The position numbers and the translations under genes are program-made. From Escherichia coli (GTDB lineage: Bacteria; Pseudomonadota; Gammaproteobacteria; Enterobacterales; Enterobacteriaceae): DNA of 64,000 nucleotides. The DNA is taken from the NCBI RefSeq assembly GCF_003019035.1, contig NZ_CP027447.1; one strand, 5' to 3'. This document shows positions 1 to 64,000 of this stretch, piece after piece. How positions within the stretch are numbered: position 1 is the stretch's first letter; each line of letters begins with the position of its first letter. The notes beneath the pieces are model-generated. The model made no database searches. It worked only from the letters and a program-made list of their open reading frames with translations, and was not told the DNA's origin.

Positions 1-2072
1 AGCTAAAACGCACCGAACAGGTGAATCAGCAACTGATGGAGCGCATCACGCTGGCTAACGAAGCGGGCGGGATTGGCATCTGGGAGTGGGAGCTAAAGCC
101 GAATATTTTTAGCTGGGATAAGCGGATGTTCGAGCTGTATGAAATTCCTCCGCATATCAAACCGAACTGGCAGGTGTGGTACGAGTGCGTGCTGCCGGAA
201 GATCGCCAGCACGCCGAAAAAGTGATTCGCGATTCATTGCAATCACGCTCGCCCTTTAAGCTGGAATTTCGCATTGCCGTGAAAGATGGCATCCGCCATA
301 TCCGCGCCCTCGCCAACCGGGTACTGAATAAAGAAGGCGAAGTCGAACGTCTGCTCGGCATTAATATGGATATGACCGAGGTTAAACAGCTTAACGAGGC
401 ATTGTTTCAGGAAAAAGAGCGCCTGCACATTACGCTTGATTCCATCGGTGAAGCCGTGGTCTGTATTGATATGGCGATGAAAATTACCTTTATGAATCCG
501 GTGGCGGAGAAGATGAGCGGCTGGACGCAGGAAGAAGCGTTAGGTGTTCCGCTCCTGACGGTGTTGCATATTACTTTTGGCGACAACGGACCATTAATGG
601 AGAACATTTACAGTGCCGACACCTCACGTTCCGCGATTGAACAAGATGTGGTGTTGCACTGCCGAAGCGGCGGCAGCTACGACGTGCATTACAGTATTAC
701 GCCGTTAAGTACTCTGGACGGCAGCAATATTGGTTCGGTTCTGGTGATTCAGGACGTCACCGAATCGCGCAAAATGCTGCGCCAGCTGAGCTACAGCGCC
801 TCCCATGATGCACTGACGCATCTCGCCAATCGCGCCAGTTTTGAGAAGCAACTACGCATCCTGCTGCAAACGGTAAACAGTACACATCAGCGACATGCAC
901 TGGTGTTTATCGATCTTGATCGCTTTAAAGCGGTGAATGACAGCGCCGGGCACGCCGCTGGCGACGCTTTACTGCGCGAACTGGCGTCATTGATGCTGAG
1001 TATGCTGCGCTCCAGCGACGTGCTGGCGCGACTCGGTGGCGATGAATTTGGTCTGCTGCTGCCAGATTGTAATGTCGAAAGTGCGCGTTTTATCGCTACA
1101 CGCATTATCAGCGCCGTGAATGACTATCACTTTATCTGGGAAGGACGAGTACATCGGGTAGGTGCCAGTGCCGGGATTACCTTGATTGATGACAACAATC
1201 ATCAGGCGGCTGAAGTGATGTCGCAGGCCGATATCGCCTGTTATGCCTCCAAAAATGGTGGACGGGGCCGGGTGACGGTTTACGAACCGCAGCAAGCTGC
1301 CACAAATAGCGAACGGGCGGTGATGTCGCTTGATGAACAGTGGCGGATGATTAAAGAGAATCAGTTGATGATGATCGCCCACGGTGTCGCTTCGCCGCGG
1401 ATCCCGCAAGCGCGTAATTTGTGGCTGATTTCACTTAAGCTCTGGAGTTGCGAAGGCGAGATTATTGATGAACAAACATTTCGTCGTAGCTTCAGCGATC
1501 CGGCACTTAGCCATGCTCTTGACCGACGGGTATTCCACGATTTTTTCCAGCAGACCGCAAAAGCGATTGCCAGTAAAGGCTTAAGCATCGCCCTCCCCCT
1601 TTCCGTTGCCGGTTTGAGTAGCACCACGCTGGTGAATGAACTAATTGAGCAGCTGGAAAATAGCCCTCTACCACCACGGTTATTACATCTGATTATTCCG
1701 GCAGACGCGATTTTCGATCACGCAGAAAGCGTGCAAAAACTGCGGCTGGCGGGATGTCGGATCGTATTCAGTCAGGTGGGCCGCGATCTGCAAATCTTCA
1801 ACTCGCTGAAAGCAAATATGGCAGATTACCTGCTACTTGATGGTGAGTTATGCGCCAACGTGCAGGGAAATTTGATGGATGAGATGCTGATTACGATCAT
1901 TCAGGGGCACGCTCAGCGGCTCGGGATGAAGACCATCGCCGGGCCAGTAGTTTTACCCCTGGTGATGGATACGCTTTCTGGCATCGGCGTCGATCTGATT
2001 TATGGCGATGTGATTGCCGATGCCCAACCGCTGGATTTGCTGGTGAATAGCAGTTATTTCGCGATTAACTGA
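1..2072 (+). CDS. dgcE: Diguanylate cyclase DgcE (YegE), 3' portion; gene starts upstream of window
   Basis: Reading frame is open from nt 1 with no in-frame stop before 21. Translation contains a GGDEF motif (RLGGDEFGLLL) and a C-terminal EAL-like region. Stop at 2070-2072. Confidence 0.85.
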   Translation, partial: LKRTEQVNQQLMERITLANEAGGIGIWEWELKPNIFSWDKRMFELYEIPPHIKPNWQVWYECVLPEDRQHAEKVIRDSLQSRSPFKLEFRIAVKDGIRHIRALANRVLNKEGEVERLLGINMDMTEVKQLNEALFQEKERLHITLDSIGEAVVCIDMAMKITFMNPVAEKMSGWTQEEALGVPLLTVLHITFGDNGPLMENIYSADTSRSAIEQDVVLHCRSGGSYDVHYSITPLSTLDGSNIGSVLVIQDVTESRKMLRQLSYSASHDALTHLANRASFEKQLRILLQTVNSTHQRHALVFIDLDRFKAVNDSAGHAAGDALLRELASLMLSMLRSSDVLARLGGDEFGLLLPDCNVESARFIATRIISAVNDYHFIWEGRVHRVGASAGITLIDDNNHQAAEVMSQADIACYASKNGGRGRVTVYEPQQAATNSERAVMSLDEQWRMIKENQLMMIAHGVASPRIPQARNLWLISLKLWSCEGEIIDEQTFRRSFSDPALSHALDRRVFHDFFQQTAKAIASKGLSIALPLSVAGLSSTTLVNELIEQLENSPLPPRLLHLIIPADAIFDHAESVQKLRLAGCRIVFSQVGRDLQIFNSLKANMADYLLLDGELCANVQGNLMDEMLITIIQGHAQRLGMKTIAGPVVLPLVMDTLSGIGVDLIYGDVIADAQPLDLLVNSSYFAIN

Positions 2073-2088
2073 GGCGTGCTTCCCCATC

Positions 2089-2109
2089 GCCTGATGCGAC
2101 GTATCAGGC
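2089..2109. terminator. REP-like inverted repeat between convergent dgcE and alkA (GCCTGAT-N7-ATCAGGC)
   Basis: 7-bp perfect inverted repeat seen directly in the 31-bp spacer between two convergent stop codons; it overlaps the alkA stop. Confidence 0.4.
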
Positions 2110-2967
2110 CTCCAATTCGTCCGTTCCGTCTGGTTGCCAGCCTTCCGTATACCAGATATGCAACAGCGCATAAGAACACCAGGGCTTCCAGCGTTCGGCA
2201 TAACGGCGGATTTGTGCCGGTGTCATTCCCGGAAATCGCTGTTTAATCAGATAATCATCCGGCAGGAAAACATCTTTCGCCTGCCAGCCACGTAAGGCGA
2301 AATAATTCGCCGTCCAGCGCCCGATACCCGGAAAAGTTTGCAGCGTTTTCATCGCTTGTTCTACGTCGCCCGGTATTGTCATTGGTAAGGTGCCCTCCAG
2401 CGCCGCATTTGCCAGATGAATCAGTGCCTCTGCCCGTTTCAACGGCATACCTAACGCTTTTAATGCCTGCGGGTCGGCTGCAGCCAGCCGCTGAGGCGTG
2501 GGGAAGCAGACATAATCCGGAAAATCATCCAGCCGTTCGCCATAAAGCTGTGCCACTCTGGCGGTCAATTTTGCCGCCATCGCCACGCTCACCAGTTGGC
2601 CTAAAATCGCCCGCACGCCCTGCTCAAAAGCATCAACACTGCCGGGTAAACGCAATCCGGGCCGCGCCGCGCCTAACTTGCCCAACGCACCGTTAACAAT
2701 CTGCGGGTTACATTGCAGATCAAACAGGCGGCTCATTTTCGCCAGACACTCTGCGGCAACAGGTTCTAAACCTGCACTTAAATTTATGTGCAGAGTATGG
2801 CGGGCTATATCCGGAATAGCAGTCACCACGCCGCGATATTCGCCCATCGCCAGACTACGGGCATAATAATCGTCAGCGACCGTTTCCACACCGTTCACCG
2901 CACGGGCGGCGAGAAATCCCAACATCCACGACCAGTCATACGGCGGCTGCCAGTTCAGGGTATACAT
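2104..2967 (-). CDS. alkA: 3-methyladenine DNA glycosylase II
   Basis: 287-aa ORF beginning MYTLNWQPPYDWSWMLGFLAARAV, which matches the AlkA N-terminus as I remember it; HhH glycosylase family. Confidence 0.92.
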   Translation of the reverse strand: MYTLNWQPPYDWSWMLGFLAARAVNGVETVADDYYARSLAMGEYRGVVTAIPDIARHTLHINLSAGLEPVAAECLAKMSRLFDLQCNPQIVNGALGKLGAARPGLRLPGSVDAFEQGVRAILGQLVSVAMAAKLTARVAQLYGERLDDFPDYVCFPTPQRLAAADPQALKALGMPLKRAEALIHLANAALEGTLPMTIPGDVEQAMKTLQTFPGIGRWTANYFALRGWQAKDVFLPDDYLIKQRFPGMTPAQIRRYAERWKPWCSYALLHIWYTEGWQPDGTDELEA

Positions 2968-3016
2968 CGCATCTCCTTGTTAATCCGCTTTCAGCATAAA
3001 CGTTATTCAGACGCTA

Positions 3017-3028
3017 CGCTTTGCTTTC
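3017..3028 (-). promoter_or_regulatory. Putative Ada box in alkA promoter (GAAAGCAAAGCG on the minus strand)
   Basis: Minus-strand sequence GAAAGCAAAGCG lies about 50 nt upstream of the alkA start; it resembles the Ada-binding AAAGCAAAGCGC element from memory. Confidence 0.4.
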
Positions 3029-3100
3029 ATATTCCGGTTGTCGCGACGGCAACATTTCGCTAAAGTCACGCCCCTTCTTCACCGGCATGGGGATTATTTC

Positions 3101-4453
3101 GTGTTTATTGGTTTTGATTACGGTACAGCAAACTGTTCAGTGGCGGTCATGCGTGACGGTAAACCGCATTTGCTAAAAATGGAAAACGACAGCACGCTGC
3201 TGCCTTCAATGCTTTGCGCGCCAACGCGTGAAGCGGTAAGCGAATGGCTGTACCGCCATCATGATGTTCCGGCAGACGACAATGAAACGCAGGCGCTGTT
3301 ACGTCGGGCGATTCGTTATAACCGCGAAGAAGATATCGATGTCACGGCGAAAAGCGTGCAGTTCGGTCTTTCTTCACTGGCACAATACATTGATGATCCG
3401 GAAGAAGTGTGGTTTGTGAAATCACCAAAATCGTTCCTCGGTGCCAGCGGCTTAAAACCGCAGCAGGTAGCGCTGTTTGAGGATCTGGTCTGCGCAATGA
3501 TGCTGCACATTCGCCAACAGGCGCAGGCGCAGCTGCCGGATGCGATTACTCAGGCGGTGATTGGTCGTCCGATCAACTTCCAGGGGCTGGGTGGCGATGA
3601 AGCAAACACCCAGGCGCAAGGGATTCTGGAACGCGCGGCAAAGCGTGCCGGGTTTAAGGACGTGGTATTCCAGTACGAGCCGGTCGCGGCTGGGCTGGAT
3701 TACGAAGCCACCTTGCAGGAAGAAAAACGGGTGCTGGTGGTGGATATCGGCGGTGGTACGACTGACTGCTCATTGCTGCTGATGGGGCCGCAGTGGCGTT
3801 CGCGTCTCGATCGTGAAGCCAGCCTGCTGGGTCATAGTGGTTGCCGTATTGGTGGTAACGATCTGGATATCGCGCTGGCGTTTAAAAACCTGATGCCGTT
3901 ACTGGGCATGGGGGGCGAAACCGAAAAAGGCATCGCCCTGCCGATTCTGCCGTGGTGGAATGCGGTTGCCATCAACGACGTACCTGCGCAAAGTGATTTC
4001 TACAGTAGTGCCAACGGTCGTCTGCTTAACGATCTGGTACGCGATGCCCGCGAACCGGAAAAAGTGGCCCTGTTACAGAAAGTCTGGCGTCAGCGTTTAA
4101 GCTATCGCCTGGTACGTAGCGCAGAAGAGAGCAAAATTGCGCTTTCAAGCGTAGCAGAAACCCGCGCCTCACTGCCGTTTATCAGCGATGAACTGGCTAC
4201 GCTGATTAGCCAGCAAGGGCTGGAAAGCGCCCTCAACCAGCCACTGGCGCGGATTCTGGAACAGGTGCAACTGGCGCTGGATAACGCCCAGGAAAAACCG
4301 GATGTCATCTATCTGACTGGTGGTAGCGCCCGATCGCCGCTGATTAAAAAAGCGCTGGCAGAACAGTTGCCGGGCATTCCGATTGCAGGCGGCGATGACT
4401 TTGGCTCCGTCACCGCCGGGCTGGCACGCTGGGCGGAAGTGGTGTTTCGTTAA
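3101..4453 (+). CDS. yegD: Hsp70/actin-like ATPase family protein YegD
   Basis: GTG start at 3101 gives MFIGFDYGTANCSVAV, a DnaK-like N-terminal phosphate-1 motif (IGFDYGT), and a 450-aa product. The ORF track has an in-frame upstream extension. Confidence 0.88.
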   Translation: MFIGFDYGTANCSVAVMRDGKPHLLKMENDSTLLPSMLCAPTREAVSEWLYRHHDVPADDNETQALLRRAIRYNREEDIDVTAKSVQFGLSSLAQYIDDPEEVWFVKSPKSFLGASGLKPQQVALFEDLVCAMMLHIRQQAQAQLPDAITQAVIGRPINFQGLGGDEANTQAQGILERAAKRAGFKDVVFQYEPVAAGLDYEATLQEEKRVLVVDIGGGTTDCSLLLMGPQWRSRLDREASLLGHSGCRIGGNDLDIALAFKNLMPLLGMGGETEKGIALPILPWWNAVAINDVPAQSDFYSSANGRLLNDLVRDAREPEKVALLQKVWRQRLSYRLVRSAEESKIALSSVAETRASLPFISDELATLISQQGLESALNQPLARILEQVQLALDNAQEKPDVIYLTGGSARSPLIKKALAEQLPGIPIAGGDDFGSVTAGLARWAEVVFR

Positions 4454-4465
4454 TTGAAAAATGGC

Positions 4466-6412
4466 TCAGCAGCGGCTTAAATCAGCCTGCGCCTGAGCCA
4501 GTTTTTCTGCCGCCTGACGTAGCGGCTCCATCAACGGCATGGTCCGTGCTGGAGCATGAAGGCGGAATCGCTGCAACTCTGTCGCACCGACAGTCAACGC
4601 CGATTCCAGCCGATGTCGTTTGGCGGCCATTTTAGTCAGTACCGCTTGTCTGTCTGCTGGCGTTACCGCTTCATTCGGCCTGAACACAAAACGGCGTTCG
4701 CAACTCGCTTTCCAGTCGATAACCGCCTGTGTCAGATGATCACCAAACCCTTTCACTTGCTTAACGCCACGACGGGTAACATCTGCGGCGGTTTCAATAC
4801 CAAAAGACCGTAACGCCGCTTTACGCGCTGGGCCTACGCCGGGAATAGAGGCAGCATCGATAAAAAATCCCTCCAGAAACTTCTGCTTCTGCCGTTCCCT
4901 TGCGTTGTCCTGAAGTGCTGCCAGAGCGCGTTTCTCCTCTTCCGGTAACCCAAGAATTTCGTCCTTCATTTTTTCGAGCATCGTCCGTTTGGCTATAAAA
5001 CCTTCCTGCCCGCCCAACTGTTGGATCTGGCTGACTAAATGGTCATAGTCCATTTTCGCGCGATTAAACGCCTCACGGCGTTGCTGGATTTCTGCTTTGT
5101 ACGCTTTGCTTGTCAGGCTGCCAATAATCCAGATAGCCGACAGCACAGGAACCAAAATAATATAACGTGGTTCTGTCTGAAGGCCGCAAAGCAACAGCGA
5201 TAACGCTGACAGTGCGATCTCAATCAGAATGATGTATTCACGCCGTAACAGGCCTAAAGGAAGCGGCCTGCCAGTCGGTTGGAAATGATCGGGTAATGGC
5301 AGTTGCAATGCTGGCGGTGCTACTGACGCCATCACCATCGCCCAGACTTTCGCCAGCACAAAATCACCGCTGGTGGTAATGACCTCTTCGCCGAGATCAA
5401 TAAAATAGATAACGCCTTGATTATCCAGAGCACACCACGGGCAGTCAGCCAAATGACCGGGATAAACATGCATTGCCGAAACGGTACATTTCTTTAACTG
5501 TTGGCGTAGTAAATCAAGTGCCGCTACCCACGCTTTTGCCGTCGGACGCCCGGTTGCCACGCCACTTTCCGTGAATGCCTGCTGAAACATGGCTTCAACA
5601 TCGCCCGGTAACATCGACAGCGGAATAGATCGTGGCGGCGGTTTTAAACCACGTCGCTGATTATCTGACGCGTAGGCATAACGGAAATGGGCAATATCCG
5701 TCTCCAGTGCATTACCCGCATCAGAGACAAGCGGTACACCGGAATAAGGATGCCGCCCACCAAACAAGACGTGAAAAATCAGCAACGCAAGGCCAAAATT
5801 ATCGTGATTCGCGGTGCGTTCAAAGCCAACAAATGACGACAAGGTTTGCAGCTCTGGCGACGTAAAATGCGACACGCCCACTTCGCATAAATGCAGCGTT
5901 CCATTGGCGTTAATCTGAAAGGAGTCGCTATCAATCAACACCACTTTGCTGTCACGGCCTACCATAAAGCTGTTCTGGTTTACGTCACCCACGACGTGCC
6001 CGTGCTCGTGAACCGTAGCAAAAGATGAAGCAATATTGCGCGCAACATAGAGGAGAAAATCCCACGCACAATGAGGGTAACTCTGACGACGATGTGCCGG
6101 GCTATAGATCATATGAATCGGTTCTTTACCTGAAACCTTCGGCATCATAAAACCGATAACCTTTCCGCCTCGTCCACCGTGAAGCGTTGCCTGCGGCCAG
6201 GCGACATAATTCAACAACTGCGCGTCAGCTGTCGCAGCCATAAAGGCAAGTTTGTCCTGTTTTAAGGCGGGTGGCGGCGTGTGATAAATCTTGGCGACGC
6301 TATCGGCAAACTCCTCGATATCATAAACCGCACCTTCACCGCCTTTGCCCAGTTCACGGCCGAGAGTGGTCAATTCACCTGTCGATGTAAATACTTTTAT
6401 ATTTGTCTTCAT
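4466..6412 (-). CDS. yegI: Atypical Ser/Thr protein kinase-like protein YegI
   Basis: 648-aa ORF. N-terminus has a kinase-like Gly-rich loop (GKGGEGAVYDI), a catalytic-loop-like HGHVVGDVNQNSF and LIDSDS. The middle is hydrophobic and predicted membrane-spanning; the C-terminal domain follows. Confidence 0.85.
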   Translation of the reverse strand: MKTNIKVFTSTGELTTLGRELGKGGEGAVYDIEEFADSVAKIYHTPPPALKQDKLAFMAATADAQLLNYVAWPQATLHGGRGGKVIGFMMPKVSGKEPIHMIYSPAHRRQSYPHCAWDFLLYVARNIASSFATVHEHGHVVGDVNQNSFMVGRDSKVVLIDSDSFQINANGTLHLCEVGVSHFTSPELQTLSSFVGFERTANHDNFGLALLIFHVLFGGRHPYSGVPLVSDAGNALETDIAHFRYAYASDNQRRGLKPPPRSIPLSMLPGDVEAMFQQAFTESGVATGRPTAKAWVAALDLLRQQLKKCTVSAMHVYPGHLADCPWCALDNQGVIYFIDLGEEVITTSGDFVLAKVWAMVMASVAPPALQLPLPDHFQPTGRPLPLGLLRREYIILIEIALSALSLLLCGLQTEPRYIILVPVLSAIWIIGSLTSKAYKAEIQQRREAFNRAKMDYDHLVSQIQQLGGQEGFIAKRTMLEKMKDEILGLPEEEKRALAALQDNARERQKQKFLEGFFIDAASIPGVGPARKAALRSFGIETAADVTRRGVKQVKGFGDHLTQAVIDWKASCERRFVFRPNEAVTPADRQAVLTKMAAKRHRLESALTVGATELQRFRLHAPARTMPLMEPLRQAAEKLAQAQADLSRC

Positions 6413-6612
6413 AATGTTTCAAGGGCAGTCATATTATATTTCAATGAATAATAACACTTCCCATTATAATTATTTCTATATTGGAAGAGTCCAACTCAAG
6501 AATAAAAATGATAATGCAATTTCATCAGGATACAATTCAATTCCAACCTGATAATGATTCACTTCCACAGGTTTTTTGCTAACTTTTACTACACAGGGAT
6601 TCTGGAGAAAAA

Positions 6613-7074
6613 ATGAAAAAGATATTACTTATGTTGAGTCTGCTATTTTTTACTACCGCAAGCTATTGTGAGATTTCGGATACGTTAGTGACAGGAGGTT
6701 ATGATAAAAAGGCGATGTCTGACGCGATTAAACATGCGCGGAAAGAAACCGATCAATTCATCGAAGTTATGAATAAAAAAGATGCTGATACTTTCGCGGT
6801 CAAAGCCCCGATAACCGATCGCGGAGAAACCGAGCATTTCTGGCTCACGGATGTCACTTATTCTAACGGCATGTTTATTGGTATAATAAGCAATGACCCT
6901 GGTATTGTTACAAACGTAGAATATGGCCAGGAGTGGAAAATCAAGAAAGAAGATATTTCAGACTGGATGTATACGCGCGGGGATAAAATTTACGGTGGTT
7001 ATACCATTGATCCTTTATTGGTCACCTATCCAAAAGAAGAAGCCGACGAGCTAAGAGCAAAATTAGTTCGCTAG
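6613..7074 (+). CDS. yegJ: Secreted protein of unknown function YegJ
   Basis: 153-aa ORF with an N-terminal signal peptide (MKKILLMLSLLFFTTASYC). The gene and flanking spacers are visibly AT-rich; an AGGAG-like RBS lies upstream. Confidence 0.8.
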   Translation: MKKILLMLSLLFFTTASYCEISDTLVTGGYDKKAMSDAIKHARKETDQFIEVMNKKDADTFAVKAPITDRGETEHFWLTDVTYSNGMFIGIISNDPGIVTNVEYGQEWKIKKEDISDWMYTRGDKIYGGYTIDPLLVTYPKEEADELRAKLVR

Positions 7075-7101
7075 CCAGCCATTATATTGATTGCTTAAAC
7101 T

Positions 7102-7129
7102 GGCGGTTGAACCGTTGTATTCAACCGCC
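7102..7129. terminator. Bidirectional hairpin terminator between convergent yegJ and pphC
   Basis: Perfect 10-bp inverted repeat GGCGGTTGAA / TTCAACCGCC with an 8-nt loop, seen directly. Confidence 0.6.
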
Positions 7130-7138
7130 ATGCGATGT

Positions 7139-7900
7139 TCATTCTGTCCACATAGCCAGTGCTAACGTTTTATCATCATCGGTACGCTCGTTTACCGCTG
7201 GGCTGGACAAAAACTGCTTTAACAATTCAGGTAATAAATCGAGTTGTTCCTGCGTTGCTGACGCCAGTCCATTGAAAAACGGGGTAAAGAAAGGCACATG
7301 CGGAGAATTATCCAGCATATTTAACGCCAGTCTCTGAATACCATCCGTAAATGCTGCAACTCTATGCGCACGCTCAGTGCTGGTGAAAGTTTCCAGTCTG
7401 AAAACGGCATCTTCATCGGTAATGAAATGCGTCATGTTGGCATATTCACCCACCATCGGCGTGAGAGGCAATTGCAGACCGTGACCCAAATCTACCACCA
7501 CGCCGCCATCGCCAATCTGCATAATCAAGGTGCCGTCAGGCGATGAAATCAGTCCCAGAAATGTGCAGGCAAAATCGCGAACCGCTAATTCTTTGGCTTC
7601 CGCCTCGGCAAAAAGTCGCTGACGAACGGTCAGCACAATATCCGTTGCGAGGACATCATTAAGCCCCAATTCCCCGCCCTGCACTTTTTGCATCATATAA
7701 GCCATCGCTTCATTGACGGCAAGCGTCGCACCTTCGCCACCCTGCGAAACGCTGCCTGCGCCATCAGCGACAAATACCGTCAATAATGGCTGCTGGTCTT
7801 CTAGCCAGGCAACCTGCATCTGGCAGGCATCCTGGCAAGGCAAGTCCGCGCTGATGTGCGACGTTCCAACGGTTGATGCATAGACCAGACGCCAGCTCAC
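7139..7900 (-). CDS. pphC: PP2C-family Ser/Thr protein phosphatase PphC (YegK)
   Basis: 253-aa ORF. Start overlaps the yegL stop by 4 nt, indicating translational coupling. PP2C-like Asp/Gly-rich motifs ([16 protein letters not shown]). Confidence 0.85.
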
Positions 7901-8556
7901 ACTGACGTCCAGCCTTTTGGCGCTTCCAGCACAACTTCCGTTCCCGGCGTGGAGCGGGAAACCGAACGCAGCGAACTGGATAACCAGCTAAATAGTTCGC
8001 GGAATTGTAATCCTTGAAGAGGCAAAGGCTGACGAACGCTGATTTGGGCCAGCGTCTTCATATCCGCCCCCTGAACACCGATGGAAAAGAAGGCAAACTT
8101 CTTATCTTCTTCCCCCTGAAACACCTTGTTGGCAGCAGCCTGCCACTCATCGGTTGGTGCGCCATCGGTAATCAGGAAAATCCACGGACGATAATAGGAA
8201 ATACCATTGGCGCGATACTCACGTTTGCGCTCCTCAACCATATTCAGGGCTTTGGTAATGGCGGCGCCCATTGGTGTATCCCCATGGGCAAACAGGATGG
8301 GCGGGAAAAAATTAGCGGCGCTGGTAAAGGGTTGTTCCACATGCACTGGGCCGAACGTCACAATACCGAGTTCCACTCTTTTTAAGGCCAGCGGGTCGGC
8401 AAGCAGCTCATCGCGAAAGGTAACCAATCCGGCGTTAAGTTCATTAATGGGTCTACCGTTCATAGAACCAGAAACATCCAGCAGCAAAATGCAGGGGCAA
8501 CGTGGTTCCGGGTTACTGGCAAAATCGCTGGTGGCAAACGTGATTTGTTCGCTCAT
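7897..8556 (-). CDS. yegL: von Willebrand factor A domain protein YegL
   Basis: 219-aa ORF with a MIDAS DxSxS motif ([11 protein letters not shown]) and a downstream ITDGAPTD motif typical of vWA domains. Confidence 0.85.
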
Positions 8557-8737
8557 AAGAAATCCTTTCTTAGAGAATTATTGAGGTCCGGTATCATACC
8601 GATTGCAATAATGAAATAAGAGCAAACGAAGAAACTTTCAGAATTAGGCCCGGCGGCGCAGAAAATTTTGCTATTCGCCTCGCAAGAACGGAGAGCCGTC
8701 GATTGACACTAAGGGCGGAGTGACATAATTTCAGGAG

Positions 8738-8886
8738 TGAGGGTTAGGGAGAGGTTTCCCCCTCCCCCTGGTGTTCTTAGTAAGCCTGGAAGCTAATCAC
8801 TAAGAGTATCACCAGTATGATGACGTGCTTCATCATAACCCTTTCCTTATTAAAAGCCCTCTTCTCCGGGAGAGGGTTTCCCGTTT
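8738..8886 (+). ncRNA. sibA: Sib antitoxin sRNA, unit 1 (SibA-like); ends approximate
   Basis: Sigma70-like promoter TTGACA(8703-8708)-N17-TAATTT(8726-8731); the transcript is fully antisense to ibs unit 1; hairpin at about 8856-8877 followed by TTTCCCGTTT. Confidence 0.65.
8777..8836 (-). CDS. ibsA: Ibs type I toxin, 19 aa (MMKHVIILVILLVISFQAY)
   Basis: Hand translation of the minus strand; it is a hydrophobic peptide that matches my memory of IbsA. Confidence 0.8.
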   Translation of the reverse strand: MMKHVIILVILLVISFQAY

Positions 8887-9072
8887 CAGCGTCCCGCTGA
8901 AATCGTCGGCTTACCTCCTTTCGCCCTGAATGCAGTCTATCGCTAACGCGTGAACAAAATAGTTTCCTCTGTGATTATTCCGTAACGACTCGCAAAGAAT
9001 ATTTGCTGGCAGGATCGCAGACTACAAAGCCTGCGGATTGACAATCTTATCGTGAAGGCATAATTTCAGGAG

Positions 9073-9216
9073 TGAGGGTAGAGCGGGGTTTCCCCCGCCC
9101 TGGTAGTCTTAGTAAGCGGGGAAGCTTATGACTAAGAGCACCACGATGATGAGTATCTTCATCATGACCCTTTCCTTATTTATGGCCCCTTCCTCGGGAG
9201 GGGCTTTCCCGTTTCA
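9073..9216 (+). ncRNA. sibB: Sib antitoxin sRNA, unit 2 (SibB-like); ends approximate
   Basis: Promoter TTGACA-N17-TAATTT(9061-9066), antisense to ibs unit 2, GC hairpin at about 9184-9204 plus T-rich tail. Confidence 0.65.
9109..9165 (-). CDS. ibsB: Ibs type I toxin, 18 aa (MMKILIIVVLLVISFPAY)
   Basis: Hand translation of the minus strand; IbsB-like. Confidence 0.75.
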   Translation of the reverse strand: MMKILIIVVLLVISFPAY

Positions 9217-9400
9217 GCGTCCCGCTGAAATCGTCGGCTTACCTCCTTCTGTCCTGTATGCAGTCTATCGCTGACTTGCGGATAAAATAGTTTCCAATGT
9301 GATTATTGCGTAACGTCTCGCAAAGAATATTTGCTGGCAGGATCGCAGACTGCAAAGCCTGCAGATTGACAATATTATCGTGAAGGCATACTTTCAGGAG

Positions 9401-9543
9401 TGAGGGTAGAGCGGGGTTTCCCCCGCCCTGGTAGTCTTAGTAAGCCGGGAAGCTTATGACTAAGAGCACCACGATGATGATCCACTTCATCATGACCCTT
9501 TCCTTATTTAAGGCCCCTTCCTCGGGAGGGGCTTTCCCGTTTC
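9401..9543 (+). ncRNA. Sib antitoxin sRNA, unit 3 (additional copy); ends approximate
   Basis: Promoter TTGACA-N17-TACTTT(9389-9394), antisense to ibs unit 3, GC hairpin at about 9512-9532 plus T-rich tail. Confidence 0.6.
9437..9493 (-). CDS. Ibs type I toxin, 18 aa (MMKWIIIVVLLVISFPAY), third copy
   Basis: Hand translation of the minus strand; IbsB-like variant with W at position 4. Confidence 0.7.
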   Translation of the reverse strand: MMKWIIIVVLLVISFPAY

Positions 9544-9700
9544 AGCGTCCCGCTGAAATCGTCGGCCTACCTCCTTTTGCCCTGAATGCAGTCTATCGCT
9601 AACGCGTAGATAAAATAGTTTCCTGTGTTATTACTGGATGCGTGCTCGCAAATGTGCCCGCCATTCAGACGATTCCCGATAGTGTTTCATAATTCCTCCA

Positions 9701-9718
9701 TTTTTCTCCCTGATTGGC
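9701..9718 (+). promoter_or_regulatory. BaeR box in mdtA promoter (TTTTTCTCCCTGATTGGC)
   Basis: Matches the remembered BaeR consensus TTTTTCTCCATDATTGGC at 17 of 18 positions; lies about 55 nt upstream of the mdtA ATG. Confidence 0.6.
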
Positions 9719-9771
9719 TGGCTACACTAGTATCATTCCGCGAAACGTTTCAGGAAGAGAAACTCTTAACG

Positions 9772-11019
9772 ATGAAAGGCAGTTATAAATCCCGTTGGGT
9801 AATCGTAATCGTGGTGGTTATCGCCGCCATCGCCGCATTCTGGTTCTGGCAAGGCCGCAATGACTCCCGGAGTGCAGCCCCAGGGGCGACGAAACAAGCG
9901 CAGCAATCGCCAGCGGGTGGTCGCCGTGGTATGCGTTCCGGCCCATTAGCCCCGGTTCAGGCGGCGACCGCCGTAGAACAGGCTGTTCCGCGTTACCTCA
10001 CCGGGCTTGGCACCATTACCGCCGCTAATACTGTTACGGTGCGCAGCCGCGTGGACGGTCAACTGATGGCGTTGCATTTCCAGGAAGGCCAGCAGGTCAA
10101 AGCTGGCGATTTATTGGCAGAAATTGACCCCAGCCAGTTCAAAGTTGCATTAGCACAAGCCCAGGGCCAACTGGCAAAAGATAAAGCCACGCTTGCCAAC
10201 GCCCGCCGTGACCTGGCGCGTTATCAACAACTGGCAAAAACCAATCTCGTATCTCGTCAGGAACTGGATGCCCAACAAGCGCTGGTCAGTGAAACCGAAG
10301 GCACCATTAAGGCTGATGAAGCAAGCGTCGCCAGCGCACAGCTGCAACTCGACTGGAGCCGCATCACCGCACCAGTCGATGGTCGCGTTGGTCTCAAGCA
10401 GGTTGATGTTGGTAACCAAATCTCCAGTGGTGATACCACCGGGATTGTGGTGATCACCCAGACGCATCCTATCGATTTGCTCTTTACCCTGCCGGAAAGC
10501 GATATCGCTACCGTTGTGCAGGCGCAAAAAGCCGGAAAACCGCTGGTTGTTGAAGCCTGGGATCGCACCAACTCGAAGAAATTAAGTGAAGGCACGCTGT
10601 TAAGTCTCGATAACCAAATCGATGCCACTACCGGTACGATTAAAGTGAAAGCACGCTTTAATAATCAGGATGATGCACTGTTTCCCAATCAGTTTGTTAA
10701 CGCGCGTATGTTAGTCGACACCGAACAAAACGCCGTGGTGATCCCCACCGCCGCCCTGCAAATGGGCAATGAAGGCCATTTTGTCTGGGTGCTGAATAGC
10801 GAAAACAAGGTCAGCAAACATCTGGTGACGCCGGGCATTCAGGACAGTCAGAAAGTGGTGATCCGCGCAGGTATTTCTGCAGGCGACCGCGTAGTGACGG
10901 ATGGCATTGATCGTCTGACCGAAGGGGCGAAAGTGGAAGTGGTTGAAGCTCAAAGCGCCACCACTTCGGAAGAGAAAGCCACCAGCCGCGAATACGCGAA
11001 AAAAGGAGCGCGCTCCTGA
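9772..11019 (+). CDS. mdtA: RND efflux membrane fusion protein MdtA
   Basis: ATG at 9772 gives [23 protein letters not shown] (N-terminal TM anchor), 415 aa. The ORF-track start at 9625 is an in-frame upstream extension. Stop overlaps the mdtB start. Confidence 0.9.
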
Positions 11020-14000
11020 TGCAGGTGTTACCCCCGAGCAGCACAGGCGGCCCGTCGCGCCTGTTTATTATGCGTCCGGTGGCCACCACGCTGCTGATGG
11101 TGGCGATCTTACTCGCCGGGATTATCGGTTATCGCGCCCTGCCCGTTTCGGCGCTGCCGGAAGTGGACTATCCAACCATTCAGGTGGTCACCCTCTACCC
11201 AGGTGCGAGCCCGGATGTCATGACCTCTGCCGTTACCGCGCCGCTTGAACGCCAGTTTGGGCAGATGTCTGGCCTGAAACAGATGTCGTCGCAAAGTTCC
11301 GGCGGTGCGTCAGTTATCACTTTGCAGTTCCAGCTAACATTACCGCTCGATGTCGCCGAGCAGGAAGTGCAGGCCGCGATTAACGCTGCGACCAACTTGT
11401 TGCCGAGCGATCTGCCTAACCCGCCGGTTTACAGCAAAGTGAACCCGGCAGATCCGCCGATCATGACGCTCGCTGTCACCTCAACCGCCATGCCGATGAC
11501 GCAAGTGGAAGATATGGTGGAAACCCGCGTCGCGCAAAAAATCTCGCAGATTTCCGGCGTCGGCCTGGTGACGCTTTCCGGCGGCCAGCGTCCGGCTGTT
11601 CGCGTCAAACTTAACGCCCAGGCGATTGCCGCCCTCGGCCTGACCAGCGAAACCGTGCGCACCGCTATTACCGGCGCTAACGTTAACTCGGCAAAAGGTA
11701 GCCTCGACGGCCCTTCCCGTGCGGTTACGCTTTCCGCTAACGATCAGATGCAATCCGCCGAAGAGTATCGCCAGCTAATCATCGCCTACCAGAACGGCGC
11801 GCCGATTCGTCTGGGCGATGTCGCAACTGTAGAGCAAGGTGCAGAAAACAGTTGGCTCGGCGCATGGGCGAACAAAGAACAGGCCATTGTGATGAATGTT
11901 CAGCGCCAGCCCGGTGCTAACATTATCTCCACCGCCGACAGCATCCGGCAGATGCTGCCACAGCTCACCGAGAGTCTGCCGAAATCGGTGAAGGTGACGG
12001 TGCTTTCTGACCGCACCACCAACATCCGCGCATCGGTCGACGATACCCAGTTTGAATTAATGATGGCTATCGCGCTGGTAGTCATGATTATCTACCTGTT
12101 TTTGCGCAATATTCCGGCGACCATTATTCCTGGCGTCGCAGTGCCGCTGTCGTTAATCGGCACCTTCGCAGTCATGGTGTTTCTCGATTTTTCGATCAAT
12201 AACCTGACGCTGATGGCGTTAACTATCGCCACCGGATTCGTGGTCGATGACGCCATCGTGGTGATCGAGAACATTTCGCGCTATATCGAAAAAGGCGAAA
12301 AACCGCTGGCGGCGGCGCTCAAAGGCGCGGGTGAAATCGGCTTTACCATTATCTCGCTGACCTTCTCACTGATTGCAGTGTTGATCCCACTGTTATTTAT
12401 GGGCGATATCGTCGGGCGACTGTTCCGCGAATTTGCCATTACTCTGGCAGTCGCGATTTTGATCTCAGCCGTGGTGTCGCTGACCCTGACGCCGATGATG
12501 TGCGCACGGATGCTCAGCCAGGAGTCACTGCGTAAACAGAACAGCTTCTCCCGTGCCTCGGAGAAAATGTTCGACAGGATAATCGCCGCCTATGGTCGTG
12601 GACTGGCGAAAGTGCTGAATCATCCGTGGCTGACTTTAAGCGTGGCACTCAGCACTCTGCTGCTTAGTGTTCTCTTGTGGGTGTTCATTCCGAAAGGTTT
12701 CTTCCCAGTACAGGACAACGGCATTATTCAGGGCACTTTGCAGGCACCGCAATCCAGCTCCTTTGCCAATATGGCCCAGCGGCAACGCCAGGTCGCGGAT
12801 GTGATTTTGCAGGATCCGGCAGTGCAAAGCCTGACCTCGTTTGTTGGCGTTGATGGCACTAACCCGTCGCTGAACAGTGCGCGTTTGCAGATCAACCTCA
12901 AACCGTTGGATGAACGTGATGATCGGGTGCAAAAAGTCATCGCCCGTCTGCAAACGGCGGTAGATAAAGTGCCGGGCGTCGATCTCTTCCTGCAACCAAC
13001 GCAGGACCTGACTATTGATACTCAGGTCAGCCGCACCCAGTACCAGTTTACCTTGCAGGCCACGTCACTGGATGCGCTCAGTACCTGGGTGCCACAGTTG
13101 ATGGAAAAACTCCAGCAGCTGCCACAGCTTTCTGATGTCTCCAGCGACTGGCAGGACAAAGGGCTGGTGGCGTATGTCAATGTTGATCGCGACAGCGCCA
13201 GCCGTCTGGGGATCAGCATGGCGGACGTCGATAACGCCCTTTACAACGCGTTTGGTCAGCGACTGATTTCCACTATTTATACTCAGGCCAACCAGTATCG
13301 CGTGGTGCTGGAGCACAACACCGAAAATACTCCTGGGCTTGCGGCGCTGGATACTATTCGCCTGACCAGCAGCGACGGCGGCGTGGTGCCGCTAAGCTCA
13401 ATTGCCAAAATTGAGCAGCGTTTTGCGCCGCTTTCCATCAACCATCTGGATCAGTTCCCGGTAACGACCATCTCCTTTAACGTGCCGGATAACTATTCGC
13501 TGGGCGATGCGGTGCAAGCGATTATGGACACCGAAAAGACGCTGAATCTGCCGGTGGATATCACCACGCAGTTCCAGGGCAGCACCCTCGCCTTCCAGTC
13601 GGCGCTGGGCAGCACGGTCTGGCTGATTGTCGCGGCGGTGGTGGCGATGTATATCGTGCTCGGCATTCTGTACGAGAGCTTTATTCACCCGATCACCATT
13701 CTCTCGACGCTACCCACCGCAGGGGTCGGCGCGCTGCTGGCGTTAATGATTGCCGGTAGCGAACTGGATGTGATTGCCATTATCGGCATTATTTTGCTGA
13801 TCGGTATCGTGAAGAAGAACGCCATCATGATGATCGACTTCGCGCTGGCTGCCGAGCGCGAGCAAGGCATGTCGCCGCGCGATGCAATCTACCAGGCTTG
13901 TCTGTTGCGTTTTCGTCCGATCCTGATGACCACCCTGGCGGCTCTGCTCGGCGCGCTACCGCTGATGTTGAGTACCGGGGTCGGCGCGGAACTGCGTCGT

Positions 14001-14141
14001 CCGTTAGGTATCGGCATGGTCGGCGGTCTGATTGTCAGCCAGGTGCTGACGCTGTTTACCACGCCGGTGATTTATCTGCTATTCGACCGCCTGGCATTGT
14101 GGACCAAAAAACGCTTTGCTCGTCATGAAGAGGAGGCGTAA
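11019..14141 (+). CDS. mdtB: RND multidrug efflux transporter MdtB
   Basis: 1040-aa ORF with AcrB-like 12-TM architecture; part of a contiguous operon. Confidence 0.93.
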
Positions 14142-17100
14142 GTGAAGTTTTTTGCCCTCTTCATTTACCGCCCGGTGGCGACGATTTTACTGTCGGTCGC
14201 CATTACCCTGTGCGGCATACTGGGTTTCCGTATGCTGCCAGTCGCCCCGCTGCCACAGGTCGATTTTCCGGTGATCATGGTCAGCGCCTCGCTGCCCGGT
14301 GCGTCACCAGAAACAATGGCGTCTTCCGTTGCCACGCCGCTGGAGCGCTCACTTGGGCGCATTGCCGGAGTCAGCGAAATGACCTCCAGCAGTTCGCTCG
14401 GCAGCACGCGCATTATTTTGCAGTTTGATTTTGACCGGGATATCAACGGCGCAGCGCGCGATGTGCAGGCGGCGATCAACGCCGCGCAAAGTCTGCTACC
14501 CAGCGGGATGCCCAGCCGTCCGACCTATCGCAAAGCGAACCCGTCGGATGCGCCAATTATGATCCTGACGCTAACCTCCGATACTTATTCGCAAGGTGAA
14601 CTGTACGATTTCGCCTCAACACAGCTGGCTCCGACGATTTCGCAAATCGACGGTGTCGGTGATGTCGATGTTGGCGGCAGCTCGCTGCCCGCCGTACGCG
14701 TCGGGCTGAATCCGCAGGCGCTGTTTAATCAGGGCGTCTCGCTGGACGACGTACGCACTGCCATCAGCAATGCCAACGTGCGTAAACCGCAGGGCGCGCT
14801 GGAAGATGGCACTCACCGCTGGCAGATCCAGACCAACGATGAACTGAAAACAGCCGCTGAATATCAGCCGTTGATTATTCATTACAACAACGGCGGCGCG
14901 GTTCGTCTGGGCGATGTGGCGACGGTGACCGACTCAGTACAGGATGTGCGCAACGCCGGGATGACCAACGCCAAACCGGCTATTTTGCTGATGATCCGCA
15001 AGCTGCCGGAAGCCAATATTATCCAGACGGTTGACAGCATCCGCGCCCGTCTGCCGGAATTACAATCCACCATCCCGGCAGCAATTGATCTGCAAATTGC
15101 CCAGGATCGCTCCCCTACTATCCGCGCGTCGCTGGAAGAGGTTGAGCAGACGCTGATTATCTCGGTGGCGCTGGTGATTCTGGTGGTGTTTTTATTCCTG
15201 CGCTCGGGTCGCGCCACTATTATTCCCGCCGTTGCGGTGCCGGTTTCGCTGATTGGTACGTTTGCGGCGATGTACCTGTGCGGATTCAGTCTCAATAACC
15301 TTTCGTTAATGGCACTCACCATCGCTACTGGTTTCGTGGTGGATGACGCCATCGTGGTGCTGGAAAACATTGCCCGTCACCTGGAAGCGGGGATGAAACC
15401 ACTACAGGCCGCACTGCAAGGTACTCGCGAAGTCGGTTTTACGGTGCTGTCGATGAGTCTGTCACTGGTGGCGGTGTTCCTGCCGCTGCTGTTGATGGGC
15501 GGATTGCCGGGTCGCCTGTTACGCGAGTTTGCCGTGACGCTTTCTGTCGCCATTGGTATTTCGTTGCTGGTTTCCCTGACGTTAACGCCGATGATGTGCG
15601 GCTGGATGCTGAAAGCCAGCAAGCCGCGCGAGCAAAAGCGACTGCGTGGTTTTGGTCGCATGTTGGTAGCCCTGCAACAAGGCTATGGCAAGTCGCTGAA
15701 ATGGGTGCTCAATCATACCCGTCTGGTGGGCGTGGTGCTGCTTGGCACCATTGCGCTGAATATCTGGCTGTATATCTCGATCCCGAAAACCTTCTTCCCG
15801 GAGCAGGACACCGGCGTGTTGATGGGCGGGATACAGGCGGATCAGAGTATTTCGTTTCAGGCGATGCGCAGTAAGTTGCAGGATTTTATGAAAATTATCC
15901 GTGACGATCCGGCGGTGGATAATGTCACCGGCTTTACCGGCGGTTCGCGGGTGAACAGTGGGATGATGTTTATCACCCTCAAGCCACGCGACGAACGCAG
16001 CGAAACGGCGCAGCAAATTATCGACCGTCTGCGCGTAAAACTGGCGAAAGAACCGGGGGCGAATCTGTTCCTGATGGCGGTACAGGATATTCGCGTTGGC
16101 GGACGTCAGGCTAACGCCAGCTACCAGTACACATTATTGTCCGACGATCTGGCGGCACTGCGCGAATGGGAGCCGAAAATCCGCAAAAAACTGGCGACGT
16201 TGCCGGAACTGGCGGACGTGAACTCCGATCAGCAGGATAACGGCGCGGAAATGAATCTGGTTTACGACCGCGACACCATGGCACGGCTGGGAATCGACGT
16301 GCAGGCCGCCAACAGCCTGTTAAATAACGCCTTCGGTCAGCGGCAAATCTCGACCATTTACCAGCCGATGAACCAGTATAAAGTGGTGATGGAAGTGGAT
16401 CCGCGCTATACCCAGGACATCAGTGCGCTGGAAAAAATGTTCGTTATCAATAACGAAGGAAAAGCGATCCCGCTGTCGTATTTCGCTAAATGGCAACCGG
16501 CGAATGCCCCACTATCGGTGAATCATCAGGGATTATCGGCGGCCTCGACCATCTCGTTCAACCTGCCGACCGGGAAATCGCTCTCGGACGCCAGTGCGGC
16601 GATCGATCGCGCAATGACCCAGCTTGGTGTGCCTTCGACGGTGCGCGGTAGTTTTGCCGGCACGGCGCAGGTGTTCCAGGAGACGATGAACTCGCAGGTG
16701 ATCCTGATTATCGCCGCCATCGCCACGGTGTATATCGTGCTGGGTATCCTTTACGAGAGTTACGTACATCCGCTGACGATTCTCTCCACCCTGCCCTCGG
16801 CGGGCGTTGGAGCGCTGTTGGCGCTGGAGCTGTTCAATGCCCCGTTCAGCCTAATCGCCCTGATAGGGATCATGCTATTAATCGGCATCGTGAAGAAAAA
16901 CGCCATTATGATGGTCGATTTTGCGCTCGAAGCCCAACGGCACGGTAACCTGACGCCGCAGGAAGCTATTTTCCAGGCCTGTCTGCTGCGTTTTCGCCCG
17001 ATTATGATGACTACCCTGGCGGCGCTGTTTGGCGCGCTGCCGCTGGTGTTGTCGGGCGGTGACGGCTCGGAGCTGCGGCAACCCCTGGGGATCACCATTG

Positions 17101-17219
17101 TCGGCGGTCTGGTAATGAGCCAGCTTCTGACGCTGTATACCACGCCGGTGGTGTATCTCTTTTTCGACCGTCTGCGGCTGCGTTTTTCGCGTAAACCTAA
17201 ACAAACGGTAACCGAGTAA
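14142..17219 (+). CDS. mdtC: RND multidrug efflux transporter MdtC
   Basis: 1025-aa ORF with GTG start directly after the mdtB stop; paralogous to MdtB. Confidence 0.93.
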
Positions 17220-18635
17220 ATGACAGATCTTCCCGACAGCACCCGCTGGCAATTGTGGATTGTGGCTTTCGGCTTCTTTATGCAGTCGCTGGACACCACC
17301 ATCGTAAACACTGCCCTTCCCTCAATGGCGCAAAGCCTCGGGGAAAGTCCGTTGCATATGCACATGGTCATTGTCTCTTATGTGCTGACCGTGGCGGTGA
17401 TGCTGCCCGCCAGCGGCTGGCTGGCGGACAAAGTCGGCGTGCGCAATATTTTCTTTACCGCCATCGTGCTGTTTACTCTCGGTTCACTGTTTTGCGCGCT
17501 TTCCGGCACGCTGAACGAACTGTTGCTGGCACGCGCGTTACAGGGCGTTGGCGGTGCGATGATGGTGCCGGTCGGCAGGTTGACGGTGATGAAAATCGTA
17601 CCGCGCGAGCAATATATGGCGGCGATGACCTTTGTCACGTTACCCGGTCAGGTCGGGCCGCTGCTCGGTCCGGCGCTCGGCGGCCTGCTGGTGGAGTACG
17701 CCTCCTGGCACTGGATCTTTTTGATCAACATTCCGGTGGGGATTATCGGTGCGATCGCCACACTGATGTTAATGCCGAACTACACCATGCAGACGCGGCG
17801 CTTTGATCTCTCCGGCTTTTTATTGCTGGCGGTTGGCATGGCGGTATTAACGCTGGCACTGGATGGCAGTAAAGGTACAGGACTGTCGCCGCTAATCATC
17901 ACTGTGCTGGTGGCTGTGGGCGTGCTAGCCATTGCGCTTTATCTGCTGCATGCCAGAAACAATCATCGCGCCCTGTTCAGCCTGAAACTGTTTCGCACCC
18001 GCACCTTTTCGCTGGGCCTGGCGGGGAGCTTTGCCGGACGTATCGGCAGTGGCATGTTGCCCTTTATGACGCCGGTTTTCCTGCAAATTGGCCTCGGTTT
18101 CTCGCCGTTTCATGCCGGGTTGATGATGATCCCGATGGTGCTCGGCAGCATGGGGATGAAGCGAATTGTGGTACAGGTAGTGAATCGCTTTGGTTACCGT
18201 CGGGTACTGGTGTCGACCACGCTGGGCCTGTCGCTGGTCACCCTGCTGTTTATGACTACCGCTCTGCTGGGCTGGTACTACGTTTTGCCGTTCGTCCTGT
18301 TTTTACAAGGGATGGTCAACTCGACGCGTTTCTCCTCAATGAACACCCTGACGCTGAAAGATCTACCAGACAATCTGGCGAGCAGCGGCAACAGCCTGCT
18401 GTCGATGATTATGCAATTGTCGATGAGTATCGGCGTCACTATCGCCGGGCTGTTGCTGGGACTTTTTGGTTCACAGCATGTCAGCGTCGACAGCGGCACC
18501 ACACAAACCGTCTTTATGTACACCTGGCTTAGCATGGCGTTTATCATCGCCCTTCCGGCGTTCATCTTTGCCAGAGTGCCGAACGATACGCATCAAAATG
18601 TAGCTATTTCGCGGCGAAAAAGGAGCGCGCAATGA
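17220..18635 (+). CDS. mdtD: MFS transporter MdtD
   Basis: 471-aa polytopic membrane ORF starting immediately after the mdtC stop. Confidence 0.92.
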
Positions 18636-20035
18636 AGTTCTGGCGACCCGGTATTACCGGCAAACTGTTTCTGGCGATTTTCGCCACCTGCATTGTCTTA
18701 TTGATCACGATGCACTGGGCGGTACGTATCAGTTTTGAGCGCGGCTTTATCGATTACATCAAGCATGGTAATGAACAACGGCTGCAAATGCTCGGCGATG
18801 CGCTTGGTGAGCAGTACGCCCAGCACGGGAACTGGCGCTTCCTGCGTAATAACGATCGCTTTGTATTTCAGATCCTACGTTCGCTGGAGCATGATAACAA
18901 CGAAGATAAGCCCGGCCCCGGTATGCCGCCACACGGTTGGCGCACGCAATTCTGGGTGGTTGATCAAAACAACAAAGTGCTGGTTGGCCCGCGAGCACCG
19001 ATTCCACCCGACGGCACACGGCGGCCCATTATGGTCAATGGGGCGGAAGTGGGTGCGGTGATCGCCTCCCCTGTTGAACGACTGACCCGTAATACTGATA
19101 TCAATTTTGACAGACAACAGAGGCAAACCAGTTGGCTGATTGTCGCTTTATCTACCTTGTTAGCGGCGCTGGCGACATTCCCACTGGCGCGCGGTTTGCT
19201 GGCTCCGGTCAAACGACTGGTGGACGGTACACACAAACTGGCAGCGGGCGATTTCACTACTCGCGTGACGCCCACCAGTGAAGATGAATTGGGCAAACTG
19301 GCGCAAGACTTCAACCAGCTTGCCAGCACGCTGGAGAAAAACCAGCAAATGCGGCGCGATTTTATGGCCGATATTTCTCACGAACTGCGTACGCCATTAG
19401 CGGTGCTGCGCGGTGAACTGGAAGCCATTCAGGATGGCGTGCGCAAATTCACGCCGGAGACGGTGGCGTCTTTACAGGCGGAGGTCGGTACACTGACCAA
19501 ACTGGTTGACGATCTCCATCAGTTGTCGATGTCTGATGAAGGCGCTCTCGCCTATCAAAAAGCACCGGTAGATTTGATCCCACTGCTGGAAGTAGCGGGC
19601 GGCGCATTTCGCGAACGATTTGCCAGCCGTGGCCTGAAACTGCAATTTTCCCTGCCAGACAGTATTACCGTATTTGGCGATCGCGATCGTTTAATGCAGT
19701 TGTTCAATAACTTACTGGAAAACAGCCTGCGCTACACTGACAGCGGCGGCAGCCTGAAAATCTCTGCCGAGCAGCACGACAAAACGGTGCGCCTGACCTT
19801 TGCCGACAGTGCGCCGGGTGTCAGTGACGATCAGCTACAAAAATTGTTTGAACGTTTTTATCGCACCGAAGGTTCCCGCAACCGCGCCAGCGGTGGTTCC
19901 GGGCTGGGGCTGGCGATTTGCCTGAACATTGTTGAAGCACATAACGGCCGCATTATTGCCGCCCATTCGCCTTTTGGCGGGCTTAGCATTACAGTAGAGT
20001 TACCGCTGGAACGGGATTTACAGAGAGAAGTATGA
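18632..20035 (+). CDS. baeS: Envelope-stress sensor histidine kinase BaeS
   Basis: 467 aa with two N-terminal TM segments, an H-box ([12 protein letters not shown]) and an ATPase region with GGSGLGLAI; 4-nt overlap with mdtD. Confidence 0.93.
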
Positions 20036-20754
20036 CCGAGTTACCAATCGACGAAAACACACCGCGTATTTTGATCGTGGAAGATGAACCGAAGCTGGGG
20101 CAGTTGCTCATTGATTATCTGCGTGCTGCTAGCTATGCGCCAACGTTGATTAGCCACGGCGATCAGGTACTGCCATATGTGCGCCAGACACCACCGGATC
20201 TGATCCTGTTGGATCTGATGCTCCCTGGCACCGATGGCCTGACGCTGTGCCGGGAAATTCGTCGTTTTTCTGACATTCCGATCGTGATGGTGACGGCAAA
20301 AATCGAAGAGATCGACCGCCTGCTGGGGTTGGAGATTGGCGCAGATGACTATATCTGCAAGCCGTACAGCCCACGGGAAGTGGTAGCGCGCGTCAAAACC
20401 ATTTTGCGCCGTTGCAAACCGCAGCGTGAGTTGCAGCAACAGGATGCTGAAAGCCCGTTGATTATCGACGAAGGTCGTTTTCAGGCTTCATGGCGCGGTA
20501 AAATGCTTGACCTGACGCCTGCGGAATTTCGTCTGCTGAAAACGCTCTCTCATGAACCAGGAAAAGTGTTCTCCCGCGAGCAATTGCTCAATCATCTTTA
20601 TGACGACTACCGCGTAGTAACCGACCGCACCATCGACAGCCACATTAAAAACCTGCGCCGCAAGCTGGAATCTCTCGACGCCGAACAGTCATTTATCCGC
20701 GCCGTTTACGGCGTCGGTTACCGCTGGGAAGCCGACGCCTGCCGCATCGTTTAA
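20032..20754 (+). CDS. baeR: OmpR-family response regulator BaeR
   Basis: 240 aa with a receiver domain (ILIVEDEP...LDLMLPG) and a winged-helix C-terminus; 4-nt overlap with baeS. Confidence 0.93.
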
Positions 20755-20760
20755 TATTTT

Positions 20761-20800
20761 TACCTGCCGGAGAAGGCATTCACGCCGCATCCGGCAACAT
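20761..20800 (-). repeat. REP element
   Basis: Reverse complement reads ATGTTGCCGGATGCGGCGTGAATGCCTTCTCCGGCAGGTA, a classic REP palindrome. Confidence 0.7.
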
Positions 20801-20933
20801 TATCCCATGCATTGTCGGCTATCTGACATTATCTCTCCGCCCTGGCAAGCACCTGAAAATCGCTCATACTTTAATCGGCAAACAGTCCTTTTAGATGCTG
20901 TTTTCGATACGCAATTTCAATCAAGGAGTCATT

Positions 20934-21266
20934 ATGGCTGGTTGGTTTGAACTCAGTAAGAGCAGTGATAATCAGTTCCGGTTTGTGCTAAAAGCGGGCA
21001 ATGGTGAGACTATCCTCACCAGCGAGCTGTATACCTCAAAAGCCTCTGCGGAAAAGGGCATCGCGTCGGTACGTAGCAACAGCCCGCAAGAAGAACGCTA
21101 TGAGAAAAAAACGGCAAGCAACGGCAAATTCTATTTCAATCTGAAAGCCGCCAATCATCAAATTATCGGCTCCAGCCAGATGTACGCCACCGCGCAATCT
21201 CGTGAAACCGGAATTGCCTCCGTTAAAGCCAATGGCACAAGCCAGACGGTAAAAGACAATACGTAA
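20934..21266 (+). CDS. yegP: YegP, tandem DUF1508-type protein
   Basis: ATG at 20934 is preceded by AAGGAG at 20924-20929; 110-aa product MAGWFELSK... with an internally duplicated motif (FRFVLKAGNGE / FYFNLKAANHQ). Confidence 0.88.
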   Translation: MAGWFELSKSSDNQFRFVLKAGNGETILTSELYTSKASAEKGIASVRSNSPQEERYEKKTASNGKFYFNLKAANHQIIGSSQMYATAQSRETGIASVKANGTSQTVKDNT

Positions 21267-21519
21267 TTACGATGCCGGGCGTGGGTTGTTGGCGTCCGGC
21301 TTTATATCAAAACAACTCTTAGTTATTGATAATTAAGATTAACCTCCGCCATTAAAATAGTGGGCACTGACGAGCACTCGTTGTGCTTTCTTTGTTTACC
21401 ATCCCATACTTATCTTCCTGAACATGTTCATATGCCAAAATATCTTCTAATACTTTCGTGACGCTATCCGGTTTATGAAATACACTGATGTAAGATTTTT
21501 ACTTACAGGCGGGTGTAAA

Positions 21520-21771
21520 ATGGCCAGAACGATGACGGTTGATCTCGGCGATGAGTTGCGTGAATTTATCGAGTCCTTAATTGAATCCGGCGACTATCGC
21601 ACCCAAAGCGAAGTGATCCGTGAGTCGCTGCGCTTACTTCGAGAAAAGCAAGCAGAGTCTCGCCTGCAAGCGTTACGTGACATGCTCGCTGAAGGGTTGA
21701 GTAGTGGTGAAGCTCAGCCGTGGGAAAAGGACGCGTTTTTACGGAAGGTGAAAGCAGGGATAAGGAAATAA
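21520..21771 (+). CDS. ParD-family (RHH) type II antitoxin
   Basis: 83 aa from the ATG at 21520 (MARTMTVDLGDELREFIESLIESGDYRTQSEVIRESLRLL), a typical ParD N-terminus. An alternative start exists at 21475. Stop lies 1 nt before the partner gene start. Confidence 0.75.
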   Translation: MARTMTVDLGDELREFIESLIESGDYRTQSEVIRESLRLLREKQAESRLQALRDMLAEGLSSGEAQPWEKDAFLRKVKAGIRK

Positions 21772-21772
21772 T

Positions 21773-22069
21773 GTGCGTACTATAAAACTCATGCCAAAAG
21801 CCAATGAGGATTTAGAAGGCATCTGGTATTACAGCTATCACCATTTCGGCGAACCACAAGCCGACAGATATGTGGAACATCTTTCAGACGTTCTCCAGAT
21901 TCTGAGTAACAATAATATAGGTACGCCCAGACCTGAATTAGGCGAAGGTATTTTTGTTCTTCCTTTTGAACGCCACGTAATTTATTTCCTGCAATCACCA
22001 GAGGAAATTATCGTCATTCGTATCCTTAACCAAAACCAGTACGCCTCCAGACATTTACACTGGAGCTAA
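21773..22069 (+). CDS. ParE/RelE-fold type II toxin
   Basis: 98 aa from the GTG at 21773 (alternative ATG at 21791). The N-terminus (KANEDLEGIWYYSYHHFGEPQADRY) and C-terminus (HVIYFLQSPEEIIVIRILNQNQ) follow the ParE pattern. Confidence 0.75.
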   Translation: MRTIKLMPKANEDLEGIWYYSYHHFGEPQADRYVEHLSDVLQILSNNNIGTPRPELGEGIFVLPFERHVIYFLQSPEEIIVIRILNQNQYASRHLHWS

Positions 22070-22171
22070 ACCCGCCGATTGCGCTACAATGCCCGCCCTT
22101 AAAGTGGGGGCACTCCCCTAACCGCTTCATCAGGTGAAGCGGATCTGACCTGTCATCAGAACGAGAGAATT

Positions 22172-23533
22172 ATGTTTAAACCGGAACTCCTTTCCCCGGC
22201 GGGAACGCTGAAAAATATGCGTTACGCTTTCGCTTATGGCGCAGATGCTGTTTATGCGGGCCAGCCGCGTTACTCCCTGCGTGTGCGCAACAACGAATTC
22301 AACCACGAAAATCTCCAGCTCGGCATCAATGAAGCCCACGCGCTGGGGAAAAAGTTTTATGTCGTGGTCAACATTGCACCGCACAACGCCAAGCTGAAAA
22401 CCTTTATCCGTGACCTGAAACCGGTGGTGGAGATGGGGCCGGATGCGCTGATTATGTCCGATCCAGGGCTGATTATGCTGGTGCGCGAGCACTTCCCTGA
22501 AATGCCGATCCACCTCTCGGTGCAGGCTAACGCCGTGAACTGGGCGACGGTGAAATTCTGGCAGCAAATGGGACTGACCCGCGTGATCCTCTCTCGCGAG
22601 CTGTCGCTGGAAGAGATTGAAGAGATCCGTAATCAGGTGCCGGGTATGGAGATCGAGATCTTCGTTCACGGTGCGCTGTGCATGGCCTACTCCGGTCGCT
22701 GCCTGCTCTCTGGCTATATCAACAAGCGCGACCCGAACCAGGGCACCTGCACCAACGCCTGCCGCTGGGAGTACAACGTCCAGGAAGGGAAAGAAGATGA
22801 CGTTGGCAACATCGTGCACAAGTACGAGCCGATTCCGGTGCAAAATGTTGAGCCGACGCTGGGCATCGGCGCGCCAACCGACAAAGTGTTTATGATCGAA
22901 GAAGCTCAGCGTCCGGGCGAGTATATGACTGCGTTTGAAGATGAGCACGGCACTTACATCATGAACTCGAAAGATCTGCGCGCTATCGCCCACGTTGAAC
23001 GCCTGACCAAAATGGGCGTGCATTCGCTGAAAATCGAAGGTCGTACAAAATCTTTCTACTATTGCGCACGCACCGCGCAGGTTTACCGTAAAGCTATCGA
23101 TGACGCAGCTGCGGGAAAACCATTCGATACCAGCCTGCTGGAAACTCTGGAAGGTCTGGCGCATCGTGGCTATACCGAAGGTTTCCTGCGTCGTCATACT
23201 CACGACGATTATCAGAACTACGAATACGGTTATTCAGTTTCTGACCGCCAGCAGTTTGTTGGTGAGTTTACCGGTGAGCGCAAGGGCGACCTCGCGGCGG
23301 TAGCGGTGAAAAATAAATTCTCCGTTGGCGACAGCCTTGAGCTGATGACGCCGCAAGGGAACATTAACTTTACCCTTGAGCATATGGAAAACGCCAAAGG
23401 TGAAGCTATGCCGGTCGCACCAGGCGATGGTTATACTGTGTGGATCCCGGTGCCGCAGGATCTTGAGCTAAATTACGCGCTGCTGATGCGTAATTTCTCC
23501 GGGGAAACCACGCGTAACCCCCACGGTAAGTGA
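22172..23533 (+). CDS. yegQ: U32-family peptidase-like protein YegQ (TrhP)
   Basis: 453-aa ORF starting MFKPELLSPAGTLKNMRYAFAYGADAVYAG; U32 family by remembered homology. Confidence 0.9.
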   Translation: MFKPELLSPAGTLKNMRYAFAYGADAVYAGQPRYSLRVRNNEFNHENLQLGINEAHALGKKFYVVVNIAPHNAKLKTFIRDLKPVVEMGPDALIMSDPGLIMLVREHFPEMPIHLSVQANAVNWATVKFWQQMGLTRVILSRELSLEEIEEIRNQVPGMEIEIFVHGALCMAYSGRCLLSGYINKRDPNQGTCTNACRWEYNVQEGKEDDVGNIVHKYEPIPVQNVEPTLGIGAPTDKVFMIEEAQRPGEYMTAFEDEHGTYIMNSKDLRAIAHVERLTKMGVHSLKIEGRTKSFYYCARTAQVYRKAIDDAAAGKPFDTSLLETLEGLAHRGYTEGFLRRHTHDDYQNYEYGYSVSDRQQFVGEFTGERKGDLAAVAVKNKFSVGDSLELMTPQGNINFTLEHMENAKGEAMPVAPGDGYTVWIPVPQDLELNYALLMRNFSGETTRNPHGK

Positions 23534-23617
23534 TTCATTTCGATTATTTTTCCCGGATGGAAAATTCTTAGAAACCGATCACATACAGCTGCATTTATTA
23601 AGGTTATCATCCGTTTC

Positions 23618-23704
23618 GCTGAAAAACATAACCCATAAAATGCTAGCTGTACCAGGAACCACCTCCTTAGCCTGTGTAATCTCCCTTACACGGGCTTATT
23701 TTTT
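23618..23704 (+). ncRNA. cyaR: CyaR (RyeE) Hfq-dependent sRNA
   Basis: Sequence GCTGAAAAACATAACCCATAAAATGCTAGCTGTACCAGGAACCACCTCCTTAGCCTGTGTAATCTCCCTTACACGGGCTTATTTTTT matches CyaR as I remember it, including the terminator hairpin and U-tail. Confidence 0.85.
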
Positions 23705-23861
23705 ATACATAAGCCGTATCCTGGTAACCGTCTTCCATTGACCACATCGATAGAATCTCCCCTCATAGCACGATGCCTTTCACTTATTGGCATCGTGCTC
23801 GCACAGGTTCCGGTTACGCACAGCCAGAACGCGCATGTTTGACGCTTACCAAAAAATATTC

Positions 23862-24179
23862 TCACTCTCCACATTTGAATGTCAGACGAGCGACGCCATG
23901 TAATCCTGCACCTTCTGTCTTCAGGTCAACTATCTGCATTTTTTTTCCCTGAGTAACACAGAAATGAACTGCATCATTTTTTACTATATTTTCTGCACCA
24001 GATATTCTACCCCTGGCTAAAGAAGCTTCGGCTTCGGTGTAGTATTGGTTATCGAGTTTACGCTGGATATTACTTTTATAGGCAAGACCGAATTTACCGA
24101 TACTTGTCTCATCATTATGCACAGCACAACCAGACATAAGAAAAACACTAATTAATGATATAGCAGCTATCTTTTTCAT
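23862..24179 (-). CDS. yegR: Putative lipoprotein YegR
   Basis: 105 aa from the internal ATG (MKKIAAISLISVFLMSGCAV), with a signal peptide and lipobox-like MSGC. The ORF track extends to 24239. Confidence 0.8.
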   Translation of the reverse strand: MKKIAAISLISVFLMSGCAVHNDETSIGKFGLAYKSNIQRKLDNQYYTEAEASLARGRISGAENIVKNDAVHFCVTQGKKMQIVDLKTEGAGLHGVARLTFKCGE

Positions 24180-24593
24180 CTTACCTTCCCCCATTAAATA
24201 CCAACGACACGCTCTGGTGTTTAAATATAATAATGGCATGATTATTATATTTGAATAGGATTATAATAAATGTTCTGTACAACATTTCCTACATAAGTAG
24301 GAATTACATACACGGATGCCCTTCCGGGTAACCCCATGGGGGGGTTAATATATTTTTAATAGTATATTGAAGATGCCACTGTTTAGTTGAATATTAGGTA
24401 TATGCTCTTTTTTGAAATTTATCGGTGGCTGCCGTTAGTATTCGCTGTCCCCATTGCAAGCTCCTGGTGGTAACCACTGAATCTTCCATACTTGAACTGA
24501 CTTTTTATCCTCCGACTTTCATCCTGTTCTGACTCTACCTTTTCTTTTCTGCTCTACACTATCTACAGACCAATCATAAAGGCACATACGATC

Positions 24594-25493
24594 ATGGCAG
24601 AATTTCCCGCCAGCTTACTGATTCTTAATGGCAAAAGTACTGACAATCTACCCCTGCGCGAAGCAATTATGCTGTTGCGTGAGGAAGGAATGACGATCCA
24701 TGTGCGGGTCACCTGGGAGAAAGGCGATGCCGCACGATATGTAGAGGAGGCCCGGAAGTTGGGCGTCGCAACGGTGATTGCCGGTGGTGGCGATGGCACC
24801 ATTAATGAAGTTTCTACGGCGTTGATTCAGTGTGAGGGGGATGACATACCCGCGCTGGGAATTTTGCCATTAGGAACCGCCAATGATTTTGCCACCAGTG
24901 TAGGGATTCCTGAGGCACTGGATAAGGCGCTGAAACTGGCAATTGCCGGTAACGCCATTGCGATAGATATAGCGCAGGTCAACAAACAAACCTGTTTTAT
25001 TAATATGGCGACAGGCGGATTTGGGACGCGTATTACCACAGAAACGCCGGAAAAATTAAAAGCCGCGCTGGGTGGCGTCTCTTACATCATTCATGGCTTA
25101 ATGCGCATGGATACTCTGCAACCGGACCGTTGTGAAATCCGCGGTGAAAACTTTCACTGGCAAGGTGACGCCCTGGTCATTGGTATTGGTAACGGGCGTC
25201 AGGCTGGTGGCGGTCAGCAATTGTGCCCGAACGCGTTAATTAACGATGGCTTGCTGCAACTGCGCATTTTTACCGGCGATGAAATTCTTCCGGCTCTCGT
25301 ATCAACCTTAAAATCTGACGAAGATAACCCGAATATTATCGAAGGCGCTTCGTCGTGGTTTGATATACAAGCCCCACACGAAATCACTTTTAATCTTGAT
25401 GGCGAACCGTTGAGTGGGCAAAACTTCCATATTGAAATACTTCCGGCGGCGTTGCGTTGTCGATTACCACCAGATTGTCCATTATTGCGTTAA
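24594..25493 (+). CDS. yegS: Lipid kinase YegS (DAG-kinase catalytic-domain family)
   Basis: 299-aa ORF with the GGDGT motif ([12 protein letters not shown]). Confidence 0.9.
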
Positions 25494-25530
25494 TCAAACT
25501 ATTCTCTGTTGAACCAGGGAGAATCCGTAA

Positions 25531-25566
25531 TGCCGGATGCGGTGTAAACACCTTATCCGGCATACA
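25531..25566 (+). repeat. REP element
   Basis: TGCCGGATGCGGTGTAAACACCTTATCCGGCATAC, between convergent yegS and gatR. Confidence 0.75.
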
Positions 25567-25574
25567 GAACAATA

Positions 25575-26354
25575 CTACACCGTAATTAATTTTACCCGTG
25601 TCTTCTGCAATGCCAGTTTATCCACCTCAGACACAGCATCATCGGTAATAATAATGTCAATTTTTTCGATTGGCAGTACCTGATTAAAACCGCGACGATT
25701 AAATTTCGATGAATCGAGAACGGCAATCACTTTATTTGCGGCTGTGACCATCGCCCCGCTAATCGAATAGCCTTCATTAAAGGTCGTAATACCATTAACC
25801 GCATCAATACCATCAGCACCGACAAACATTAAATCGGCATTAATATCCTGCAATGAACGCTCAGCAATGGAGCCATGCATCGAGCGCGTTTTATGGCGGA
25901 CCGTGCCACCGCAGACGACCAGAGTAATGTCTTTATTTTCGGAAAGGGCAAATGCTGCCGGGAGACTGTTGGTAATCACCGTGATATTTTTGGCGGTCAT
26001 TAATCCTTCGGCGATAAGCATTGTCGTACTTCCGCTGTCGAGAATAACGGTCATCCCTTCGTGGATCATTTTGACTGCCGCCTGCGCTATTCTGTTTTTT
26101 GGCGCGCTGGCGAGCTGAAATCGCTCTTTAAACCCGACTTCCTGGGTCTCGGTTTCACTATTACCGGACATTATTTTCGCCGCACCGCCATGAAAGCGCG
26201 TAACCACGCCTTTTTGTTCGAGAAAGCGCAAATCGGCACGGATTGTCGCTTCCGAGGCAGCAAATACTCCCGCCAGATCCTGAACAAGCACGGTTCCCTG
26301 TTCATTCACTAATTGGATGATCTTATTCCTTCGCTCGAATGAATTCATCGTCAT
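25575..26354 (-). CDS. gatR: DeoR-family repressor of the galactitol operon GatR (uninterrupted)
   Basis: 259-aa continuous ORF with an N-terminal HTH (IIQLVNEQGTVLVQDLAGVFAASEATIRADLRFLE) and a DeoR C-terminal sugar-phosphate-binding domain. Confidence 0.85.
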   Translation of the reverse strand: MTMNSFERRNKIIQLVNEQGTVLVQDLAGVFAASEATIRADLRFLEQKGVVTRFHGGAAKIMSGNSETETQEVGFKERFQLASAPKNRIAQAAVKMIHEGMTVILDSGSTTMLIAEGLMTAKNITVITNSLPAAFALSENKDITLVVCGGTVRHKTRSMHGSIAERSLQDINADLMFVGADGIDAVNGITTFNEGYSISGAMVTAANKVIAVLDSSKFNRRGFNQVLPIEKIDIIITDDAVSEVDKLALQKTRVKLITV

Positions 26355-26453
26355 TTACCCATATTCAATTGTGGCTAGTGTAAACGAAGGGGGACCATTG
26401 GTGAATGATCTGTTTTGCACAATACCGGGCCAGCATCACGCTGGCCCGCGGTT

Positions 26454-27494
26454 TCAGGGAATGAGCAACACTTTGCCCGGCATAGCATTACGAGCGATGT
26501 CACGCACCGCCTGGGCGAAGCTTTCAAAGCTTCCACGGTGAGCGATTAATGGCTCCAGGCTTAACTTACGTTCTGTCAGCAACCGGCTCGCCGTTTCCCA
26601 CTCCTGCCCCGGCCAAGGGCTGGAGTAGTTCATCCAACTGCCAATCACCGTCAGCTCTTTACGCAATATTTTGCCAAACGTTGCCGATGTTAAATGCAGA
26701 TCCTGATGCAACGTGCCCACCAGCGCCAGTTGGGCATGAGGACCGGCAATCTCTACCGCCAGTTCGACGGTTTGCGGGACGCCAGCCGTCTCGAGGATAA
26801 GCTGATTAAAGCGCAGCTCGCGTAAAACGCCCTGTATTTGCGGCGCGCTCATTTCACGGCTGTTAAATGTTTGCATCGCACCGAAAGATTTTGCCAGTGC
26901 CAGTTTTTCTGAGCTAATGTCGATAGCCGTCACACTCTTTGCTCCCAGCGCGACAGCGCACTGAATTGCCAGCAGGCCAATGGTTCCGGCACCAATAATA
27001 ATAACGTTTTTATTCTCACATCCTTGCGCTAAATGGAACGCATGCAGGCCAACGGTAATCGGTTCAATAAAAGCGCCATCCTCAATAGGCATATCCGCAG
27101 GTAGTGCAAAGACATTGTTTCGCTTAACGACAATATATTCGGCAAATCCACCATCACGCCGTGAGCCAATAAAATCATATTTTGCGCACTGGGAATAAAA
27201 CCCTTTCAGACACTCTGGACAAGTAAAACAGGGTAATAACGGCACACAGGCAACCGCATCGCCGGGATGTAAATCATCAATACCGGATCCCACCGCATCA
27301 ATATAGCCGCTAAATTCATGGCCTAACGTTATTGGATAATAATGTGCACCATTTTTAAATATCCTGGGTAAATCGGAACCACATAAGCCCGAGCTGGCAA
27401 TTTTTACCCGCACCTCATCCTGATGTTTAATTTCAGGAATGACGCTTTCTGCTACGCGCACGATACCATCAGTATCATTCACCACTGATTTCAT
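26454..27494 (-). CDS. gatD: Galactitol-1-phosphate 5-dehydrogenase
   Basis: 346-aa Zn-dependent medium-chain dehydrogenase with a GAGTIGL Rossmann motif. Confidence 0.9.
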   Translation of the reverse strand: MKSVVNDTDGIVRVAESVIPEIKHQDEVRVKIASSGLCGSDLPRIFKNGAHYYPITLGHEFSGYIDAVGSGIDDLHPGDAVACVPLLPCFTCPECLKGFYSQCAKYDFIGSRRDGGFAEYIVVKRNNVFALPADMPIEDGAFIEPITVGLHAFHLAQGCENKNVIIIGAGTIGLLAIQCAVALGAKSVTAIDISSEKLALAKSFGAMQTFNSREMSAPQIQGVLRELRFNQLILETAGVPQTVELAVEIAGPHAQLALVGTLHQDLHLTSATFGKILRKELTVIGSWMNYSSPWPGQEWETASRLLTERKLSLEPLIAHRGSFESFAQAVRDIARNAMPGKVLLIP

Positions 27495-27540
27495 AAAAAC
27501 TCCTGATTGTTAAGGGGATAACCTCCCCCTCAGGTAAAAA

Positions 27541-28896
27541 TTATTCTGCGAGAACGGCTTTCTCTTGTTTAATAAAACCACGCGCTCTACGCCAGGTCAT
27601 GAAAATACCGGTCAGATAAATTGCGCCGATAATAATGAAACCGGGAATATTTTGCGGGGAGAAAACCTGAATCAGTAACCAGGTAATGGGAGAACCGCCC
27701 TGATCCATTGAAGCCACCATACCCCCGGCTTTTAACGCGCCCGCATTAGCCGCCAGTTGGGTGTGCAAACCAATAGTTTGCGTCGCGATCCACAGGGTGA
27801 TGCTCATAATGATGACACCCGAGATTAAGGTGCGGAACAGATTTCCACGATGCACCGCGACCGCCATCGCCACAAAGAAGCCGATGGTGGCAAGGTCGCC
27901 AAACGGCAGCACCTGATTACCCGGCACACAAACAGCAATTAAAATGGTGAGCGGGATAAAAATCAGGCTTGCCGATACCACCGCCGTATGCCCCAGCAGT
28001 AATGCGGGATCCAGGCCAATCAGGAACTCCTGACCGCCGAACTTCGCCTGTAAACGACTACGGGCCTGCTTAGCGATGGGCGTTAAACCATCCATGATGG
28101 GTTTAATCACCCGTGGCATCAGCAGCATAACCGCCGCCGTTTTTACCGCCAGCTGCAATACACCTTTGACATCGTAACCCGCGAGGATGCCGATAATCAG
28201 CCCCATCACAAAACCCACGGTGACAGGCTCGCCAAACGGACCAAATTTGCGCTGAATATCGTCGGCACTAAATTTAATTCGGTTAACGCCTGGGATTTTC
28301 TCGATGATAGCATCCACCAGCACCGCAATTGGCCCCATATACGCCGACGTACCGTGCGGGATGGCAATGCCTTCCAGCTCAAAGAAATTTCGGGTATCGC
28401 GGGCAAACCAGTCGCCGAGCTTATAAACAAACGCCGCGTGAATTACCACACCCGCCATCCCTATCATCCATGAACCGGTTGCCAGATGCAGCAACGCGCC
28501 GGTGAAGGTCATATGCCAGATATTCCAGATATCAACATTTACCACCCGCGTCATACGGGTCAGTAACATCGCCACGTTAACCAGAATCGCAATCGGAATC
28601 GCCACCAGCGCAATTTGCGACGCCCAGGTCATGGGTGAAGAGCCCGGCCAGCCGACATCGACCACATGCAGATTCAGGTCGAAATTTTCCGCCATCGCTT
28701 TCGCCGCCGGACCAATGGAATCCAGCATTAAGCCAATCACAAGGCCAATGCCAACAAAGCCAATCCCGATATGCAGACCCGCTTTAAAGCAATCGCCTGC
28801 CTTCATGCCTAATATTTTAGAAAAAATAATGATGACAATCGGCAGCATCACCGTAGGGCCGAGGTCGAGAATATAACGCATGACTTCTGAAAACAT
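27541..28896 (-). CDS. gatC: PTS galactitol-specific EIIC
   Basis: 451-aa polytopic membrane protein in gat operon context. Confidence 0.9.
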   Translation of the reverse strand: MFSEVMRYILDLGPTVMLPIVIIIFSKILGMKAGDCFKAGLHIGIGFVGIGLVIGLMLDSIGPAAKAMAENFDLNLHVVDVGWPGSSPMTWASQIALVAIPIAILVNVAMLLTRMTRVVNVDIWNIWHMTFTGALLHLATGSWMIGMAGVVIHAAFVYKLGDWFARDTRNFFELEGIAIPHGTSAYMGPIAVLVDAIIEKIPGVNRIKFSADDIQRKFGPFGEPVTVGFVMGLIIGILAGYDVKGVLQLAVKTAAVMLLMPRVIKPIMDGLTPIAKQARSRLQAKFGGQEFLIGLDPALLLGHTAVVSASLIFIPLTILIAVCVPGNQVLPFGDLATIGFFVAMAVAVHRGNLFRTLISGVIIMSITLWIATQTIGLHTQLAANAGALKAGGMVASMDQGGSPITWLLIQVFSPQNIPGFIIIGAIYLTGIFMTWRRARGFIKQEKAVLAE

Positions 28897-28899
28897 AGG

Positions 28900-29184
28900 T
28901 CACCCCTGTAAGATAGTCAGAATTTTATTTTGTAATGCTTCGATACCGACACCAGAAACAAAAGGCATGCCGTGAACTAACGGAATATCGCCAAAACTAC
29001 GATCCACCCTGGCCGTGGTGCATATCAAATGCACGCCATCCATATAGGTTTCTATTTCATTAACCCGACACTGGATTAATTCAACAGGAATATTATGACT
29101 CTGACACAACTCTTTAATTTCTTCCGCCGCCATCGTGGAGGTCGCAACCGCGCCTCCGCAAGCGACAATAATCTTGCGTTTCAT
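28900..29184 (-). CDS. gatB: PTS galactitol-specific EIIB
   Basis: 94-aa ORF with a Cys-containing N-terminus ([12 protein letters not shown]). Confidence 0.9.
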
Positions 29185-29214
29185 AAACAGTCCTTTTTAT
29201 TGTTACAGAGGGAT

Positions 29215-29667
29215 TTATTCGTCTGAATCTAAAACATACTTTGTGAAGTATTCCTTTAACTGAGTTTCAGGAAGAGTAATTAGTGTCTCGACGATATCGG
29301 GCTGTTGTAACTTGCCAAATAAACAGCGTAAAAGTTTCAATTGCTGCTGCGGATTTTCCACAATCAACGCAATAACCAACGATACCGCCACGTCGTTATC
29401 ATCATCCGCTTGCTGAAAATGAACTTTATTTGTTGGCCTTAACAGATAAATGGCTGACGACTTAGCATGAATCGCCTCACAATGCGGTATTGCAATGGCG
29501 TGCTGCTCAAGCATTATCCCGGTAGGGAATTCTGCTTCTCTGGCAATTAATGCCTGTGGCCAGGTATCATGAACCACACCTTTCGCGAGCATCTCATTAC
29601 CGATATGGGCTAAAACTTCGCTACGATCGACAAAAGAAATTCCGCTACGAACAAACAGGTTAGTCAT
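29215..29667 (-). CDS. gatA: PTS galactitol-specific EIIA
   Basis: 150-aa ORF in operon context. Confidence 0.9.
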   Translation of the reverse strand: MTNLFVRSGISFVDRSEVLAHIGNEMLAKGVVHDTWPQALIAREAEFPTGIMLEQHAIAIPHCEAIHAKSSAIYLLRPTNKVHFQQADDDNDVAVSLVIALIVENPQQQLKLLRCLFGKLQQPDIVETLITLPETQLKEYFTKYVLDSDE

Positions 29668-29676
29668 ATACCGTCC

Positions 29677-31876
<2,200 letters not shown>

Positions 31877-31936
31877 TCAAATGTCGAGATAACGATCACA
31901 AAAACGACAATGTGAAAATTAATCAGAATTACAGGC

Positions 31937-31966
31937 AAAAAAAACGGCCTCCCGTTAGGGAAGCCG
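31937..31966 (-). terminator. Rho-independent terminator downstream of fbaB
   Basis: Minus strand reads hairpin CGGCTTCCC-loop-GGGAGGCCG followed by a run of 8 T. Confidence 0.6.
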
Positions 31967-31987
31967 TAGCAAAGTGCGCGTGTTTTT

Positions 31988-32025
31988 ATGCCGGATGCAA
32001 CGTAAACGCCTTATCCGCCCTACGG
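31988..32025 (+). repeat. REP element
   Basis: ATGCCGGATGCAACGTAAACGCCTTATCCGCCCTACGG. Confidence 0.7.
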
Positions 32026-32050
32026 GGTAGTGCTGTTCGTATGAGGCGTA

Positions 32051-33103
32051 TCAGGCAATAGTAATTTTGCTATCGAGATAAACGTCCTGCACGGCGTTAA
32101 TCAGTTTCACGCCGTCAGCCATCGATTTCTTGAACGCCTTACGTCCAAGAATCAGCCCCATTCCGCCAGCGCGTTTGTTGATAACCGCAGTACGCACTGC
32201 ATCGCTGAGGTCAGTTTCACCGCCCGCAGCACCGCCGGAGTTTATCAACCCAGCCCGGCCCATATAGCAGTTAGCTAACTGATAACGCACCAGATCAATC
32301 GGGTTTTCGCTGGTCAATTTGCTGTAGACGCGATCGTCGGTATAACCGTAATTAATCGCTTTATAGCCGCCGTTATTTTCCGCCATTTTTTGTTTAACGA
32401 TATCTGCACCTATGGTCGCCGCCAGATGGTTTGCCTGACCGGTCAGGTCGGCGGAAACATGGTAATCAACGCCATCTTTCTTAAAGGCGGAGTTACGCAA
32501 ATAGGCCCACAGCACTGTCACCATGCCCAGCTCGTGCGCACGTTCAAAAGCCGCAGAAATTTCTTCAATCTGGCGACGTGACTCTTCCGAGCCAAAATAG
32601 ATAGTCGCCCCAACCGCCACCGCGCCCATATTGAACGCCTGCTCCACGCTGGCATACAGCGTTTGATCGTAGGTATTCGGGTAACTTAGCGTCTCGTTGT
32701 GATTAAGTTTGACGAGGAATGGAATGCGATGCGCGTAACGCCGCGATACCGATGCCAGCACGCCGTAAGTTGACGCCACGCAGTTACAGCCCGCTTCGAT
32801 CGCCAGTTCAACAATGTTTTTCGGGTCAAAGTAGAGCGGGTTAGCGGCAAATGAAGCTCCGGCAGAGTGCTCAACGCCCTGGTCAACCGGCAGAATAGAA
32901 AGATATCCTGTGCCAGCCAGACGCCCGGTGTTGTACAACGTCTGCATATTACGTAACACCGCTGGCGGGCGATTATTGTCAATCATCACGCGGTCTACGT
33001 AGTCATGTCCGGGGAGATAAAGCTGGTCAGAAGGAATAGTCATACAACGGTGCTGTAAAAGGTTGTCGGCGTCTTTGCCAAGCAACTGCGCAATATCTGT
33101 CAT
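32051..33103 (-). CDS. fbaB: Class I fructose-bisphosphate aldolase
   Basis: 350 aa from [18 protein letters not shown]. The ORF track extends 24 codons upstream. Confidence 0.9.
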
Positions 33104-33359
33104 TACTATGCTCCCGTAAATTCCGATTGGATATCGGCTATGGATTGTCCTGGCCCGCCTTTTGCGGGCAATCATAATCCTGGTCGTTACGGGCGAGTTT
33201 TTCCATCTTTTGGATGTTTTTTCAGCGTTTTCTGTTGGCTCGATTCATCAGAAAAAATGTTACAGCGGTCAAGCTTTCACCGCAAAGGTATTTAAAAGGT
33301 ATTATTAAGTGGTATTGTCATCGCGTACCTTACATTACCTGTCATGAAGGAATTAAAAG

Positions 33360-34637
33360 ATGAAAACAACAGCAAAGCTGTCGTTCATGATGTTTGTTGA
33401 ATGGTTTATCTGGGGCGCGTGGTTTGTGCCATTGTGGTTGTGGTTAAGTAAAAGCGGTTTTAGTGCCGGAGAAATTGGCTGGTCGTATGCCTGTACCGCC
33501 ATTGCGGCGATCCTGTCGCCGATTCTGGTTGGCTCCATCACTGACCGCTTTTTCTCGGCACAGAAAGTGCTGGCGGTATTGATGTTCGCTGGTGCGGTGC
33601 TGATGTATTTCGCTGCGCAACAGACCACTTTTGCCGGCTTCTTCCCGTTACTGCTGGCCTACTCGCTAACCTATATGCCGACCATTGCGCTGACTAACAG
33701 TATCGCTTTTGCCAACGTGCCGGATGTGGAGCGTGATTTCCCGCGCATTCGTGTGATGGGCACTATCGGCTGGATTGCCTCTGGTCTGGCATGTGGATTC
33801 TTGCCGCAAATGCTGGGTTATGCCGATATCTCACCGACGAACATCCCGCTGCTGATTACCGCCGGAAGTTCTGCTCTGCTTGGTGTGTTTGCGTTTTTCC
33901 TGCCCGACACGCCACCAAAAAGCACCGGCAAAATGGATATTAAAGTCATGCTCGGCCTGGATGCGCTGATCCTGCTGCGCGATAAGAACTTCCTCGTCTT
34001 TTTCTTCTGTTCATTCCTGTTTGCGATGCCACTGGCGTTCTATTACATCTTTGCCAACGGTTATCTGACCGAAGTTGGCATGAAAAACGCCACTGGCTGG
34101 ATGACGCTCGGCCAGTTCTCTGAAATCTTCTTTATGCTGGCATTACCGTTTTTTACCAAACGCTTTGGTATCAAAAAGGTATTATTACTTGGTCTGGTCA
34201 CCGCTGCGATCCGCTATGGCTTCTTTATTTACGGTAGTGCGGATGAATATTTCACCTACGCGTTACTGTTCCTCGGCATTTTGCTGCACGGCGTAAGTTA
34301 CGATTTTTACTACGTTACCGCTTACATCTATGTCGATAAAAAAGCCCCCGTGCATATGCGTACCGCTGCGCAGGGGCTGATCACGCTCTGCTGCCAGGGC
34401 TTCGGCAGTTTGCTCGGCTATCGTCTTGGCGGTGTGATGATGGAAAAGATGTTCGCTTATCAGGAACCGGTAAACGGACTGACTTTCAACTGGGCCGGGA
34501 TGTGGACTTTCGGCGCGGTGATGATTGCCATTATCGCCGTGCTGTTCATGATTTTTTTCCGCGAATCCGACAACGAAATTACGGCTATCAAGGTCGATGA
34601 TCGCGATATTGCGTTGACACAAGGGGAAGTTAAATGA
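33360..34637 (+). CDS. yegT: MFS nucleoside transporter family protein YegT
   Basis: 425-aa 12-TM ORF. Confidence 0.88.
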   Translation: MKTTAKLSFMMFVEWFIWGAWFVPLWLWLSKSGFSAGEIGWSYACTAIAAILSPILVGSITDRFFSAQKVLAVLMFAGAVLMYFAAQQTTFAGFFPLLLAYSLTYMPTIALTNSIAFANVPDVERDFPRIRVMGTIGWIASGLACGFLPQMLGYADISPTNIPLLITAGSSALLGVFAFFLPDTPPKSTGKMDIKVMLGLDALILLRDKNFLVFFFCSFLFAMPLAFYYIFANGYLTEVGMKNATGWMTLGQFSEIFFMLALPFFTKRFGIKKVLLLGLVTAAIRYGFFIYGSADEYFTYALLFLGILLHGVSYDFYYVTAYIYVDKKAPVHMRTAAQGLITLCCQGFGSLLGYRLGGVMMEKMFAYQEPVNGLTFNWAGMWTFGAVMIAIIAVLFMIFFRESDNEITAIKVDDRDIALTQGEVK

Positions 34638-35638
34638 AAACAGAACGTATTCTCGGTGCTCTTTATGGGCAGGCGTTAGGGGATGCGATGGGGATGCCCT
34701 CCGAGCTTTGGCCGCGCAGTCGCGTCAAAGCACACTTTGGCTGGATTGACCGTTTTCTGCCTGGGCCAAAGGAGAATAACGCAGCCTGTTATTTTAACCG
34801 CGCCGAATTCACCGACGATACCTCGATGGCGCTGTGTCTGGCGGATGCGTTACTGGAACGTGAAGGCAAGATCGATCCGGATCTGATTGGGCGTAATATT
34901 CTCGACTGGGCGCTGCGTTTCGACGCCTTTAACAAAAACGTACTAGGTCCGACCTCGAAGATTGCGCTTAACGCCATTCGCGACGGTAAACCCGTTGCTG
35001 AACTGGAAAATAACGGCGTGACCAACGGCGCAGCGATGCGCGTCTCGCCATTAGGTTGTTTGCTTCCGGCGCGCGATATTGACTCTTTTATTGATGATGT
35101 GGCGCTGGCCTCCAGCCCGACACATAAATCCGATCTGGCGGTTGCGGGGGCGGTAGTCATCGCATGGGCGATTTCTCGTGCCATTGACGGAGAAAGCTGG
35201 TCAGCGATTGTTGATTCACTGCCTTCAATTGCGCGACATGCTCAACAAAAACGCATCACTACCTTCAGCGCCTCACTGGCAGCACGTCTGGAGATTGCGC
35301 TGAAAATTGTGCGCAATGCCGATGGCACCGAATCCGCCAGCGAACAGCTTTACCAGGTCGTTGGCGCAGGTACCAGCACTATTGAGTCCGTTCCGTGCGC
35401 CATTGCGCTGGTTGAACTGGCACAAACCGACCCGAACCGTTGCGCCGTCCTGTGCGCTAACCTTGGCGGCGACACAGACACCATCGGTGCTATGGCGACG
35501 GCAATTTGTGGCGCGTTGCATGGCGTTAACGCTATCGATCCTGCGTTAAAGGCGGAACTGGATGCAGTAAATCAGCTTGATTTCAACCGCTATGCCACGG
35601 CGCTGGCGAAATATCGTCAACAACGGGAGGCGGTATGA
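34634..35638 (+). CDS. yegU: ADP-ribosylglycohydrolase family protein YegU
   Basis: 334-aa ORF with 4-nt overlap to yegT; N-terminus ILGALYGQALGDAMGMP is typical of the family. Confidence 0.88.
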   Translation: MKTERILGALYGQALGDAMGMPSELWPRSRVKAHFGWIDRFLPGPKENNAACYFNRAEFTDDTSMALCLADALLEREGKIDPDLIGRNILDWALRFDAFNKNVLGPTSKIALNAIRDGKPVAELENNGVTNGAAMRVSPLGCLLPARDIDSFIDDVALASSPTHKSDLAVAGAVVIAWAISRAIDGESWSAIVDSLPSIARHAQQKRITTFSASLAARLEIALKIVRNADGTESASEQLYQVVGAGTSTIESVPCAIALVELAQTDPNRCAVLCANLGGDTDTIGAMATAICGALHGVNAIDPALKAELDAVNQLDFNRYATALAKYRQQREAV

Positions 35639-36600
35639 GCGGCGCGCGATTACACACGCTGCTGCCTGAATTAACCACGCGTCAGTCGGTGATGGTCGTC
35701 GGCGCGGCGGTCATTGACGTGATCGCCGACGCTTATGCCCTCCCCTGGCGTGGGTGCGATATCGAACTGAAACAGCAGAGCGTTAACGTTGGCGGCTGCG
35801 CACTGAATATTGCCGTGGCGTTAAAGCGCCTCGGCATCGAAGCGGGTAATGCCTTGCCGCTCGGTCAGGGCGTGTGGGCGGAGATTATTCGCAACCGGAT
35901 GGCAAAAGAGGGCTTAATCAGCCTGATCGATAACGCCGAAGGCGATAACGGCTGGTGTCTGGCGCTGGTTGAGCCGGATGGTGAACGCACGTTTATGTCG
36001 TTCAGCGGTGTGGAAAATCAATGGAATCGCCAATGGTTGGCGCGATTAACCGTTGCACCTGGCAGCCTGCTCTATTTTTCCGGTTATCAACTGGCCTCGC
36101 CCTGCGGCGAATTGTTAGTGGAATGGCTGGAAAAGCTGCAAGACGTGACGCCGTTTATCGATTTTGGCCCACGTATTGGCGATATCCCGGATGCATTACT
36201 GGCGCGGATCATGGCCTGTCGACCTTTAGTATCACTCAATCGTCAGGAGGCTGAGATTGCCGCCGAACGTTTTGCTTTATCCGCAGAGATAACAACACTT
36301 GGCAAGCAATGGCAGGAGAAATTTGCCGCGCCGTTGATCATTCGTCTCGATAAAGAGGGCGCATGGTATTTCAGCAACGACGCTTCTGGCTGCATTCCGG
36401 CATTTCCAACGCAAGTTGTAGACACCATTGGGGCGGGCGACAGTCATGCCGGCGGCGTACTTGCCGGGCTGGCCTCTGGTCTGCCACTGGCGGATGCCGT
36501 ATTACTGGGCAATGCAGTGGCGTCGTGGGTTGTCGGGCATCGGGGCGGTGATTGTGCGCCAACGCGCGAGGAACTACTCCTCGCACACAAAAACGTATAG
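35635..36600 (+). CDS. yegV: PfkB-family sugar/nucleoside kinase YegV
   Basis: 321-aa ORF with 4-nt overlap to yegU; C-terminal DTIGAGDSHAGG motif. Confidence 0.88.
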   Translation: MSGARLHTLLPELTTRQSVMVVGAAVIDVIADAYALPWRGCDIELKQQSVNVGGCALNIAVALKRLGIEAGNALPLGQGVWAEIIRNRMAKEGLISLIDNAEGDNGWCLALVEPDGERTFMSFSGVENQWNRQWLARLTVAPGSLLYFSGYQLASPCGELLVEWLEKLQDVTPFIDFGPRIGDIPDALLARIMACRPLVSLNRQEAEIAAERFALSAEITTLGKQWQEKFAAPLIIRLDKEGAWYFSNDASGCIPAFPTQVVDTIGAGDSHAGGVLAGLASGLPLADAVLLGNAVASWVVGHRGGDCAPTREELLLAHKNV

Positions 36601-37320
36601 ATCGCTGCGACAGTGGCTGATGCTGTACTCAATAGGCCGTTGCTGTTGGTCAAGCGCCACTTGCTTGATCACCAGCACCGGTATTTTGCTATCTAACTGA
36701 ATATGTGACTGAAACTCGGCATCCGGCATCCGGGCGCTAACGCGGGAACGCGTACGTTGTGGGTAAATGTGCTGGCTGCGGAAGTAGTCATAAAGAGAAA
36801 TCCCGATGGCATCAACATCATGAATTAAATGTGCCGGAACCCACGATTCCTCAATCGATACCGCTTCTTCATCGACATAGCGAATACGCTTAAGCAAAAA
36901 GACATCACTTCCCGCTTCGACCGCCAGCTGCTGCGCAACTTCTTCGGGACATTTCACGACACGCTTGTTAACCCATAGCGTATCGGGCTTTTTCCCGCGC
37001 AATACCACCTGCTGAGAAAAACCTCGCGCTTCTTTCAACGAGTATTCGAAGATGTTGTTGATCTGCGTACCGTAACCACGCGAACGCGTCACCACGCCCT
37101 CTTCTTCCAGCGCCTGCATCGCCTTGCGCACCGTAATGCGCGAAACGCCGGTTAACTGACTTAAATCACGCTCACCGGGCAAAATATTGCCATGCTCCAG
37201 CACCCCGCTGCGCACGGCATTTTTTACCGTTTCGGCAAACTTAATATAAAGCGGCGTGTTATCCGCCGCTAAAATACGTTCGTTCAGTTGGGCAATCAGC
37301 TGGGTATGCGCTTGTTCCAT
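36574..37320 (-). CDS. yegW: GntR-family transcriptional regulator YegW
   Basis: 248-aa ORF with an N-terminal wHTH (LSQLTGVSRITVRKAMQALEEEGVV); its 3' end overlaps the yegV 3' end by 27 nt. Confidence 0.88.
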   Translation of the reverse strand: MEQAHTQLIAQLNERILAADNTPLYIKFAETVKNAVRSGVLEHGNILPGERDLSQLTGVSRITVRKAMQALEEEGVVTRSRGYGTQINNIFEYSLKEARGFSQQVVLRGKKPDTLWVNKRVVKCPEEVAQQLAVEAGSDVFLLKRIRYVDEEAVSIEESWVPAHLIHDVDAIGISLYDYFRSQHIYPQRTRSRVSARMPDAEFQSHIQLDSKIPVLVIKQVALDQQQRPIEYSISHCRSDLYVFVCEE

Positions 37321-37371
37321 TTGTCTTTTTCCTGCCGGGGAGTCTGGTGGGAGTATATCACTGCTTCTTAT

Positions 37372-38199
37372 TTAAGGCGTTTCTTTAATCCCATCAACGA
37401 ATCCCTGCAACTCCTCCTCTGTGCCATTAAACACATTAAAATCCACCGGACCATTAATGCCATCTACCTGCCCACGGTCGGAATGCTGCCAGAAGCGCCA
37501 GGCCATGCCGTCATTGTCCGGACGACGTTGATAGTAGTGAGCCACCCACCACGGATATTCATTGAAATAGCCCGCCAGATTCGTGTGATAAAAAACGGCT
37601 CCTGAGTAAATAATCGGCTTTTTCCCCGTACTTTTTTCGACCATTTTTAGCCACTGACTTACCCGCTTGCGTAATTCTTTTGCCGATAATTTTCCCCGTT
37701 CTTCTACGTCCAGCACGGCAGGGAAATCGCCTTGTGAGAAATCCACCGTTTGCAGAAATAATCTCGCCTGAACTGAAGCGGATACCGACGGGGAAAAATA
37801 ATGATACGCCCCGCGCAGCAGGCCATTTTCGCGGCTTAGTTGCCAGTTACGCGAAAAATAGGGGTCCACCAGCTTTTCGCCTTCCGTCGCCTTAATAAAA
37901 GCAAACTGTAAGCGGATACCGTTGTCGCGCATTTTTGCCACCCGCTGCCAGTCGATCCGCTCCTGCCAGCGCGAAACATCTATTCCGTGAATGGTGTAAC
38001 TGGCAGGAATGCGAATAGCAAAAGATTTGACTGGACGATAACCGTAGAAGTGGATGTAGTCTTTAATCTGAATTGCTGTCGAGTAGAAAAAATTCACCGT
38101 CTGACGCGGATAAATTGCAACGATGGAAATTAGCCCAAGAGCGCATAATAAAGCGGTGAATTTTTTTCGACTGGTGATTCTCAGCTGCATTGGTTTCAT
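37372..38199 (-). CDS. yegX: GH25 lysozyme-family protein YegX
   Basis: 275-aa ORF with an N-terminal hydrophobic segment; an alternative start 3 codons downstream (MQLRITS) is possible. Confidence 0.82.
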   Translation of the reverse strand: MKPMQLRITSRKKFTALLCALGLISIVAIYPRQTVNFFYSTAIQIKDYIHFYGYRPVKSFAIRIPASYTIHGIDVSRWQERIDWQRVAKMRDNGIRLQFAFIKATEGEKLVDPYFSRNWQLSRENGLLRGAYHYFSPSVSASVQARLFLQTVDFSQGDFPAVLDVEERGKLSAKELRKRVSQWLKMVEKSTGKKPIIYSGAVFYHTNLAGYFNEYPWWVAHYYQRRPDNDGMAWRFWQHSDRGQVDGINGPVDFNVFNGTEEELQGFVDGIKETP

Positions 38200-38254
38200 C
38201 CCTGAATGTCAGCGCCAAAGACTGACAATAACCAAAGCAGCTATAGTAAGGTGC

Positions 38255-39055
38255 TCACCACCACGCGTGGAAGTGGTGAACCGGACCAATACCGTGACCA
38301 ACTTCCAGCGTGTCGGCCTGGGCTAACGCCGATGAAAGCCAGCTTTTTGCCTCCTGTACGGTGTCAGCCCAGTTTGTATGGCGCGGGCGTAGTGCAGCCA
38401 ACGCCGCAGAGAGCGTACAACCAGTGCCGTGGGTGTTTTTGGTCATAATGCGCGGTGCAGTAAATCGTTGTTCCCCCTCACGAGTAAACAGCCAGTCCGG
38501 GCTTTGCTCATCATCCAGATGACCACCTTTCATTAGCACTGCGCCACAGCCCATCGCCAACAGCGATCGCCCTTGTTCCAGCATTTCCTGTTCGGTGCGC
38601 GCGTGTGGCGCGTCGAGCAAGGCGGCTGCTTCGGGCAAGTTTGGCGTTATTAATGAAACATGTGGCAATAATCGACTGCGTAGCGTGGCAACTGCCGAAG
38701 GTGAAAGCAGCGGGTCGCCGCTTTTTGCCAGCATAACGGTGTCGAGTACCACGTTTTGGATCTGATAACGTTGCAACCGTTCTGCCACCGCTTCAACAAT
38801 ATCGGTTTCCGCCAGCATACCGATTTTAGTGGTATCGATTCGCACATCGCTGAACACCGAATCGAGCTGGGCGGCGACAAAATCAGGCTCAATGCGATAC
38901 ACCAACTGTACGCCACGGGTATTTTGCGCCACCAGTGCAGTAATCACTGAGCAACCATAAGCGCCAAGTGCCGAGAAGGTTTTAAGATCGGCCTGAATCC
39001 CCGCACCACCACTCGGATCAGTACCGGCAATCGTCAGAGCGTTAATTCGTTTCAT
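38255..39055 (-). CDS. thiD: Hydroxymethylpyrimidine / phosphomethylpyrimidine kinase
   Basis: 266 aa starting [25 protein letters not shown]; overlaps thiM by 4 nt. Confidence 0.92.
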
Positions 39056-39840
39056 GCCTGCACCTCCTGCGTCAATTGCCAGAGCGCATCAAGGAAATGT
39101 GGAACAAAACTGCCTGGCCCCTCGCTTCTGGCGACTGCGCGTTCTCCAGCTTGTTTCATCCAGTGACAGGCAAATGCGATATTTTCCAGCGTATCGCCTG
39201 GTAGCGCACAACAGGCAGCGACAACCGCCGATAGTGCACAGCCAGTTCCTACCACTTTGGTCATTAACGGATCGCCACCGTGAATGCCAATGATACGATG
39301 TCCATCGGTAACATAATCCACCTCGCCAGTGACCACGACAATTGCGCCAGTTTCCCGTGCCAGTGTTTGTGCAGCAGGTATCGCGTTAGCTGCGGCATCA
39401 GTGGTATCCACTCCCCGTCCACCATTAGCAACGCCAGCTAATGCCATGATTTCCGAAGCATTACCACGTATGGCGGTTGGCTTATGGGACAGAAGTTCCA
39501 CACAAAAACGGCGGCGATAATCGAGCGCACCAACCGCAACCGGATCAAGCGTCCAGGGCATTTGTGATCGTGTTGCTTGCTCAACGGCAGCACTCATCGC
39601 TTGCGCTCGTGGCTGCGTCAGCGTGCCAACGTTAATCAACAAGGCACTGGCGATAGCCGCAAACTGACTGGCCTCTTCGGTTTCGATAACCATTGCTGGC
39701 GATGCACCGAGCGCCAGCAAGGTATTGGCAGTAAAGGTTTGCACCACATCGTTGGTCATACAGTGCACAAGAGGGGAATGTTGGTGAAAAAGGTGTAACG
39801 CGTGCGCAGATTGCGCTGAACTCAGCAGGTCGACTTGCAT
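39052..39840 (-). CDS. thiM: Hydroxyethylthiazole kinase
   Basis: 262-aa ORF immediately downstream of a thi-box leader. Confidence 0.92.
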
Positions 39841-39980
39841 AGTTTGCTCCTGCCATAACGTGAAGAAGCAATGACCTGGTGGTCCGTGACTTCCCTACGC
39901 TGGCATTATCCAGATCAGGTGATACGGGTATTTCTCAGCCTTTACGCAGAAGGGCACCCCGAGTCGTTTGGTTGCGATAA
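39841..39980 (-). ncRNA. TPP (thi-box) riboswitch in thiM leader
   Basis: Minus strand contains GGGGTGCCCTTCTGCGTAAAGGCTGAGAAATACCCGTATCACCTGATCTGGATAATGCCAGCGTAGGGAA, the conserved TPP aptamer with its CUGAGA motif. Confidence 0.9.
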
Positions 39981-40062
39981 TAAATCGCAGAGGAGGATGG
40001 TAATGTCCAGCGCACGCGTTGTAAACGGGGAAAAACGGCGGTATTACAATAACGTTGTGAAA

Positions 40063-40335
40063 TTATTTGATATAAGAATCCAGCACCTTCAGAACGACAT
40101 CCAGATCTTCTTCACGTTTTAGCTCATCCCCCTGGTGAACGATGTGTTCCGTCAGATGGCCTTTAATCACTTCCCGCATCAGACCGTTTACCGCGCCACG
40201 GATAGCAGCAATCTGTTGTAAAACTGCAGCGCATTCATGCGGTTCGTCGAGCATTTTCTTGAGCGCCACGACCTGGCCCTGAATCTTACTGGCACGCGCT
40301 TTCAGTTTCTGTTTATCACGGATGGTATGAGACAT
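40063..40335 (-). CDS. rcnR: Ni/Co-responsive repressor RcnR (CsoR/RcnR family)
   Basis: 90-aa ORF divergent from rcnA. Confidence 0.9.
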
Positions 40336-40383
40336 GGCAACACCTGGTTAACAAGAATATGAAAAATCATAGCACTATTAATC

Positions 40384-40418
40384 TACTGGGGGGTAGTATC
40401 AGGTACTGGGGGGGAGTA
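40384..40418. promoter_or_regulatory. RcnR operator: tandem TACT-G6/7-AGTA sites
   Basis: TACTGGGGGGTAGTA and TACTGGGGGGGAGTA seen directly in the rcnR-rcnA divergent spacer. Confidence 0.8.
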
Positions 40419-40455
40419 GAATCAGATTGCCGAATTAATACTAAGAATTATTATC

Positions 40456-41280
40456 ATGACCGAATTTACAACACTTCTTCAGCAAGGAAACGCCTGGTTC
40501 TTCATCCCCAGCGCCATCTTACTTGGTGCGCTTCATGGCCTGGAACCGGGGCACTCAAAAACGATGATGGCGGCGTTTATCATCGCCATCAAAGGCACCA
40601 TTAAACAGGCGGTGATGCTCGGACTGGCAGCAACCATTTCGCATACCGCAGTGGTCTGGTTAATTGCCTTTGGCGGGATGGTGATCAGCAAACGCTTTAC
40701 TGCTCAATCAGCAGAACCGTGGCTCCAGTTGATTTCCGCAGTGATCATTATTAGCACCGCGTTCTGGATGTTCTGGCGTACCTGGCGCGGCGAACGCAAC
40801 TGGCTGGAGAATATGCACGAGCATGATCATGAGCATCATCACCACGATCACGAAGATCACCACGACCATGGACATCATCACCATCACGAACATGGCGAGT
40901 ATCAGGATGCCCATGCACGAGCCCATGCCAATGACATTAAACGACGCTTTGATGGTAGAGAGGTCACCAACTGGCAAATTTTGCTATTTGGCTTAACCGG
41001 TGGCCTTATCCCCTGCCCGGCAGCAATTACCGTGCTGTTGATTTGCATTCAGTTGAAAGCCCTGACACTGGGCGCAACACTGGTCGTCAGTTTCAGCCTC
41101 GGCCTGGCGTTAACGCTTGTCACCGTAGGCGTTGGCGCAGCAATCAGCGTTCAGCAGGTCGCAAAACGCTGGAGCGGATTTAACACTCTCGCTAAACGCG
41201 CTCCCTATTTTTCCAGTCTGTTGATTGGCTTAGTTGGTGTGTATATGGGCGTACATGGCTTCATGGGCATAATGCGATAA
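40456..41280 (+). CDS. rcnA: Nickel/cobalt efflux protein RcnA
   Basis: 274-aa membrane protein with a His-rich loop (HEHDHEHHHHDHEDHHDHGHHHHHEH). Confidence 0.92.
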   Translation: MTEFTTLLQQGNAWFFIPSAILLGALHGLEPGHSKTMMAAFIIAIKGTIKQAVMLGLAATISHTAVVWLIAFGGMVISKRFTAQSAEPWLQLISAVIIISTAFWMFWRTWRGERNWLENMHEHDHEHHHHDHEDHHDHGHHHHHEHGEYQDAHARAHANDIKRRFDGREVTNWQILLFGLTGGLIPCPAAITVLLICIQLKALTLGATLVVSFSLGLALTLVTVGVGAAISVQQVAKRWSGFNTLAKRAPYFSSLLIGLVGVYMGVHGFMGIMR

Positions 41281-41490
41281 CTCAATCCTTTAGGCTTGCA
41301 TGTTATCTTCAGGATTCTTAAATCAGCTATTTCCGCTGACTCTCTGCTCGCTAAGGATGCTTTTAGGGCATCCTTTCATTTACACTTTTTACGAAATCAT
41401 GGGATCACTAACAAAATATCGCTTGTCAGTTATATTGTATGGCAGGAAAGATATGCGACTGATATTACAGATCCCCAAAGTGGAGAGTTT

Positions 41491-41829
41491 ATGACCATTA
41501 AAAATAAGATGTTGCTGGGTGCGCTTTTGCTGGTTACCAGTGCCGCCTGGGCCGCACCAGCCACCGCGGGTTCGACCAATACCTCGGGAATTTCTAAGTA
41601 TGAGTTAAGCAGTTTCATTGCTGACTTTAAGCATTTCAAACCAGGTGACACCGTACCAGAAATGTACCGTACCGATGAGTACAACATTAAGCAGTGGCAG
41701 TTACGTAACCTGCCCGCGCCTGATGCCGGGACGCACTGGACCTATATGGGTGGCGCGTACGTGTTGATCAGCGACACCGACGGTAAAATCATTAAAGCCT
41801 ACGACGGTGAGATTTTTTATCATCGCTAA
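41491..41829 (+). CDS. rcnB: Periplasmic Ni/Co homeostasis protein RcnB
   Basis: 112 aa from the ATG at 41491 with a signal peptide (MTIKNKMLLGALLLVTSAAWA). The ORF-track start at 41296 is an upstream extension. Confidence 0.88.
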   Translation: MTIKNKMLLGALLLVTSAAWAAPATAGSTNTSGISKYELSSFIADFKHFKPGDTVPEMYRTDEYNIKQWQLRNLPAPDAGTHWTYMGGAYVLISDTDGKIIKAYDGEIFYHR

Positions 41830-41857
41830 AAAAAGCCCCCTCGGAGAGAGGGGGAAA
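41828..41857. terminator. Hairpin terminator between convergent rcnB and yehA
   Basis: A-run, then CCCCCTC-GGAGA-GAGGGGG hairpin; the T-run on the minus strand makes it most effective for the yeh operon. Confidence 0.65.
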
Positions 41858-41910
41858 TGCAAACACCTTGTTATTTTTTATTATTAGCCACTTGCTCGTC
41901 TTGCTTATTA

Positions 41911-42945
41911 TTAGTCGTATTTCACATTGATTAATGCGGTTGCCTCCAGTGCGCCAGATTTAACTTTGTTTGTATCGTAAACGTAGTAACTGGCCGTTAT
42001 CGGAATTGAAACCGTTGTATCTGTAAGTTTTGACTTTGCCGCAATTTCTTTTAAATTTGTATATCCTTTACTGCTGTTAGTGATATTTAAAAGTGTGACT
42101 GGCGTACCATTACTTTCAAGAATAAATCCTACGCCATTATCTTCCGCACCTTTCAGGATCGTGTTGCTGTTGGTTAACAAGTCAGAACTTGATAAATACA
42201 CCTGCATTTTCCGTGATGTTTGATTTTGTTGACCTAATAAGTTTTTACAACGCAGAACAATATCCCCTTTGTTACTATTTATTGTTGCTTTGTTACCTGT
42301 AGCTGGTAATTGTGAAACGGGAATACTCTCTAAAGTAATTAATAAATCGTCCGGTTTGCAGGTTGTGGTTATCGGGTTGTATGACAATGTCAGATTAAAG
42401 GAATAGACACCTGCATTTTGTGCCAATGCATTTCTGTAGCTATTTACACATGCATCCCATGACTTACCACCTAATAAACACAGTAGAAATTGTACTGCGG
42501 CACTCCCGCGTGTCGATGATGAAGCACTGGATAATGTCGCAACTCCATTAATCATCACTGAACCACCGCCTCCCGCAGAAACATTCACTTTTGCATTACT
42601 GGCCGCAGGTGTCACCGTTACCGAATAACCACTGGTGAAACTGGTCTGATTATTTGACAACGTAATGTTGTTTTTATTGGTCCATTCAAAATGTAAATTT
42701 AATTTAATGGTATCGTTATAAAGTCCAACAATAATATCCGACGGGCTCATAGGGGTGATAGTATTTGTACTCACGCATGACGAATCATTAAAATTATGCT
42801 CATATGTCGCCATTTGTGTTTGAGTAAGTGAAAAATCCCCCTGAACAACCAAATTGTGCTGAACAGATAACTCACTATAACATGCCGCATAGCTCACAGG
42901 CATAACCATCATCATTACTATAAATAGCATTATGCGAATTTCCAT
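41911..42945 (-). CDS. yehA: Fimbrial adhesin-like subunit YehA
   Basis: 344-aa ORF with a signal peptide, low GC, last gene of a chaperone-usher operon. Confidence 0.85.
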   Translation of the reverse strand: MEIRIMLFIVMMMVMPVSYAACYSELSVQHNLVVQGDFSLTQTQMATYEHNFNDSSCVSTNTITPMSPSDIIVGLYNDTIKLNLHFEWTNKNNITLSNNQTSFTSGYSVTVTPAASNAKVNVSAGGGGSVMINGVATLSSASSSTRGSAAVQFLLCLLGGKSWDACVNSYRNALAQNAGVYSFNLTLSYNPITTTCKPDDLLITLESIPVSQLPATGNKATINSNKGDIVLRCKNLLGQQNQTSRKMQVYLSSSDLLTNSNTILKGAEDNGVGFILESNGTPVTLLNITNSSKGYTNLKEIAAKSKLTDTTVSIPITASYYVYDTNKVKSGALEATALINVKYD

Positions 42946-42960
42946 AGAACCACCTGACTA

Positions 42961-45456
42961 TTACTGGCAAATATAATTTCTACTTTCATCAATCTCTTTA
43001 CCGAAGGTGATTGTGCATGAAAGCCCTTGTTGCTTATCAATTGCCACATTAACCGATGGCGGTACTTCATTGGTGCGAATAAATAACTGGCTTCCCTGGC
43101 CGACAACACCAATATTATGACCATGGATATCATTGACTTCATAACCAAACGTTAATGGTTGCCCATCCGCTCTTAACGCTTTTATAAACCATGGCTTGCG
43201 CTGATCGGTATCAAAATTAACCAGTACAACCGCGCCGCGATAAGGGGCGGCAATTTTCCGGTTGCCACGTAATTCTGCTTCGCTATCGCTTTGTGACACA
43301 TCCAACATCAGGTAATTTTCCCGATAAGGTGTCATTCCGTCATATACCACCACTCCATTACGGTTTGTTGTGTGATATTTTTGCCCATTGACATAAGCAT
43401 CTTTAATTCCTGGCGCATTCATCACAGCAAACGTTTCAGAAAGACGGTTTGCCAGATTAACGCCACCCGACCAGGCGACAATGCCCCCTGAAACACTGGC
43501 TCCAGCCTGTCGATAAGCACTCGACTGACTATAACTGCCATTCACTGTCGCAACCGGCGCGTTCCAGGTTAAATTCGCCCCAGCTGTCGTTTCATTTCCC
43601 TGATACTGATAACTCAGGTTGACCCCATAGTTAAACTGATCCCGGCTTCCAACGGTTCCTGATAATCCCGTATTATTTGAGGCAACCCCCTGATCATCAA
43701 ACGTCGTTGAGTTAGACATATATATTTGCCGACGAGGCGTCGTAACGTCATCACCCCAATCAAAGGGAATCGATATAAAAATATTAAAACGTTTCTCTTC
43801 ATGATGATTCTCGTCATAAGCCTGGCTTGCCGCGAGGGTATAGCTTATCCGTCGTAGGTTGTTGGAATAACTCAACTGATAATCCTTACTACTGCCGCTA
43901 CGCCCCCAGTAATCTCGCCATAACGTACTTAATGACACAGAACCCCAGCCTTCTGGCAATGACTGGCTCATATTAGCAGAAAAGCTATTTTTACGGCCAA
44001 AATCGTTCTGGTAATAATCGGCAATGTCATAGATATCGTTTTCATCACGGCGATAATTATCTTTATTGTTTGCCCAAACGTGATCGTTAAATGTCCGGTA
44101 ATCACGCGACGAATAACGCCAGGCCGCCAGACCAAAACGCGTCGACGTTTGGCTCACAAATTTGTTGTAGGCAATTTGATAACTTTGCCCGTCAAACACA
44201 TCGCCGTTGTCTTGTTTACTATGCGACTTCGTGGCATCGACGGAAATGGCACCAATGCGTGTATTCCAGCCAGTCCCCAAAGTGAACGCGTAATAATTAT
44301 TCGCGACCATCGATCCGCCATACAGCGTCAATAAGTTATTAAAACCATACTGATAACCCGCCTGAACAAAATCACTTTGTTTGCTCGCCCCTTCAATATG
44401 GCTACGACCTGCCGCAAAATCATATTTCGACACGCCGGGTTGCAGCATATTCGGCACTGCTGCATAAGGCACCAGATAGGTGGTTACCGAACCGTCCGCC
44501 TCTTTCACGCTGACATCAAGATCTGCTCCACCACCGGCCAACTGCAAATCTGTAATCGCAAACGGGCCAGGAGGAACCTCTTTCTGATAAACCACAAAAC
44601 CGTTCTGTTCAATAGTTACCAGCGCGTTACTCTGAGCAATCCCCTGCACCCGTGGCGTAAAATTCTGTTTCGAGTTAGGCAACATCTGCATATCACGAAA
44701 CAACCGCACACCGCTGAAGCGAACAGAATCAAAAATATCGCTTGATGTGTACATATCACCCACGCGAAGCGTGCCGAGAAGTTGGGCAAATCCACGTTCC
44801 AGATACAGGGTATTGCTTTTCCACACCCCTGGATTGCTATTTGTTTTACTGAAACTGGCATCAGAATGCAGTTGCCACCCCAGTAAGTTTAACCCGCTGT
44901 TAAAACGTACATATGTACTCTTGCTATTACCCGACGCTTTATAGTCGCTGTAATACTGACTCACATAATAAGAGGTATAAAACGCATTAATACCCCGCTC
45001 CCAGTTTTCCGGTGGAACATAGCCACTTTCCAGTTCTTCCACCCACGCCTGCGGGACACTGAAATCGAGACGAAAAACTCCGATATCCCAGGTATAGCTC
45101 CCACCCTGAACAAGTTGCTCAAATGTTAAACATTGCTTACCGCTGGCAAAGTTATCGGTATTAATGCCTAACCGCTTGATAATTTCCCTTGATAAACATG
45201 TTTCTTGCGGGTTGTCTTTAACAATAATCTCATATTTCCCGCGCCATTGCTTATTGACATAAATATCGATGTCATACTGCCCCGGCAAGGGTTGATTATC
45301 ATCAAGACGAATATTTGCAACCTGCTGGTCTTTCATTCCACCTATCATAAAATGGGTATCAAAGGTTTCTTCAGCTGCATAAGCTTCAATGCCGAGCAAT
45401 AACGCTACGATTGCTGATGCAAGTGGGGTCATTCTCAACATAGGCAGCTCCTGCAA
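42961..45456 (-). CDS. yehB: Fimbrial outer-membrane usher YehB
   Basis: 831-aa ORF, usher-sized, Tyr/Gly/Asn-rich beta-barrel composition. The true start may be an internal Met 5 codons in. Confidence 0.88.
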   Translation of the reverse strand: MQELPMLRMTPLASAIVALLLGIEAYAAEETFDTHFMIGGMKDQQVANIRLDDNQPLPGQYDIDIYVNKQWRGKYEIIVKDNPQETCLSREIIKRLGINTDNFASGKQCLTFEQLVQGGSYTWDIGVFRLDFSVPQAWVEELESGYVPPENWERGINAFYTSYYVSQYYSDYKASGNSKSTYVRFNSGLNLLGWQLHSDASFSKTNSNPGVWKSNTLYLERGFAQLLGTLRVGDMYTSSDIFDSVRFSGVRLFRDMQMLPNSKQNFTPRVQGIAQSNALVTIEQNGFVVYQKEVPPGPFAITDLQLAGGGADLDVSVKEADGSVTTYLVPYAAVPNMLQPGVSKYDFAAGRSHIEGASKQSDFVQAGYQYGFNNLLTLYGGSMVANNYYAFTLGTGWNTRIGAISVDATKSHSKQDNGDVFDGQSYQIAYNKFVSQTSTRFGLAAWRYSSRDYRTFNDHVWANNKDNYRRDENDIYDIADYYQNDFGRKNSFSANMSQSLPEGWGSVSLSTLWRDYWGRSGSSKDYQLSYSNNLRRISYTLAASQAYDENHHEEKRFNIFISIPFDWGDDVTTPRRQIYMSNSTTFDDQGVASNNTGLSGTVGSRDQFNYGVNLSYQYQGNETTAGANLTWNAPVATVNGSYSQSSAYRQAGASVSGGIVAWSGGVNLANRLSETFAVMNAPGIKDAYVNGQKYHTTNRNGVVVYDGMTPYRENYLMLDVSQSDSEAELRGNRKIAAPYRGAVVLVNFDTDQRKPWFIKALRADGQPLTFGYEVNDIHGHNIGVVGQGSQLFIRTNEVPPSVNVAIDKQQGLSCTITFGKEIDESRNYICQ

Positions 45457-46131
45457 TTAAATTTTGTCACTAATATAGTTGCCATGGTCATCGATAATGG
45501 TCAGATGCCAGTTATTCGCATTATTACTTTTGACATTAATACTCTGACTTTCTAAGGGGGCAATCATAATAGTTTCATAATTGACTTTGACATTATTAGC
45601 TTTGACATCCGAAATCGTCACCCAATTTGCTGAGTCATTTTTTATCACCAATCCATTGCCACTGCGATTTACCCGTAACTTTTTAAATGTCGCTTTATTT
45701 ACCGGTGCAATACCCGCAGGCCGGTAAAACAATTTGATTCTGTTTTGCATTGCAAATTTCAGTGCATTCTTGCCCTCTTGCTCTGGACTATTTGGTGGAA
45801 TATCCAGAACATTCAGATAAAAAATGCTCTCTTTATTAGTGGGCAGTTTATTCGGCATAATTTTGATTTTTACTTGCTGCCCGGAATTTGCCCCTATTTT
45901 TGCCACTGGTGGCGTTAACATGAAAGGAACCTGAATTTTTTCTGGTGGTAACGACGTATCACCATCATCAATCCACGCCTGCAGCAGCGAAGAACGGTTT
46001 CCCTGATTCATCAACTGCACCATCACTTCTTTATTTTCTGCCGGGTAAATAATACGCGTCCCGTAGATAACAATACCGGCATGTGCAGGAAGGACCATAG
46101 AAGAAATGAGTAAAGCAAATAATCCTTTCAT
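45457..46131 (-). CDS. yehC: Fimbrial periplasmic chaperone YehC
   Basis: 224-aa ORF with a signal peptide, PapD-like size, in operon context. Confidence 0.85.
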   Translation of the reverse strand: MKGLFALLISSMVLPAHAGIVIYGTRIIYPAENKEVMVQLMNQGNRSSLLQAWIDDGDTSLPPEKIQVPFMLTPPVAKIGANSGQQVKIKIMPNKLPTNKESIFYLNVLDIPPNSPEQEGKNALKFAMQNRIKLFYRPAGIAPVNKATFKKLRVNRSGNGLVIKNDSANWVTISDVKANNVKVNYETIMIAPLESQSINVKSNNANNWHLTIIDDHGNYISDKI

Positions 46132-46211
46132 CTTAATGCCTCTTAAATTAAAAGGCCGCCATGGGGATAGCGGCCATGTTTATTACCTGGAGAAACTTGA
46201 AATTTTATTTA

Positions 46212-46754
46212 TTAATCCTGCGCCACACGCATAACCAGAGAAGATAACACATCACCTGATTGCACTGAATTATCTGTCAGCTTCAGGTATTTTGCTTTAA
46301 ACGGAATAGCATATTGACCTTCCGCTGTTTTATAACTCTCAATGTTAAAAGGTGCAGAAACATCCAGGACATCGCTGTTATCACCTAAATAGAGATAGTA
46401 CCCCACGGTATCGTTGCTACTGGCTATCGCCTTATCGTTTCCGGTTATTTTATCGTTGGTAATCAACGAGAGTTTTACACCAGCAACTTCTTTCGGACAG
46501 CTAATTTTTAACATGCTGCTGGTTACACCGACTGCATCATCATAGGTCGAGTATTTAGCTTTACCTTCAAAGACAGTGGTTGGTACAGTTGGCATATTAA
46601 TACTTACTGAATCGCCACCCGCTTCGAATTTACACGGAGATTCTGCAATATTCCCTTTAATGGTTAATGTTCCGGTATCAACGTCTGCGGCAAATACCCC
46701 AGCGCTCATAAAAAAAGAAGAAAAGACAGCGGCAGCAATAATTGAACGTTTCAT
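46212..46754 (-). CDS. yehD: Fimbrial major subunit YehD
   Basis: 180-aa ORF with a signal peptide (MKRSIIAAAVFSSFFMSAGVFA), first gene of the operon. Confidence 0.85.
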   Translation of the reverse strand: MKRSIIAAAVFSSFFMSAGVFAADVDTGTLTIKGNIAESPCKFEAGGDSVSINMPTVPTTVFEGKAKYSTYDDAVGVTSSMLKISCPKEVAGVKLSLITNDKITGNDKAIASSNDTVGYYLYLGDNSDVLDVSAPFNIESYKTAEGQYAIPFKAKYLKLTDNSVQSGDVLSSLVMRVAQD

Positions 46755-46976
46755 AATATGTTCCTTAATAAAATTTATTTTTTGGTTGTTAAGAGTCTGT
46801 ATCTCTTGGAAACAAATTTCTCACATCAAAAAAGTTGCTGCAATGTAAACATATTGTTTTATTGATTTAAAACAAATTAACTATTGCAATATAAATACAA
46901 CAAATACTTAAGCATATTAAATATTTATCACATCTATTAATTAATGCGGATTTTTGTAAATGGTATTATTGATATC

Positions 46977-47016
46977 AATAAAAAAGCTGAAATCATTCAC
47001 ACGAATGATTTCAGCT
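46977..47016 (-). terminator. Rho-independent terminator downstream of yehE
   Basis: Perfect 14-bp inverted repeat AGCTGAAATCATTC / GAATGATTTCAGCT followed on the minus strand by a T-run. Confidence 0.7.
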
Positions 47017-47049
47017 TTCTAAATCCGATTAAAAAACCAGGGTGGCAAA

Positions 47050-47331
47050 TTAATCGTAGCGATTTAACACGATTCGACGTTTGCTATCGCTACCTGCAAC
47101 AACCACTTCTGTCGTTACACCTTTGACTGGCGAAGAAACCTGATGACGGGTATCAACATCATACGTTAACTGACCACAATGCTGTTGAGGTTGACCATTA
47201 ACCATAGCCATACTGCATGTTGGGGGACTGATCCTGCCATTAATCGTTAATGTGGCAGTCTGTGAAGAGAACGCGGGAGAAGCCATTCCATAGGCAAGAA
47301 AAATAATTCCTGACAGCCAGTACTTATTCAT
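47050..47331 (-). CDS. yehE: Small secreted protein YehE
   Basis: 93-aa ORF with a signal peptide (MNKYWLSGIIFLAYGMASPAFS). Confidence 0.8.
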   Translation of the reverse strand: MNKYWLSGIIFLAYGMASPAFSSQTATLTINGRISPPTCSMAMVNGQPQQHCGQLTYDVDTRHQVSSPVKGVTTEVVVAGSDSKRRIVLNRYD

Positions 47332-47522
47332 TGAACGTTATCCCTGTAGTAAAGGTTATGCCTGGATAGAATGAGTGCATAACAAACTATAGCTGTACAT
47401 CCACTACACAGCCACGAAGGATGATAATGAAGCATTGCCTGTACGATCAATCGACTTTATAGAGTTTCGGACGAAGGTCCGCAGAATATTTGCAGCATTA
47501 AATAAGTGTTCATTAATGCGGC

Positions 47523-47565
47523 AAAAACAAATACACCGCATCAATGTAACATCTCTGCGGTGTAT
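47523..47565 (-). terminator. Rho-independent terminator downstream of apbC/mrp
   Basis: Perfect 10-bp inverted repeat ATACACCGCA / TGCGGTGTAT followed on the minus strand by TTGTTTTT. Confidence 0.65.
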
Positions 47566-47593
47566 GAAAAACAACCAAAAAGGTTAATACGCG

Positions 47594-48703
47594 TTAGACC
47601 GCGCGGAAGGAAATCTCGCCAGGAATGACTTCTCCCTGCCAATAAAGCTGGGCTGCAACGCGGTCAGCCAGCTGGCGGTAGATAGCGGTAAATTCGCTCT
47701 CCGGACGGCTGATAACCGTTGGCGTGCCTTTATCGAGATCTTCACGTAAGGAGATGTGTAACGGCATCTGCCCCAGCAACTGCGTGTGGTATTTCTCGGC
47801 CAGTTTCTCTGCACCACCGGTACCGAAAATCGGTTCATGGTGACCACAGTTACTGCAAATATGCACACTCATGTTCTCGACAATACCGAGCACCGGAACC
47901 TCGACTTTCTCGAACATCACAATGCCTTTTTTCGCATCGATCAACGCAATGTCCTGCGGGGTGGTGACCACTACCGCGCCAGTTACTGGAATGTTTTGTG
48001 CCAGTGTCAATTGAATGTCACCGGTGCCTGGCGGCATATCAAGCACCAGATAGTCGAGATCCGGCCACAAGGTTTCCTGCAACATTTGCATTAACGCCTT
48101 GCTCGCCATCGGACCACGCCACACCATCGCATTGTCGTCAGTGACCAGATAACCAATTGAATTGGTTGCAAGGCCATGAGACATAATCGGTGCCATGTGG
48201 GTACCGTCCGGCGAAGTTGGACGCTGATTTTCTGCGCCCAGCATGGTGGGGATTGATGGGCCGTAGATATCGGCGTCCAGAATGCCGACTTTCGCCCCTT
48301 CCGCCGCCAGTGCCAACGCCAGGTTTACCGCCGTGGAAGATTTACCCACGCCGCCTTTACCGGAACTGACCGCAATGATGTTCTTCACGCCATTAATACC
48401 CGGCTGATTCTTCACGCGTTTTAAGGTGGCGATATTGTGCGACAGTTTCCAGTCGATAGCTTTCGCCCCGGTGATACGCAGCAGTTCGGCGCTACATTGC
48501 TCTTTTAACTCTTCGAACGCGCTATGCCAGACGAATGGCATAACCAGTTCCACATGCAACGTGTCGTCCATCCAGGCGACATGGTGCAACGCTTTCAGCG
48601 TGGTGAGGTTATGCTTCAGGGTTGGGTGCTGAAAATTGGCCAGTGTCCCGGCGACCATTGCGCGCAAGGCTTCTGGTGATTTGGCCTGGGATTGTTCGTT
48701 CAT
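47594..48703 (-). CDS. apbC: Fe-S cluster carrier ATPase ApbC (Mrp)
   Basis: 369-aa ORF with a deviant Walker A (SGKGGVGKSS) and a CxxC pair; Mrp/NBP35 family. Confidence 0.92.
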   Translation of the reverse strand: MNEQSQAKSPEALRAMVAGTLANFQHPTLKHNLTTLKALHHVAWMDDTLHVELVMPFVWHSAFEELKEQCSAELLRITGAKAIDWKLSHNIATLKRVKNQPGINGVKNIIAVSSGKGGVGKSSTAVNLALALAAEGAKVGILDADIYGPSIPTMLGAENQRPTSPDGTHMAPIMSHGLATNSIGYLVTDDNAMVWRGPMASKALMQMLQETLWPDLDYLVLDMPPGTGDIQLTLAQNIPVTGAVVVTTPQDIALIDAKKGIVMFEKVEVPVLGIVENMSVHICSNCGHHEPIFGTGGAEKLAEKYHTQLLGQMPLHISLREDLDKGTPTVISRPESEFTAIYRQLADRVAAQLYWQGEVIPGEISFRAV

Positions 48704-48870
48704 CCCGACTCCTTATTTATAAAGATAACTTATCGCTATTAGTTTACCTGAAGTTAACAGCTAAGTACTTACCTAATAATGCATCATAAGATGCTTGCAC
48801 AGGACTTACGTAACCATGCCCCATTTGGTACTATCTAAGCCCTTTTCACTACAAAGAAGTAATGCCTACT

Positions 48871-50904
48871 ATGACTCAAGTCGCGAAGAAAATTCTGGTG
48901 ACGTGCGCACTGCCGTACGCTAACGGCTCAATCCACCTCGGCCATATGCTGGAGCACATCCAGGCTGATGTCTGGGTCCGTTACCAGCGAATGCGCGGCC
49001 ACGAGGTCAACTTCATCTGCGCCGACGATGCCCACGGTACACCGATCATGCTGAAAGCTCAGCAGCTCGGTATCACCCCGGAGCAGATGATTGGCGAAAT
49101 GAGTCAGGAGCATCAGACTGATTTCGCAGGCTTTAACATCAGCTATGACAACTATCACTCGACGCACAGCGAAGAGAACCGCCAGTTGTCAGAACTTATC
49201 TACTCTCGCCTGAAAGAAAACGGTTTTATTAAAAACCGCACTATTTCTCAGCTGTACGATCCGGAAAAAGGCATGTTCCTGCCGGACCGTTTTGTGAAAG
49301 GCACCTGCCCGAAATGTAAATCCCCGGATCAATACGGCGATAACTGCGAAGTCTGCGGCGCGACCTACAGCCCGACTGAATTGATCGAGCCGAAATCGGT
49401 GGTTTCTGGCGCTACGCCGGTAATGCGTGATTCTGAACACTTCTTCTTTGATCTGCCCTCTTTCAGCGAAATGTTGCAGGCATGGACCCGCAGCGGTGCG
49501 TTGCAGGAGCAGGTGGCAAATAAAATGCAGGAGTGGTTTGAATCCGGCCTGCAACAGTGGGATATCTCCCGCGACGCGCCGTACTTCGGTTTTGAAATTC
49601 CGAACGCGCCGGGTAAATATTTCTACGTCTGGCTGGATGCGCCGATTGGCTATATGGGTTCTTTCAAGAATCTGTGCGACAAGCGCGGCGACAGCGTAAG
49701 CTTCGATGAATACTGGAAGAAAGACTCCACCGCCGAGCTGTACCACTTCATCGGTAAAGATATTGTTTACTTCCACAGCCTGTTCTGGCCAGCAATGCTG
49801 GAAGGCAGCAACTTCCGCAAGCCGACCAACCTGTTTGTTCATGGCTATGTGACGGTGAACGGCGCGAAGATGTCTAAGTCTCGCGGTACCTTTATTAAGG
49901 CCAGCACCTGGCTGAATCATTTTGACGCCGACAGCCTGCGTTACTACTACACTGCGAAACTCTCTTCGCGCATTGATGATATCGATCTCAACCTGGAAGA
50001 TTTCGTTCAGCGCGTGAATGCCGATATCGTTAACAAAGTGGTTAACCTGGCCTCTCGTAATGCGGGCTTTATCAACAAGCGTTTTGACGGCGTGCTGGCA
50101 AGCGAACTGGCTGACCCGCAGTTGTACAAAACCTTCACGGATGCCGCTGAAGTGATTGGTGAAGCGTGGGAAAGCCGCGAATTTGGTAAAGCAGTGCGCG
50201 AAATCATGGCGCTGGCTGATCTGGCTAACCGCTATGTCGATGAACAGGCTCCGTGGGTGGTGGCAAAACAGGAAGGCCGCGATGCCGACCTGCAGGCAAT
50301 TTGCTCAATGGGCATAAACCTGTTCCGCGTGCTGATGACTTACCTGAAGCCGGTACTGCCGAAACTGACCGAGCGCGCAGAAGCATTCCTCAATACAGAA
50401 CTGACCTGGGATGGTATCCAGCAACCGCTGCTGGGCCACAAAGTGAATCCGTTCAAAGCGCTGTATAACCGCATCGATATGAAGCAGGTTGAAGCACTGG
50501 TGGAAGCGTCTAAAGAAGAAGTGAAAGCAGCTGCCGCGCCAGTTACTGGCCCACTGGCAGATGATCCGATTCAGGAAACCATCACCTTTGACGACTTCGC
50601 CAAAGTTGACCTGCGCGTGGCGCTGATCGAAAACGCAGAGTTTGTTGAAGGTTCTGACAAACTGCTGCGCCTGACGCTGGATCTCGGCGGTGAAAAACGC
50701 AATGTCTTCTCCGGCATTCGTTCTGCTTACCCGGATCCGCAGGCACTTATTGGTCGTCATACCATTATGGTGGCTAACCTGGCACCACGTAAAATGCGCT
50801 TCGGTATCTCCGAAGGCATGGTGATGGCTGCCGGTCCTGGCGGGAAAGATATCTTCCTGCTAAGCCCGGATGCTGGTGCTAAACCGGGTCATCAGGTGAA
50901 ATAA
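48871..50904 (+). CDS. metG: Methionyl-tRNA synthetase
   Basis: 677 aa from [25 protein letters not shown], with the HIGH-type motif, KMSKS and C-terminal tRNA-binding domain. The ORF track adds 3 codons upstream. Confidence 0.95.
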
Positions 50905-50913
50905 TCCCCCTTC

Positions 50914-50943
50914 AAGGCGCTGCATCGACAGCGCCTTTTCTTT
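50914..50943 (+). terminator. Rho-independent terminator of metG
   Basis: AAGGCGCTG-catcga-CAGCGCCTT hairpin followed by TTTCTTT. Confidence 0.8.
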
Positions 50944-51044
50944 ATAAATTCCTAAAGTTGTTTTCTTGCGATTTTGTCTCTCTCTAACCCGCATAAATAC
51001 TGGTAGCATCAGCATTCAACTGGATAAAATTACAGGGATGCAGA

Positions 51045-54000
51045 ATGAGACACTTTATCTATCAGGACGAAAAATCACATAAATTCTGGGCGGTGGAGCA
51101 GCAGGGAAACGAGTTGCATATCTGTTGGGGAAAAGTTGGCACCAAAGGGCAAAACCAAGTAAAAAGTTTTGCGGATGCTGCGGCAGCGGCAAAAGCGGAG
51201 CTTAAGCTGATCGCGGAGAAGGTGAAGAAGGGATATGTGGAGCAAGCGAAGGATAATTCTTTGCAACCTTCCCAAACGGTAACGGACTCTCTCAAGGTAG
51301 CGGACTTATCCACCATTATTCAGGAACAACCCTCTTTCGTAGCAGAAACCCGTGCGGCTGACAAAAATACAGATGCTGTTTTACCGTGGCTGGCAAAAGA
51401 TATTGCTGTCGTTTTTCCGCTTGAAGTCGTACCCACCACCTTAAGCCATCGCCGCTTTCCCGGAGATCCTGTTACACCTGTAGATAAATTAACCCAGTTA
51501 CGTCGCTTAGCCTGTGGCGTGTCGCAACGGGATAACAAAACAGCTACATTTGACTTCAGCGCCTGTACTTTAGAGTGGCAAAACTTCATCGCTCAGGCGA
51601 TCGATCTGATTAACAGCCCGAAAACGACAAAATTACCATCACCGGTAATGGCTGTACTCGCGGCACTTGAACTGCACTGCACGAGATATAAAGAGCGTGA
51701 GGATGTTATGGATCAGATTATTCAGGAAGGCGGTCTGGAATATGCTACTGATGTAATAATACATCTTCAACAAATATCTATTGAATGGGATTATGTCAAC
51801 AATAATATTGTTTTCCTGTCGTCTGGCATTTCACCTGATTACTTGCAGCAATATTCCAGCTTTGAATTACGCCTACGTAAACATTTATCACTGGCGGAAG
51901 AGTCTCTCTGGCAAAAATGTGCACAAAAACTTATTGCCGCAGTTCCACATATTCCAGAATGGCGGCAACCATTAATTGCTTTGTTATTACCCGAAAAACC
52001 AGAAATTGCACATGAAATTGCCCAGCGTCTACTGGGGCAAAAGAAATTACCCTCGCTTGAGTGGCTAAAAATAGTGGCGACTGATGAGCACATTCTTGCC
52101 TCATTAGAAAAATATCACGAGCCATATGCCATTTTTGATGATTACTATTGTGGTGCGATATGGTCAGCCACCGTATTACAGGAGCAAGGTGTTGCAGCCC
52201 TGCCCCGATTTGCACCCTATGTCGCAAGTGACTACTGCGCCGATGTGTTGAGTCATATCAATCATCCGTTCGCATTAACACTGCTTATACGTGTAGCCGG
52301 GCATACTAAACGCTGTCACGATCGAATGACGAAAGCCTGCGCTGCGTTCCCACACGCAGCACTGGCAGCACTGGCGGAACTTCTAGTGCAAAAAGAAGAG
52401 AATAGTTGGCGCATTATGCTAATGACGATGCTTATCTCGCAACCTACACTAGCAGAACAGGTCATTCCCTGGCTTTCGACACCCGCAGTTGCAGTGCTGA
52501 AATCATGCCAGCAACAACTGAAACAGCCCTCAAACCATGCCAGTGCCGATCTACTGCCGGCCATAGTAGTCTCCCCACCATGGCTTTCGAAAAAGAAAAA
52601 ATCGCCGATTCCGGTGCTTGATTTAGCACCGCTCAACCTCGAATCCATATGCACAATAACCGACACAGAAGCTAAAGAGTTTCAAACTCATTGGGACTGG
52701 GAACCGCATAAGCCAGGTGAAGGTGCTAAAGATTTCCTTTACTCGCTGGGGTATCGCCGCTGGGATTTTGACACATATAAATATATCGGCGCTTCTGACT
52801 CGGCAATTGACGCATGGGAACGTGAGGACTTCGCTACACTCATCCAAATGTTTAAAGCCCACCATGCACCGTATCAGGGGGAGTGGCATCTCAACTCACT
52901 TCCCTTTTTACCTATGCAAAAAGCGATTAAACTATGGGAATTTCTCAGCAAAGAGCCGCATACCGCGGTAAAACCTGTCATGCTTTATTTGCGACTGGCA
53001 GGTATGAGTGGTTTTCTACACTCGTTTTCACGCTACCCTCAAGAAGGTTTTGCGGTTGCTAATTATTTTGCCGCAACGGAACTGGCTCCTGCCGTCGCCC
53101 GCGCCTTTAACAAACTCAAAACTCTACGACAAGACGCCCGCACCTGGCTGCTGAAATATCCGGAACATGCCATTACCGGCCTGTTGCCTGCGGCACTCGG
53201 CAAAGCCGGTGAATCCCAGGATAACGCCCGTGCCGCTTTACGTATGTTGATTGAAAATGGTTATCCGTCATTACTGCAAGAAATCGCCCAGCGTTATAAC
53301 CAGCCGGAAGTAACCGATGCGGTGAACGCTCTACTTGCGCTCGATCCCTTAGATAATCACCCGACTAAAATCCCGACACTTCCGGCCTTTTATCAGCCAT
53401 CGCTCTGGACGCGCCCGGTATTAAAAGCAAACGCCCAATCACTGCCAGATAGCGCCCTCTTCCACCTCGGTGAAATGCTCCGCTTCCCTCAGGAAGATAC
53501 GCTGTATCCGGGGTTATTACAGGTGAAAGACGCCTGTACTGCCGACTCACTGGCTGAGTTTGCCTGGGATCTGTTTACCGCCTGGCAGACCGCTGGCGTG
53601 CCGTCGAAAGAGAGCTGGGCGTTCACTGCATTAGGTGTTCTTGGCAACGATGACACCGCCCGCAAACTGACGCCATTAATCCGCGCCTGGCCTGGCGAAT
53701 CTCAGCATAAACGTGCCACCGTTGGGTTGGATATTCTCGCTGCTATCGGCAGCGATATCGCCCTGATGCAGCTTAACGGCATCGCCCAGAAACTGAAATT
53801 CAAAGCCTTACAGGAGCGGGCGAAAGAAAAAATTGCCGACATTGCCGAAAGTCGCGAACTCACAGTGGCAGAACTTGAAGATCGGTTAGCACCGGATCTC
53901 GGTCTGGATGATAACGGTTCGCTGCTGCTGGATTTCGGGCCACGGCAGTTCACCGTCAGCTTTGATGAAACCTTAAAACCGTTTGTGCGTGATGCTTCCG

Positions 54001-54833
54001 GCAGCCGCCTGAAAGACTTGCCTAAACCGAACAAAAGCGATGATGAAACCCAAGCGAACGATGCAGTTAACCGCTACAAACTGTTGAAAAAAGATGCGCG
54101 TACCGTTGCCGCCCAGCAGGTAGCAAGGCTGGAATCCGCCATGTGCCTGCGCCGCCGCTGGTCGCCGGAAAACTTTCAGCTCTTCCTGGTTGAGCATCCG
54201 CTGGTTCGCCACTTAACCCGCCGTCTGATTTGGGGCGTTTATAGCACCGAAAACGAGCTACTGGCTTGCTTTCGCGTGGCGGAAGATAACAGCTACAGCA
54301 CCGCAGACGATGATCTTTTCACCCTGCCGGAAGGCGATATCTCTGTTGGCATTCCTCACGTTCTGGAAATATCACCCACGGATGCTGCCGCCTTTGGTCA
54401 ACTTTTTGCCGACTACGAACTGCTACCGCCGTTCCGCCAGCTCGACCGTAACAGTTACGCCCTGACAGAAGCCGAGCGCAACGCCAGCGAACTGACCCGC
54501 TGGGCAGGCAGAAAATGCCCGAGCGGTCGGGTAATGGGGCTGGCGAATAAAGGCTGGATAAAGGGCACCCCGCAGGATGGAGGCTGGATCGGCTGGATGA
54601 TCAAACCTCTCGGTCGCTGGTCGTTAATCATGGAAATCAATGAAGGATTTGCAGTTGGTATGTCGCCAGCCGAACTCAGTGCCGAGCAACTCTTAAGTAA
54701 GCTGTGGCTATGGGAAGGCAAAGCGGAAAGCTATGGCTGGGGGAGCAATTCAACACAGGAAGCGCAGTTCTCCGTACTCGATGCCATCACCGCCAGCGAG
54801 CTAATTAACGATATTGAAGCCCTTTTTGAATAA
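51045..54833 (+). CDS. yehH: Large WGR-like N-terminal domain protein YehH (MolR-like), intact
   Basis: 1262-aa uninterrupted ORF. N-terminus FIYQDEKSHKFWAVEQQGNELHICWGKVG looks like a WGR domain. It shares long collinear blocks with the downstream paralog. Confidence 0.85.
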   Translation: MRHFIYQDEKSHKFWAVEQQGNELHICWGKVGTKGQNQVKSFADAAAAAKAELKLIAEKVKKGYVEQAKDNSLQPSQTVTDSLKVADLSTIIQEQPSFVAETRAADKNTDAVLPWLAKDIAVVFPLEVVPTTLSHRRFPGDPVTPVDKLTQLRRLACGVSQRDNKTATFDFSACTLEWQNFIAQAIDLINSPKTTKLPSPVMAVLAALELHCTRYKEREDVMDQIIQEGGLEYATDVIIHLQQISIEWDYVNNNIVFLSSGISPDYLQQYSSFELRLRKHLSLAEESLWQKCAQKLIAAVPHIPEWRQPLIALLLPEKPEIAHEIAQRLLGQKKLPSLEWLKIVATDEHILASLEKYHEPYAIFDDYYCGAIWSATVLQEQGVAALPRFAPYVASDYCADVLSHINHPFALTLLIRVAGHTKRCHDRMTKACAAFPHAALAALAELLVQKEENSWRIMLMTMLISQPTLAEQVIPWLSTPAVAVLKSCQQQLKQPSNHASADLLPAIVVSPPWLSKKKKSPIPVLDLAPLNLESICTITDTEAKEFQTHWDWEPHKPGEGAKDFLYSLGYRRWDFDTYKYIGASDSAIDAWEREDFATLIQMFKAHHAPYQGEWHLNSLPFLPMQKAIKLWEFLSKEPHTAVKPVMLYLRLAGMSGFLHSFSRYPQEGFAVANYFAATELAPAVARAFNKLKTLRQDARTWLLKYPEHAITGLLPAALGKAGESQDNARAALRMLIENGYPSLLQEIAQRYNQPEVTDAVNALLALDPLDNHPTKIPTLPAFYQPSLWTRPVLKANAQSLPDSALFHLGEMLRFPQEDTLYPGLLQVKDACTADSLAEFAWDLFTAWQTAGVPSKESWAFTALGVLGNDDTARKLTPLIRAWPGESQHKRATVGLDILAAIGSDIALMQLNGIAQKLKFKALQERAKEKIADIAESRELTVAELEDRLAPDLGLDDNGSLLLDFGPRQFTVSFDETLKPFVRDASGSRLKDLPKPNKSDDETQANDAVNRYKLLKKDARTVAAQQVARLESAMCLRRRWSPENFQLFLVEHPLVRHLTRRLIWGVYSTENELLACFRVAEDNSYSTADDDLFTLPEGDISVGIPHVLEISPTDAAAFGQLFADYELLPPFRQLDRNSYALTEAERNASELTRWAGRKCPSGRVMGLANKGWIKGTPQDGGWIGWMIKPLGRWSLIMEINEGFAVGMSPAELSAEQLLSKLWLWEGKAESYGWGSNSTQEAQFSVLDAITASELINDIEALFE

Positions 54834-54842
54834 GGAAAGAGC

Positions 54843-57800
54843 ATGGACAAGGAATTACCGTGGCTGGCGGATAACGCGCAACTGGAACTGAAATATAAAA
54901 AGGGTAAAACACCACTCAGCCATCGCAATTGGCCGGGTGAACCGGTGCCTGTTATCACTGAAAGCATCATCCAGACACTGGGTGATGAATTGCTACACAT
55001 TGCTGAGAAGAAAAAAAACATTGTCTGGCGTTATGATAATTTTTCACTGGAGTGGCAGTCCGCCATCACGCAGGCCATCAACTTGATCGGCGAACACAAA
55101 CCCTCAATCCCGGCCCGGACAATGGCGGCGCTAGCCTGTATCGCGCAAAATGATAGCCAACAGTTACTCGACGAAATCGTCCAACAAGAGGGACTGGAAT
55201 ATGCGACTGAAGTGGTGATTGCACGCCAGTTTATTGTACGGTGTTATGAGAGTGATCCTCTGGTAGTAACATTGCAGTATCAGAAGGAGGACTATGGCTA
55301 TGGCTATGGCTATGGCTATGGCTATGGCTATGGTTATCGCTCAGAAACCTATAACGAATTCGATCTCCGACTGCGTAAGCATCTCTCTCTGGCAGAGGAA
55401 AGCTGCTGGCAGCGTTGCGCCGACAAACTCATTGCCGCACTGCCAGGACTACCCCAAGTTCGCCGTCCTTTTATTGCACTCATCCTCCCGGAAAAACCAG
55501 AAATCGCCAATGAGTTGGTAGGCCTTGAATGCCCGTGGACTCATTTTCATTCTAAGGAGTGGTTAAAAGTTGTTGCTACTGACCACAGGGCAGTGGGAAA
55601 ACTCGAACGCTACTGGAGCCAGGATATATTTAGCGATCGCGAAGCCAGCTACATGTCGCATGAAAACCACTTCGGCTACGCGGCCTGCGCCGCCCTTTTG
55701 CGCGAACAAGGAATTGCAGCCGTTCCACGCCTCGCGATGTATGCCCATAAAGAAGATTGCGGTAGCCTGCTGGTACAAATTAACCATCCGCAGGTCATCC
55801 GCACCCTGCTGTTAGTTGCTGATAAAAACAAACCCAGCCTGCAACGTGTGGCTAAATACAGTAAAAACTTCCCCCATGCGACGCTTGCCGCACTGGCAGA
55901 GCTTCTGGCGTTAAAAGAACCGCCTGCACGCCCTGGTTATCCAATCATCGAAGACAAAAAGCTGCCTGCACAGCAAAAAGCTCGAGATGAATACTGGCGT
56001 ACGCTGTTACAAACGCTGATGGCATCGCAGCCACAACTGGCAGAAGAGGTGATGCCGTGGTTAAGTACTCAAGCCCAGGCAGTGCTGAATAGTTATTTAT
56101 CGGCACCGCCCAAAACGGTTATTGATAGCACCGATAACATCCAAATGCCTGAAATCCTCGTTTCACCACCGTGGCGTAGTAAGAAAAAAATGACAGTTCC
56201 ACGTCTTGATTTGGCACCGTTCGAATTAACGCCGCAAGTTTACTGGCAACCAGGCGAACGAGAGAGGCTTGCCGCCACTGAGTCTGCCCGTTATTTCAGC
56301 ACGGAATCTCTTGCGGAACGCATGGAACAAAAAAGTGGACGAGTTGTATTACAGGAGCTGGGTTTTGGAGATGATGTATGGCTGTTTTTGAATTATATAC
56401 TCCCCGGAAAACTGGATGCTGCACGCAATTCACTCATTGTTCAGTGGCATTACTACCCAGGGCGGGTTGAAGAGATCATGAATGGCTGGAGCTCCCCGGA
56501 AGCTCAATTAGCAGAACAGGCGCTTCGCAACGGTCACGTAGAAGTGTTAATTAACATATGGGAAAATGACAGCTACTCACGCTATCGTCGGGAAAAGAGT
56601 ATCTGGAACCTGTATTTATTGGCGCAGTTGCCGCGTGAGATGGCTTTGACTTTCTGGCTACGTATCAATGAGAAAAAGCATCTGTCTGCGGGTGAGGACT
56701 ATTATCTCAGTATCTTCGGATTGGATGCTCTACCAGGTCTGCTGTTGGCTTTTTCACATCGTCCAAAAGAAACATTTCCATTAATTTTAAATTTCGGCGC
56801 AACAGAACTGGCCCTGCCCGTTGCCCGCGTCTGGCGACGTTTCGCGGCGCAGCGTGATCTGGCTCGCCAGTGGATTTTACATTGGCCGGAACATACAGCT
56901 ACTGCACTTATCCCTCTTGTCTTCACCAAATCCAGCGATAATAGCGAAGCTGCATTACTTGCCCTGCGTTTACTTTACGAACAGGGACATGGCGAGTTAC
57001 TGCAAACCGTGGCAAACCGCTGGCAGCGTACAGATGTGTGGCCTGCCCTGGAGCAATTACTTAAACAGAGTCCAATAGAGATTTACCCGACACGCATTCC
57101 AAAAGCCCCTGATTTCTGGCAGCCGGCAATGTGGTCCAGGCCGCGCCTTATCACGAATAATCAACCTGTTACCGATGACGCTCTGGAAATTATCGGCGAA
57201 ATGCTGTGCTTTACCCAGGGCGGACGTTTTTATAGCGGACTGGAACAACTGAAAACTTTCTGCCAGCCGCAAACGCTGGCAGCTTTTGCCTGGGATCTCT
57301 TCACCGCGTGGCAACAAGCTGGTGCTACCGCAAAAGACAACTGGGCATTTCTGGCGTTAAGTCTCTTTGGCGACGAAAGCACGGCACGGGATCTGACGAC
57401 ACAGATCCTTGCCTGGCCACAAGAGGGCAAATCTGCCCGTGCTGTCAGTGGTCTGAATATACTTACTCAGATGAATAATGATATGGCACTGATACAGCTG
57501 CATCATATATCGCAACGGGCGAAATCCCGCCCCTTACGTGATAACGCGGCGGAATTTCTTCAGGTGGTCGCAGAAAATCGTGGGCTAAGCCAGGAACAGT
57601 TAGCGGACAGATTAGTCCCAACACTGGGTCTTGATGATCCGCAGGCGTTGAGTTTTGATTTTGGTCCCCGGCAGTTTACCGTTCGCTTTGATGAAAACCT
57701 TAACCCGGTTATCTTTGATCAGCAAAACGTTCGCCAGAAAAGCGTTCCCCGGTTGCGCGCCGATGACGATCAACTGAAAGCGCCCGAGGCACTGGCCCGA

Positions 57801-58505
57801 CTAAAAGGGCTAAAAAAAGATGCCACTCAGGTGAGCAAAAACCTGCTCCCACGTCTTGAAACTGCCCTGCGCACCACCCGACGCTGGTCGCTGGCAGATT
57901 TTCATTCTCTGTTTGTTAATCATCCCTTTACCCGCCTGGTTACTCAGCGATTGATATGGGCGGTTTATCCGGCAAATGAACCGCGTCGTTTACTCAACGC
58001 CTTTCGTGTGGCCGCTGAGGGGGAGTTCTGCAATGAGCAAGATGAGCCAATTGACCTGCCTGCCGATGCTCTGATTGGCATTGCCCACCCGTTAGAAATG
58101 ACAGCAGAAATGCGCAGTGAATTTGCACAGCTTTTTGCCGATTACGAAATTATGCCGCCTTTTCGCCAGTTGACGCGGCGCACAGTGCTGCTCACGCCTG
58201 ACGAGTCAGCCAGTAATAGTTTGAATCGCTGGGAAGGTAAATCTGCTACCGTTGGGCAGCTTATGGGAATGCGATACAAAGGCTGGGAGTCAGGCTATGA
58301 GAACGCATTTGTCTATGACCTGGGCGAGTACCGGCTGGTCCTTAAGTTTTCATCCGGTTTTAACCACTACAATGTTGATAGCAAAGCGCTAATGAGCTTC
58401 CGTTCTCTTCATGTATACCGTGACAATAAATCTGTCACTTTTGCCGAACTTGATGTGTTTGATTTGAGTGAAGCGTTAAGCGCACCCGACGTCATTTTCC
58501 ATTAA
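54843..58505 (+). CDS. yehI: Large paralog of YehH lacking the WGR-like N-terminus (YehI)
   Basis: 1220-aa ORF. Shared blocks with YehH include LRLRKHLSLAEES, PEKPEIA, DLFTAWQ, LDFGPRQFTV and QLFADYE. Confidence 0.85.
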   Translation: MDKELPWLADNAQLELKYKKGKTPLSHRNWPGEPVPVITESIIQTLGDELLHIAEKKKNIVWRYDNFSLEWQSAITQAINLIGEHKPSIPARTMAALACIAQNDSQQLLDEIVQQEGLEYATEVVIARQFIVRCYESDPLVVTLQYQKEDYGYGYGYGYGYGYGYRSETYNEFDLRLRKHLSLAEESCWQRCADKLIAALPGLPQVRRPFIALILPEKPEIANELVGLECPWTHFHSKEWLKVVATDHRAVGKLERYWSQDIFSDREASYMSHENHFGYAACAALLREQGIAAVPRLAMYAHKEDCGSLLVQINHPQVIRTLLLVADKNKPSLQRVAKYSKNFPHATLAALAELLALKEPPARPGYPIIEDKKLPAQQKARDEYWRTLLQTLMASQPQLAEEVMPWLSTQAQAVLNSYLSAPPKTVIDSTDNIQMPEILVSPPWRSKKKMTVPRLDLAPFELTPQVYWQPGERERLAATESARYFSTESLAERMEQKSGRVVLQELGFGDDVWLFLNYILPGKLDAARNSLIVQWHYYPGRVEEIMNGWSSPEAQLAEQALRNGHVEVLINIWENDSYSRYRREKSIWNLYLLAQLPREMALTFWLRINEKKHLSAGEDYYLSIFGLDALPGLLLAFSHRPKETFPLILNFGATELALPVARVWRRFAAQRDLARQWILHWPEHTATALIPLVFTKSSDNSEAALLALRLLYEQGHGELLQTVANRWQRTDVWPALEQLLKQSPIEIYPTRIPKAPDFWQPAMWSRPRLITNNQPVTDDALEIIGEMLCFTQGGRFYSGLEQLKTFCQPQTLAAFAWDLFTAWQQAGATAKDNWAFLALSLFGDESTARDLTTQILAWPQEGKSARAVSGLNILTQMNNDMALIQLHHISQRAKSRPLRDNAAEFLQVVAENRGLSQEQLADRLVPTLGLDDPQALSFDFGPRQFTVRFDENLNPVIFDQQNVRQKSVPRLRADDDQLKAPEALARLKGLKKDATQVSKNLLPRLETALRTTRRWSLADFHSLFVNHPFTRLVTQRLIWAVYPANEPRRLLNAFRVAAEGEFCNEQDEPIDLPADALIGIAHPLEMTAEMRSEFAQLFADYEIMPPFRQLTRRTVLLTPDESASNSLNRWEGKSATVGQLMGMRYKGWESGYENAFVYDLGEYRLVLKFSSGFNHYNVDSKALMSFRSLHVYRDNKSVTFAELDVFDLSEALSAPDVIFH
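55293..55334 (+). repeat. Hexanucleotide microsatellite (TATGGC)6 plus TATGGT inside yehI, encoding a (Tyr-Gly)7 tract
   Basis: Seen directly; translated as DYGYGYGYGYGYGYRS. The paralog YehH has no repeat at the equivalent position. Confidence 0.9.
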
Positions 58506-58565
58506 AACACAGCGGGCAGTGATGCGACTGCCCGTTATTAACACGACCTGCCACCGGGGGAAGCG

Positions 58566-58886
58566 ATGATCGTGCAAAAAGAGCTGGTCACTATTTACGA
58601 TTATGAGGCCCCTGTACCTGAAGAGCCGTTTTCCTTCAGACTTGAGATCCATAAATGCTCTGAATTATTTACAGGTTCCATCTACCGGCTGGAGCGATTC
58701 CGGCTACATCCAACATTTCATCAACGTGATCGAGAGGATATCGACCCGCTAATAAATGATGCGTTGATTTATATAAGAGATGAGTTTATTGATGAGCGAA
58801 AATTACGGGGCGAATCACCAGAAACGGTAATAGCCATTTTTAATCGTGAACTACAGAATATATTCAACCAAGAAATAGAAAAATAG
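58566..58886 (+). CDS. yehK: Small protein of unknown function YehK
   Basis: 106-aa ORF; AGGGG-rich upstream region; followed by a hairpin terminator. Confidence 0.75.
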   Translation: MIVQKELVTIYDYEAPVPEEPFSFRLEIHKCSELFTGSIYRLERFRLHPTFHQRDREDIDPLINDALIYIRDEFIDERKLRGESPETVIAIFNRELQNIFNQEIEK

Positions 58887-58892
58887 CTTTAT

Positions 58893-58920
58893 TAAAGGGG
58901 GGAAACGGTATTCCCCCTTA
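58893..58920. terminator. Bidirectional hairpin terminator between yehK and the convergent small toxin-like ORF
   Basis: GGGGGAA-acggta-TTCCCCC hairpin at 58898-58917. Confidence 0.55.
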
Positions 58921-58940
58921 GATGCGTTTCAATTTGCCCG

Positions 58941-59030
58941 TTACTTCAACAAATCAATCAGCCGTAACAGAGCCACTAATAACTCCAGTACGGCAATGAG
59001 CACGGTTAACTTTTGTGTCAGCGTGTCCAT
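58941..59030 (-). CDS. Unannotated 29-aa hydrophobic peptide, TisB/DinQ-like type I toxin candidate (MDTLTQKLTVLIAVLELLVALLRLIDLLK)
   Basis: Hand translation of the minus strand. AAGGAG sits 5 nt before the ATG. The product is a single amphipathic helix resembling TisB and DinQ from memory. It is below the ORF-track size cut-off. Confidence 0.55.
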   Translation of the reverse strand: MDTLTQKLTVLIAVLELLVALLRLIDLLK

Positions 59031-59211
59031 CCGCTCTCCTTATTAAGGAGCGCAACACCAGCATCTTACCCTTACACTGCCTGTCGATACTGGTTTACGT
59101 ATGTTGGACCACGATGTTGCACTCCGGATCAGGGCACTACCTGCGGCACCACCCGTCCGGTAGCCAGGACTTGAAATGGGTTCGATCCGGCGCAACGTCC
59201 CAACAGTCAGG

Positions 59212-59239
59212 ATTATAAATCTCATTATCTTAATTGCAA
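59212..59239 (-). promoter_or_regulatory. Putative sigma70 promoter for the toxin-like mRNA (-35 TTGCAA, 16-nt spacer, -10 TATAAT on the minus strand)
   Basis: Near-consensus hexamers seen directly. The -35 TTGCAA is palindromic and is shared with the divergent plus-strand promoter. Confidence 0.5.
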
Positions 59240-59262
59240 CGGGGTCCACCGATGGTTATAAT
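59234..59262 (+). promoter_or_regulatory. Putative sigma70 promoter for the plus-strand sRNA (-35 TTGCAA, 17-nt spacer, -10 TATAAT)
   Basis: Consensus -10 and near-consensus -35 with optimal spacing, about 7 nt upstream of the predicted sRNA 5' end. Confidence 0.55.
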
Positions 59263-59268
59263 TCGTTC

Positions 59269-59352
59269 GTTGGAACACGATGTTGCACAGGCCGTGGTGT
59301 TAGGCCTGAAAGTAGTAAATAAAAGAACCTGCCTCACCAGCAGGTTTTTTTA
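59269..59352 (+). ncRNA. Putative ~80-nt trans-acting antitoxin-like sRNA
   Basis: Predicted 5' end GTTGGAACACGATGTTGCAC; internal stem-loop CAGGCC-N9-GGCCTG at 59288-59308; AU-rich linker; terminator ACCTGC-ctcacca-GCAGGT plus a run of 7 T (59327-59352). Confidence 0.5.
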
Positions 59353-59462
59353 TTTACTATGATCTGCTTTCCAGATATTTTCCGCTCAAACAACTAATGC
59401 GCCAAACATTTATTGCGCGTAAAATATCGTTTATTTCATTAATACATTTCAGGGATGAATAT

Positions 59463-60551
59463 ATGTCACCGCAGAATAATCATCTGCAGCGTCCGCCTGC
59501 CGCTGTGTTATACGCCGATGAACTGGCAAAATTAAAACAAAATGATCACGCACCTTGCCCGCCCGGTTGGCAGTTAAGTTTGCCTGCGGCCCGTGTTTTT
59601 ATCCTTGGCGACGAAGCACAAAATATTAGCCGTAAAGTCGTGATTAGCCCCTCCGCTGTCGAACGCATGTTAGTCACTCTCGCTACCGGGCGCGGTTTGA
59701 TGTTGGTGGGGGAACCTGGCACCGCAAAATCGCTCCTGTCTGAATTACTGGCAACCGCTATTAGCGGCGATGCCGGGTTAACCATCCAGGGCGGCGCATC
59801 TACTACTGAAGATCAAATCAAGTACGGCTGGAACTACGCCCTGCTTATCAACCATGGTCCGTCAACGGAAGCACTGGTCCCTGCCCCGCTTTACCAGGGA
59901 ATGCGCGACGGCAAAATCGTCCGTTTTGAAGAGATAACGCGTACACCGCTGGAAGTACAAGACTGTCTGTTAGGTATGCTTTCTGACAGGGTGATGACGG
60001 TGCCGGAGCTCACCGCTGAAGCCAGTCAGCTCTATGCGCGGGAAGGCTTTAATATTATTGCCACTGCCAATACCCGCGATCGCGGCGTCAATGAAATGAG
60101 TGCTGCGCTAAAGCGTCGTTTCGATTTTGAAACTGTCTTTCCGATTATGGATTTCGCTCAGGAGCTGGAGCTTGTCGCCAGTGCTTCGGCGCGTTTGCTG
60201 GCCCATAGCGGTATTCCGCATAAAGTGCCTGACGCGGTACTGGAGTTACTGGTCCGCACCTTCCGCGATCTGCGTGCCAACGGCGAAAAGAAAACGTCAA
60301 TGGATACACTAACAGCGATTATGTCCACCGCTGAAGCCGTGAACGTGGCCCACGCTGTGGGCGTCCGCGCCTGGTTTTTAGCGAATCGCGCAGGTGAGCC
60401 AGCCGATCTGGTGGACTGTATTGCCGGAACCATCGTCAAAGATAACGAAGAAGATCGCGCGCGTCTGCGCCGTTACTTCGAACAGCGAGTCGCCACACAT
60501 AATGAAGCTCACTGGCAGGCTTATTATCAAGCTCGCCACCGCCTGCCGTGA
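59463..60551 (+). CDS. yehL: MoxR-like AAA+ ATPase YehL
   Basis: 362 aa from the ATG at 59463. Walker A (LVGEPGTAKS), Walker B-like (IVRFEEITR) and a sensor region (TANTRDRGVNEMSAALKRRFDF). The ORF track adds 22 codons upstream. Confidence 0.85.
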   Translation: MSPQNNHLQRPPAAVLYADELAKLKQNDHAPCPPGWQLSLPAARVFILGDEAQNISRKVVISPSAVERMLVTLATGRGLMLVGEPGTAKSLLSELLATAISGDAGLTIQGGASTTEDQIKYGWNYALLINHGPSTEALVPAPLYQGMRDGKIVRFEEITRTPLEVQDCLLGMLSDRVMTVPELTAEASQLYAREGFNIIATANTRDRGVNEMSAALKRRFDFETVFPIMDFAQELELVASASARLLAHSGIPHKVPDAVLELLVRTFRDLRANGEKKTSMDTLTAIMSTAEAVNVAHAVGVRAWFLANRAGEPADLVDCIAGTIVKDNEEDRARLRRYFEQRVATHNEAHWQAYYQARHRLP

Positions 60552-60561
60552 GGAAAGATGC

Positions 60562-62841
60562 ATGAGCGAGCCGTTAATTGTCGGCATCCGGCATCATAGT
60601 CCGGCCTGCGCCCGGCTGGTGAAATCGTTAATCGAAAGCCAGCGGCCACGATACGTGTTGATTGAAGGCCCGGCTGATTTTAATGACCGGGTAGACGAAC
60701 TGTTGTTAGCCCACCAGCTTCCGGTAGCTATTTACAGTTATTGCCAGTATCAGGATGGTGCGGCCCCCGGGCGTGGTGCCTGGACGCCATTTGCTGAATT
60801 TTCGCCGGAGTGGCAGGCGCTACAAGCCGCACGTCGTATTCAGGCACAAACTTACTTCATCGATTTGCCTTGCTGGGCACAAAGTGAAGAAGAGGACGAT
60901 TCGCCTGATACGCAAGAGGAAAGCCAGACCTTGCTGCTGCGTGCCACCCGCATGGATAACAGCGACACCCTGTGGGATCACTTGTTCGAAGATGAAAGCC
61001 AGCAAACTGCATTACCCTCTGCACTGGCGCACTATTTTGCCCAACTGCGGGGCGACGCCTCCGGCGATGCACTCAATCGTCAGCGCGAAGCCTTTATGGC
61101 CCGCTGGATTGCATGGGCGATGCAGCAAAATAATGGCGACGTATTAGTCGTCTGCGGAGGCTGGCACGCTCCGGCACTGGCAAAAATGTGGCGCGAATGC
61201 CCGCAAGAAATTAACACGCCAGAATTGCTCTTACTGGATGATGCCGTTACAGGTTGCTATCTCACGCCATACAGTGAAAAGCGCCTTGATGTGCTGGCAG
61301 GATACCTTTCAGGAATGCCTGCCCCGGTCTGGCAAAACTGGTGCTGGCGGTGGGGCTTGCAGCAGGCAGGTGAACAACTGCTGAAAACGGTTCTTACCCG
61401 TTTGCGCCAGCACCACTTGCCTGCTTCAACAGCGGATATGGCTGCCGCTCATCTGCATGCGATGGCACTGGCACAGTTGCGCGGTCATACACTACCGTTA
61501 CGCACTGACTGGCTGGATGCCATAGCAGGATCGCTGATTAAAGAAGCCCTGAATGCGCCGTTGCCGTGGAGCTATCGCGGCGTTATTCATCCCGATACCG
61601 ATCCGATTCTGCTAACGTTGATAGACACATTAGCGGGTGACGGATTCGGTAAACTTGCCCCTTCTACGCCACAACCGCCTCTGCCAAAAGATGTCACCTG
61701 CGAACTGGAACGTACCGCAATCTCTCTTCCGGCGGAGCTTACCTTAAATCGCTTTACCTCCGATGGACTGGCGCAAAGTCAGGTGTTACATCGGCTGGTA
61801 ATACTGGAGATCCCAGGGGTTGTGCGCCAGCAGGGAAGTACACTGACACTTGCAGGCAACGGTGAAGAACGCTGGAAATTAACCCGCCCGCTTAGCCAAC
61901 ATGCGGCATTAATTGAGGCCGCCTGCTTTGGTGCCACACTCCAGGAAGCCGCACGCCATAAATTAGAAGCCGATATGCTGGACGCGGGTGGAATCGGCAG
62001 TATCACCACATGTCTTAGCCAGGCGGCGTTAGCGGGTCTGGCGTCCTTCAGTCAACAATTACTGGAGCAACTTACATTATTAATCGCCCAGGAAAATCAG
62101 TTTGCCGAAATGGGCCAGGCGCTGGAAGTGCTATACGCCTTATGGCGGCTGGATGAAATTAGCGGTATGCAAGGCGCGCAGATATTACAGACGACGTTAT
62201 GCGCAGCTATCGATCGCACACTCTGGCTGTGTGAATCCAACGGCAGACCGGATGAAAAGGAGTTTCACGCTCACCTGCATAGCTGGCAAGCGCTTTGCCA
62301 TATCCTGCGCGATCTACATAGCGGCGTTAATTTACCCGGCGTTTCGCTTTCTGCGGCGGTAGCCTTACTGGAGCGCCGCAGTCAGGCGATTCATGCCCCG
62401 GCGCTGGATCGCGGCGCGGCTCTTGGCGCACTAATGCGTCTGGAACATCCCAACGCCAGTGCCGAAGCGGCGCTGACGATGCTGGCGCAGTTATCCCCGG
62501 CACAATCCGGCGAGGCGCTGCACGGTTTGCTGGCATTAGCCCGTCATCAACTGGCCTGTCAGCCGGCATTTATCGCCGGTTTCAGTAGTCATTTAAATCA
62601 ACTGAGTGACGACGATTTTATTAACGCCCTGCCCGATTTACGCGCGGCGATGGCCTGGCTACCACCACGAGAACGCGGGACGCTGGCGCATCAGGTGCTT
62701 GAGCATTACCAGCTCGCACAGCTTCCCATTTCAGCGCTGCAAATGCCGTTGCATTGTCCACCGCAAGCCATTGCACATCATCAACAACTCGAACAGCAGG
62801 CACTGGCATCGCTGCAACACTGGGGAGTTTTCCATGTCTGA
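60562..62841 (+). CDS. yehM: Large protein of unknown function YehM
   Basis: 759 aa from the ATG at 60562 (MSEPLIVGIRHHSPACARLV), 10 nt after the yehL stop. Its stop overlaps the yehP start (ATGTCTGA). Confidence 0.8.
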   Translation: MSEPLIVGIRHHSPACARLVKSLIESQRPRYVLIEGPADFNDRVDELLLAHQLPVAIYSYCQYQDGAAPGRGAWTPFAEFSPEWQALQAARRIQAQTYFIDLPCWAQSEEEDDSPDTQEESQTLLLRATRMDNSDTLWDHLFEDESQQTALPSALAHYFAQLRGDASGDALNRQREAFMARWIAWAMQQNNGDVLVVCGGWHAPALAKMWRECPQEINTPELLLLDDAVTGCYLTPYSEKRLDVLAGYLSGMPAPVWQNWCWRWGLQQAGEQLLKTVLTRLRQHHLPASTADMAAAHLHAMALAQLRGHTLPLRTDWLDAIAGSLIKEALNAPLPWSYRGVIHPDTDPILLTLIDTLAGDGFGKLAPSTPQPPLPKDVTCELERTAISLPAELTLNRFTSDGLAQSQVLHRLVILEIPGVVRQQGSTLTLAGNGEERWKLTRPLSQHAALIEAACFGATLQEAARHKLEADMLDAGGIGSITTCLSQAALAGLASFSQQLLEQLTLLIAQENQFAEMGQALEVLYALWRLDEISGMQGAQILQTTLCAAIDRTLWLCESNGRPDEKEFHAHLHSWQALCHILRDLHSGVNLPGVSLSAAVALLERRSQAIHAPALDRGAALGALMRLEHPNASAEAALTMLAQLSPAQSGEALHGLLALARHQLACQPAFIAGFSSHLNQLSDDDFINALPDLRAAMAWLPPRERGTLAHQVLEHYQLAQLPISALQMPLHCPPQAIAHHQQLEQQALASLQHWGVFHV

Positions 62842-63970
62842 ACTGAACGATCTTCTGACCACCCGTGAGCTACAACGCTGGCGATTAATTCTTGGCGAAG
62901 CGGCAGAAACGACGCTTTGTGGGCTGGATGACAACGCCCGGCAGATAGACCACGCGCTGGAGTGGCTGTACGGGCGCGATCCTGAACGGCTCCAGCGTGG
63001 TGAACGCTCTGGTGGATTAGGTGGCTCAAATCTCACCACCCCTGAGTGGATCAACAGTATTCACACGCTGTTTCCGCAACAGGTGATTGAGCGACTGGAA
63101 AGCGATGCCGTACTGCGCTACGGCATTGAAGATGTGGTGACGAATCTCGACGTGCTGGAACGTATGCAGCCTTCTGAAAGCCTGCTACGCGCCGTTTTGC
63201 ACACCAAACATCTGATGAATCCCGAAGTACTGGCTGCCGCCCGCCAGATAGTGCGCCAGGTTGTTGAAGAAATTATGGCTCGACTGGCAAAGGAAGTTCG
63301 TCAGGCTTTTTCTGGTGTCCGCGATCGCCGTCGCCGCTCATTTATTCCACTGGCGCGAAACTTTGATTTCAAAAGTACTCTGCGCGCCAACCTGCAACAC
63401 TGGCACCCGCAACACGGCAAGTTGTATATCGAATCCCCCCGCTTTAACAGCCGCATTAAACGCCAAAGCGAACAATGGCAACTGGTCTTACTGGTTGATC
63501 AAAGCGGATCAATGGTGGACTCGGTGATCCACTCAGCGGTGATGGCGGCCTGTTTATGGCAGTTACCCGGTATTCGTACCCATCTGGTGGCGTTTGACAC
63601 CAGCGTGGTTGATCTCACGGCAGACGTTGCCGATCCGGTAGAGTTATTAATGAAAGTGCAATTAGGCGGCGGAACCAATATCGCCAGTGCCATGGAATAT
63701 GGTCGGCAACTTATTGAACAACCAGCGAAAAGCGTCATTATCCTCGTGAGTGATTTTTATGAAGGGGGTTCATCATCATTGCTGACGCATCAGGTGAAAA
63801 AGTGTGTCCAGAGCGGCATCAAAGTGCTGGGGCTGGCAGCGCTCGACAGCACCGCAACGCCTTGCTATGACCGCGATATGGCCCAGGCGCTGGTTAATGT
63901 TGGCGCACAAATAGCCGCAATGACACCGGGTGAACTGGCTACCTGGCTTGCGGAGAATTTGCAGTCATGA
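62834..63970 (+). CDS. yehP: von Willebrand factor A domain protein YehP
   Basis: 378 aa from the ATG at 62834. MIDAS DxSxS motif (LLVDQSGSMVDS) and a C-terminal vWA fold signature (IILVSDFYEGG). Confidence 0.85.
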   Translation: MSELNDLLTTRELQRWRLILGEAAETTLCGLDDNARQIDHALEWLYGRDPERLQRGERSGGLGGSNLTTPEWINSIHTLFPQQVIERLESDAVLRYGIEDVVTNLDVLERMQPSESLLRAVLHTKHLMNPEVLAAARQIVRQVVEEIMARLAKEVRQAFSGVRDRRRRSFIPLARNFDFKSTLRANLQHWHPQHGKLYIESPRFNSRIKRQSEQWQLVLLVDQSGSMVDSVIHSAVMAACLWQLPGIRTHLVAFDTSVVDLTADVADPVELLMKVQLGGGTNIASAMEYGRQLIEQPAKSVIILVSDFYEGGSSSLLTHQVKKCVQSGIKVLGLAALDSTATPCYDRDMAQALVNVGAQIAAMTPGELATWLAENLQS

Positions 63971-64000
63971 ATTCACTACGTCCGGAATTATTAGAACTGA
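63967..64000 (+). CDS. yehQ: YehQ, 5' end only; gene continues beyond window
   Basis: ATG at 63967 overlaps the yehP stop (ATGA); translation MNSLRPELLEL...; identity is inferred from gene order only. Confidence 0.55.
   Translation, partial: MNSLRPELLEL

Follow-up and report, generated by a model that had tools for sequence, protein, structure and literature searches.

The small RNA gene cyaR and the orphan gene yegR of Escherichia coli converge on a short intergenic spacer, and in the 64,000-nt stretch of DNA analysed here (the window) this spacer contains a perfect inverted repeat. An initial annotation had read the spacer as the phage-free form of a site that carries a P2-like remnant in K-12, and had suggested that the repeat could be part of the attachment or recombination target. 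The locus raises the question of whether the repeat has any part in phage integration and, if it does not, where the target lies and what the spacer and its repeat represent.

Organization of the cyaR-yegR interval

The region was 100% identical to that of E. coli strain SCU-301. According to the ORF list yegQ (trhP) ends at 23533, and the gene for the sRNA CyaR (RyeE) occupies 23616-23704 on the plus strand, as defined by Rfam, a terminator scan and the MG1655 annotation. The full-length match to Rfam RF00112 spans 23616-23701 (+; 100.7 bits), the terminator consists of a stem-loop at 23669-23696 followed by a T-tract, and the end of cyaR in the MG1655 annotation, T-tract included, maps to window position 23704. 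The Term-seq 3' end of CyaR (MG1655 2167199) corresponds to about 23703-23704 and falls within the phage attachment (att) core described below. On the minus strand, yegR, a lipoprotein-like orphan gene, occupies 23862-24179 in the ORF list and has the RefSeq length of YegR (105 aa), as annotated in RefSeq under the matches; its stop codon is at 23862-23864 (TCA on the plus strand). The distance of about 160 bp that had been given between the CyaR terminator and the yegR stop was accurate, with a spacer of about 157 bp that begins at 23705/23706 and ends at 23861. The start of yegS follows at 24594.

Many E. coli genomes carry an additional AT-rich segment of 171 bp just 3' of the yegR stop (at about 23857/23858 of the window; L003:1118-1288), with a 41-aa ORF on the yegR strand (MHIFILSVMGYSSTLLLNVSINDKQIDETKAEFLFYAAIRK; 51 aa in the ORF list, from an upstream GTG) for which no Pfam match was found. 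The segment is missing from the window and from K-12, its start is retained in a divergent allele (L032, NZ_JAATUR010000014) of a type that did not turn up in a search of complete E. coli genomes, and the shorter form seen in the window may be a deletion. Two ORFs that overlap the inverted repeat (23773-23952, plus strand; 23686-23874, minus strand) were dismissed as coding sequences because their amino-acid changes vary between alleles and because both are broken by the 171-bp indel in many strains. Farther upstream, a ParD antitoxin/ParE toxin pair lies between yegP and yegQ at 21475-22069 (Pfam E-values of 4e-19 and 2e-13); judging from the MG1655 coordinates, in which only about 110 nt separate the 3' end of yegP (2165559) from the start of trhP (2165668), this module appears to be missing from K-12.

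Location of the attachment core

When the region 23600-23900 was compared with a phage collection, P2 and five other P2-like phages matched at query positions 79-106 only, with 100% identity. These positions correspond to 23678-23705 of the window, which BLAST aligned with P2 (AF063097, 24355-24382, annotated as 'attP core / Int') at 28/28 identical positions, the identity with P2 being limited to this core. The P2 attB core (locI; 27-28 nt, identical to the attP core) accordingly maps to 23678-23705, and by the MG1655 annotation it forms the last 27 nt of cyaR. Recombination is directed at the 27 nt of this core from 23678 to 23704, which close the cyaR terminator and form the true crossover region, where strand exchange by P2 Int would take place, as the integration junctions indicate. 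Since the phage core has the same sequence as the host core, integration reconstitutes cyaR.

The inverted repeat had been placed at the junction and proposed as part of the attachment or recombination target, and neither proposal survived the comparison. The junctions lie at 23705/23706 and the repeat starts 62 nt to the right, outside the 23678-23705 matched by P2 attP. It is true that the repeat is less than 100 bp from the real core, and that a fossil arm-type Int site (TGTGGTCA, 23741-23748, minus strand) is found between the two, as might be expected if the repeat served in attB as a binding site for Int or an accessory factor. We consider such a role scarcely credible, since the repeat resembles neither the core, arms, IHF site or Cox sites of P2 attP nor the P2-family att sequences in the phage collection, all crossover junctions examined fall in the core, the repeat is duplicated neither on integration nor in lysogens, and tyrosine integrases of the lambda family use a simple, core-sized attB. 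The repeat takes no part in P2 recombination.

The site is the open form of the P2 attB locI; both locI and phage targeting of the cyaR 3' end are already known. We take locI to be the preferred P2 integration site of E. coli C; it was reportedly described originally by Barreiro and Haggard-Ljungquist in 1992. The 27-nt core identical to P2 attP and the position between yegQ/cyaR and yegR are the same here, nothing essential differs, and relative to locI and the K-12 remnant the window represents the unoccupied allele. With locI open, this strain should be lysogenisable by P2 at its preferred site. Placing the core in the CyaR terminator rather than in the inverted repeat has little importance beyond correct annotation.

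The site also compares with a wider class of integrase targets at the 3' ends of sRNA and tRNA genes. A passage in PMC3603311, citing Wassarman 2001, refers to ryeE (CyaR) as a known phage target, the sRNA targets named in that paper being ryeE/CyaR in E. coli and ryeB/SdsR in Salmonella, and phages of the 186 type use tRNA and ssrA sites (PMC3448106). We see no difference between these targets and the present one, in which an RNA gene contributes its terminator hairpin and U-tract as the core and has its end restored by the phage, and the cyaR 3' end is also used in Citrobacter, Trabulsiella, Buttiauxella, Enterobacter and E. albertii.

Occupancy of the site

The P2-like remnant (ogrK, yegZ) mentioned for K-12 is indeed located between cyaR and yegR in DH1 and MG1655, where it forms a 631-bp segment inserted at 23705/23706, directly after the core. 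The segment consists of a P arm, the ogr terminator, ogrK, a D-gene fragment (D', yegZ) and a partial core, after which the same flank with the repeat continues. In RefSeq this remnant corresponds to the cryptic prophage PR-X, whose annotated start in MG1655 is inside cyaR, and the identity of PR-X as the K-12 remnant is already known. The 631-bp segment is missing from the window, which therefore has the form unoccupied by the P2 remnant, as had been proposed. The broader claim that no prophage remnant is present was correct for the recent, K-12 type, but it did not extend to the flank itself, which carries a much older and degenerate P2-type arm.

A 120-nt probe across the empty junction was contiguous in 4206 of 5426 complete E. 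coli genomes (about 78%) and split in about 22%, and with a longer probe that tolerated gaps of up to 680 bp the number of contiguous genomes was 4566 of 5426. The remainder comprised about 360 genomes with a small remnant of the K-12 type and about 860 with a large insertion. Integrated P2-like phages, which it had been recommended to look for at this site in other genomes, were found there as full prophages inserted at the core itself, which they duplicate, and P2-like prophages at the site account for about 16% of complete genomes. In the 98 IMG/VR prophage contigs that reach host DNA, the order was always P2 P' sequence, core and this flank, and in one example genome the prophage genes int, C and cox adjoin the yegR flank.

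Two database records at this locus appear to carry misleading names. The GenBank entry 'Phage TP' (L004, AY639599) is a K-12-like chromosomal segment with a partial yegR after yegQ (as 'putative protease'), cyaR and ogrK. The second record is a contig binned as Collinsella (L119, JAIJJM010000051, 'MAG: Collinsella sp.'), which contains an enterobacterial cyaR followed by a P2-type P arm, the ogr terminator and ogr, and is almost certainly a misbinned E. coli/P2 contig.

A probable older insertion between cyaR and yegS

We scanned the cyaR neighbourhood in 120 Enterobacterales species representatives. Most of them, including the nearest Escherichia lineages (L123 and L125), have the order yegQ, cyaR, 80-110 nt of spacer and yegS, with yegS at +79 to +110 nt from cyaR and typically about 85 nt after it, and yegR was absent from beside cyaR in the 120 other species representatives. 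In L123 and L125 the cyaR terminator is directly followed by a spacer near-identical to 24509-24593 (+) of the window, which marks that stretch as the ancestral cyaR-yegS spacer. Homology to these yegR-less lineages resumes at about 24502, at a degenerate second copy of the att core, AATCTTCCATACTTGAACTGACTTTTTAT, located at 24480-24508 and forming the right boundary of the E. coli-specific insertion. Compared with the cyaR copy (23678-23706), this second core is identical at 21/29 positions, with a score of 13 against 6.5 +/- 1.2 in shuffled sequences, none of which reached it (0/1000). The insertion between the two cores is about 800 bp long (23706-24508) and includes both the repeat and yegR, and its GC content is 0.30-0.44, versus 0.50-0.58 in the flanking yegQ and yegS.

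The inner ends of this segment resemble those of P2. At the left end, a degenerate P2-type P arm (23721-23764) was located with a local alignment and the P2 feature table, and it aligns collinearly with the P-arm binding site of P2 Int and the left half of the ogr terminator, with a score of 36 against 15.3-16.6 +/- 2.3-2.4 in shuffles and none as high in either of two runs (0/500 each). Within it the 15-mer CATTGACCACATCGA (23736-23750) is identical to P2 and includes one arm-type repeat, TGTGGTCA, on the minus strand; the arm repeat consensus is tgTGGaCa (PMC3448106). The IHF-site region of the arm is mostly deleted in the window; in other alleles the arm is more complete and includes IHF-site-like sequence. 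Since P2 homology is detectable up to 23764 and the inverted repeat begins at 23767, the repeat belongs with yegR to the non-P2 interior. At the right end, sequence adjoining the second core (24451-24479) aligns collinearly with the P' side of P2 attP, as would the P' side of a fossil attR; over 24451-24507 the similarity is modest, with a score of 29 against 16.5 +/- 2.4 and 1/500 shuffles as high.

Based on these sequence comparisons, we conclude that an older P2-type integration at that core probably left 23706-24508 as its fossil, which now holds yegR. Similar arrangements recur outside E. coli. Insertions after cyaR that are closed by a second core 79-92 nt before yegS were found in E. 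albertii (25/26 identical), Enterobacter sichuanensis, Pluralibacter and others, and P2-type P arms with the same arm motif directly follow cyaR in Citrobacter, Trabulsiella, Buttiauxella, Enterobacter and others. The sRNA terminator would thus be a long-lived, repeatedly used landing pad across Enterobacterales, at which an orphan gene can be stranded. In E. albertii NBRC 107761 (L007) the insert after cyaR is 3.4 kb long (+1 to +3457), opens on a truncated P2-type P arm that adjoins IS-like sequence, and closes with the 25/26 core copy, 88 nt upstream of yegS; it is a younger counterpart of the fossil in E. coli. In a Buttiauxella MAG (L114), an insertion of about 90 nt, which forms a long hairpin of its own, interrupts the ogr-terminator hairpin of a P2-like element beside cyaR.

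The alternative, in which yegR arrived by another route and the P2 likeness reflects chance or recombination with later P2 lysogens, seems unlikely to us. No P2 gene remnant was recovered from 23706-24520, where tblastn searches with Int, C, Cox, Ogr and D' returned only noise, relatives of yegR occur among IS elements in an Enterobacter genome, and the right-end alignment was equalled by one shuffle in 500, all of which would suit a non-phage origin. Against this, the left insertion point coincides with the att core to the base and the right one is a core-like repeat at the ancestral junction, the P-arm match is collinear and was never reached by shuffling, and inserts bounded by core repeats in this way also occur in E. 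albertii and other genera. The second core has diverged by 28%, apparently too much for an insertion that postdates the split from the yegR-less Escherichia lineages, and for that reason the insertion may be older and lost elsewhere, or may derive from a phage with a different core.

In its direct core repeats, inner arm-like ends, low GC content and empty site in relatives, the putative fossil is like other grounded or decayed prophages with att repeats. Unlike them, it is extremely reduced, at about 800 bp and with no recognisable phage gene, and its only gene is yegR, a gene without demonstrated phage origin. The description of the cyaR-yegS spacer as a P2-type fossil of about 800 bp bounded by repeats is the only addition made here; we did not find it in the searchable literature, and it is an ordinary kind of object.

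Homologues of yegR are essentially confined to E. coli and Shigella, and of the few distant homologues none was in a P2 context. An origin of yegR as a P2 moron was not supported, given this distribution and the fact that its PHROG and phage matches come from prophage records that include host flank. The full-length match of YegR to phrog_21109 (E-value 6e-72) is probably such host-flank contamination and no evidence of phage origin; the record of vB_EcoM-720R8 (ON470606), for example, includes the host yegR. Also within the insertion, a terminator-like hairpin with a T-tract (TAACCCCATGGGGGGGTTA followed by ATATATTTTT) is found at 24329-24347 on the plus strand with no gene upstream on that strand, and may be a relic of the decayed element.

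Sequence and rarity of the inverted repeat

The perfect 11-bp inverted repeat with an 11-nt loop that had been noted at 23767-23799 was confirmed by folding, shuffling and an allele survey, as was the lack of a T-tract after it. The arms, AGCACGATGCC (23767-23777) and GGCATCGTGCT (23789-23799), are 100% complementary and form a stem with 7 G-C pairs among 11, centred in the spacer at 62 nt from both the att core and the yegR stop. Predicted folding energies are -21.5 kcal/mol on the plus strand and -25.0 kcal/mol on the minus strand (z about -6 on both). Even a search tolerating 3 mismatches found only one copy of the sequence in the window and gave 0 matches in 100 shuffles, and perfect hairpins of at least 11 bp with loops of 3-20 nt number 4 in the 64 kb, against 0.27 in shuffles.

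Several identities were considered for the repeat and rejected. It is not an intrinsic terminator, either of yegR or as a second one for CyaR, because neither strand has a U-tract and the terminator scan was negative; beyond the stem the plus strand runs on as CGCACAGG and the minus strand as ATGAGGGG, with no T-run in either. A dispersed element, REP, MITE or IS end is inconsistent with the single copy in the window and a median of 1 place per E. coli genome; in IMG/VR, every match was to this locus except for one unrelated coding match. Inheritance together with a yegR cassette was set aside because no related hairpin occurs downstream of the distant yegR homologues (L228, L230 and L232). 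Derivation from an ogr terminator of the P2 family is unproven, as P2 homology stops within the left half at 23764 and the repeat is not followed by the right half (GAGGGG).

The perfect dyad symmetry of the repeat would also fit a DNA operator bound by a dimeric regulator, each arm being an 11-bp half-site and the two centres lying 22 bp from each other, a spacing of two helical turns. This we consider very unlikely for a site that is downstream of both flanking genes and not in a promoter, that is single-copy with no related sites in the window, and in which we recognised no known motif.

Possible roles of the repeat

Our preferred reading, which we hold to be probable though far from secure, is that 23706-23861 is the host-side (B') flank of P2 locI and the left end of the old insertion, and that the repeat acts at the RNA level as a hairpin. 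Most likely, we infer, it is a 3'-end barrier between the convergent cyaR and yegR. Such a stable stem-loop, devoid of a U-tract and located where cyaR (+) and yegR (-) transcription converge, could block 3' exonucleases and mark the 3' ends of Rho-terminated transcripts. On the minus strand the transcript served would be the yegR mRNA, and on the plus strand it would be CyaR read-through or, in lysogens, read-through from prophage int. The CyaR terminator showed 41% read-through in a delta-hfq strain that carried it in a double-terminator plasmid construct (PMC9765468).

In E. coli, the 3' ends of Rho-terminated transcripts are marked and protected by stable stem-loops lacking a U-tract (Dar and Sorek 2018, PMC6061677). 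The repeat is like the members of that class in its predicted stability, in having no U-rich tract and in its position downstream of a gene; it differs in that no 3' end is mapped to it. As to C-rich, G-poor (rut-like) sequence just beyond the hairpin, the two strands disagree: the plus strand is C-rich there (C/G 1.5), and the minus strand is G-rich (C/G 0.48) and so a poor substrate for Rho on the yegR mRNA.

The main rival to a role at RNA 3' ends is a relic without function: the repeat would be left over from the decayed element, or from the unit that carried in yegR, and kept intact only because E. coli lineages are too close for decay to have set in; we regard this as possible, if clearly the less probable of the two. 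The allele survey bears on both. All 11 pairs are kept in 77 of 98 sampled alleles, the minor alleles having single mismatches or wobbles, and the two major alleles differ at three loop positions and at no stem position. In a covariation test, 0 compensatory changes were found in the stem and 7 of 11 pairs never vary, which is compatible with a relic, and polymorphic columns are not clearly fewer in the arms (5/22) than outside them (14/38). We conclude that common descent accounts for the conservation of the hairpin, any evidence of selection being weak at best. The repeat is also missing from the related L032 allele, which retains neighbouring sequence, and it starts exactly where P2 homology ends, both of which favour a relic. 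On the other hand, perfect stems of this length are rare, with the four in 64 kb noted above, the stem is intact in both major alleles despite the divergence of their loops, and the second core copy in the same segment has lost 8/29 positions.

The published 3' ends also lean towards a relic as far as they go. In the tables of Adams et al. 2021 that were searched, which cover few conditions, the CyaR end is listed and no 3' end is given for the K-12 copy of the repeat (2167894-2167926). In the same tables there is no 3' end between 2167199 and 2171800, and yegR may be poorly expressed under those conditions.

An extension of the RNA-level role to the prophage itself is decidedly unlikely in our estimation. 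The flank of locI would then not be passive, its U-less hairpin and C-rich stretch serving as a surrogate 3'-end/Rho module that sets the stability of int mRNA in the prophage. On integration the C-int transcript of P2 would lose its own bidirectional ogr/int terminator and read across the core into the flank, and control of prophage int by the hairpin would be the sib retroregulation of lambda in reverse. In cells without a prophage, the module would prevent transcripts that pass the CyaR terminator from extending antisense into yegR. It is also a possibility that locI owes part of its status as the preferred P2 site to the arm-type Int site preserved in the flank (23736-23750).

A second perfect inverted repeat of at least 11 bp, AAATATAATAA...TTATTATATTT, was observed at 24223-24252, in the AT-rich region upstream of yegR, where it overlaps promoter-like hexamers.

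Follow-up and report, generated by a model that had tools for sequence, protein, structure and literature searches.

An uninterrupted gatR gene in the gat locus of a non-K-12 Escherichia coli

In Escherichia coli, GatR is the repressor of the gatYZABCD operon (Nobelmann and Lengeler, 1996, as cited in PMC9189660), and the gat genes of MG1655 are expressed constitutively or over-expressed owing to a disrupted gatR (PMC3045373, PMC4072538, PMC10878103, PMC5850726, PMC3446290, PMC9189660). The question raised by the present locus is whether gatR is intact in the window, i.e., the whole 64-kb stretch of E. coli DNA analysed here, and what its state implies for galactitol utilization and for the origin of the strain. 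Our answer, to which we assign a probability of about 90%, is that the open reading frame (ORF) following gatD is an intact wild-type gatR allele, encoding the DeoR-family galactitol operon repressor, in a non-K-12 E. coli that matches the human commensal SCU-301 exactly at this locus.

A continuous 259-residue DeoR-family ORF with no insertion had been claimed in the preliminary description of this DNA, and both the ORF listing and the Pfam search confirmed it, the coding strand being the minus strand. The gene, its domains and the adjacent structural genes are as follows.

25575..26354, minus strand: gatR coding sequence; the longest ORF encodes 259 residues with an ATG start and no internal stop (ORF listing).
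25575-25577, minus strand: stop codon of gatR.
26175..26333, minus strand: DeoR-type helix-turn-helix (HTH), the N-terminal DNA-binding domain; residues 8-60 of the 259-residue ORF, PF08220 (HTH_DeoR), E-value 1.3e-16, 60.5 bits against a cutoff of 21.
25641..26102, minus strand: DeoRC, the C-terminal sensor/oligomerisation domain and presumed effector-binding part; residues 85-238, PF00455, E-value 2.5e-51.
26454..31822, minus strand: gatYZABCD structural genes, every one of them full length.

The gatR product is a member of the DeoR/GlpR family in which both the HTH and the DeoRC domain are present. The PF00455 match extends over profile positions 5-159 of 160 with a score of 174.2 bits (cutoff 31.8), and the only sequence match among solved structures was the DeoR C-terminal domain 7l6l (E-value 1.9e-11). 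Public annotation gives the protein at two lengths, 259 and 257 residues. The shorter form begins at the second ATG (26348), two codons downstream of the first, as in RefSeq WP_001295426.1 (774 nt) and the MG1655 annotation of b4498. Because a Shine-Dalgarno-like GGGT motif is placed 8 nt from the second ATG and only 2 nt from the first, the second start is favoured.

gatR closes a complete gatYZABCD-gatR cluster and lies between gatD and yegS, in the same gene order as in MG1655. The encoded structural proteins have lengths of 346 (GatD), 451 (GatC), 94 (GatB), 150 (GatA), 420 (GatZ) and 284 residues (GatY, annotated start), and GatD matched the NCBIfam equivalog of galactitol-1-phosphate 5-dehydrogenase with 726 bits (cutoff 550). 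On the other side of gatR, yegS (an NCBIfam lipid kinase equivalog) is convergent with it, and 81 bp separate the two stop codons. This gap contains a REP-like palindrome, GCCGGATGCGGTGTAAACACCTTATCCGGC, at 25532-25561, and a simple scan found no canonical terminator in it.

Sequence identity, the location beside gatYZABCD and yegS, and the uninterrupted frame identify the protein as the orthologue of E. coli GatR (b4498 in MG1655; intact in HS, NCM3722 and REL606-type strains), to which it is identical at 257 of 257 residues and whose position after gatD it shares. The annotations of MCJCHV-1, SCU-301, K-12 NCM3722 and E. coli HS all contain WP_001295426.1, and translation confirmed the identity. 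At least 1000 contigs of a large protein collection carry the exact sequence, for which one source gives the name "DeoR family galactitol utilization operon repressor". NCBIfam holds no GatR-specific model, and the family name is based on identity and synteny, without a curated equivalog. The NCBIfam models that scored highest for the ORF were those of AgaR (232.9 bits) and SrlR (226.3 bits), as would be seen if it were another DeoR-family paralogue, AgaR- or SrlR-like, instead of GatR; both scores fall under the curated cutoffs (260 and 350, respectively), while its sequence matches the product of K-12 gatR at 100% identity and its position is inside the gat cluster. We therefore ruled out an AgaR or SrlR identity, which has only a very remote chance of being correct. 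AgaR and SrlR (GutR), the repressors of the N-acetylgalactosamine and glucitol PTS operons, have the same two-domain architecture, align with GatR over the full length and follow a common logic as repressors of a PTS sugar or polyol operon. GatR is thus a paralogue of both that falls outside their families by the equivalog cutoffs.

That an insertion sequence disrupts gatR in K-12 had been stated in the preliminary description, and the MG1655 genome (NC_000913.3) bears this out: b4498 is annotated there as a pseudogene in two pieces, separated by IS3E (insE5/insF5, 1258 bp) after nucleotide 299 of 774, and the papers cited above tie constitutive gat expression to the disruption. The element is called IS1 in one passage of PMC5850726, while the genome annotation gives IS3E. 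The junctions carry a GTC target-site duplication, and comparison with them located the corresponding single-copy site in the window.

26050..26052, strand not assigned: GTC target triplet of IS3E, present once and unoccupied.

The triplet falls at Met/Thr codons near residue 99-100 (257-residue numbering), at the beginning of the sensor domain, and what remains in MG1655 is consequently no more than an N-terminal fragment of about 99 residues with the HTH. The gene and the locus are shared by MG1655 and the window, whereas IS3E and the GTC duplication are confined to MG1655. The MG1655 gene was reconstituted by joining the 299- and 475-nt fragments into 774 nt, with IS3E and one GTC copy removed, and was aligned with gatR of the window. 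The two genes differ at 14 of 774 nucleotides, all of them synonymous (0 non-synonymous), which is also the distance of the K-12/HS allele, and the proteins are identical at all 257 positions. Inactivating substitutions in the HTH are accordingly excluded, since none were found. gatC is also intact in the window (27541-28896, 451 residues) and is annotated as a pseudogene in MG1655, so the gat locus of MG1655 carries two lesions rather than one.

From the intact gatR, the preliminary description had concluded that the window does not come from K-12. The conclusion stood, with 96.2% identity to K-12 NCM3722 over 47.9 kb, but the reasoning did not: NCM3722 is a K-12 strain in which both gatR and gatC are intact, as reported in its genome paper (PMC3045373), and an intact gatR is therefore insufficient by itself to exclude K-12. 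The same strain would be the model for an alternative in which the window belongs to a K-12 lineage never hit by IS3E, as its uninterrupted gatR encodes the same protein. We regard this alternative as extremely improbable, because the window is 99.996% identical to SCU-301 (NZ_CP051751.1) over 24 kb, as against 96.2% to NCM3722, from which gatR alone differs at 14 synonymous positions, and because it lacks the P2 remnant genes ogrK and yegZ and contains a parDE insert that is missing from K-12. SCU-301 is a human commensal from a rectal swab of a healthy student. Identity to HS was 96.4% over 40.7 kb. gatR of MCJCHV-1 is 100% identical to that of the window, with flanks of just 93-98% identity.

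The frequency of the intact gene was surveyed in 5,426 complete E. coli genomes by megablast with gatR and with an 83-bp probe that spans the gatR/IS3E junction of MG1655. Expressed as megablast coverage classes of gatR, the gene was detected in 5,109 of the 5,426 genomes, and at least 80% of it was found in one place in 4,756 (about 88%). The junction probe gave a full match in 344 of the genomes (about 6%). The junction matches listed are laboratory strains, namely ER1709, a strain described as "Laboratory developed" and a conjugation-assay strain. Some E. coli B derivatives have another insertion in gatR, which is IS1 in C2566. An intact gatR is thus the norm of the species, and the state seen in MG1655 is a lesion specific to its lineage. 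The combination of gatR::IS3E with the gatC frameshift, as a laboratory-lineage lesion in about 6% of complete genomes, is usable as a strain marker.

Regulated galactitol catabolism is very likely in the window strain, as judged from its sequence, because its GatR protein is identical to that of HS and gatYZABCD are all full length. The HS allele has been validated functionally: when it replaced the MG1655 pseudogene, the operon was regulated again (Sousa et al., PMC5850726). In mice, no gat-negative mutants arose from MG1655 carrying HS gatR, and constitutive mutants evolved through de novo IS insertions in gatR (PMC5850726). This test combined the HS protein with the K-12 gatY promoter, which is a different promoter allele from that of the window. 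In a CRISPRi preprint of 2026, silencing of gatR strongly affected the fitness of both LF82 and CFT073 and gave no fitness signal in MG1655, the latter being attributed to IS3E (bioRxiv 10.64898/2026.01.05.697630). The change in the fitness of LF82 and CFT073 points to an active repressor in natural isolates.

By analogy with the DeoR family, the HTH of GatR would bind operators in the gatY promoter when galactitol is absent and block transcription of gatYZABCD. Galactitol imported and phosphorylated by the GatABC PTS would give rise to a phosphorylated pathway intermediate, whose binding to the DeoRC domain would then release GatR from the DNA. Judging from other DeoR-family repressors, candidate inducers are galactitol-1-phosphate or a tagatose phosphate. 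Three elements of this scheme are inferred, namely that GatR represses the operon in the window strain, where its operators lie and which compound is the inducer. In the view of PMC7972205, the gat promoters of Salmonella respond to both galactitol and tagatose, with which a tagatose phosphate as the inducer would fit. GatR of Salmonella Typhimurium is, like E. coli GatR, a DeoR-type repressor of gat promoters, although it belongs to another genus, and its repression was lost upon removal of the HTH (PMC7972205).

Two noncoding regions are relevant to this regulation.

26355..26453, minus strand: gatD-gatR intergenic region, identical to K-12 in the alignment.
31823..31943, minus strand: gatY promoter/operator region, with sigma-70-like hexamers at 31853-31887.

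The promoter of gatR itself is presumed to lie in the gatD-gatR intergenic region. Directly after gatD, at 26427-26447, this region contains the GC-rich hairpin GGGCCAGC-ATCAC-GCTGGCCC. A consensus scan of 26355..26453 found no promoter or terminator match. Scanning of 25450-26500 revealed no terminator-like site, and promoter-like matches within gatR did not exceed the shuffle expectation.

In the gatY promoter region, the direct repeat GAAAACAAA occurs at 31838-31846 and 31870-31878, 32 bp apart. These are the only two copies in the 64-kb window, a number that is not above chance (2 versus 1.0 expected). We therefore propose only as a hypothesis that the repeats may be GatR operator half-sites; no mapped GatR operator turned up in the literature that could be searched. 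Within approximately 100 bp proximal to gatY, four positions differ from K-12 and HS, and one of these substitutions is inside a candidate operator repeat (TGAAAACAAAT versus TAAAAACAAAT). These differences might be taken to mean that regulation is altered despite the intact gatR, i.e., that the operon is partly constitutive or poorly inducible, either through the divergent gatY promoter/operator allele or for want of natural de-repression. We consider this unlikely. The promoter allele is a natural variant, as it is common to 109 of about 4,900 records from complete genomes at 99% identity or more, and MCJCHV-1 has three of the four variants. Moreover, the window has two perfect GAAAACAAA copies, with one copy being imperfect in K-12, and the repressor protein is identical to the validated allele. 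There is a slimmer chance still that this minority promoter allele could set a different threshold of repression or induction by galactitol in the window lineage, a suggestion drawn from the promoter sequence. If so, the difference would be a natural regulatory polymorphism bearing on competition for galactitol in the gut. In the adjacent fbaB-gatY intergenic region (about 31970-31990), K-12 and HS have 78 extra bp of REP-like palindromic sequence, and the window and MCJCHV-1 are without it. This insert is upstream of the fbaB terminator (31944-31967) and outside the gatY promoter.

The gat locus of the window is of the ancestral and very probably regulated form, and the consequence is small beyond annotation. 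Earlier publications cover the K-12 lesion, its effect on phenotype and what this exact GatR protein does, and gatR of the window is real but ordinary. The gat phenotypes of MG1655, namely constitutive expression and the selection of gat-negative mutants in the mouse gut, are not directly transferable to natural isolates.

Several other features of the window were recorded. The CyaR small RNA is present at 23616-23705, and the adjoining P2-derived cryptic prophage remnant PR-X of K-12 (ogrK, yegZ) is absent. Two stretches of approximately 780 bp that were unmatched relative to MCJCHV-1 or K-12 (6361-7148 and 21300-22081) were considered, on account of their size, as IS1 copies and rejected on gene content. 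The former is yegJ, a gene that K-12 and HS also have. The latter, an insert of 781 bp, lies between yegP and yegQ/trhP and contains two plus-strand ORFs (21475-21771 and 21773-22069), encoding a ParD antitoxin (PF03693, E-value 7e-19) and a ParE toxin (PF05016, E-value 2e-13). This parDE insert is missing at the site in MG1655, NCM3722, HS and MCJCHV-1 and is annotated in SCU-301.

Antitoxin RNAs were also found. Three SIB antitoxin RNAs are arranged in tandem between yegL and mdtA, at 8703-8851, 9038-9180 and 9366-9508 (Rfam RF00113, 141-150 bits), a locus at which only two Ibs toxins are annotated in HS and MCJCHV-1. An OrzO-P type I antitoxin RNA lies at 59276-59351 between yehI and yehL (RF02083, 98.9 bits), in a region that aligns poorly with K-12, where yehK is located. 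Finally, positions 51045-54833 contain an intact DUF4132-type ORF of 1262 residues, and the gene at the matching position in NCM3722 is annotated as a pseudogene that has a frameshift and an internal stop.

What the first reader, a model, noticed from the sequence alone, without database searches (positions are those of the whole stretch)
36574..36600. Convergent yegV and yegW coding regions overlap by 27 nt at their 3' ends
Seen in the sequence: the yegV stop (36598-36600) lies inside the last 9 codons of minus-strand yegW. Convergent overlap leaves no room for a terminator and implies antisense transcription across each gene's 3' end, which can couple expression of a GntR-type regulator and a neighbouring kinase operon.
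Basis: seen in the sequence. Interest (0 to 1): 0.2.

Follow-up and report, generated by a model that had tools for sequence, protein, structure and literature searches.

The report
Conserved 27-nt yegV/yegW tail overlap
Two neighbouring E. coli genes on opposite strands, a sugar kinase gene (yegV) and the gene for the repressor of its operon (yegW/ggaR), really do share their last 27 bases, but this is an ordinary, already annotated feature held in place mainly because both proteins need their tails.

Summary
yegV (35635-36600, +) and yegW/ggaR (36574-37320, -) overlap by 27 nt, which is 8 codons plus the stop of each gene, with codons aligned antisense. RefSeq annotates the same overlap in K-12 MG1655. 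The pair is listed in a published E. coli "excludon" catalogue, and it caused an oligo clash during TAG-to-TAA genome recoding.

Neither gene ends earlier:
- YegW's tail aligns with the terminal strand of solved HutC/UTRA repressors.
- YegV has a normal PfkB C-terminal length.

The junction is exactly 27 nt in 66 of 70 loci from about 14 enterobacterial genera. Nearly all substitutions in it are synonymous for yegW. yegW Leu241 is always CTA or TTA, the antisense of yegV's stop, although these codons make up 12.6% of other yegW Leu codons. Two lineages undid the overlap, one by tandem duplication and one by insertion. Distant relatives show a 35-nt gap or a 14-nt overlap.

No intrinsic terminator lies at the junction, and C-rich downstream RNA suggests Rho-dependent termination (inferred). 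Regulatory coupling is untested, and GgaR is reported to stay constant at about 10-30 molecules per cell. Verdict: real, well conserved, already known, low interest.

The parts
33360..34637 (+). yegT, a nucleoside:H+ symporter-family transporter and the first gene of the GgaR-repressed yegTUV operon
   Evidence: ORF; Pfam Nuc_H_symport, E 1e-183; annotation; operon and repression from PMC10819704
34634..35638 (+). yegU, an ADP-ribosylglycohydrolase-family protein; it overlaps yegT by 4 nt and yegV by 4 nt (same-strand ATGA-type overlaps)
35635..36600 (+). yegV, a PfkB-family sugar/nucleoside kinase of 321 aa and the last gene of yegTUV; residues 314-321 (LLLAHKNV) plus the stop lie in the overlap
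   Evidence: PfkB covers residues 17-309; ortholog alignment with conserved length and tail; solved ribokinases extend 7-10 residues past the aligned PTREE
36574..36600 (.). 27-nt dual-coding convergent overlap: the last 8 codons plus stop of yegV are the reverse complement of the last 8 codons plus stop of yegW; phase 123:321
   Evidence: exactly 27 nt in 66 of 70 loci; entropy by codon class; Leu241 is YTA in 61 of 61 loci and this is the lowest synonymous-variability window of yegW, P about 1e-4; the 63-nt junction is identical in 5266 of 5400 E. coli genomes
36574..37320 (-). yegW = ggaR, a HutC-type GntR repressor (HTH at residues 29-87, UTRA at 108-242) of yegTUV; residues 241-248 (LYVFVCEE) plus the stop lie in the overlap
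   Evidence: the tail CRSDLYVFV aligns with YvoA/NagR YRGDRYTFV near the chain end; function from PMC10819704
36566..36584 (.). Perfect 7-bp inverted repeat GCGAGGA-ACTAC-TCCTCGC. The yegW stop codon sits in the loop, the left arm is the yegV R311-E312-E313 codons, and the right arm is the antisense of the yegW C-E-E codons. There is no U-tract on either strand. Probably a by-product of coding; function unproven.
   Evidence: Folds (-12.7 and -16.2 kcal/mol, z -5.4 and -4.6); at least 6 of 7 pairs in 52 of 65 (+) and 48 of 65 (-) loci, lost in Pectobacterium and Leminorella, and no compensatory changes are possible; not called as a terminator
36595..36628 (+). Imperfect stem-loop predicted in + strand RNA, starting at the last yegV codon; no U-tract; weak evidence only
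   Evidence: MFE and centroid structure (the 101-nt context has z -2.2)
36494..36573 (-). C-rich, G-poor untranslated RNA (33 C, 17 G in 80 nt) immediately downstream of the yegW stop, antisense to yegV; candidate Rho-loading region (inferred)
36801..37200 (+). C>G region (C/G 1.2-2.4) in + strand RNA about 200-600 nt downstream of the yegV stop, antisense to yegW; candidate Rho-loading region for yegTUV read-through (inferred)
33276..33305 (+). Sigma-70-like hexamer pair upstream of yegT; a consensus match only, and the region's count is not above chance
   Evidence: GgaR binding within 190 bp upstream of yegT is reported in PMC10819704

Best explanation
The 27-nt segment is a genuine dual-coding, tail-to-tail overlap between two real genes. 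One is yegV, the last gene of the yegTUV operon. The other is yegW/ggaR, the HutC-type repressor of that operon.

It persists because both protein C-termini are needed and the codon-aligned antisense phase locks the sequence.
- yegW's terminal beta-strand dominates the constraint.
- yegV's tail can change only at yegW's synonymous third positions.
- Each gene's stop codon is held as the antisense of a CTA/TTA leucine codon in the other gene.

Only rare structural mutations (duplication or insertion) can separate the genes, so the geometry is effectively frozen across the sampled Enterobacterales. The convergent regulator arrangement itself is older than the overlap.

Because no terminator can sit between the genes, each transcript must run into the other gene. 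Termination is most likely Rho-dependent on the untranslated, C-rich antisense RNA (inferred). Any antisense or collision effect on expression is a side consequence. It is probably small in uninduced cells, because yegTUV is repressed and ggaR is very weakly expressed.
For: Shown here:
- ORFs and overlap, with identical annotation in RefSeq.
- The overlap is exactly 27 nt in 66 of 70 loci from Escherichia to Pectobacterium and Leminorella.
- Positional entropy in the overlap is 0.53 at yegV-pos1/yegW-pos3, 0.04 at pos2/pos2, and 0.11 at yegV-pos3/yegW-pos1. Outside the overlap, third positions score 1.40 (yegV) and 0.96 (yegW).
- yegW Leu241 is CTA or TTA in 61 of 61 loci, against 12.6% YTA elsewhere in yegW.
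- The overlap is the least synonymous-variable 8-codon window in yegW (resampling P about 1e-4).
- GAG is retained at yegW E247 and E248, and TAC at Y242, so yegV residues L315, L316 and V321 are also constrained.
- No locus has a premature stop at the single-step-mutable yegV E312 or E313 codons.
- YegW's tail aligns with the terminal strand of YvoA/NagR.
- YegV's length is typical of solved ribokinases.
- One escape arose by a ~96-nt tandem duplication, after which Leu241 became CTG. Another arose by a 69-nt insert.
- Distant relatives have a 35-nt gap with a GC hairpin, or a 14-nt overlap in another phase.
- There is no intrinsic terminator and no Rfam family at the junction.
- C>G composition lies downstream of both stops.

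From the literature: GgaR represses yegTUV and is constant at about 20-30 molecules per cell.
Against: - The loci are phylogenetically related, so the counts are not independent events. The control is only the comparison with other sites in the same sequences.
- Reduced synonymous variation could partly reflect RNA-level selection, for example on the junction hairpin or on antisense pairing.
- Rho dependence is inferred from composition only. No 3'-end data exist for this locus in the sources searched.
- The pair is catalogued as an excludon, so a regulatory contribution cannot be excluded.
Confidence: 0.78

Rival explanations
1. Excludon-type feedback switch. The overlap is maintained because convergent transcription couples the repressor to its target. 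When ADP-glucose inactivates GgaR, yegTUV transcription runs antisense into ggaR. RNA polymerase collision and RNase III cleavage of the duplex then lower GgaR synthesis and reinforce induction.
For: - There is no terminator between the genes.
- yegV-yegW is listed among the convergent excludons of MG1655 (PMC12288877).
- On the + strand, the C>G region begins only about 200 nt into antisense yegW, so read-through could cover much of ggaR.
- Convergence of regulator and operon is conserved in all 70 loci and in a 49%-identity relative.
- Synthetic work shows that antisense transcription can tune gene expression in E. coli (PMC4731013, abstract listed).
Against: - GgaR protein is reported constant across growth and media.
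- There is no locus-specific dsRNA or 3'-end evidence.
- The excludon criterion is nearly automatic for coding regions that already overlap.
- Two lineages resolved the overlap, and distant relatives have a 35-nt gap with a hairpin or a 14-nt overlap. The exact overlap is therefore not required.
- The substitution pattern is fully explained by protein constraint.
Confidence: 0.14
2. The junction hairpin (36566-36584) is a functional RNA element. It could be a 3'-end protective stem to which Rho-terminated yegW (or yegTUV) transcripts are trimmed, or a non-canonical bidirectional terminator.
For: - It is a stable perfect 7-bp stem on both strands (z -5.4 and -4.6).
- At least 6 of 7 pairs are kept in about 75-80% of loci.
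- GAG is preferred over GAA at yegV E312 (48 versus 6).
- The relatives that lack the overlap carry hairpins in the spacer.
Against: - No U-tract follows the stem on either strand, so it is not called as a terminator.
- The stem is lost in Pectobacterium and Leminorella although the overlap is kept.
- The right arm is frozen by dual coding, so there is no covariation, and the left arm is simply the R-E-E codons.
- No Rfam match.
Confidence: 0.07
3. Annotation artefact: one of the two genes really ends, or is mis-framed, before the overlap, so there is no true dual coding.
For: Long overlaps in prokaryotic annotation are often mispredictions (the topic of PMC2478687, listed).
Against: - Stop codons are unambiguous.
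- Both tails are conserved in length and sequence across genera.
- YegW's tail is part of the UTRA fold alignment.
- YegV's length matches solved homologues.
- The yegV stop is under visible selection.
Confidence: 0.01

Closest known systems
Convergent (tail-to-tail) overlapping gene pairs of prokaryotes, phase 123:321 (Lillo & Krakauer 2007, PMC2174442; Huvet & Stumpf 2014, PMC4161906)
   Same: Two annotated protein genes on opposite strands share their 3' ends. The codon-aligned antisense phase accounts for about a third of convergent overlaps of 5 nt or more. Origin by stop-codon movement is the standard model. E. coli has 58-75 such pairs.
   Different: Nothing differs in kind. This pair is notable only for how well conserved the exact length is (66 of 70 loci) and for involving a repressor and the last gene of its only known target operon.
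Excludons: overlapping transcription of neighbouring opposite-strand genes (ExcludonFinder, PMC12288877; example mscL-arfA, PMC10070815)
   Same: Convergent genes whose transcripts must overlap. The pair is explicitly listed in the E. coli excludome.
   Different: Classical excludons overlap through long UTRs and show reciprocal expression. Here the overlap lies in the coding regions themselves. Reciprocal expression and RNase III processing have not been shown for this pair.
Bidirectional intrinsic terminators between convergent genes (named from my own knowledge of E. coli full-length RNA profiling studies; not retrieved here)
   Same: A palindromic stem sits at the junction of two convergent genes.
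   Different: The defining A-tract/stem/U-tract arrangement is absent. In + strand RNA the A-rich run follows the stem, and in - strand RNA the U-rich run precedes it. The scan finds no terminator.
HutC-subfamily GntR repressors encoded next to their catabolic target operon (YvoA/NagR, DasR, PhnF)
   Same: YegW has a GntR HTH plus a UTRA effector domain and aligns end to end with YvoA. It represses the adjacent operon and responds to a small-molecule effector (PMC10819704).
   Different: The regulator is convergent with, and overlaps, the 3' end of its target operon rather than being divergent from it or the first gene in the operon.

Membership tests
Convergent overlapping protein-coding gene pair | Both ORFs are real, conserved protein-coding genes | tested here: met
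   Pfam PfkB E 1e-56; GntR E 3e-16 and UTRA E 2e-36; orthologs at 63-97% (YegV) and 78-99% (YegW) identity in 70 loci
Convergent overlapping protein-coding gene pair | The 3' ends, including both stop codons, lie inside the partner's coding sequence on the opposite strand | tested here: met
   36574-36600, 27 nt; RefSeq annotation is identical
Convergent overlapping protein-coding gene pair | The overlapped codons are under purifying selection in both frames (true dual coding) | tested here: met
   Entropy by codon class; Leu241 YTA in 61 of 61 loci, reduced yegW synonymous variation, and retained GAG and TAC codons; no truncating mutations of the yegV tail
Excludon | Transcripts of the two neighbouring genes overlap | not testable with these tools
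   This is logically required over at least 27 nt if both proteins are made. The pair is listed in the MG1655 excludome (PMC12288877), but no per-locus data were available.
Excludon | Mutually exclusive or reciprocal expression of the two genes | not tested
   No data were found. GgaR is reported constant, but yegTUV induction was not followed in the same experiment.
Excludon | dsRNA formation and RNase III processing in the overlap | tested here: inconclusive
   Neither gene appears in the held supplements of the p19 dsRNA-capture study. The method is reported to be insensitive for convergent and low-expression pairs.
Intrinsic (Rho-independent) or bidirectional terminator | A GC-rich stem-loop followed by a U-tract on the transcribed strand | tested here: not met
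   The stem at 36566-36584 has no downstream U-tract on either strand. No terminator-like site lies within several hundred nt of the junction, and the only run of 5 or more T within 600 nt is 389 nt downstream on the + strand.
Rho-dependent termination region | Untranslated C-rich, G-poor RNA downstream of the stop codon | tested here: met
   - strand: 33 C and 17 G in the first 80 nt. + strand: C/G of 1.2-2.4 from about 200 nt. This is a compositional test only. Rho dependence itself is not testable here.
HutC subfamily of GntR regulators (YegW) | An N-terminal GntR winged HTH plus a C-terminal UTRA domain that reaches the protein's end | tested here: met
   Pfam GntR at 29-87 and UTRA at 108-242 of 248; alignment to YvoA over residues 22-245
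PfkB/ribokinase family (YegV) | A PfkB domain with the DTxGAGD motif and a family-typical C-terminal length | tested here: met
   Pfam PfkB at 17-309; VVDTIGAGDSHAGG is invariant; alignment to ribokinases through residues 313-316, with 7-10 more residues in the solved chains

The most novel reading that the evidence does not exclude
The conserved convergent junction may act as a built-in positive-feedback (excludon-type) switch. Derepressed yegTUV transcription would read antisense through ggaR, a repressor present at only about 10-30 molecules per cell. That would lower its synthesis and make induction of the operon hysteretic or bistable. The 27-nt dual-coding overlap would then be kept partly because it prevents a terminator from evolving between the genes.
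Probability: 0.12. Interest if true: 0.4.

Novelty: already known. Interest (0 to 1): 0.12.

Why it matters
As a discovery it matters little. The overlap is in the reference annotation, it belongs to a class with dozens of members in E. coli, and the pair is already in a published excludon list.

It has practical consequences.
- Any edit of either gene's last 8 codons or stop changes the other gene. The TAG-to-TAA recoding oligos for yegV and yegW overwrote each other (PMC3458525).
- A standard yegW deletion that keeps fewer than 27 nt of its 3' end would alter YegV's C-terminus. That could confound phenotypes assigned to the loss of GgaR. This is an unverified lead.

The comparative data also give a clean teaching example of dual-coding constraint: one gene's tail evolves only at the other's synonymous sites, and the overlap can be escaped by tandem duplication.

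Tried and rejected
- **Rfam scan of 33000-40500 at a permissive threshold.** Only the thiM TPP riboswitch matched, and nothing matched at the junction.
- **Consensus terminator and promoter scans around the junction and both operons.** No terminator lies near the junction, no promoter-like site was found for yegW, and counts were at or below the shuffle expectation.
- **Locus-specific transcript-end or dsRNA evidence.** Neither gene is mentioned in the held supplements of E. coli Term-seq (PMC7815308), SMRT-Cappable-seq (PMC6131387) or p19 dsRNA capture (PMC7373196). The ExcludonFinder supplements are not held, and the dsRNA-transcriptome paper is not held.
- **Covariation test of the junction hairpin.** It is not informative, because the right arm is frozen by dual coding. 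Only pair-retention counts were possible.
- **Keio deletion design for overlapping genes.** The Keio paper is not held, and a text search gave nothing relevant. This is left as an unverified lead.
- **Annotation-artefact reading.** Rejected on the homologue and structure alignments.

Full report
**What is there.** The window is E. coli chromosome, and the yegV-yegW stretch (35600-37400) is 100% identical to strain SCU-301.
- yegT (33360-34637), yegU (34634-35638) and yegV (35635-36600) lie on the + strand with 4-nt same-strand overlaps.
- yegW (36574-37320) lies on the - strand.
- Pfam assigns them to a nucleoside:H+ symporter, an ADP-ribosylglycohydrolase-family protein, a PfkB kinase (residues 17-309 of 321), and a GntR HTH (29-87) plus UTRA (108-242 of 248) regulator.

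The shared segment 36574-36600 is CTACTCCTCGCACACAAAAACGTATAG. It reads LLLAHKNV* for yegV and, in reverse complement, LYVFVCEE* for yegW. The frames are codon-aligned antisense, so each TAG stop is a CTA leucine codon in the partner gene.

**Already known.**
- RefSeq annotates the identical 27-nt overlap in K-12 MG1655: b2100 at 2181096-2182061 and b2101 at 2182035-2182781. PGAP does the same.
- The stretch spanning both genes is present in 5419 of 5426 complete E. coli genomes.
- The 63-nt junction is identical in 5266 of 5400 of them.
- yegW has been characterised as GgaR, a single-target repressor of yegTUV that responds to ADP-glucose. It is present at about 10-30 molecules per cell and is constant through growth. 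The 3.3-kb yegTUV mRNA is seen only in a ggaR deletion (PMC10819704).
- The pair yegV-yegW is listed among 165 convergent "excludons" of MG1655 (PMC12288877).
- During TAG-to-TAA recoding, the yegV and yegW oligos overlapped and overwrote one another (PMC3458525).
- As a class, convergent overlaps number 58 to 75 in E. coli. The 123:321 phase makes up about a third of those of 5 nt or more.
- In this window, 1 of 7 convergent pairs overlaps. The other gaps are 12, 31, 64, 81, 81 and 328 nt.

**Do the genes really end where annotated?** Yes.
- YegV orthologs from Citrobacter, Klebsiella sp., Phytobacter, Superficieibacter and Salmonella are mostly 320-322 aa (range 318-328) and mostly end in LL(L)AHK[ND]V.
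- Solved ribokinases align through residues 313-316 and continue for another 7-10 residues, so YegV's length is typical of the family.
- YegW aligns with YvoA/NagR over residues 22-245. CRSDLYVFV matches YRGDRYTFV near the end of that chain, so five of the eight overlapped yegW codons encode the terminal strand of the UTRA domain.

**Conservation.** A scan of one genome per species returned 71 loci. Of the 70 loci that carry both genes (including the two E. coli reference loci), 66 have an overlap of exactly 27 nt. They span Escherichia, Citrobacter, Enterobacter, Lelliottia, Leclercia, Trabulsiella, Mangrovibacter, Silvania, Superficieibacter, Pluralibacter, Huaxiibacter, Pectobacterium and Leminorella.

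Across 64 distinct junctions, positional entropy behaves as follows:

| Position class | Entropy |
|---|---|
| yegV third positions outside the overlap | 1.40 |
| yegW third positions outside the overlap | 0.96 |
| Overlap, yegV-pos1 / yegW-pos3 | 0.53 |
| Overlap, pos2 / pos2 | 0.04 |
| Overlap, yegV-pos3 / yegW-pos1 | 0.11 |

Nearly every substitution in the overlap is synonymous in yegW and changes the YegV tail. K/E pairs with TTT/TTC, N/D/H and H/D/N/Y pair with GTN, and TAG/TAA pair with CTA/TTA.

Several results show that yegV also constrains the segment:
- yegW Leu241 is CTA (49) or TTA (12) in 61 of 61 loci, although these two codons make up 12.6% of the other yegW leucine codons and never exceed 45% at any other conserved leucine.
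- Tyr242 is TAC and Glu247/248 are GAG almost without exception.
- The overlap is the least synonymous-variable 8-codon window of the whole gene (0.46 versus a mean of 1.04; resampling P about 1e-4).
- No locus carries a nonsense change at the yegV E312 or E313 codons, which are one mutation away from a stop and would remove the overlap without touching yegW.

So both tails are under purifying selection, with yegW dominant.

**Exceptions and deeper relatives.**
- In Citrobacter amalonaticus S646 (L009), about 96 nt of the yegW 3' end was tandemly duplicated. yegV now ends in the decaying relic copy, the genes are 56 nt apart, and Leu241 has become CTG.
- In C. sedlakii (L021), a 69-nt spacer with two stable hairpins separates the genes.
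- In Yokenella (L031), a 1-nt deletion inside the overlap frameshifts both tails. This is either a pseudogene or a sequencing error.
- In Pectobacterium sp. PL152 (L067), the junction is intact but yegV is frameshifted upstream.
- A relative with about 60% identity (L076) overlaps its YegW-like gene by 14 nt in another phase.
- A 49%-identity relative (L077) has the same yegT-yegU-yegV layout facing a GntR/UTRA gene, but with a 35-nt gap that holds a perfect 8-bp GC hairpin.
- The 45%-identity relatives lack the convergent regulator.

The convergent arrangement is therefore older than the overlap. The junction geometry differs between deep lineages and is frozen within the sampled Enterobacterales. 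This is what stop-codon drift followed by dual-coding lock-in predicts. It argues against a need for the exact overlap.

**Transcription.**
- No intrinsic-terminator-like site lies near the junction, and no Rfam family matches there.
- A perfect 7-bp inverted repeat (36566-36584) holds the yegW stop codon in its loop and folds stably on both strands. It has no U-tract.
- Its left arm is simply the yegV R-E-E codons, and it is lost in Pectobacterium and Leminorella. It cannot show covariation because the right arm is frozen. I regard it as probably incidental.
- Downstream of the yegW stop, the RNA is C-rich from the first nucleotide (33 C, 17 G in 80 nt).
- Downstream of the yegV stop, the RNA turns strongly C>G only after about 200 nt.

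This suggests Rho-dependent termination, with yegTUV read-through able to cover part of antisense ggaR. That is an inference from composition only. Neither gene appears in the 3'-end, full-length-transcript or dsRNA datasets I could search. The excludon criterion (coverage boundaries that overlap) is almost automatically met by genes whose coding regions overlap (my inference).

**Verdict.** The regulatory part, coupling of repressor and operon, is an untested possibility. It faces some counter-evidence: GgaR levels are constant, the overlap has been lost naturally while both genes stayed intact, and deeper relatives show different geometry.

The best-supported explanation is a dual-coding overlap locked in by constraint on both protein C-termini. 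The feature is already annotated and catalogued and is one of dozens in E. coli. The comparative analysis here adds detail but no surprise, so interest is low.

Noticed in passing
L009:4940-5142 (Citrobacter amalonaticus S646): About 96 nt of the yegW 3' end is tandemly duplicated (about 85% identity, with an 11-nt deletion in the relic copy). This separates yegV and yegW by 56 nt. yegV lost its TAG (now CAG) and ends in the relic copy, and yegW Leu241 is CTG here. It is a natural example of an overlap resolved by duplication.
   Followed up: yes
L021:4964-5032 (Citrobacter sedlakii): A 69-nt spacer with two stable hairpins (+ strand z -3.5) replaces the overlap. The YegV tail there is LLVSLKR*. 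No canonical U-tract terminator was found in the spacer.
   Followed up: partly
L031:4940-4981 (Yokenella regensburgei ATCC 49455): A 1-nt deletion inside the overlap (GCACACAAAAAC becomes GCAACAAAAAC) frameshifts the tails of both genes at once. It is either a real double lesion or an assembly error.
   Followed up: no
L076:1197-1210 and L077:4970-5004 (metagenomic relatives): Distant yegV/yegW-like pairs have a 14-nt overlap in another phase (L076) or a 35-nt gap holding a perfect 8-bp GC hairpin, GGGCGCAC-AGTG-GTGCGCCC (L077). The junction geometry has therefore changed several times.
   Followed up: partly
L077, L078-L080, L082 (gene neighbourhoods of distant YegV relatives): The ADP-ribosylglycohydrolase-family plus PfkB gene pair is widely conserved. 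It sits next to nucleoside or purine-cytosine transporters and, in one case, a PNP_UDP_1 phosphorylase. This looks more like a nucleoside-type catabolic module than the ADP-glucose role proposed for yegTUV.
   Followed up: no
window 4453-4464 and 2072-2102: Two other convergent pairs in the window are almost touching: yegD (+) and yegI (-) with a 12-nt gap, and dgcE (+) and alkA (-) with a 31-nt gap. Both pairs also appear in the published E. coli excludon list.
   Followed up: partly
window 34634-34637 and 35635-35638: yegT/yegU and yegU/yegV each overlap by 4 nt on the same strand, the ATGA stop/start type usually associated with translational coupling.
   Followed up: no
window 14141-17218: In the 100%-identical strain SCU-301, mdtC (an RND efflux permease) is annotated as a frameshifted pseudogene.
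   Followed up: no
window 8776-9492: There are three tandem Ibs-family type I toxin genes (ibsA plus two more) between mdtA and yegL. I did not look at their Sib antisense RNAs.
   Followed up: no
window 21474-22068: A ParD/ParE-type type II toxin-antitoxin pair lies between yegP and yegQ.
   Followed up: no
window 39875-39971 (-): A TPP riboswitch lies upstream of thiM (Rfam RF00059, 72 bits, E 4e-13). It was the only Rfam match in 33000-40500.
   Followed up: yes
window 36574-36600 (practical lead): From my own knowledge, the standard Keio deletion design keeps only the last 6 codons plus the stop (21 nt) of the deleted gene. That is less than the 27-nt overlap, so the ggaR knockout JW2088 used in PMC10819704 might carry an altered yegV end. 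I could not verify the actual primer design.
   Followed up: partly
P0002 (413 aa): One database protein carries both ADP_ribosyl_GH and PfkB domains at 95% identity to YegV. It is probably a YegU-YegV fusion produced by a frameshift or a gene-calling artefact at the 4-nt overlap.
   Followed up: no

What the first reader, a model, noticed from the sequence alone, without database searches (positions are those of the whole stretch)
51045..58505. Tandem giant paralogs YehH and YehI, with a WGR-like N-terminal domain only on the first copy
Seen in the sequence: two adjacent ORFs of 1262 and 1220 aa share long collinear conserved blocks, and only YehH carries the N-terminal WGR-like segment. YehH is uninterrupted here, whereas from memory its K-12 counterpart (molR) is annotated as a split pseudogene. 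Proteins of this size with a nucleic-acid or ADP-ribose-associated N-terminal domain, sitting next to an AAA+/vWA module, are candidate sensor or scaffold components.
Basis: partly seen in the sequence, partly recalled or inferred. Interest (0 to 1): 0.6.

Follow-up and report, generated by a model that had tools for sequence, protein, structure and literature searches.

The report
Variable giant partners of YehLMPQ machine
Two adjacent, very large E. coli genes (yehH/molR and yehI) are true paralogues that appear to be interchangeable, highly variable partner subunits of a widespread but unstudied ATP-driven protein machine, which the laboratory strain K-12 carries only in broken form.

Summary
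ORFs 51045-54833 (1262 aa) and 54843-58505 (1220 aa) share 37% identity over ~1190 collinear residues. Both carry DUF4132; only the first carries WGR (E=3.7e-17). The K-12-type orthologue is a pseudogene (stop plus frameshift). All of this is already in RefSeq, Pfam and the SOS literature, where molR is a listed LexA-regulon gene.

What tools add:
- DUF4132 giants sit beside the block YehL (MoxR AAA+), YehM (DUF5682), YehP (vWA) and YehQ (SWIM) in 42 of 48 decidable loci across several phyla. Four of five loci seeded from YehM show the reverse link.
- Copy number runs from 1 to at least 8 in tandem, and from 2 to 3 within E. coli.
- The C-terminal half is 92-100% identical among E. coli alleles; a central segment is only 34-54% identical.
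- yehH-type genes were independently broken in 4 of 10 sampled genomes.
- Confident models show a HEAT-like helical scaffold plus a C-terminal module with no characterised structural relative and no enzyme fold.

Best reading (inferred): modular sensor/adaptor subunits that dock on a midasin-like AAA+/vWA remodeller, SOS-induced in E. coli. No function has been tested, dN/dS is below 1, and no PADLOC model matches.

The parts
51020..51035 (+). LexA (SOS) box-like site CTGGATAAAATTACAG (CTG-N10-CAG, AT-rich spacer), 10 nt upstream of the yehH ATG
   Evidence: Sequence read. It is the only match in the 64-kb window to CTGKATNNANNNNCAG (0.15 expected by chance). The metG-yehH intergenic region has 1 mismatch in 161 nt versus K-12. 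molR is listed among LexA-regulated genes with a 'known SOS box' in review PMC6590174. Only 13 of 20 positions match the TACTG(TA)5CAGTA consensus.
51045..54833 (+). yehH (molR orthologue, intact), 1262 aa: WGR + HEAT-like solenoid + DUF4132 + C-terminal alpha/beta domain
   Evidence: ORF; Pfam; 100% identical to E. coli SCU-301 WP_096986557.1; AlphaFold model of aa 100-1262 with pLDDT 89.8.
51060..51251 (+). WGR domain of YehH (aa 6-69)
   Evidence: PF05406 E=3.7e-17; PDB sequence match to 2ra8_A E=7e-16; WGKVG motif at aa 28.
52665..53114 (+). Hypervariable core of yehH (aa ~541-690)
   Evidence: 51-75% nucleotide identity to K-12 here versus 85-99% elsewhere in the gene. Mean pairwise protein identity is 34-54% among six intact E. 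coli alleles. This cassette version occurs at >=80% coverage in 649 of 5426 genomes. dS is saturated at 1.65 and dN/dS is 0.34.
54000..54557 (+). DUF4132 domain of YehH (aa 986-1171), within the conserved C-terminal half
   Evidence: PF13569 E=1.8e-51. The C-terminal half is 92-100% identical among E. coli alleles. 32 columns are invariant across 36 sequences from several phyla.
54843..58505 (+). yehI, 1220 aa: WGR-less paralogue with DUF4132 at aa 964-1148 (nt 57732-58286)
   Evidence: ORF; Pfam; BLASTP versus YehH; starts 9 nt after the yehH stop; annotated intact in all 10 sampled genomes.
58566..58886 (+). yehK, 106 aa, no recognised domain
   Evidence: ORF; annotated 'protein YehK'; no Pfam hit; no homologue detected in any of the non-Escherichia loci.
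59463..60551 (+). yehL, MoxR-type AAA+ ATPase (YehL subfamily), 362 aa
   Evidence: AAA_5 E=3.1e-33; Walker A GEPGTAKS; closest solved relatives are midasin AAA modules, E=2e-9; named as a MoxR subfamily in PMC3893208.
60562..62841 (+). yehM, DUF5682 protein, 759 aa
   Evidence: PF18934 E=4.8e-97; no PDB sequence relative.
62834..63970 (+). yehP, vWA (CoxE-like) protein, 378 aa
   Evidence: VWA_CoxE E=6.6e-71; MIDAS motif DQSGS; overlaps yehM by 8 nt.
63967..64000 (+). Start of yehQ (SWIM zinc-finger family, 666 aa in SCU-301); runs off the window
   Evidence: RefSeq annotation; Pfam SWIM E=0.0056; two CxCx5CxH motifs; pseudogene with an internal stop in the K-12-type record.

Best explanation
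YehH and YehI are interchangeable, modular partner subunits of the YehL-YehM-YehP-YehQ machine.

Proposed anatomy of each giant:
- a conserved C-terminal module (DUF4132 plus a small alpha/beta domain) that docks on the machine;
- a long HEAT-like helical scaffold whose central segment is highly variable and provides ligand specificity, most likely for a protein target;
- in the lead copy only, an N-terminal WGR domain that places the complex on DNA.

Proposed action: YehL (MoxR AAA+) and YehP (vWA/MIDAS) work like a split midasin, an ATP-driven remodeller that grips a partner through the MIDAS site and pulls. YehM and YehQ (two SWIM-like zinc motifs) would be structural or DNA-binding adaptors. 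In E. coli, transcription of the giants is switched on by DNA damage through LexA.

Proposed role: surveillance at DNA during genome stress, most plausibly against mobile or foreign DNA. Arrays of paralogues and divergent alleles would widen the range of targets.

Shown here: paralogy, domain content, gene linkage, variability pattern, fold class, and intact ATPase and MIDAS motifs.
Taken from the literature: LexA regulation.
Inferred only: docking, the target, DNA binding and the biological role.

My estimates for the separate steps: the giants function together with YehLMPQ, about 0.75; the variable region is a specificity determinant, about 0.5; the role is conflict or defence, about 0.3.
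For: Linkage:
- 42 of 48 decidable DUF4132-seeded loci from Gamma-, Beta- and Deltaproteobacteria, Myxococcota, Holophagales and Actinobacteria have YehL and YehM homologues alongside, usually in the order giants-L-M-P-Q and often with zero or overlapping spacing.
- Of five loci seeded independently from DUF5682, all five show AAA_5-DUF5682-VWA_CoxE followed by a ~680-aa protein, and four have DUF4132 giants within 10 kb.

Modularity:
- The C-terminal half is 92-100% identical among E. coli alleles, against 34-54% in the aa ~547-650 core.
- The C-terminal module has 32 invariant columns across phyla.

Copy-number plasticity:
- 1 to 4 large copies in core-linked loci, and arrays of at least 8 in Massilia.
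- 2 versus 3 copies within E. coli.
- 38 of 42 core-linked loci keep at least one WGR-bearing copy, and in most multi-copy arrays (8 of 11) a WGR-bearing copy comes first.

Fold:
- Confident models (pLDDT 89.8 and 91.5) match only HEAT/ARM scaffolds and no enzyme.

Machine apparently intact:
- Walker A GEPGTAKS, MIDAS DQSGS, and a midasin-like AAA domain.

Regulation:
- SOS-box-like site at 51020-51035 in an almost invariant intergenic region.
- molR is listed as LexA-regulated (PMC6590174).
- Deinococcus DUF4132 and WGR genes are induced in the DdrO/IrrE DNA-damage regulon (PMC8533742).

Recurrent loss:
- Four independent types of lesion in 10 sampled genomes.
- A resistance transposon is inserted here in 184 ST131 isolates (PMC9334617).
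Against: - No experiment or interaction prediction supports docking.
- dN/dS is below 1 in every region (0.07-0.34). The hypervariable core has saturated dS, so it reflects old alleles moved by recombination, not demonstrated positive selection.
- None of six proteins matches any PADLOC defence model.
- The locus is present in 5410 of 5426 E. coli genomes at a fixed position between housekeeping genes, unlike typical accessory defence islands.
- Stand-alone WGR-DUF4132 genes with no machine nearby exist: 6 loci with at least 6 kb of flank on both sides, plus L003-L006. One DUF5682 block has no giant within 10 kb.
- No E. coli-type LexA box lies upstream of 105 DUF4132 genes in other taxa, so SOS control is not a family trait.
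- The E. coli box matches only 13 of 20 consensus positions.
Confidence: 0.45

Rival explanations
1. A DNA-damage tolerance or repair accessory with no conflict role. WGR recognises breaks or gaps, as it does in PARP enzymes; the solenoid scaffolds repair factors; and the AAA+/vWA motor clears stalled nucleoprotein complexes after SOS induction.
For: molR is in the LexA regulon and the box is conserved in E. coli. Deinococcus DUF4132 and WGR genes are strongly induced by the radiation/desiccation regulon. YehQ has SWIM-like zinc motifs. The locus is near-universal and chromosomal in E. coli.
Against: A housekeeping repair factor would not be expected to show 34-54% protein identity between alleles of one species. 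Nor would it be expected to form arrays of at least 8 paralogues, to be broken in 4 of 10 sampled genomes including K-12 and O157:H7, or to lack SOS boxes outside E. coli.
Confidence: 0.25
2. A dedicated maturation chaperone system, like other MoxR-vWA pairs (CoxD/CoxE, NorQ/NorD, CbbQ/CbbO, RavA/ViaA). The DUF4132 giants would be the clients or the adaptors for an enzyme complex encoded elsewhere.
For: YehL is a named MoxR subfamily whose relatives act as maturation factors (PMC3893208). The AAA_5 plus VWA_CoxE pairing is confirmed. The giants have no enzyme fold, which is consistent with an adaptor role.
Against: No enzyme gene is conserved next to the block across 48 loci. Client-specific chaperones do not usually have variable-copy, hypervariable partners. 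The WGR and SWIM domains point towards nucleic acid.
Confidence: 0.12
3. The historical annotation is right: MolR is a transcription factor that regulates molybdate metabolism, using WGR as its DNA-binding domain.
For: Sources still use the names 'molybdate metabolism regulator' and 'MolR family transcriptional regulator'. [quoted passage not shown]
Against: No helix-turn-helix or other transcription-factor domain was detected. A 1262-aa HEAT-like scaffold is atypical for a repressor or activator. The gene's conserved neighbours are an AAA+/vWA machine, not molybdenum genes. Molybdate genes were unaffected when the Deinococcus homologues were induced. K-12, where mol regulation was defined, carries only a pseudogene.
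Confidence: 0.05
4. The genes are decaying remnants without current function in E. coli, and the variability reflects relaxed constraint.
For: Pseudogenes are frequent (4 of 10 sampled). yehQ is also broken in K-12. A transposon insertion is tolerated in a successful ST131 lineage.
Against: dN/dS is 0.07-0.09 in the C-terminal half and 0.16-0.34 elsewhere between intact alleles, which indicates purifying selection. Many E. coli clusters keep the intact 1262-aa ORF. yehI is intact in 10 of 10 sampled genomes. The block is conserved across phyla.
Confidence: 0.08

Closest known systems
MoxR AAA+ / vWA partner systems (RavA-ViaA, CoxD-CoxE, NorQ-NorD, CbbQ-CbbO); YehL is one of the seven named MoxR subfamilies
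   Same: An AAA_5 MoxR-type ATPase (YehL) is encoded next to a CoxE-like vWA protein with an intact MIDAS motif (YehP), in one tightly spaced operon.
   Different: The block always carries two further large proteins (DUF5682 and a SWIM-motif protein), plus a variable number of ~1200-aa WGR/DUF4132 giants, and no client enzyme gene. The searchable literature assigns no function to the YehL subfamily.
Midasin/Rea1 (eukaryotic AAA_5 ring + MIDAS domain ribosome-assembly remodeller)
   Same: The closest solved sequence relatives of YehL are midasin AAA modules (E=2e-9). The AAA_5 plus MIDAS combination is the same, here split across two genes.
   Different: Midasin is a single 4700-4900-residue polypeptide with six AAA modules that acts on pre-60S particles. 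YehL has one AAA module and unrelated partners. This is a resemblance of parts, not orthology.
WGR-domain proteins (PARP1-3 WGR; bacterial WGR proteins such as PDB 2ra8)
   Same: Significant WGR match (PF05406 E=3.7e-17; 2ra8 E=7e-16; WGKVG motif).
   Different: No PARP catalytic, BRCT or zinc-finger domain is present. The match to PARP3 WGR is insignificant by sequence (E=0.76). Whether this WGR binds DNA breaks has not been tested.
MoxR-vWA-beta-propeller ternary conflict systems (Pfam bpMoxR family)
   Same: They share a MoxR plus vWA core. The bpMoxR profile hits YehL weakly (E=0.0074), and some homologues carry '(weak)' or '(faint)' bpMoxR hits.
   Different: No beta-propeller component is present. 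The bpMoxR score is below significance. The third and fourth components here are DUF5682 and a SWIM protein, and the variable partners are HEAT-like giants.
Polymorphic specificity subunits at fixed chromosomal loci (for example type I restriction HsdS; comparison from general knowledge)
   Same: A conserved docking part combined with deeply diverged, recombining variable segments among strains of one species, at a fixed locus.
   Different: There is no sequence or fold relation and no methyltransferase or nuclease partner. This is an analogy only.

Membership tests
Pfam WGR (PF05406) | Significant match to the family profile | tested here: met
   YehH aa 6-69, E=3.7e-17, 62.6 bits. YehI has no hit.
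Pfam WGR (PF05406) | Conserved W-G-R/K signature | tested here: met
   WGKVG at aa 28 in YehH; absent from YehI.
Pfam WGR (PF05406) | Nucleic-acid (DNA break) binding | not testable with these tools
   Needs EMSA or fluorescence anisotropy with nicked, gapped and duplex DNA.
Pfam DUF4132 (PF13569) | Significant match to the family profile in both proteins | tested here: met
   YehH E=1.8e-51 and YehI E=1.2e-46. All 36 aligned homologues match.
MoxR AAA+ / vWA partner system (YehL subfamily) | AAA_5-type ATPase with Walker A, adjacent to a vWA protein with a MIDAS motif | tested here: met
   AAA_5 E=3.1e-33 and VWA_CoxE E=6.6e-71; GEPGTAKS and DQSGS. yehL->yehM gap is 10 nt; yehM and yehP overlap by 8 nt.
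MoxR AAA+ / vWA partner system (YehL subfamily) | The DUF4132 giants belong to the same functional unit (conserved linkage) | tested here: met
   42 of 48 decidable loci in the forward test and 4 of 5 in the reverse test. Linkage only; physical association was not tested.
MoxR AAA+ / vWA partner system (YehL subfamily) | ATPase activity stimulated by the vWA partner | not testable with these tools
   Needs a biochemical assay.
E. coli LexA (SOS) regulon | LexA box in the promoter region | tested here: met
   CTGGATAAAATTACAG at 51020-51035 has the CTG-N10-CAG core with an AT-rich spacer and is unique in the window. It matches 13 of 20 consensus positions. The strict CTGT-N8-ACAG form is absent.
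E. coli LexA (SOS) regulon | LexA binding and DNA-damage induction | not testable with these tools
   Review PMC6590174 lists molR under 'Known SOS box'. This was not measured for the intact allele.
Known anti-phage defence systems (PADLOC-DB v2.0.0) | Match of any component to a defence-system profile | tested here: not met
   No hit at E<=0.01 for YehH, YehI, YehK, YehL, YehM or YehP.
MoxR-vWA-beta-propeller ternary system | bpMoxR-type ATPase plus a beta-propeller third component | tested here: not met
   bpMoxR E=0.0074 only. No propeller domain is found in any neighbour.
MolR-type transcription factor (historical name) | A recognised transcription-factor DNA-binding domain and linkage to molybdenum genes | tested here: not met
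   Only WGR and DUF4132 were detected. The conserved neighbours are YehLMPQ, not mod/moa/moe genes.

The most novel reading that the evidence does not exclude
The WGR/DUF4132 giants together with YehLMPQ form a previously unrecognised, DNA-damage-triggered genome-surveillance (anti-phage or anti-mobile-element) system. In it, arrays of polymorphic HEAT-repeat receptors feed targets to a midasin-like AAA+/vWA motor. It would have been overlooked because E. coli K-12 is a natural double mutant (molR and yehQ are both pseudogenes).
Probability: 0.25. Interest if true: 0.85.

Novelty: new variant of a known kind. Interest (0 to 1): 0.5.

Why it matters
molR has been listed as an SOS gene since 2000, yet it has no known function. 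One reason is that the model strain K-12 carries it, and yehQ, only as pseudogenes.

This strain has the whole set intact, and the giants turn out to be the variable partners of a widely distributed but uncharacterised MoxR/vWA machine. That turns an orphan SOS gene into a testable system:
- move the intact locus into K-12;
- test DNA-damage survival, phage, plasmid and prophage phenotypes;
- test for physical coupling between the giants and YehLMPQ.

If the variable segment proves to be a specificity determinant, the arrays of up to eight or more paralogues would be a new example of receptor diversification in bacteria. If the locus instead proves to be a repair accessory, it would fill a gap in the SOS regulon. 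The same region is also a recurrent insertion site for a blaCTX-M-15 transposon in ST131.

Tried and rejected
1. Strict LexA consensus CTGT-N8-ACAG: no match in the window. Only the looser CTG-N10-CAG site fits.
2. SOS boxes in other taxa: none upstream of 105 DUF4132 genes. I therefore dropped the idea that SOS control is a property of the whole family.
3. Positive selection: dN/dS is below 1 in every region, and dS is saturated in the variable core. I do not claim diversifying selection.
4. Phage origin: PHROGs has near-identical small families for YehH, I, K, M, P and Q, but the phage collection has no match. I read these families as host DNA included in prophage calls.
5. Plasmid carriage: rare, mostly megaplasmids or chromosomes labelled as plasmids.
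7. PDB sequence and profile searches for the DUF4132 module, YehM, YehP and YehQ found nothing.
8. YehK: no homologue next to distant DUF4132 genes, so I treat it as lineage-specific.
9. The first homologue search was saturated by E. coli alleles. The 50%-clustered library was needed to reach distant relatives.
10. Literature searches for DUF5682, and for WGR+SWIM+vWA+MoxR, found no description of the system.


Full report
OBSERVATION

BLASTP gives 37% identity and 53% positives over about 1190 collinear residues (E=0). YehI begins at the position equivalent to YehH residue 110, so the similarity is real paralogy rather than low complexity.

Pfam finds WGR (PF05406, aa 6-69, E=3.7e-17) and DUF4132 (aa 986-1171, E=1.8e-51) in YehH. 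In YehI it finds DUF4132 only (aa 964-1148, E=1.2e-46).

The window is 100% identical over yehH to E. coli SCU-301 (NZ_CP051751.1). It differs from that record by two SNPs upstream and by the length of a repeat inside yehI. The local gene order is apbC(-), metG, yehH, yehI, yehK, yehL, yehM, yehP, yehQ.

THE K-12 CLAIM

In a K-12-type record the yehH orthologue is annotated 'frameshifted; internal stop', and yehQ carries an 'internal stop'. I located a stop at codon 275 and a 1-nt insertion near nt 2869.

The intact form is common. Many 1262-aa E. coli clusters exist, several on >=1000 contigs, and NCBI already names them 'WGR and DUF4132 domain-containing protein' or 'MolR family transcriptional regulator'.

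In ten sampled complete genomes:
- yehH-type genes are intact in six;
- they are broken in four, each by a different lesion: K-12 type, O6:H16 (stop), AHB6 (truncation), and O157:H7 (two copies, one with a stop and one frameshifted);
- yehI is intact in all ten.

A published ST131 sublineage carries a blaCTX-M-15 transposon in this 'DUF4132 region' in 184 isolates (PMC9334617).

WHAT IS ALREADY KNOWN

- molR appears among LexA-regulated genes with a 'known SOS box' in an SOS review (PMC6590174).
- YehL names one of seven MoxR AAA+ subfamilies, and no function is assigned to it (PMC3893208).
- Searches for DUF4132, DUF5682, the yeh gene names, and WGR+SWIM+vWA+MoxR found no paper that describes these genes as a system or tests a function.
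The biology is open.

REGULATION

A CTG-N10-CAG site with an AT-rich spacer (CTGGATAAAATTACAG, 51020-51035) lies 10 nt upstream of the ATG. It is the only such site in the window. It matches 13 of 20 consensus positions, and the strict CTGT-N8-ACAG form is absent.

The metG-yehH intergenic region differs from K-12 at 1 of 161 positions, although the coding sequence is about 11% diverged.

In Deinococcus, a DUF4132 gene and a WGR gene are strongly induced in the DdrO/IrrE DNA-damage regulon (PMC8533742). However, none of 105 DUF4132 genes in other taxa has an E. coli-type box upstream, so SOS control is not a trait of the whole family.

THE PARTNERS

- YehL is an AAA_5 ATPase (E=3e-33) with Walker A GEPGTAKS.
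- YehP is a CoxE-like vWA protein (E=7e-71) with MIDAS motif DQSGS.
- YehM is DUF5682 (E=5e-97).
- YehQ has a weak SWIM hit and two CxCx5CxH motifs.
- yehL, yehM, yehP and yehQ are spaced by 10, -8 and -4 nt, and yehH and yehI by 9 nt.
- YehL's closest solved relatives by sequence are the AAA modules of midasin (E=2e-9). YehM, YehP and YehQ have none.

LINKAGE ACROSS BACTERIA

DUF4132 giants form a large family, with 2643 representatives at 50% clustering scoring E<=1e-30.

Forward test. A scan of one genome per species returned 67 loci, which I annotated locally with phmmer:
- Of 71 loci with a large DUF4132 ORF, 42 have YehL and YehM homologues alongside, usually the full L-M-P-Q set directly downstream.
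- 6 lack them despite at least 6 kb of flank on both sides.
- 23 are undecidable because the flanks are too short.
- The taxa include Klebsiella, Erwinia, Serratia, Stenotrophomonas, Variovorax, Burkholderia, Massilia, myxobacteria, Holophagales and actinomycetes.

Reverse test. Five loci seeded from a distant DUF5682 protein all show AAA_5-DUF5682-VWA_CoxE followed by a ~680-aa protein. Four of them have DUF4132 giants within 10 kb.

Three distant WGR-DUF4132 genes stand alone on their contigs, which have limited flanks. Linkage is therefore strong but not obligatory.

COPY NUMBER

- Core-linked loci carry 1 (31 loci), 2 (3 loci), 3 (7 loci) or 4 (1 locus) large copies.
- 38 of 42 core-linked loci include a WGR-bearing copy, and in most multi-copy arrays (8 of 11) a WGR-bearing copy is first.
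- Massilia species have arrays of at least 8 tandem giants (L028, L056).
- Within E. coli, some strains (CS6L, AVS0710, AHB6, O157:H7) carry three giants.
- The window's YehH is the orthologue of the middle copy B, with the C-terminal half 94-100% identical. Copy A is a deep paralogue, only 10-50% identical in the N-terminal half.
- The first 50 residues of the window's YehH are nevertheless closer to copy A (92%) than to copy B (82%). This hints at recombination inside the WGR segment.

VARIABILITY

Against K-12, the yeh block is more diverged than its flanks:
- yehH 89.3%, yehQ 93.0%, yehK 93.7%, yehI 94.2%, yehL/M/P about 96%;
- thiD, metG, yehR, yehS and btsR about 98%.

Within yehH, divergence is concentrated at nt ~1500-2250 (51-75% identity).

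Among six intact E. coli alleles:
- the C-terminal half (aa ~690-1262) is 92-100% identical;
- the N-terminal part is 55-89% identical;
- the core at aa ~547-650 is only 34-54% identical.

The window's cassette version is found in 649 of 5426 genomes.

dN/dS is 0.07-0.09 in the C-terminal half and 0.16-0.34 elsewhere, with dS saturated in the core. The genes are under purifying selection. The variable core represents old allelic lineages exchanged by recombination, and positive selection is not shown.

STRUCTURE

A model of aa 100-1262 is confident (pLDDT 89.8, pTM 0.82). It shows helical repeats up to about model residue 850, followed by beta/alpha elements.
- Every member of the C-terminal alignment hits only DUF4132, and its profile finds nothing in PDB sequences.
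- The module has 32 invariant columns across phyla.
- No catalytic fold is recognisable anywhere in the protein.

INTERPRETATION

The data fit a modular design. A conserved C-terminal module would be the natural docking surface for the conserved YehLMPQ proteins. A variable scaffold would provide specificity. An optional WGR would provide DNA association. By analogy with midasin and other MoxR/vWA pairs, the motor would grip a partner through the MIDAS site and remodel or extract it. These steps are inferred, not shown.

For the biological role I favour surveillance during genome stress, possibly against mobile DNA. The supporting points are SOS induction, paralogue arrays, deep allelic variation and recurrent loss.

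The counter-evidence is substantial:
- no PADLOC match;
- near-universal presence at a fixed locus in E. coli;
- dN/dS below 1.

A DNA-damage repair accessory is the main rival. The molybdate-regulator name has no support from domain content or gene context. I rate the system a new variant of a known kind: a MoxR/vWA system with an undescribed class of variable partners.

SIDE OBSERVATIONS

- The yehK-yehL spacer (576 nt here, about 307 nt in K-12) contains a zor-orz type I toxin-antitoxin locus. It comprises an OrzO/P RNA (RF02083, 98.9 bits, 59276-59351) and a 29-aa toxin ORF on the minus strand (58941-59030). This placement is already published (PMC2887945).
- yehI contains an in-frame hexanucleotide repeat that encodes (GY)n. 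Its length differs between the window, SCU-301 and K-12.

Noticed in passing
window 58941-59030 (-) and 59276-59351 (+): A zor-orz type I toxin-antitoxin locus sits in the yehK-yehL spacer. It comprises a 29-aa hydrophobic toxin ORF (MDTLTQKLTVLIAVLELLVALLRLIDLLK) and an OrzO/P antitoxin RNA (Rfam RF02083, 98.9 bits), with divergent promoter-like hexamers at 59212-59262. K-12 lacks it (spacer about 307 nt versus 576 nt). The placement is already described in PMC2887945.
   Followed up: yes
window 55292-55341 (inside yehI): An in-frame hexanucleotide tandem repeat (CTATGG x 8.3) encodes a (GY)n run. YehI is 1220 aa in the window, 1230 aa in the SCU-301 record and 1210 aa in K-12-type and AVS0710, so the repeat looks length-polymorphic between very close strains.
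   Followed up: partly
L002 26627-28627 (K-12-type record, yehQ): yehQ (the SWIM protein of the machine) is also a pseudogene (internal stop) in the K-12-type genome. K-12 therefore lacks two components of the set, not just molR.
   Followed up: partly
L078-L082 (E. coli CS6L, AHB6, AVS0710, O157:H7): Some E. coli strains carry three tandem giants, with an extra deep paralogue (copy A, ~1266 aa with WGR) between metG and the yehH-type gene. In O157:H7 both upstream copies are pseudogenes. The first 50 residues of the window's YehH resemble copy A more than copy B, which suggests an A/B recombinant 5' end.
   Followed up: partly
L028, L042, L050, L056 (Massilia spp.): Tandem arrays of at least 8 DUF4132 giants (a mix of WGR-bearing and WGR-less copies) fill whole 20-kb loci. 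The same genomes also hold separate core-linked arrays and orphan copies.
   Followed up: partly
window 51045-58505 region; PMC9334617: The metG/DUF4132/yeh region is the chromosomal insertion site of the blaCTX-M-15 transposon TnMB1860 in 184 isolates of an ST131 papGII+ sublineage.
   Followed up: no
PHROGs families phrog_20839, 36602, 36295, 30700, 33984, 31592, 29006: Small PHROG families match YehH, I, K, M, P and Q almost end to end, yet the INPHARED phage collection has no nucleotide match. These families probably derive from host DNA included in a prophage prediction.
   Followed up: partly
L082 1-135 (AVS0710 yehK): yehK is annotated as frameshifted in strain AVS0710. YehK has no detectable homologue next to DUF4132 genes outside Escherichia, so it may be a lineage-specific and dispensable addition.
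   Followed up: no
L085 16544-17665: The one DUF5682 block without a DUF4132 giant has, two genes downstream of the YehQ-like gene, a 373-aa protein with a faint 'DNA_alkylation' (HEAT-like repeat) Pfam hit. It may be a different, smaller helical-repeat partner.
   Followed up: no
window 50914-50937 (+): A strong terminator-like hairpin (9 pairs, 6 G-C, followed by a T-run) lies directly after metG. yehH therefore probably has its own promoter in the 140-nt spacer.
   Followed up: no

Follow-up and report, generated by a model that had tools for sequence, protein, structure and literature searches.

Within the yehI gene of Escherichia coli, a run of TATGGC hexamers raises the question of whether it is a microsatellite whose length varies among strains without loss of the reading frame, and by which process its copy number changes. 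The window analysed here is the whole stretch of 64,000 nucleotides of E. coli DNA in which this run lies. An earlier note, made from the letters of the window alone, had described the run as six perfect TATGGC units followed by one TATGGT at 55293-55334, which is exactly what direct reading gives (seven units), and had placed it in frame within yehI.

A hexanucleotide array in the reading frame of yehI

The features of the locus are the following:

51045..54833, + strand: molR/yehH, paralog of yehI, 1262 aa, WGR and DUF4132; intact in the window and immediately upstream of yehI
54843..58505, + strand: yehI CDS, 1220 aa, with Pfam DUF4132 at residues 964-1148 and an N-terminal 450 aa predicted as helical repeat
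55281..55292, + strand: left flank of the array, CAG AAG GAG GAC (Q-K-E-D), in which AAG is Lys148
55293..55334, + strand: hexanucleotide microsatellite, (TATGGC)6 and TATGGT, encoding (Tyr-Gly)7 at YehI residues 151-164
55335..55340, + strand: degenerate terminal (eighth) unit TATCGC, encoding Tyr-Arg, directly after TATGGT

The array begins 450 nt into the ORF 54843..58505, at a codon boundary, and is read as (YG)7 in codons 151-164 and then YR, which completes residues 151-166. The tract is thus in frame as the earlier note had it, and the gene is also named yehI by RefSeq, where the same sequence carries the label 'yehI: DUF4132 domain-containing protein YehI' in 16 complete genomes. The DUF4132 domain (PF13569) was found in YehI only at residues 964-1148, with 160 bits versus a cutoff of 27, and the repeat tract lies N-terminal to it at a distance of about 800 residues. 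No exact-sequence match to the window YehI or to the YehI of strain SMS-3-5 was found in a collection of 15 billion proteins.

Tandem Repeats Finder placed the array at 55292-55341 (period 6, 8.3 copies, 93% matches, score 86), and this was the sole array with a period of at most 6 and at least 4 copies in the 64 kb window. The number of such arrays to be expected by chance per 64 kb is about 1.5e-15 under a uniform base composition, counting as an array any 36 nt that repeat a hexamer with at most one mismatch.

Repeat number in complete E. coli genomes

The earlier note had expected the repeat to be variable among strains, and the unit count across E. coli that it proposed was carried out by searching 5,426 complete E. 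coli genomes with a 442-bp query that had the array at its centre. The yehI locus is present in 4,822 of them. Twenty sequences were read individually, namely those of 19 representative genomes and that of the window itself; the other counts come from alignment length and identity bands. The repeat number is not the same everywhere: direct reading gave nine length alleles (2, 3, 4, 5, 6, 7, 8, 9 and 12 units), whose sole difference is the number of TATGGC units. They are distributed as follows:

2 units: MFDpir (a K-12 derivative), CFT073 and numerous other strains; about 97% of genomes
3 units: IAI39, CE10 and GF131; 16 records, as equal-length matches to the 3-unit query
3 units, in an independent GGC-GGT-GGT form: RMDEC465; 1 record
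4 units: ST648-type strains; 59 records, in the band of at least 99% identity to the 4-unit query
5 units: two ST648-type strains and one SMS-3-5-type strain; 3 records
6 units: EC332; 1 record
7 units: SMS-3-5 and 15 others; 16 records (the window itself also has 7)
8 units: 702/18 and three dog isolates of one collection; 4 records
9 units: two isolates of one collection; 2 records
12 units: SCU-301; 1 record

The two-unit state is therefore found in about 97% of the complete genomes that carry the locus, and in two systematic samples of the whole ranking the two-unit length appeared in 53 of 60 and 58 of 60 rows. Three or more units were found in approximately 103 genomes (2.1%), and one yehI flank type is common to them.

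The length differences among alleles are always exact multiples of 6 bp, and an intact yehI CDS is annotated for the alleles of 4 to 12 units. Since the unit is 6 bp long and is read as Tyr-Gly, the reading frame is kept in every allele, which bears out the expectation that the length would change without shifting the frame. The yehI array is an in-frame coding microsatellite or VNTR: its unit is short and repeated beyond chance, its copy number varies among strains and the frame is preserved.

Regarding the sequence around it, the variable portion of the array is the pure 5' TATGGC run. The terminal unit TATCGC is constant in the 18 of 18 read alleles that have the common YGYGYR-type motif. 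In the divergent allele L014, of which a single example was read, the terminal unit is TATGGC, giving a third YG with the length unchanged. On the other side, the AAG codon of Lys148 is common to every allele with at least 3 units and the two-unit alleles that were read have AAC or GAC in its place; this AAG variant generates a Shine-Dalgarno-like string, AAGGAGG, in the left flank.

Lineage and pace of the expansion

The variability among these genomes is restricted to about 2% of them, with one yehI flank haplotype. In a neighbour-joining tree built on the yehI flanks, the repeat number goes from 2 to 3 (IAI39), then to 3, 4 or 5 (GF131 and the ST648 type) and then to 5-12 units (the SMS-3-5/SCU-301 type, to which the window belongs). 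IAI39, CE10, SMS-3-5 and the ST648 strains are taken here to be members of phylogroup F. The Escherichia YehI orthologs, as seen in a word-indexed protein search that yielded mostly truncated E. coli fragments, share a conserved DYGYGYRSETY motif. In a divergent allele it reads DYGYGYGSATY, owing to a point change within the degenerate unit. With this ancestral motif in the Escherichia orthologs and the expansion in one yehI flank haplotype, the tract is a lineage-specific expansion, as had been proposed.

The allele diversity differs among the three types: it is 0 in the 15 genomes of the IAI39 type (3 units), 0.09 in the 62 of the ST648 type and 0.55 in the 25 of the SMS type (5-12 units), and the two-unit alleles show no length variation in the two samples of 60 rows. 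A rise of diversity with the number of pure units is what would be expected from a slippage threshold, in a comparison among genomes that is confounded by clonal sampling. The locus could then offer the 'birth' of a microsatellite traced on a phylogeny, from 2 fixed units to 3, to 4-5 and to a hypervariable 5-12, and could serve as a calibration of the slippage threshold in E. coli.

Concerning the pace of change, the alleles of 5, 6, 7, 8 and 9 units show 0 SNPs across 1,993 flanking columns, and the ST648-type alleles of 4 and 5 units show 0 SNPs outside the repeat. Moreover, an alignment of 49.9 kb between the window and SCU-301 contains 5 mismatches and 3 gap positions, yet the two have 7 and 12 units. 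These identical flanks, together with the near-identity of the window and SCU-301, indicate that the repeat, once long, outpaces point substitution by far. The same alleles nevertheless cluster by study or clone, as in the three 8-unit dog isolates and the two 9-unit isolates, so the array is stable over epidemiological time scales and is not scrambled within clones.

The explanation that very probably accounts for these observations is a coding microsatellite that changes by slippage, in frame, within a length-tolerant loop of the protein, and that has expanded stepwise and almost neutrally in one lineage. The ancestral two units, TATGGC TATGGT, which form part of the conserved DYGYGYR, would have expanded first to 3 units (IAI39/CE10 type), then to 4-5 (ST648 type) and finally to 5-12 (SMS-3-5/SCU-301 type). 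The copy number would be altered by slipped-strand mispairing at replication within the pure TATGGC run, and the changes in length would be tolerated by a poorly ordered loop that precedes the first widely conserved helix.

Protein context of the tract

The predicted structure is consistent with such a loop. The AlphaFold2 model of the N-terminal 450 residues of the 7-unit YehI (mean pLDDT of 87, pTM of 0.86) shows a fold of helical repeats in which residues 131-146 form a beta hairpin, residues 156-167 have a pLDDT below 50 and no secondary structure, and a helix follows at residues 172-183. In the model of the two-unit, K-12-type protein, the equivalent block of ten residues has a mean pLDDT of 58. 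A Foldseek search of the PDB with the N-terminal model gave no significant match (best E-value of 0.13), and the weak likenesses obtained, to PUF and HEAT/ARM proteins, were of a generic alpha-solenoid kind.

Furthermore, the segment that goes from GLEYA..V to ELRLRKHLS is not conserved among 50 homologs, where it measures 60 to 89 aa. In the more distant homologs the sequence at the position of the tract is unrelated, and many of them align only from query residue 169-177, directly past the tract. The tract thus belongs to a loop of variable length that is modelled with low confidence, with a beta hairpin before it and a conserved helix after it. The term 'linker' used in the earlier note holds loosely, for a low-confidence loop in the N-terminal helical region predicted by AlphaFold2, and does not extend to a demonstrated linker between domains. 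Poor order and a tolerance of insertions in this loop would explain how YehI could take up 20 extra residues without obvious damage, and the loop could be a handy site for tagging or engineering the protein.

State of the molR/yehI locus and possible selection on tract length

MolR/YehH is 38% identical to YehI on both sides of the tract and has a repeat-free, unrelated segment at the tract position. Since the alignment flanks the tract on both sides, the earlier statement that YehH is unrelated at the equivalent position is correct. Natural inactivation is seen in both genes. In fact, a K-12 derivative carries molR as a pseudogene, EC332 has a truncated molR, an IS1 transposase gene occupies the place of molR in IAI39, just upstream of yehI, and yehI itself has an internal stop in P15-385. 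A resistance transposon has also been described that disrupts the DUF4132 region in a successful sublineage of ST131 (PMC9334617). Judging from these sequences, the molR/yehI locus looks dispensable or decaying. With a loop that would be tolerant and a locus that is frequently inactivated, the variation in length is most probably neutral or close to it.

Next to yehI lies yehL, which encodes a MoxR-type AAA+ protein, and in SCU-301 its neighbours also include yehP (vWA) and yehQ (SWIM). PADLOC found no defence model that fits YehI, MolR or YehL.

This context also bears on a different reading, namely that the length of the Tyr-Gly loop alters the activity of YehI or its binding to partners and is being diversified or optimised under selection in the expanded lineages, as an adaptive tuning that resembles a contingency locus. 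Conservation of the YGYGY core in Escherichia YehI suggests that the motif may matter, and yehL, with yehP and yehQ in SCU-301, makes up a neighbouring gene set. In addition, the mode at 7 units resembles the predominance of mid-range sizes at the STTR5 repeat of Salmonella, in yohM (PMC5183578). On the other hand, approximately 97% of the genomes are fixed at 2 units, the tract falls in a non-conserved, low-confidence loop, the locus has been inactivated repeatedly in nature, no defence model was found by PADLOC for the three proteins, and the mode at 7 may be a mere product of clonal sampling. Adaptive tuning is consequently regarded as improbable. The more specific form of this idea, in which the loop is a functional, length-tunable element of YehI that the lineages with expanded alleles diversify under selection, for instance as a contact with a partner or ligand in a MolR/YehI-YehL-YehP-YehQ set, is more doubtful still; if it were true, it would be a rare 'tuning knob' microsatellite acting at the protein level in E. 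coli. The mode itself (16 of 25 genomes) could reflect clonal sampling or, equally, stabilising selection.

Alternative origins of the length alleles

Slippage in place, as proposed above, has to be weighed against the import or exchange of the length alleles through homologous recombination or gene conversion, in which molR or a foreign yehI could be the partner. The gene is indeed a mosaic: the YehI of the window and that of SMS-3-5 differ in 21 residues, one of them before residue 620 approximately and 20 after it, and RMDEC465 joins an expanded-type flank to an otherwise very divergent gene. Moreover, the two-unit allele L016 is nested within the expanded clade of the gene tree, a position that requires an event of either contraction or recombination. 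Against a general role of such exchanges, the flanks of the 5-9-unit alleles are fully identical over 2 kb, the 7- and 12-unit alleles occur in a 50-kb background with 5 SNPs and no donor signature, and a YG repeat that could act as donor is absent from the paralog. The search for another source of (TATGGC)n was also negative; JGI metagenome contigs scanned for the expanded-type flank with four pure TATGGC units, a pattern that fits alleles of at least 5 units, gave 0 matches. Import is thus ruled out as the general origin of the length alleles because their flanks are identical, and the probability left to it is very small.

It should also be considered whether the differences in copy number are errors of repeat resolution in assembly or sequencing, since noisy long-read assemblies can miscall short tandem repeats and the 6- and 12-unit alleles were each seen once in complete genomes. 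However, the array is at most 72 bp long, well under any read length, its units are perfect, the differences are exact multiples of 6 bp and the alleles follow the yehI haplotypes. Independent genomes of varied geographic and host origin carry identical alleles (7 units in 16 of them, 4 units in 59 and 3 units in 16), and for this reason an artefact is set aside with near certainty.

Finally, it is hardly credible that the motif is functional as DNA or RNA, with AAGGAGG and the tandem AUG GCU of the +2 frame starting a (Met-Ala)n peptide or stalling ribosomes: a perfect AAGGAGG does stand directly 5' of the repeated AUGs, only in alleles with at least 3 units, and there is a +2-frame ORF of 75 codons in the window, but this ORF lies entirely within a long conserved CDS, ranges from 42 to 85 codons among alleles and is cut by earlier stops in K-12-like, CFT073 and other sequences. 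This variation in ORF length rules out an overlapping +2-frame (Met-Ala)n as a conserved gene.

Comparison with known repeat loci

The contingency loci of Haemophilus, Neisseria and Campylobacter change by slippage within genes, faster than by point mutation, and use frameshifts or altered promoter spacing to toggle genes on and off. The yehI array resembles them in that the repeat number changes within a gene. Unlike them, it has a unit of 6 bp, the ORF stays intact and there is no on/off switching. As no allele shifts the frame, the array is not a case of phase variation; a phase-variable locus was discarded on the grounds that all length changes in the yehI CDS are multiples of 6 bp.

The generic MLVA loci of E. 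coli, CVN001-CVN017 of the Lindstedt scheme, are short tandem repeats that separate clones (PMC3407997, PMC3877011). The yehI array is also a short tandem repeat with a copy number that discriminates clones. Its allele patterns are different: CVN014 spans 2 to 11 within ST131 (PMC3407997), whereas the ST131 genome H31 has the two-unit yehI length, and the profiles of CVN007 and CVN015 in ST131 and ST648 differ from the yehI pattern. Judged by these allele patterns, the array appears not to be one of the CVN loci. The literature search returned no paper linking yehI to VNTR, tandem-repeat or MLVA terms, and the array appears to be previously undescribed, although of a familiar kind. It adds one further in-frame VNTR to E. 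coli, whose genome is poor in long microsatellites, and this is modest by itself. As a marker it would be cheap and could be sized by PCR, splitting some multidrug-resistant lineages of phylogroup F (the ST648 type and the SMS-3-5 type) by 3 to 12 units.

Among known repeats, STTR5 of Salmonella Typhimurium offers the closest comparison; its unit is 6 bp and all its alleles are in frame. It has been described as a VNTR of the coding gene yohM, located 'between two domains', which changes mostly by single-unit steps and in which mid-range sizes predominate (PMC5183578). Like STTR5, the yehI array lies within a coding gene of an enteric bacterium and its copy number differs among close relatives. 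STTR5 varies across the whole serovar, with 8-14 units as typical sizes, and in vitro measurements of its mutation exist. The yehI array, by contrast, is fixed at 2 units in approximately 97% of E. coli, and it varies (3-12 units) in a single lineage. The encoded sequences are also different, being Tyr-Gly in the yehI array and a His-rich metal-binding loop in STTR5. The gene yohM is the same as rcnA, and STTR5 is a typing locus in multi-locus VNTR analysis (MLVA).

Recombination in yehI

The yehI gene of the window (54843-58505) is a recombination mosaic, since up to about residue 620 its product differs from the YehI of SMS-3-5 (locus L020), a strain with seven repeat units, only by D174N, and beyond this point by 20 further residues. 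Strain SCU-301 is nearly identical to the window (5 mismatches across 50 kb). The exact 442-bp repeat region of the window was absent from all 5,426 complete genomes.

An exchange on a smaller scale is suggested by the yehI of strain RMDEC465 (locus L017), which carries the following array:

L017 1199-1216: three repeat units, TATGGC TATGGT TATGGT

This allele arose independently, through duplication of the TATGGT unit. The RMDEC465 gene is highly divergent, with 111-122 differences from other expanded-type alleles over 1,375 columns, whereas the 30-bp left flank of its repeat is identical to that of the expanded alleles (those with at least three units), which points to a local recombination patch.

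State of the molR/yehI pair

Both yehI and its upstream paralog molR (51045-54833) are intact in the window. Outside it, the pair has been damaged repeatedly (related loci L004, L010, L012 and L018): molR presents a frameshift in a K-12 derivative and is truncated in EC332, an IS1 transposase gene is found at the usual molR position in IAI39, and yehI contains an internal stop in P15-385. Of the 5,426 genomes, about 600 lacked any match to the yehI query.

Overlapping reading frame in yehI

A variant of the Lys148 codon gives the window yehI a perfect Shine-Dalgarno-like string, AAGGAGG. Three nucleotides separate it from the run of AUG GCU codons that follows in tandem in the +2 frame:

55284-55520: +2-frame open reading frame of 75 codons, starting with (Met-Ala)6, with the AAGGAGG region included

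This (Met-Ala)n frame is probably not a gene, because its length varies from 42 to 85 codons in other yehI alleles. Nevertheless, the AAGGAGG string could influence local translation.

Other repeats in the window

8703-9508: Sib antitoxin RNA, three copies in tandem (Rfam RF00113, each scoring 141-150 bits)
8724-9623: tandem repeat enclosing the Sib copies (TRF: period 328 bp, 2.7 copies, 89% matches)
40819-40893: imperfect repeats of His codons, of 9, 12 and 18 bp and similar to CATCACCACGATCACGAA (TRF score 72)

The corresponding Sib locus of K-12, upstream of mdtA, has two copies (SibA/SibB), so the window strain may exceed K-12 by one Ibs/Sib type I toxin-antitoxin unit.

When the window is mapped to the annotated SCU-301 genome, the His-codon repeats fall within rcnA, whose Salmonella equivalent, yohM, contains the STTR5 VNTR.
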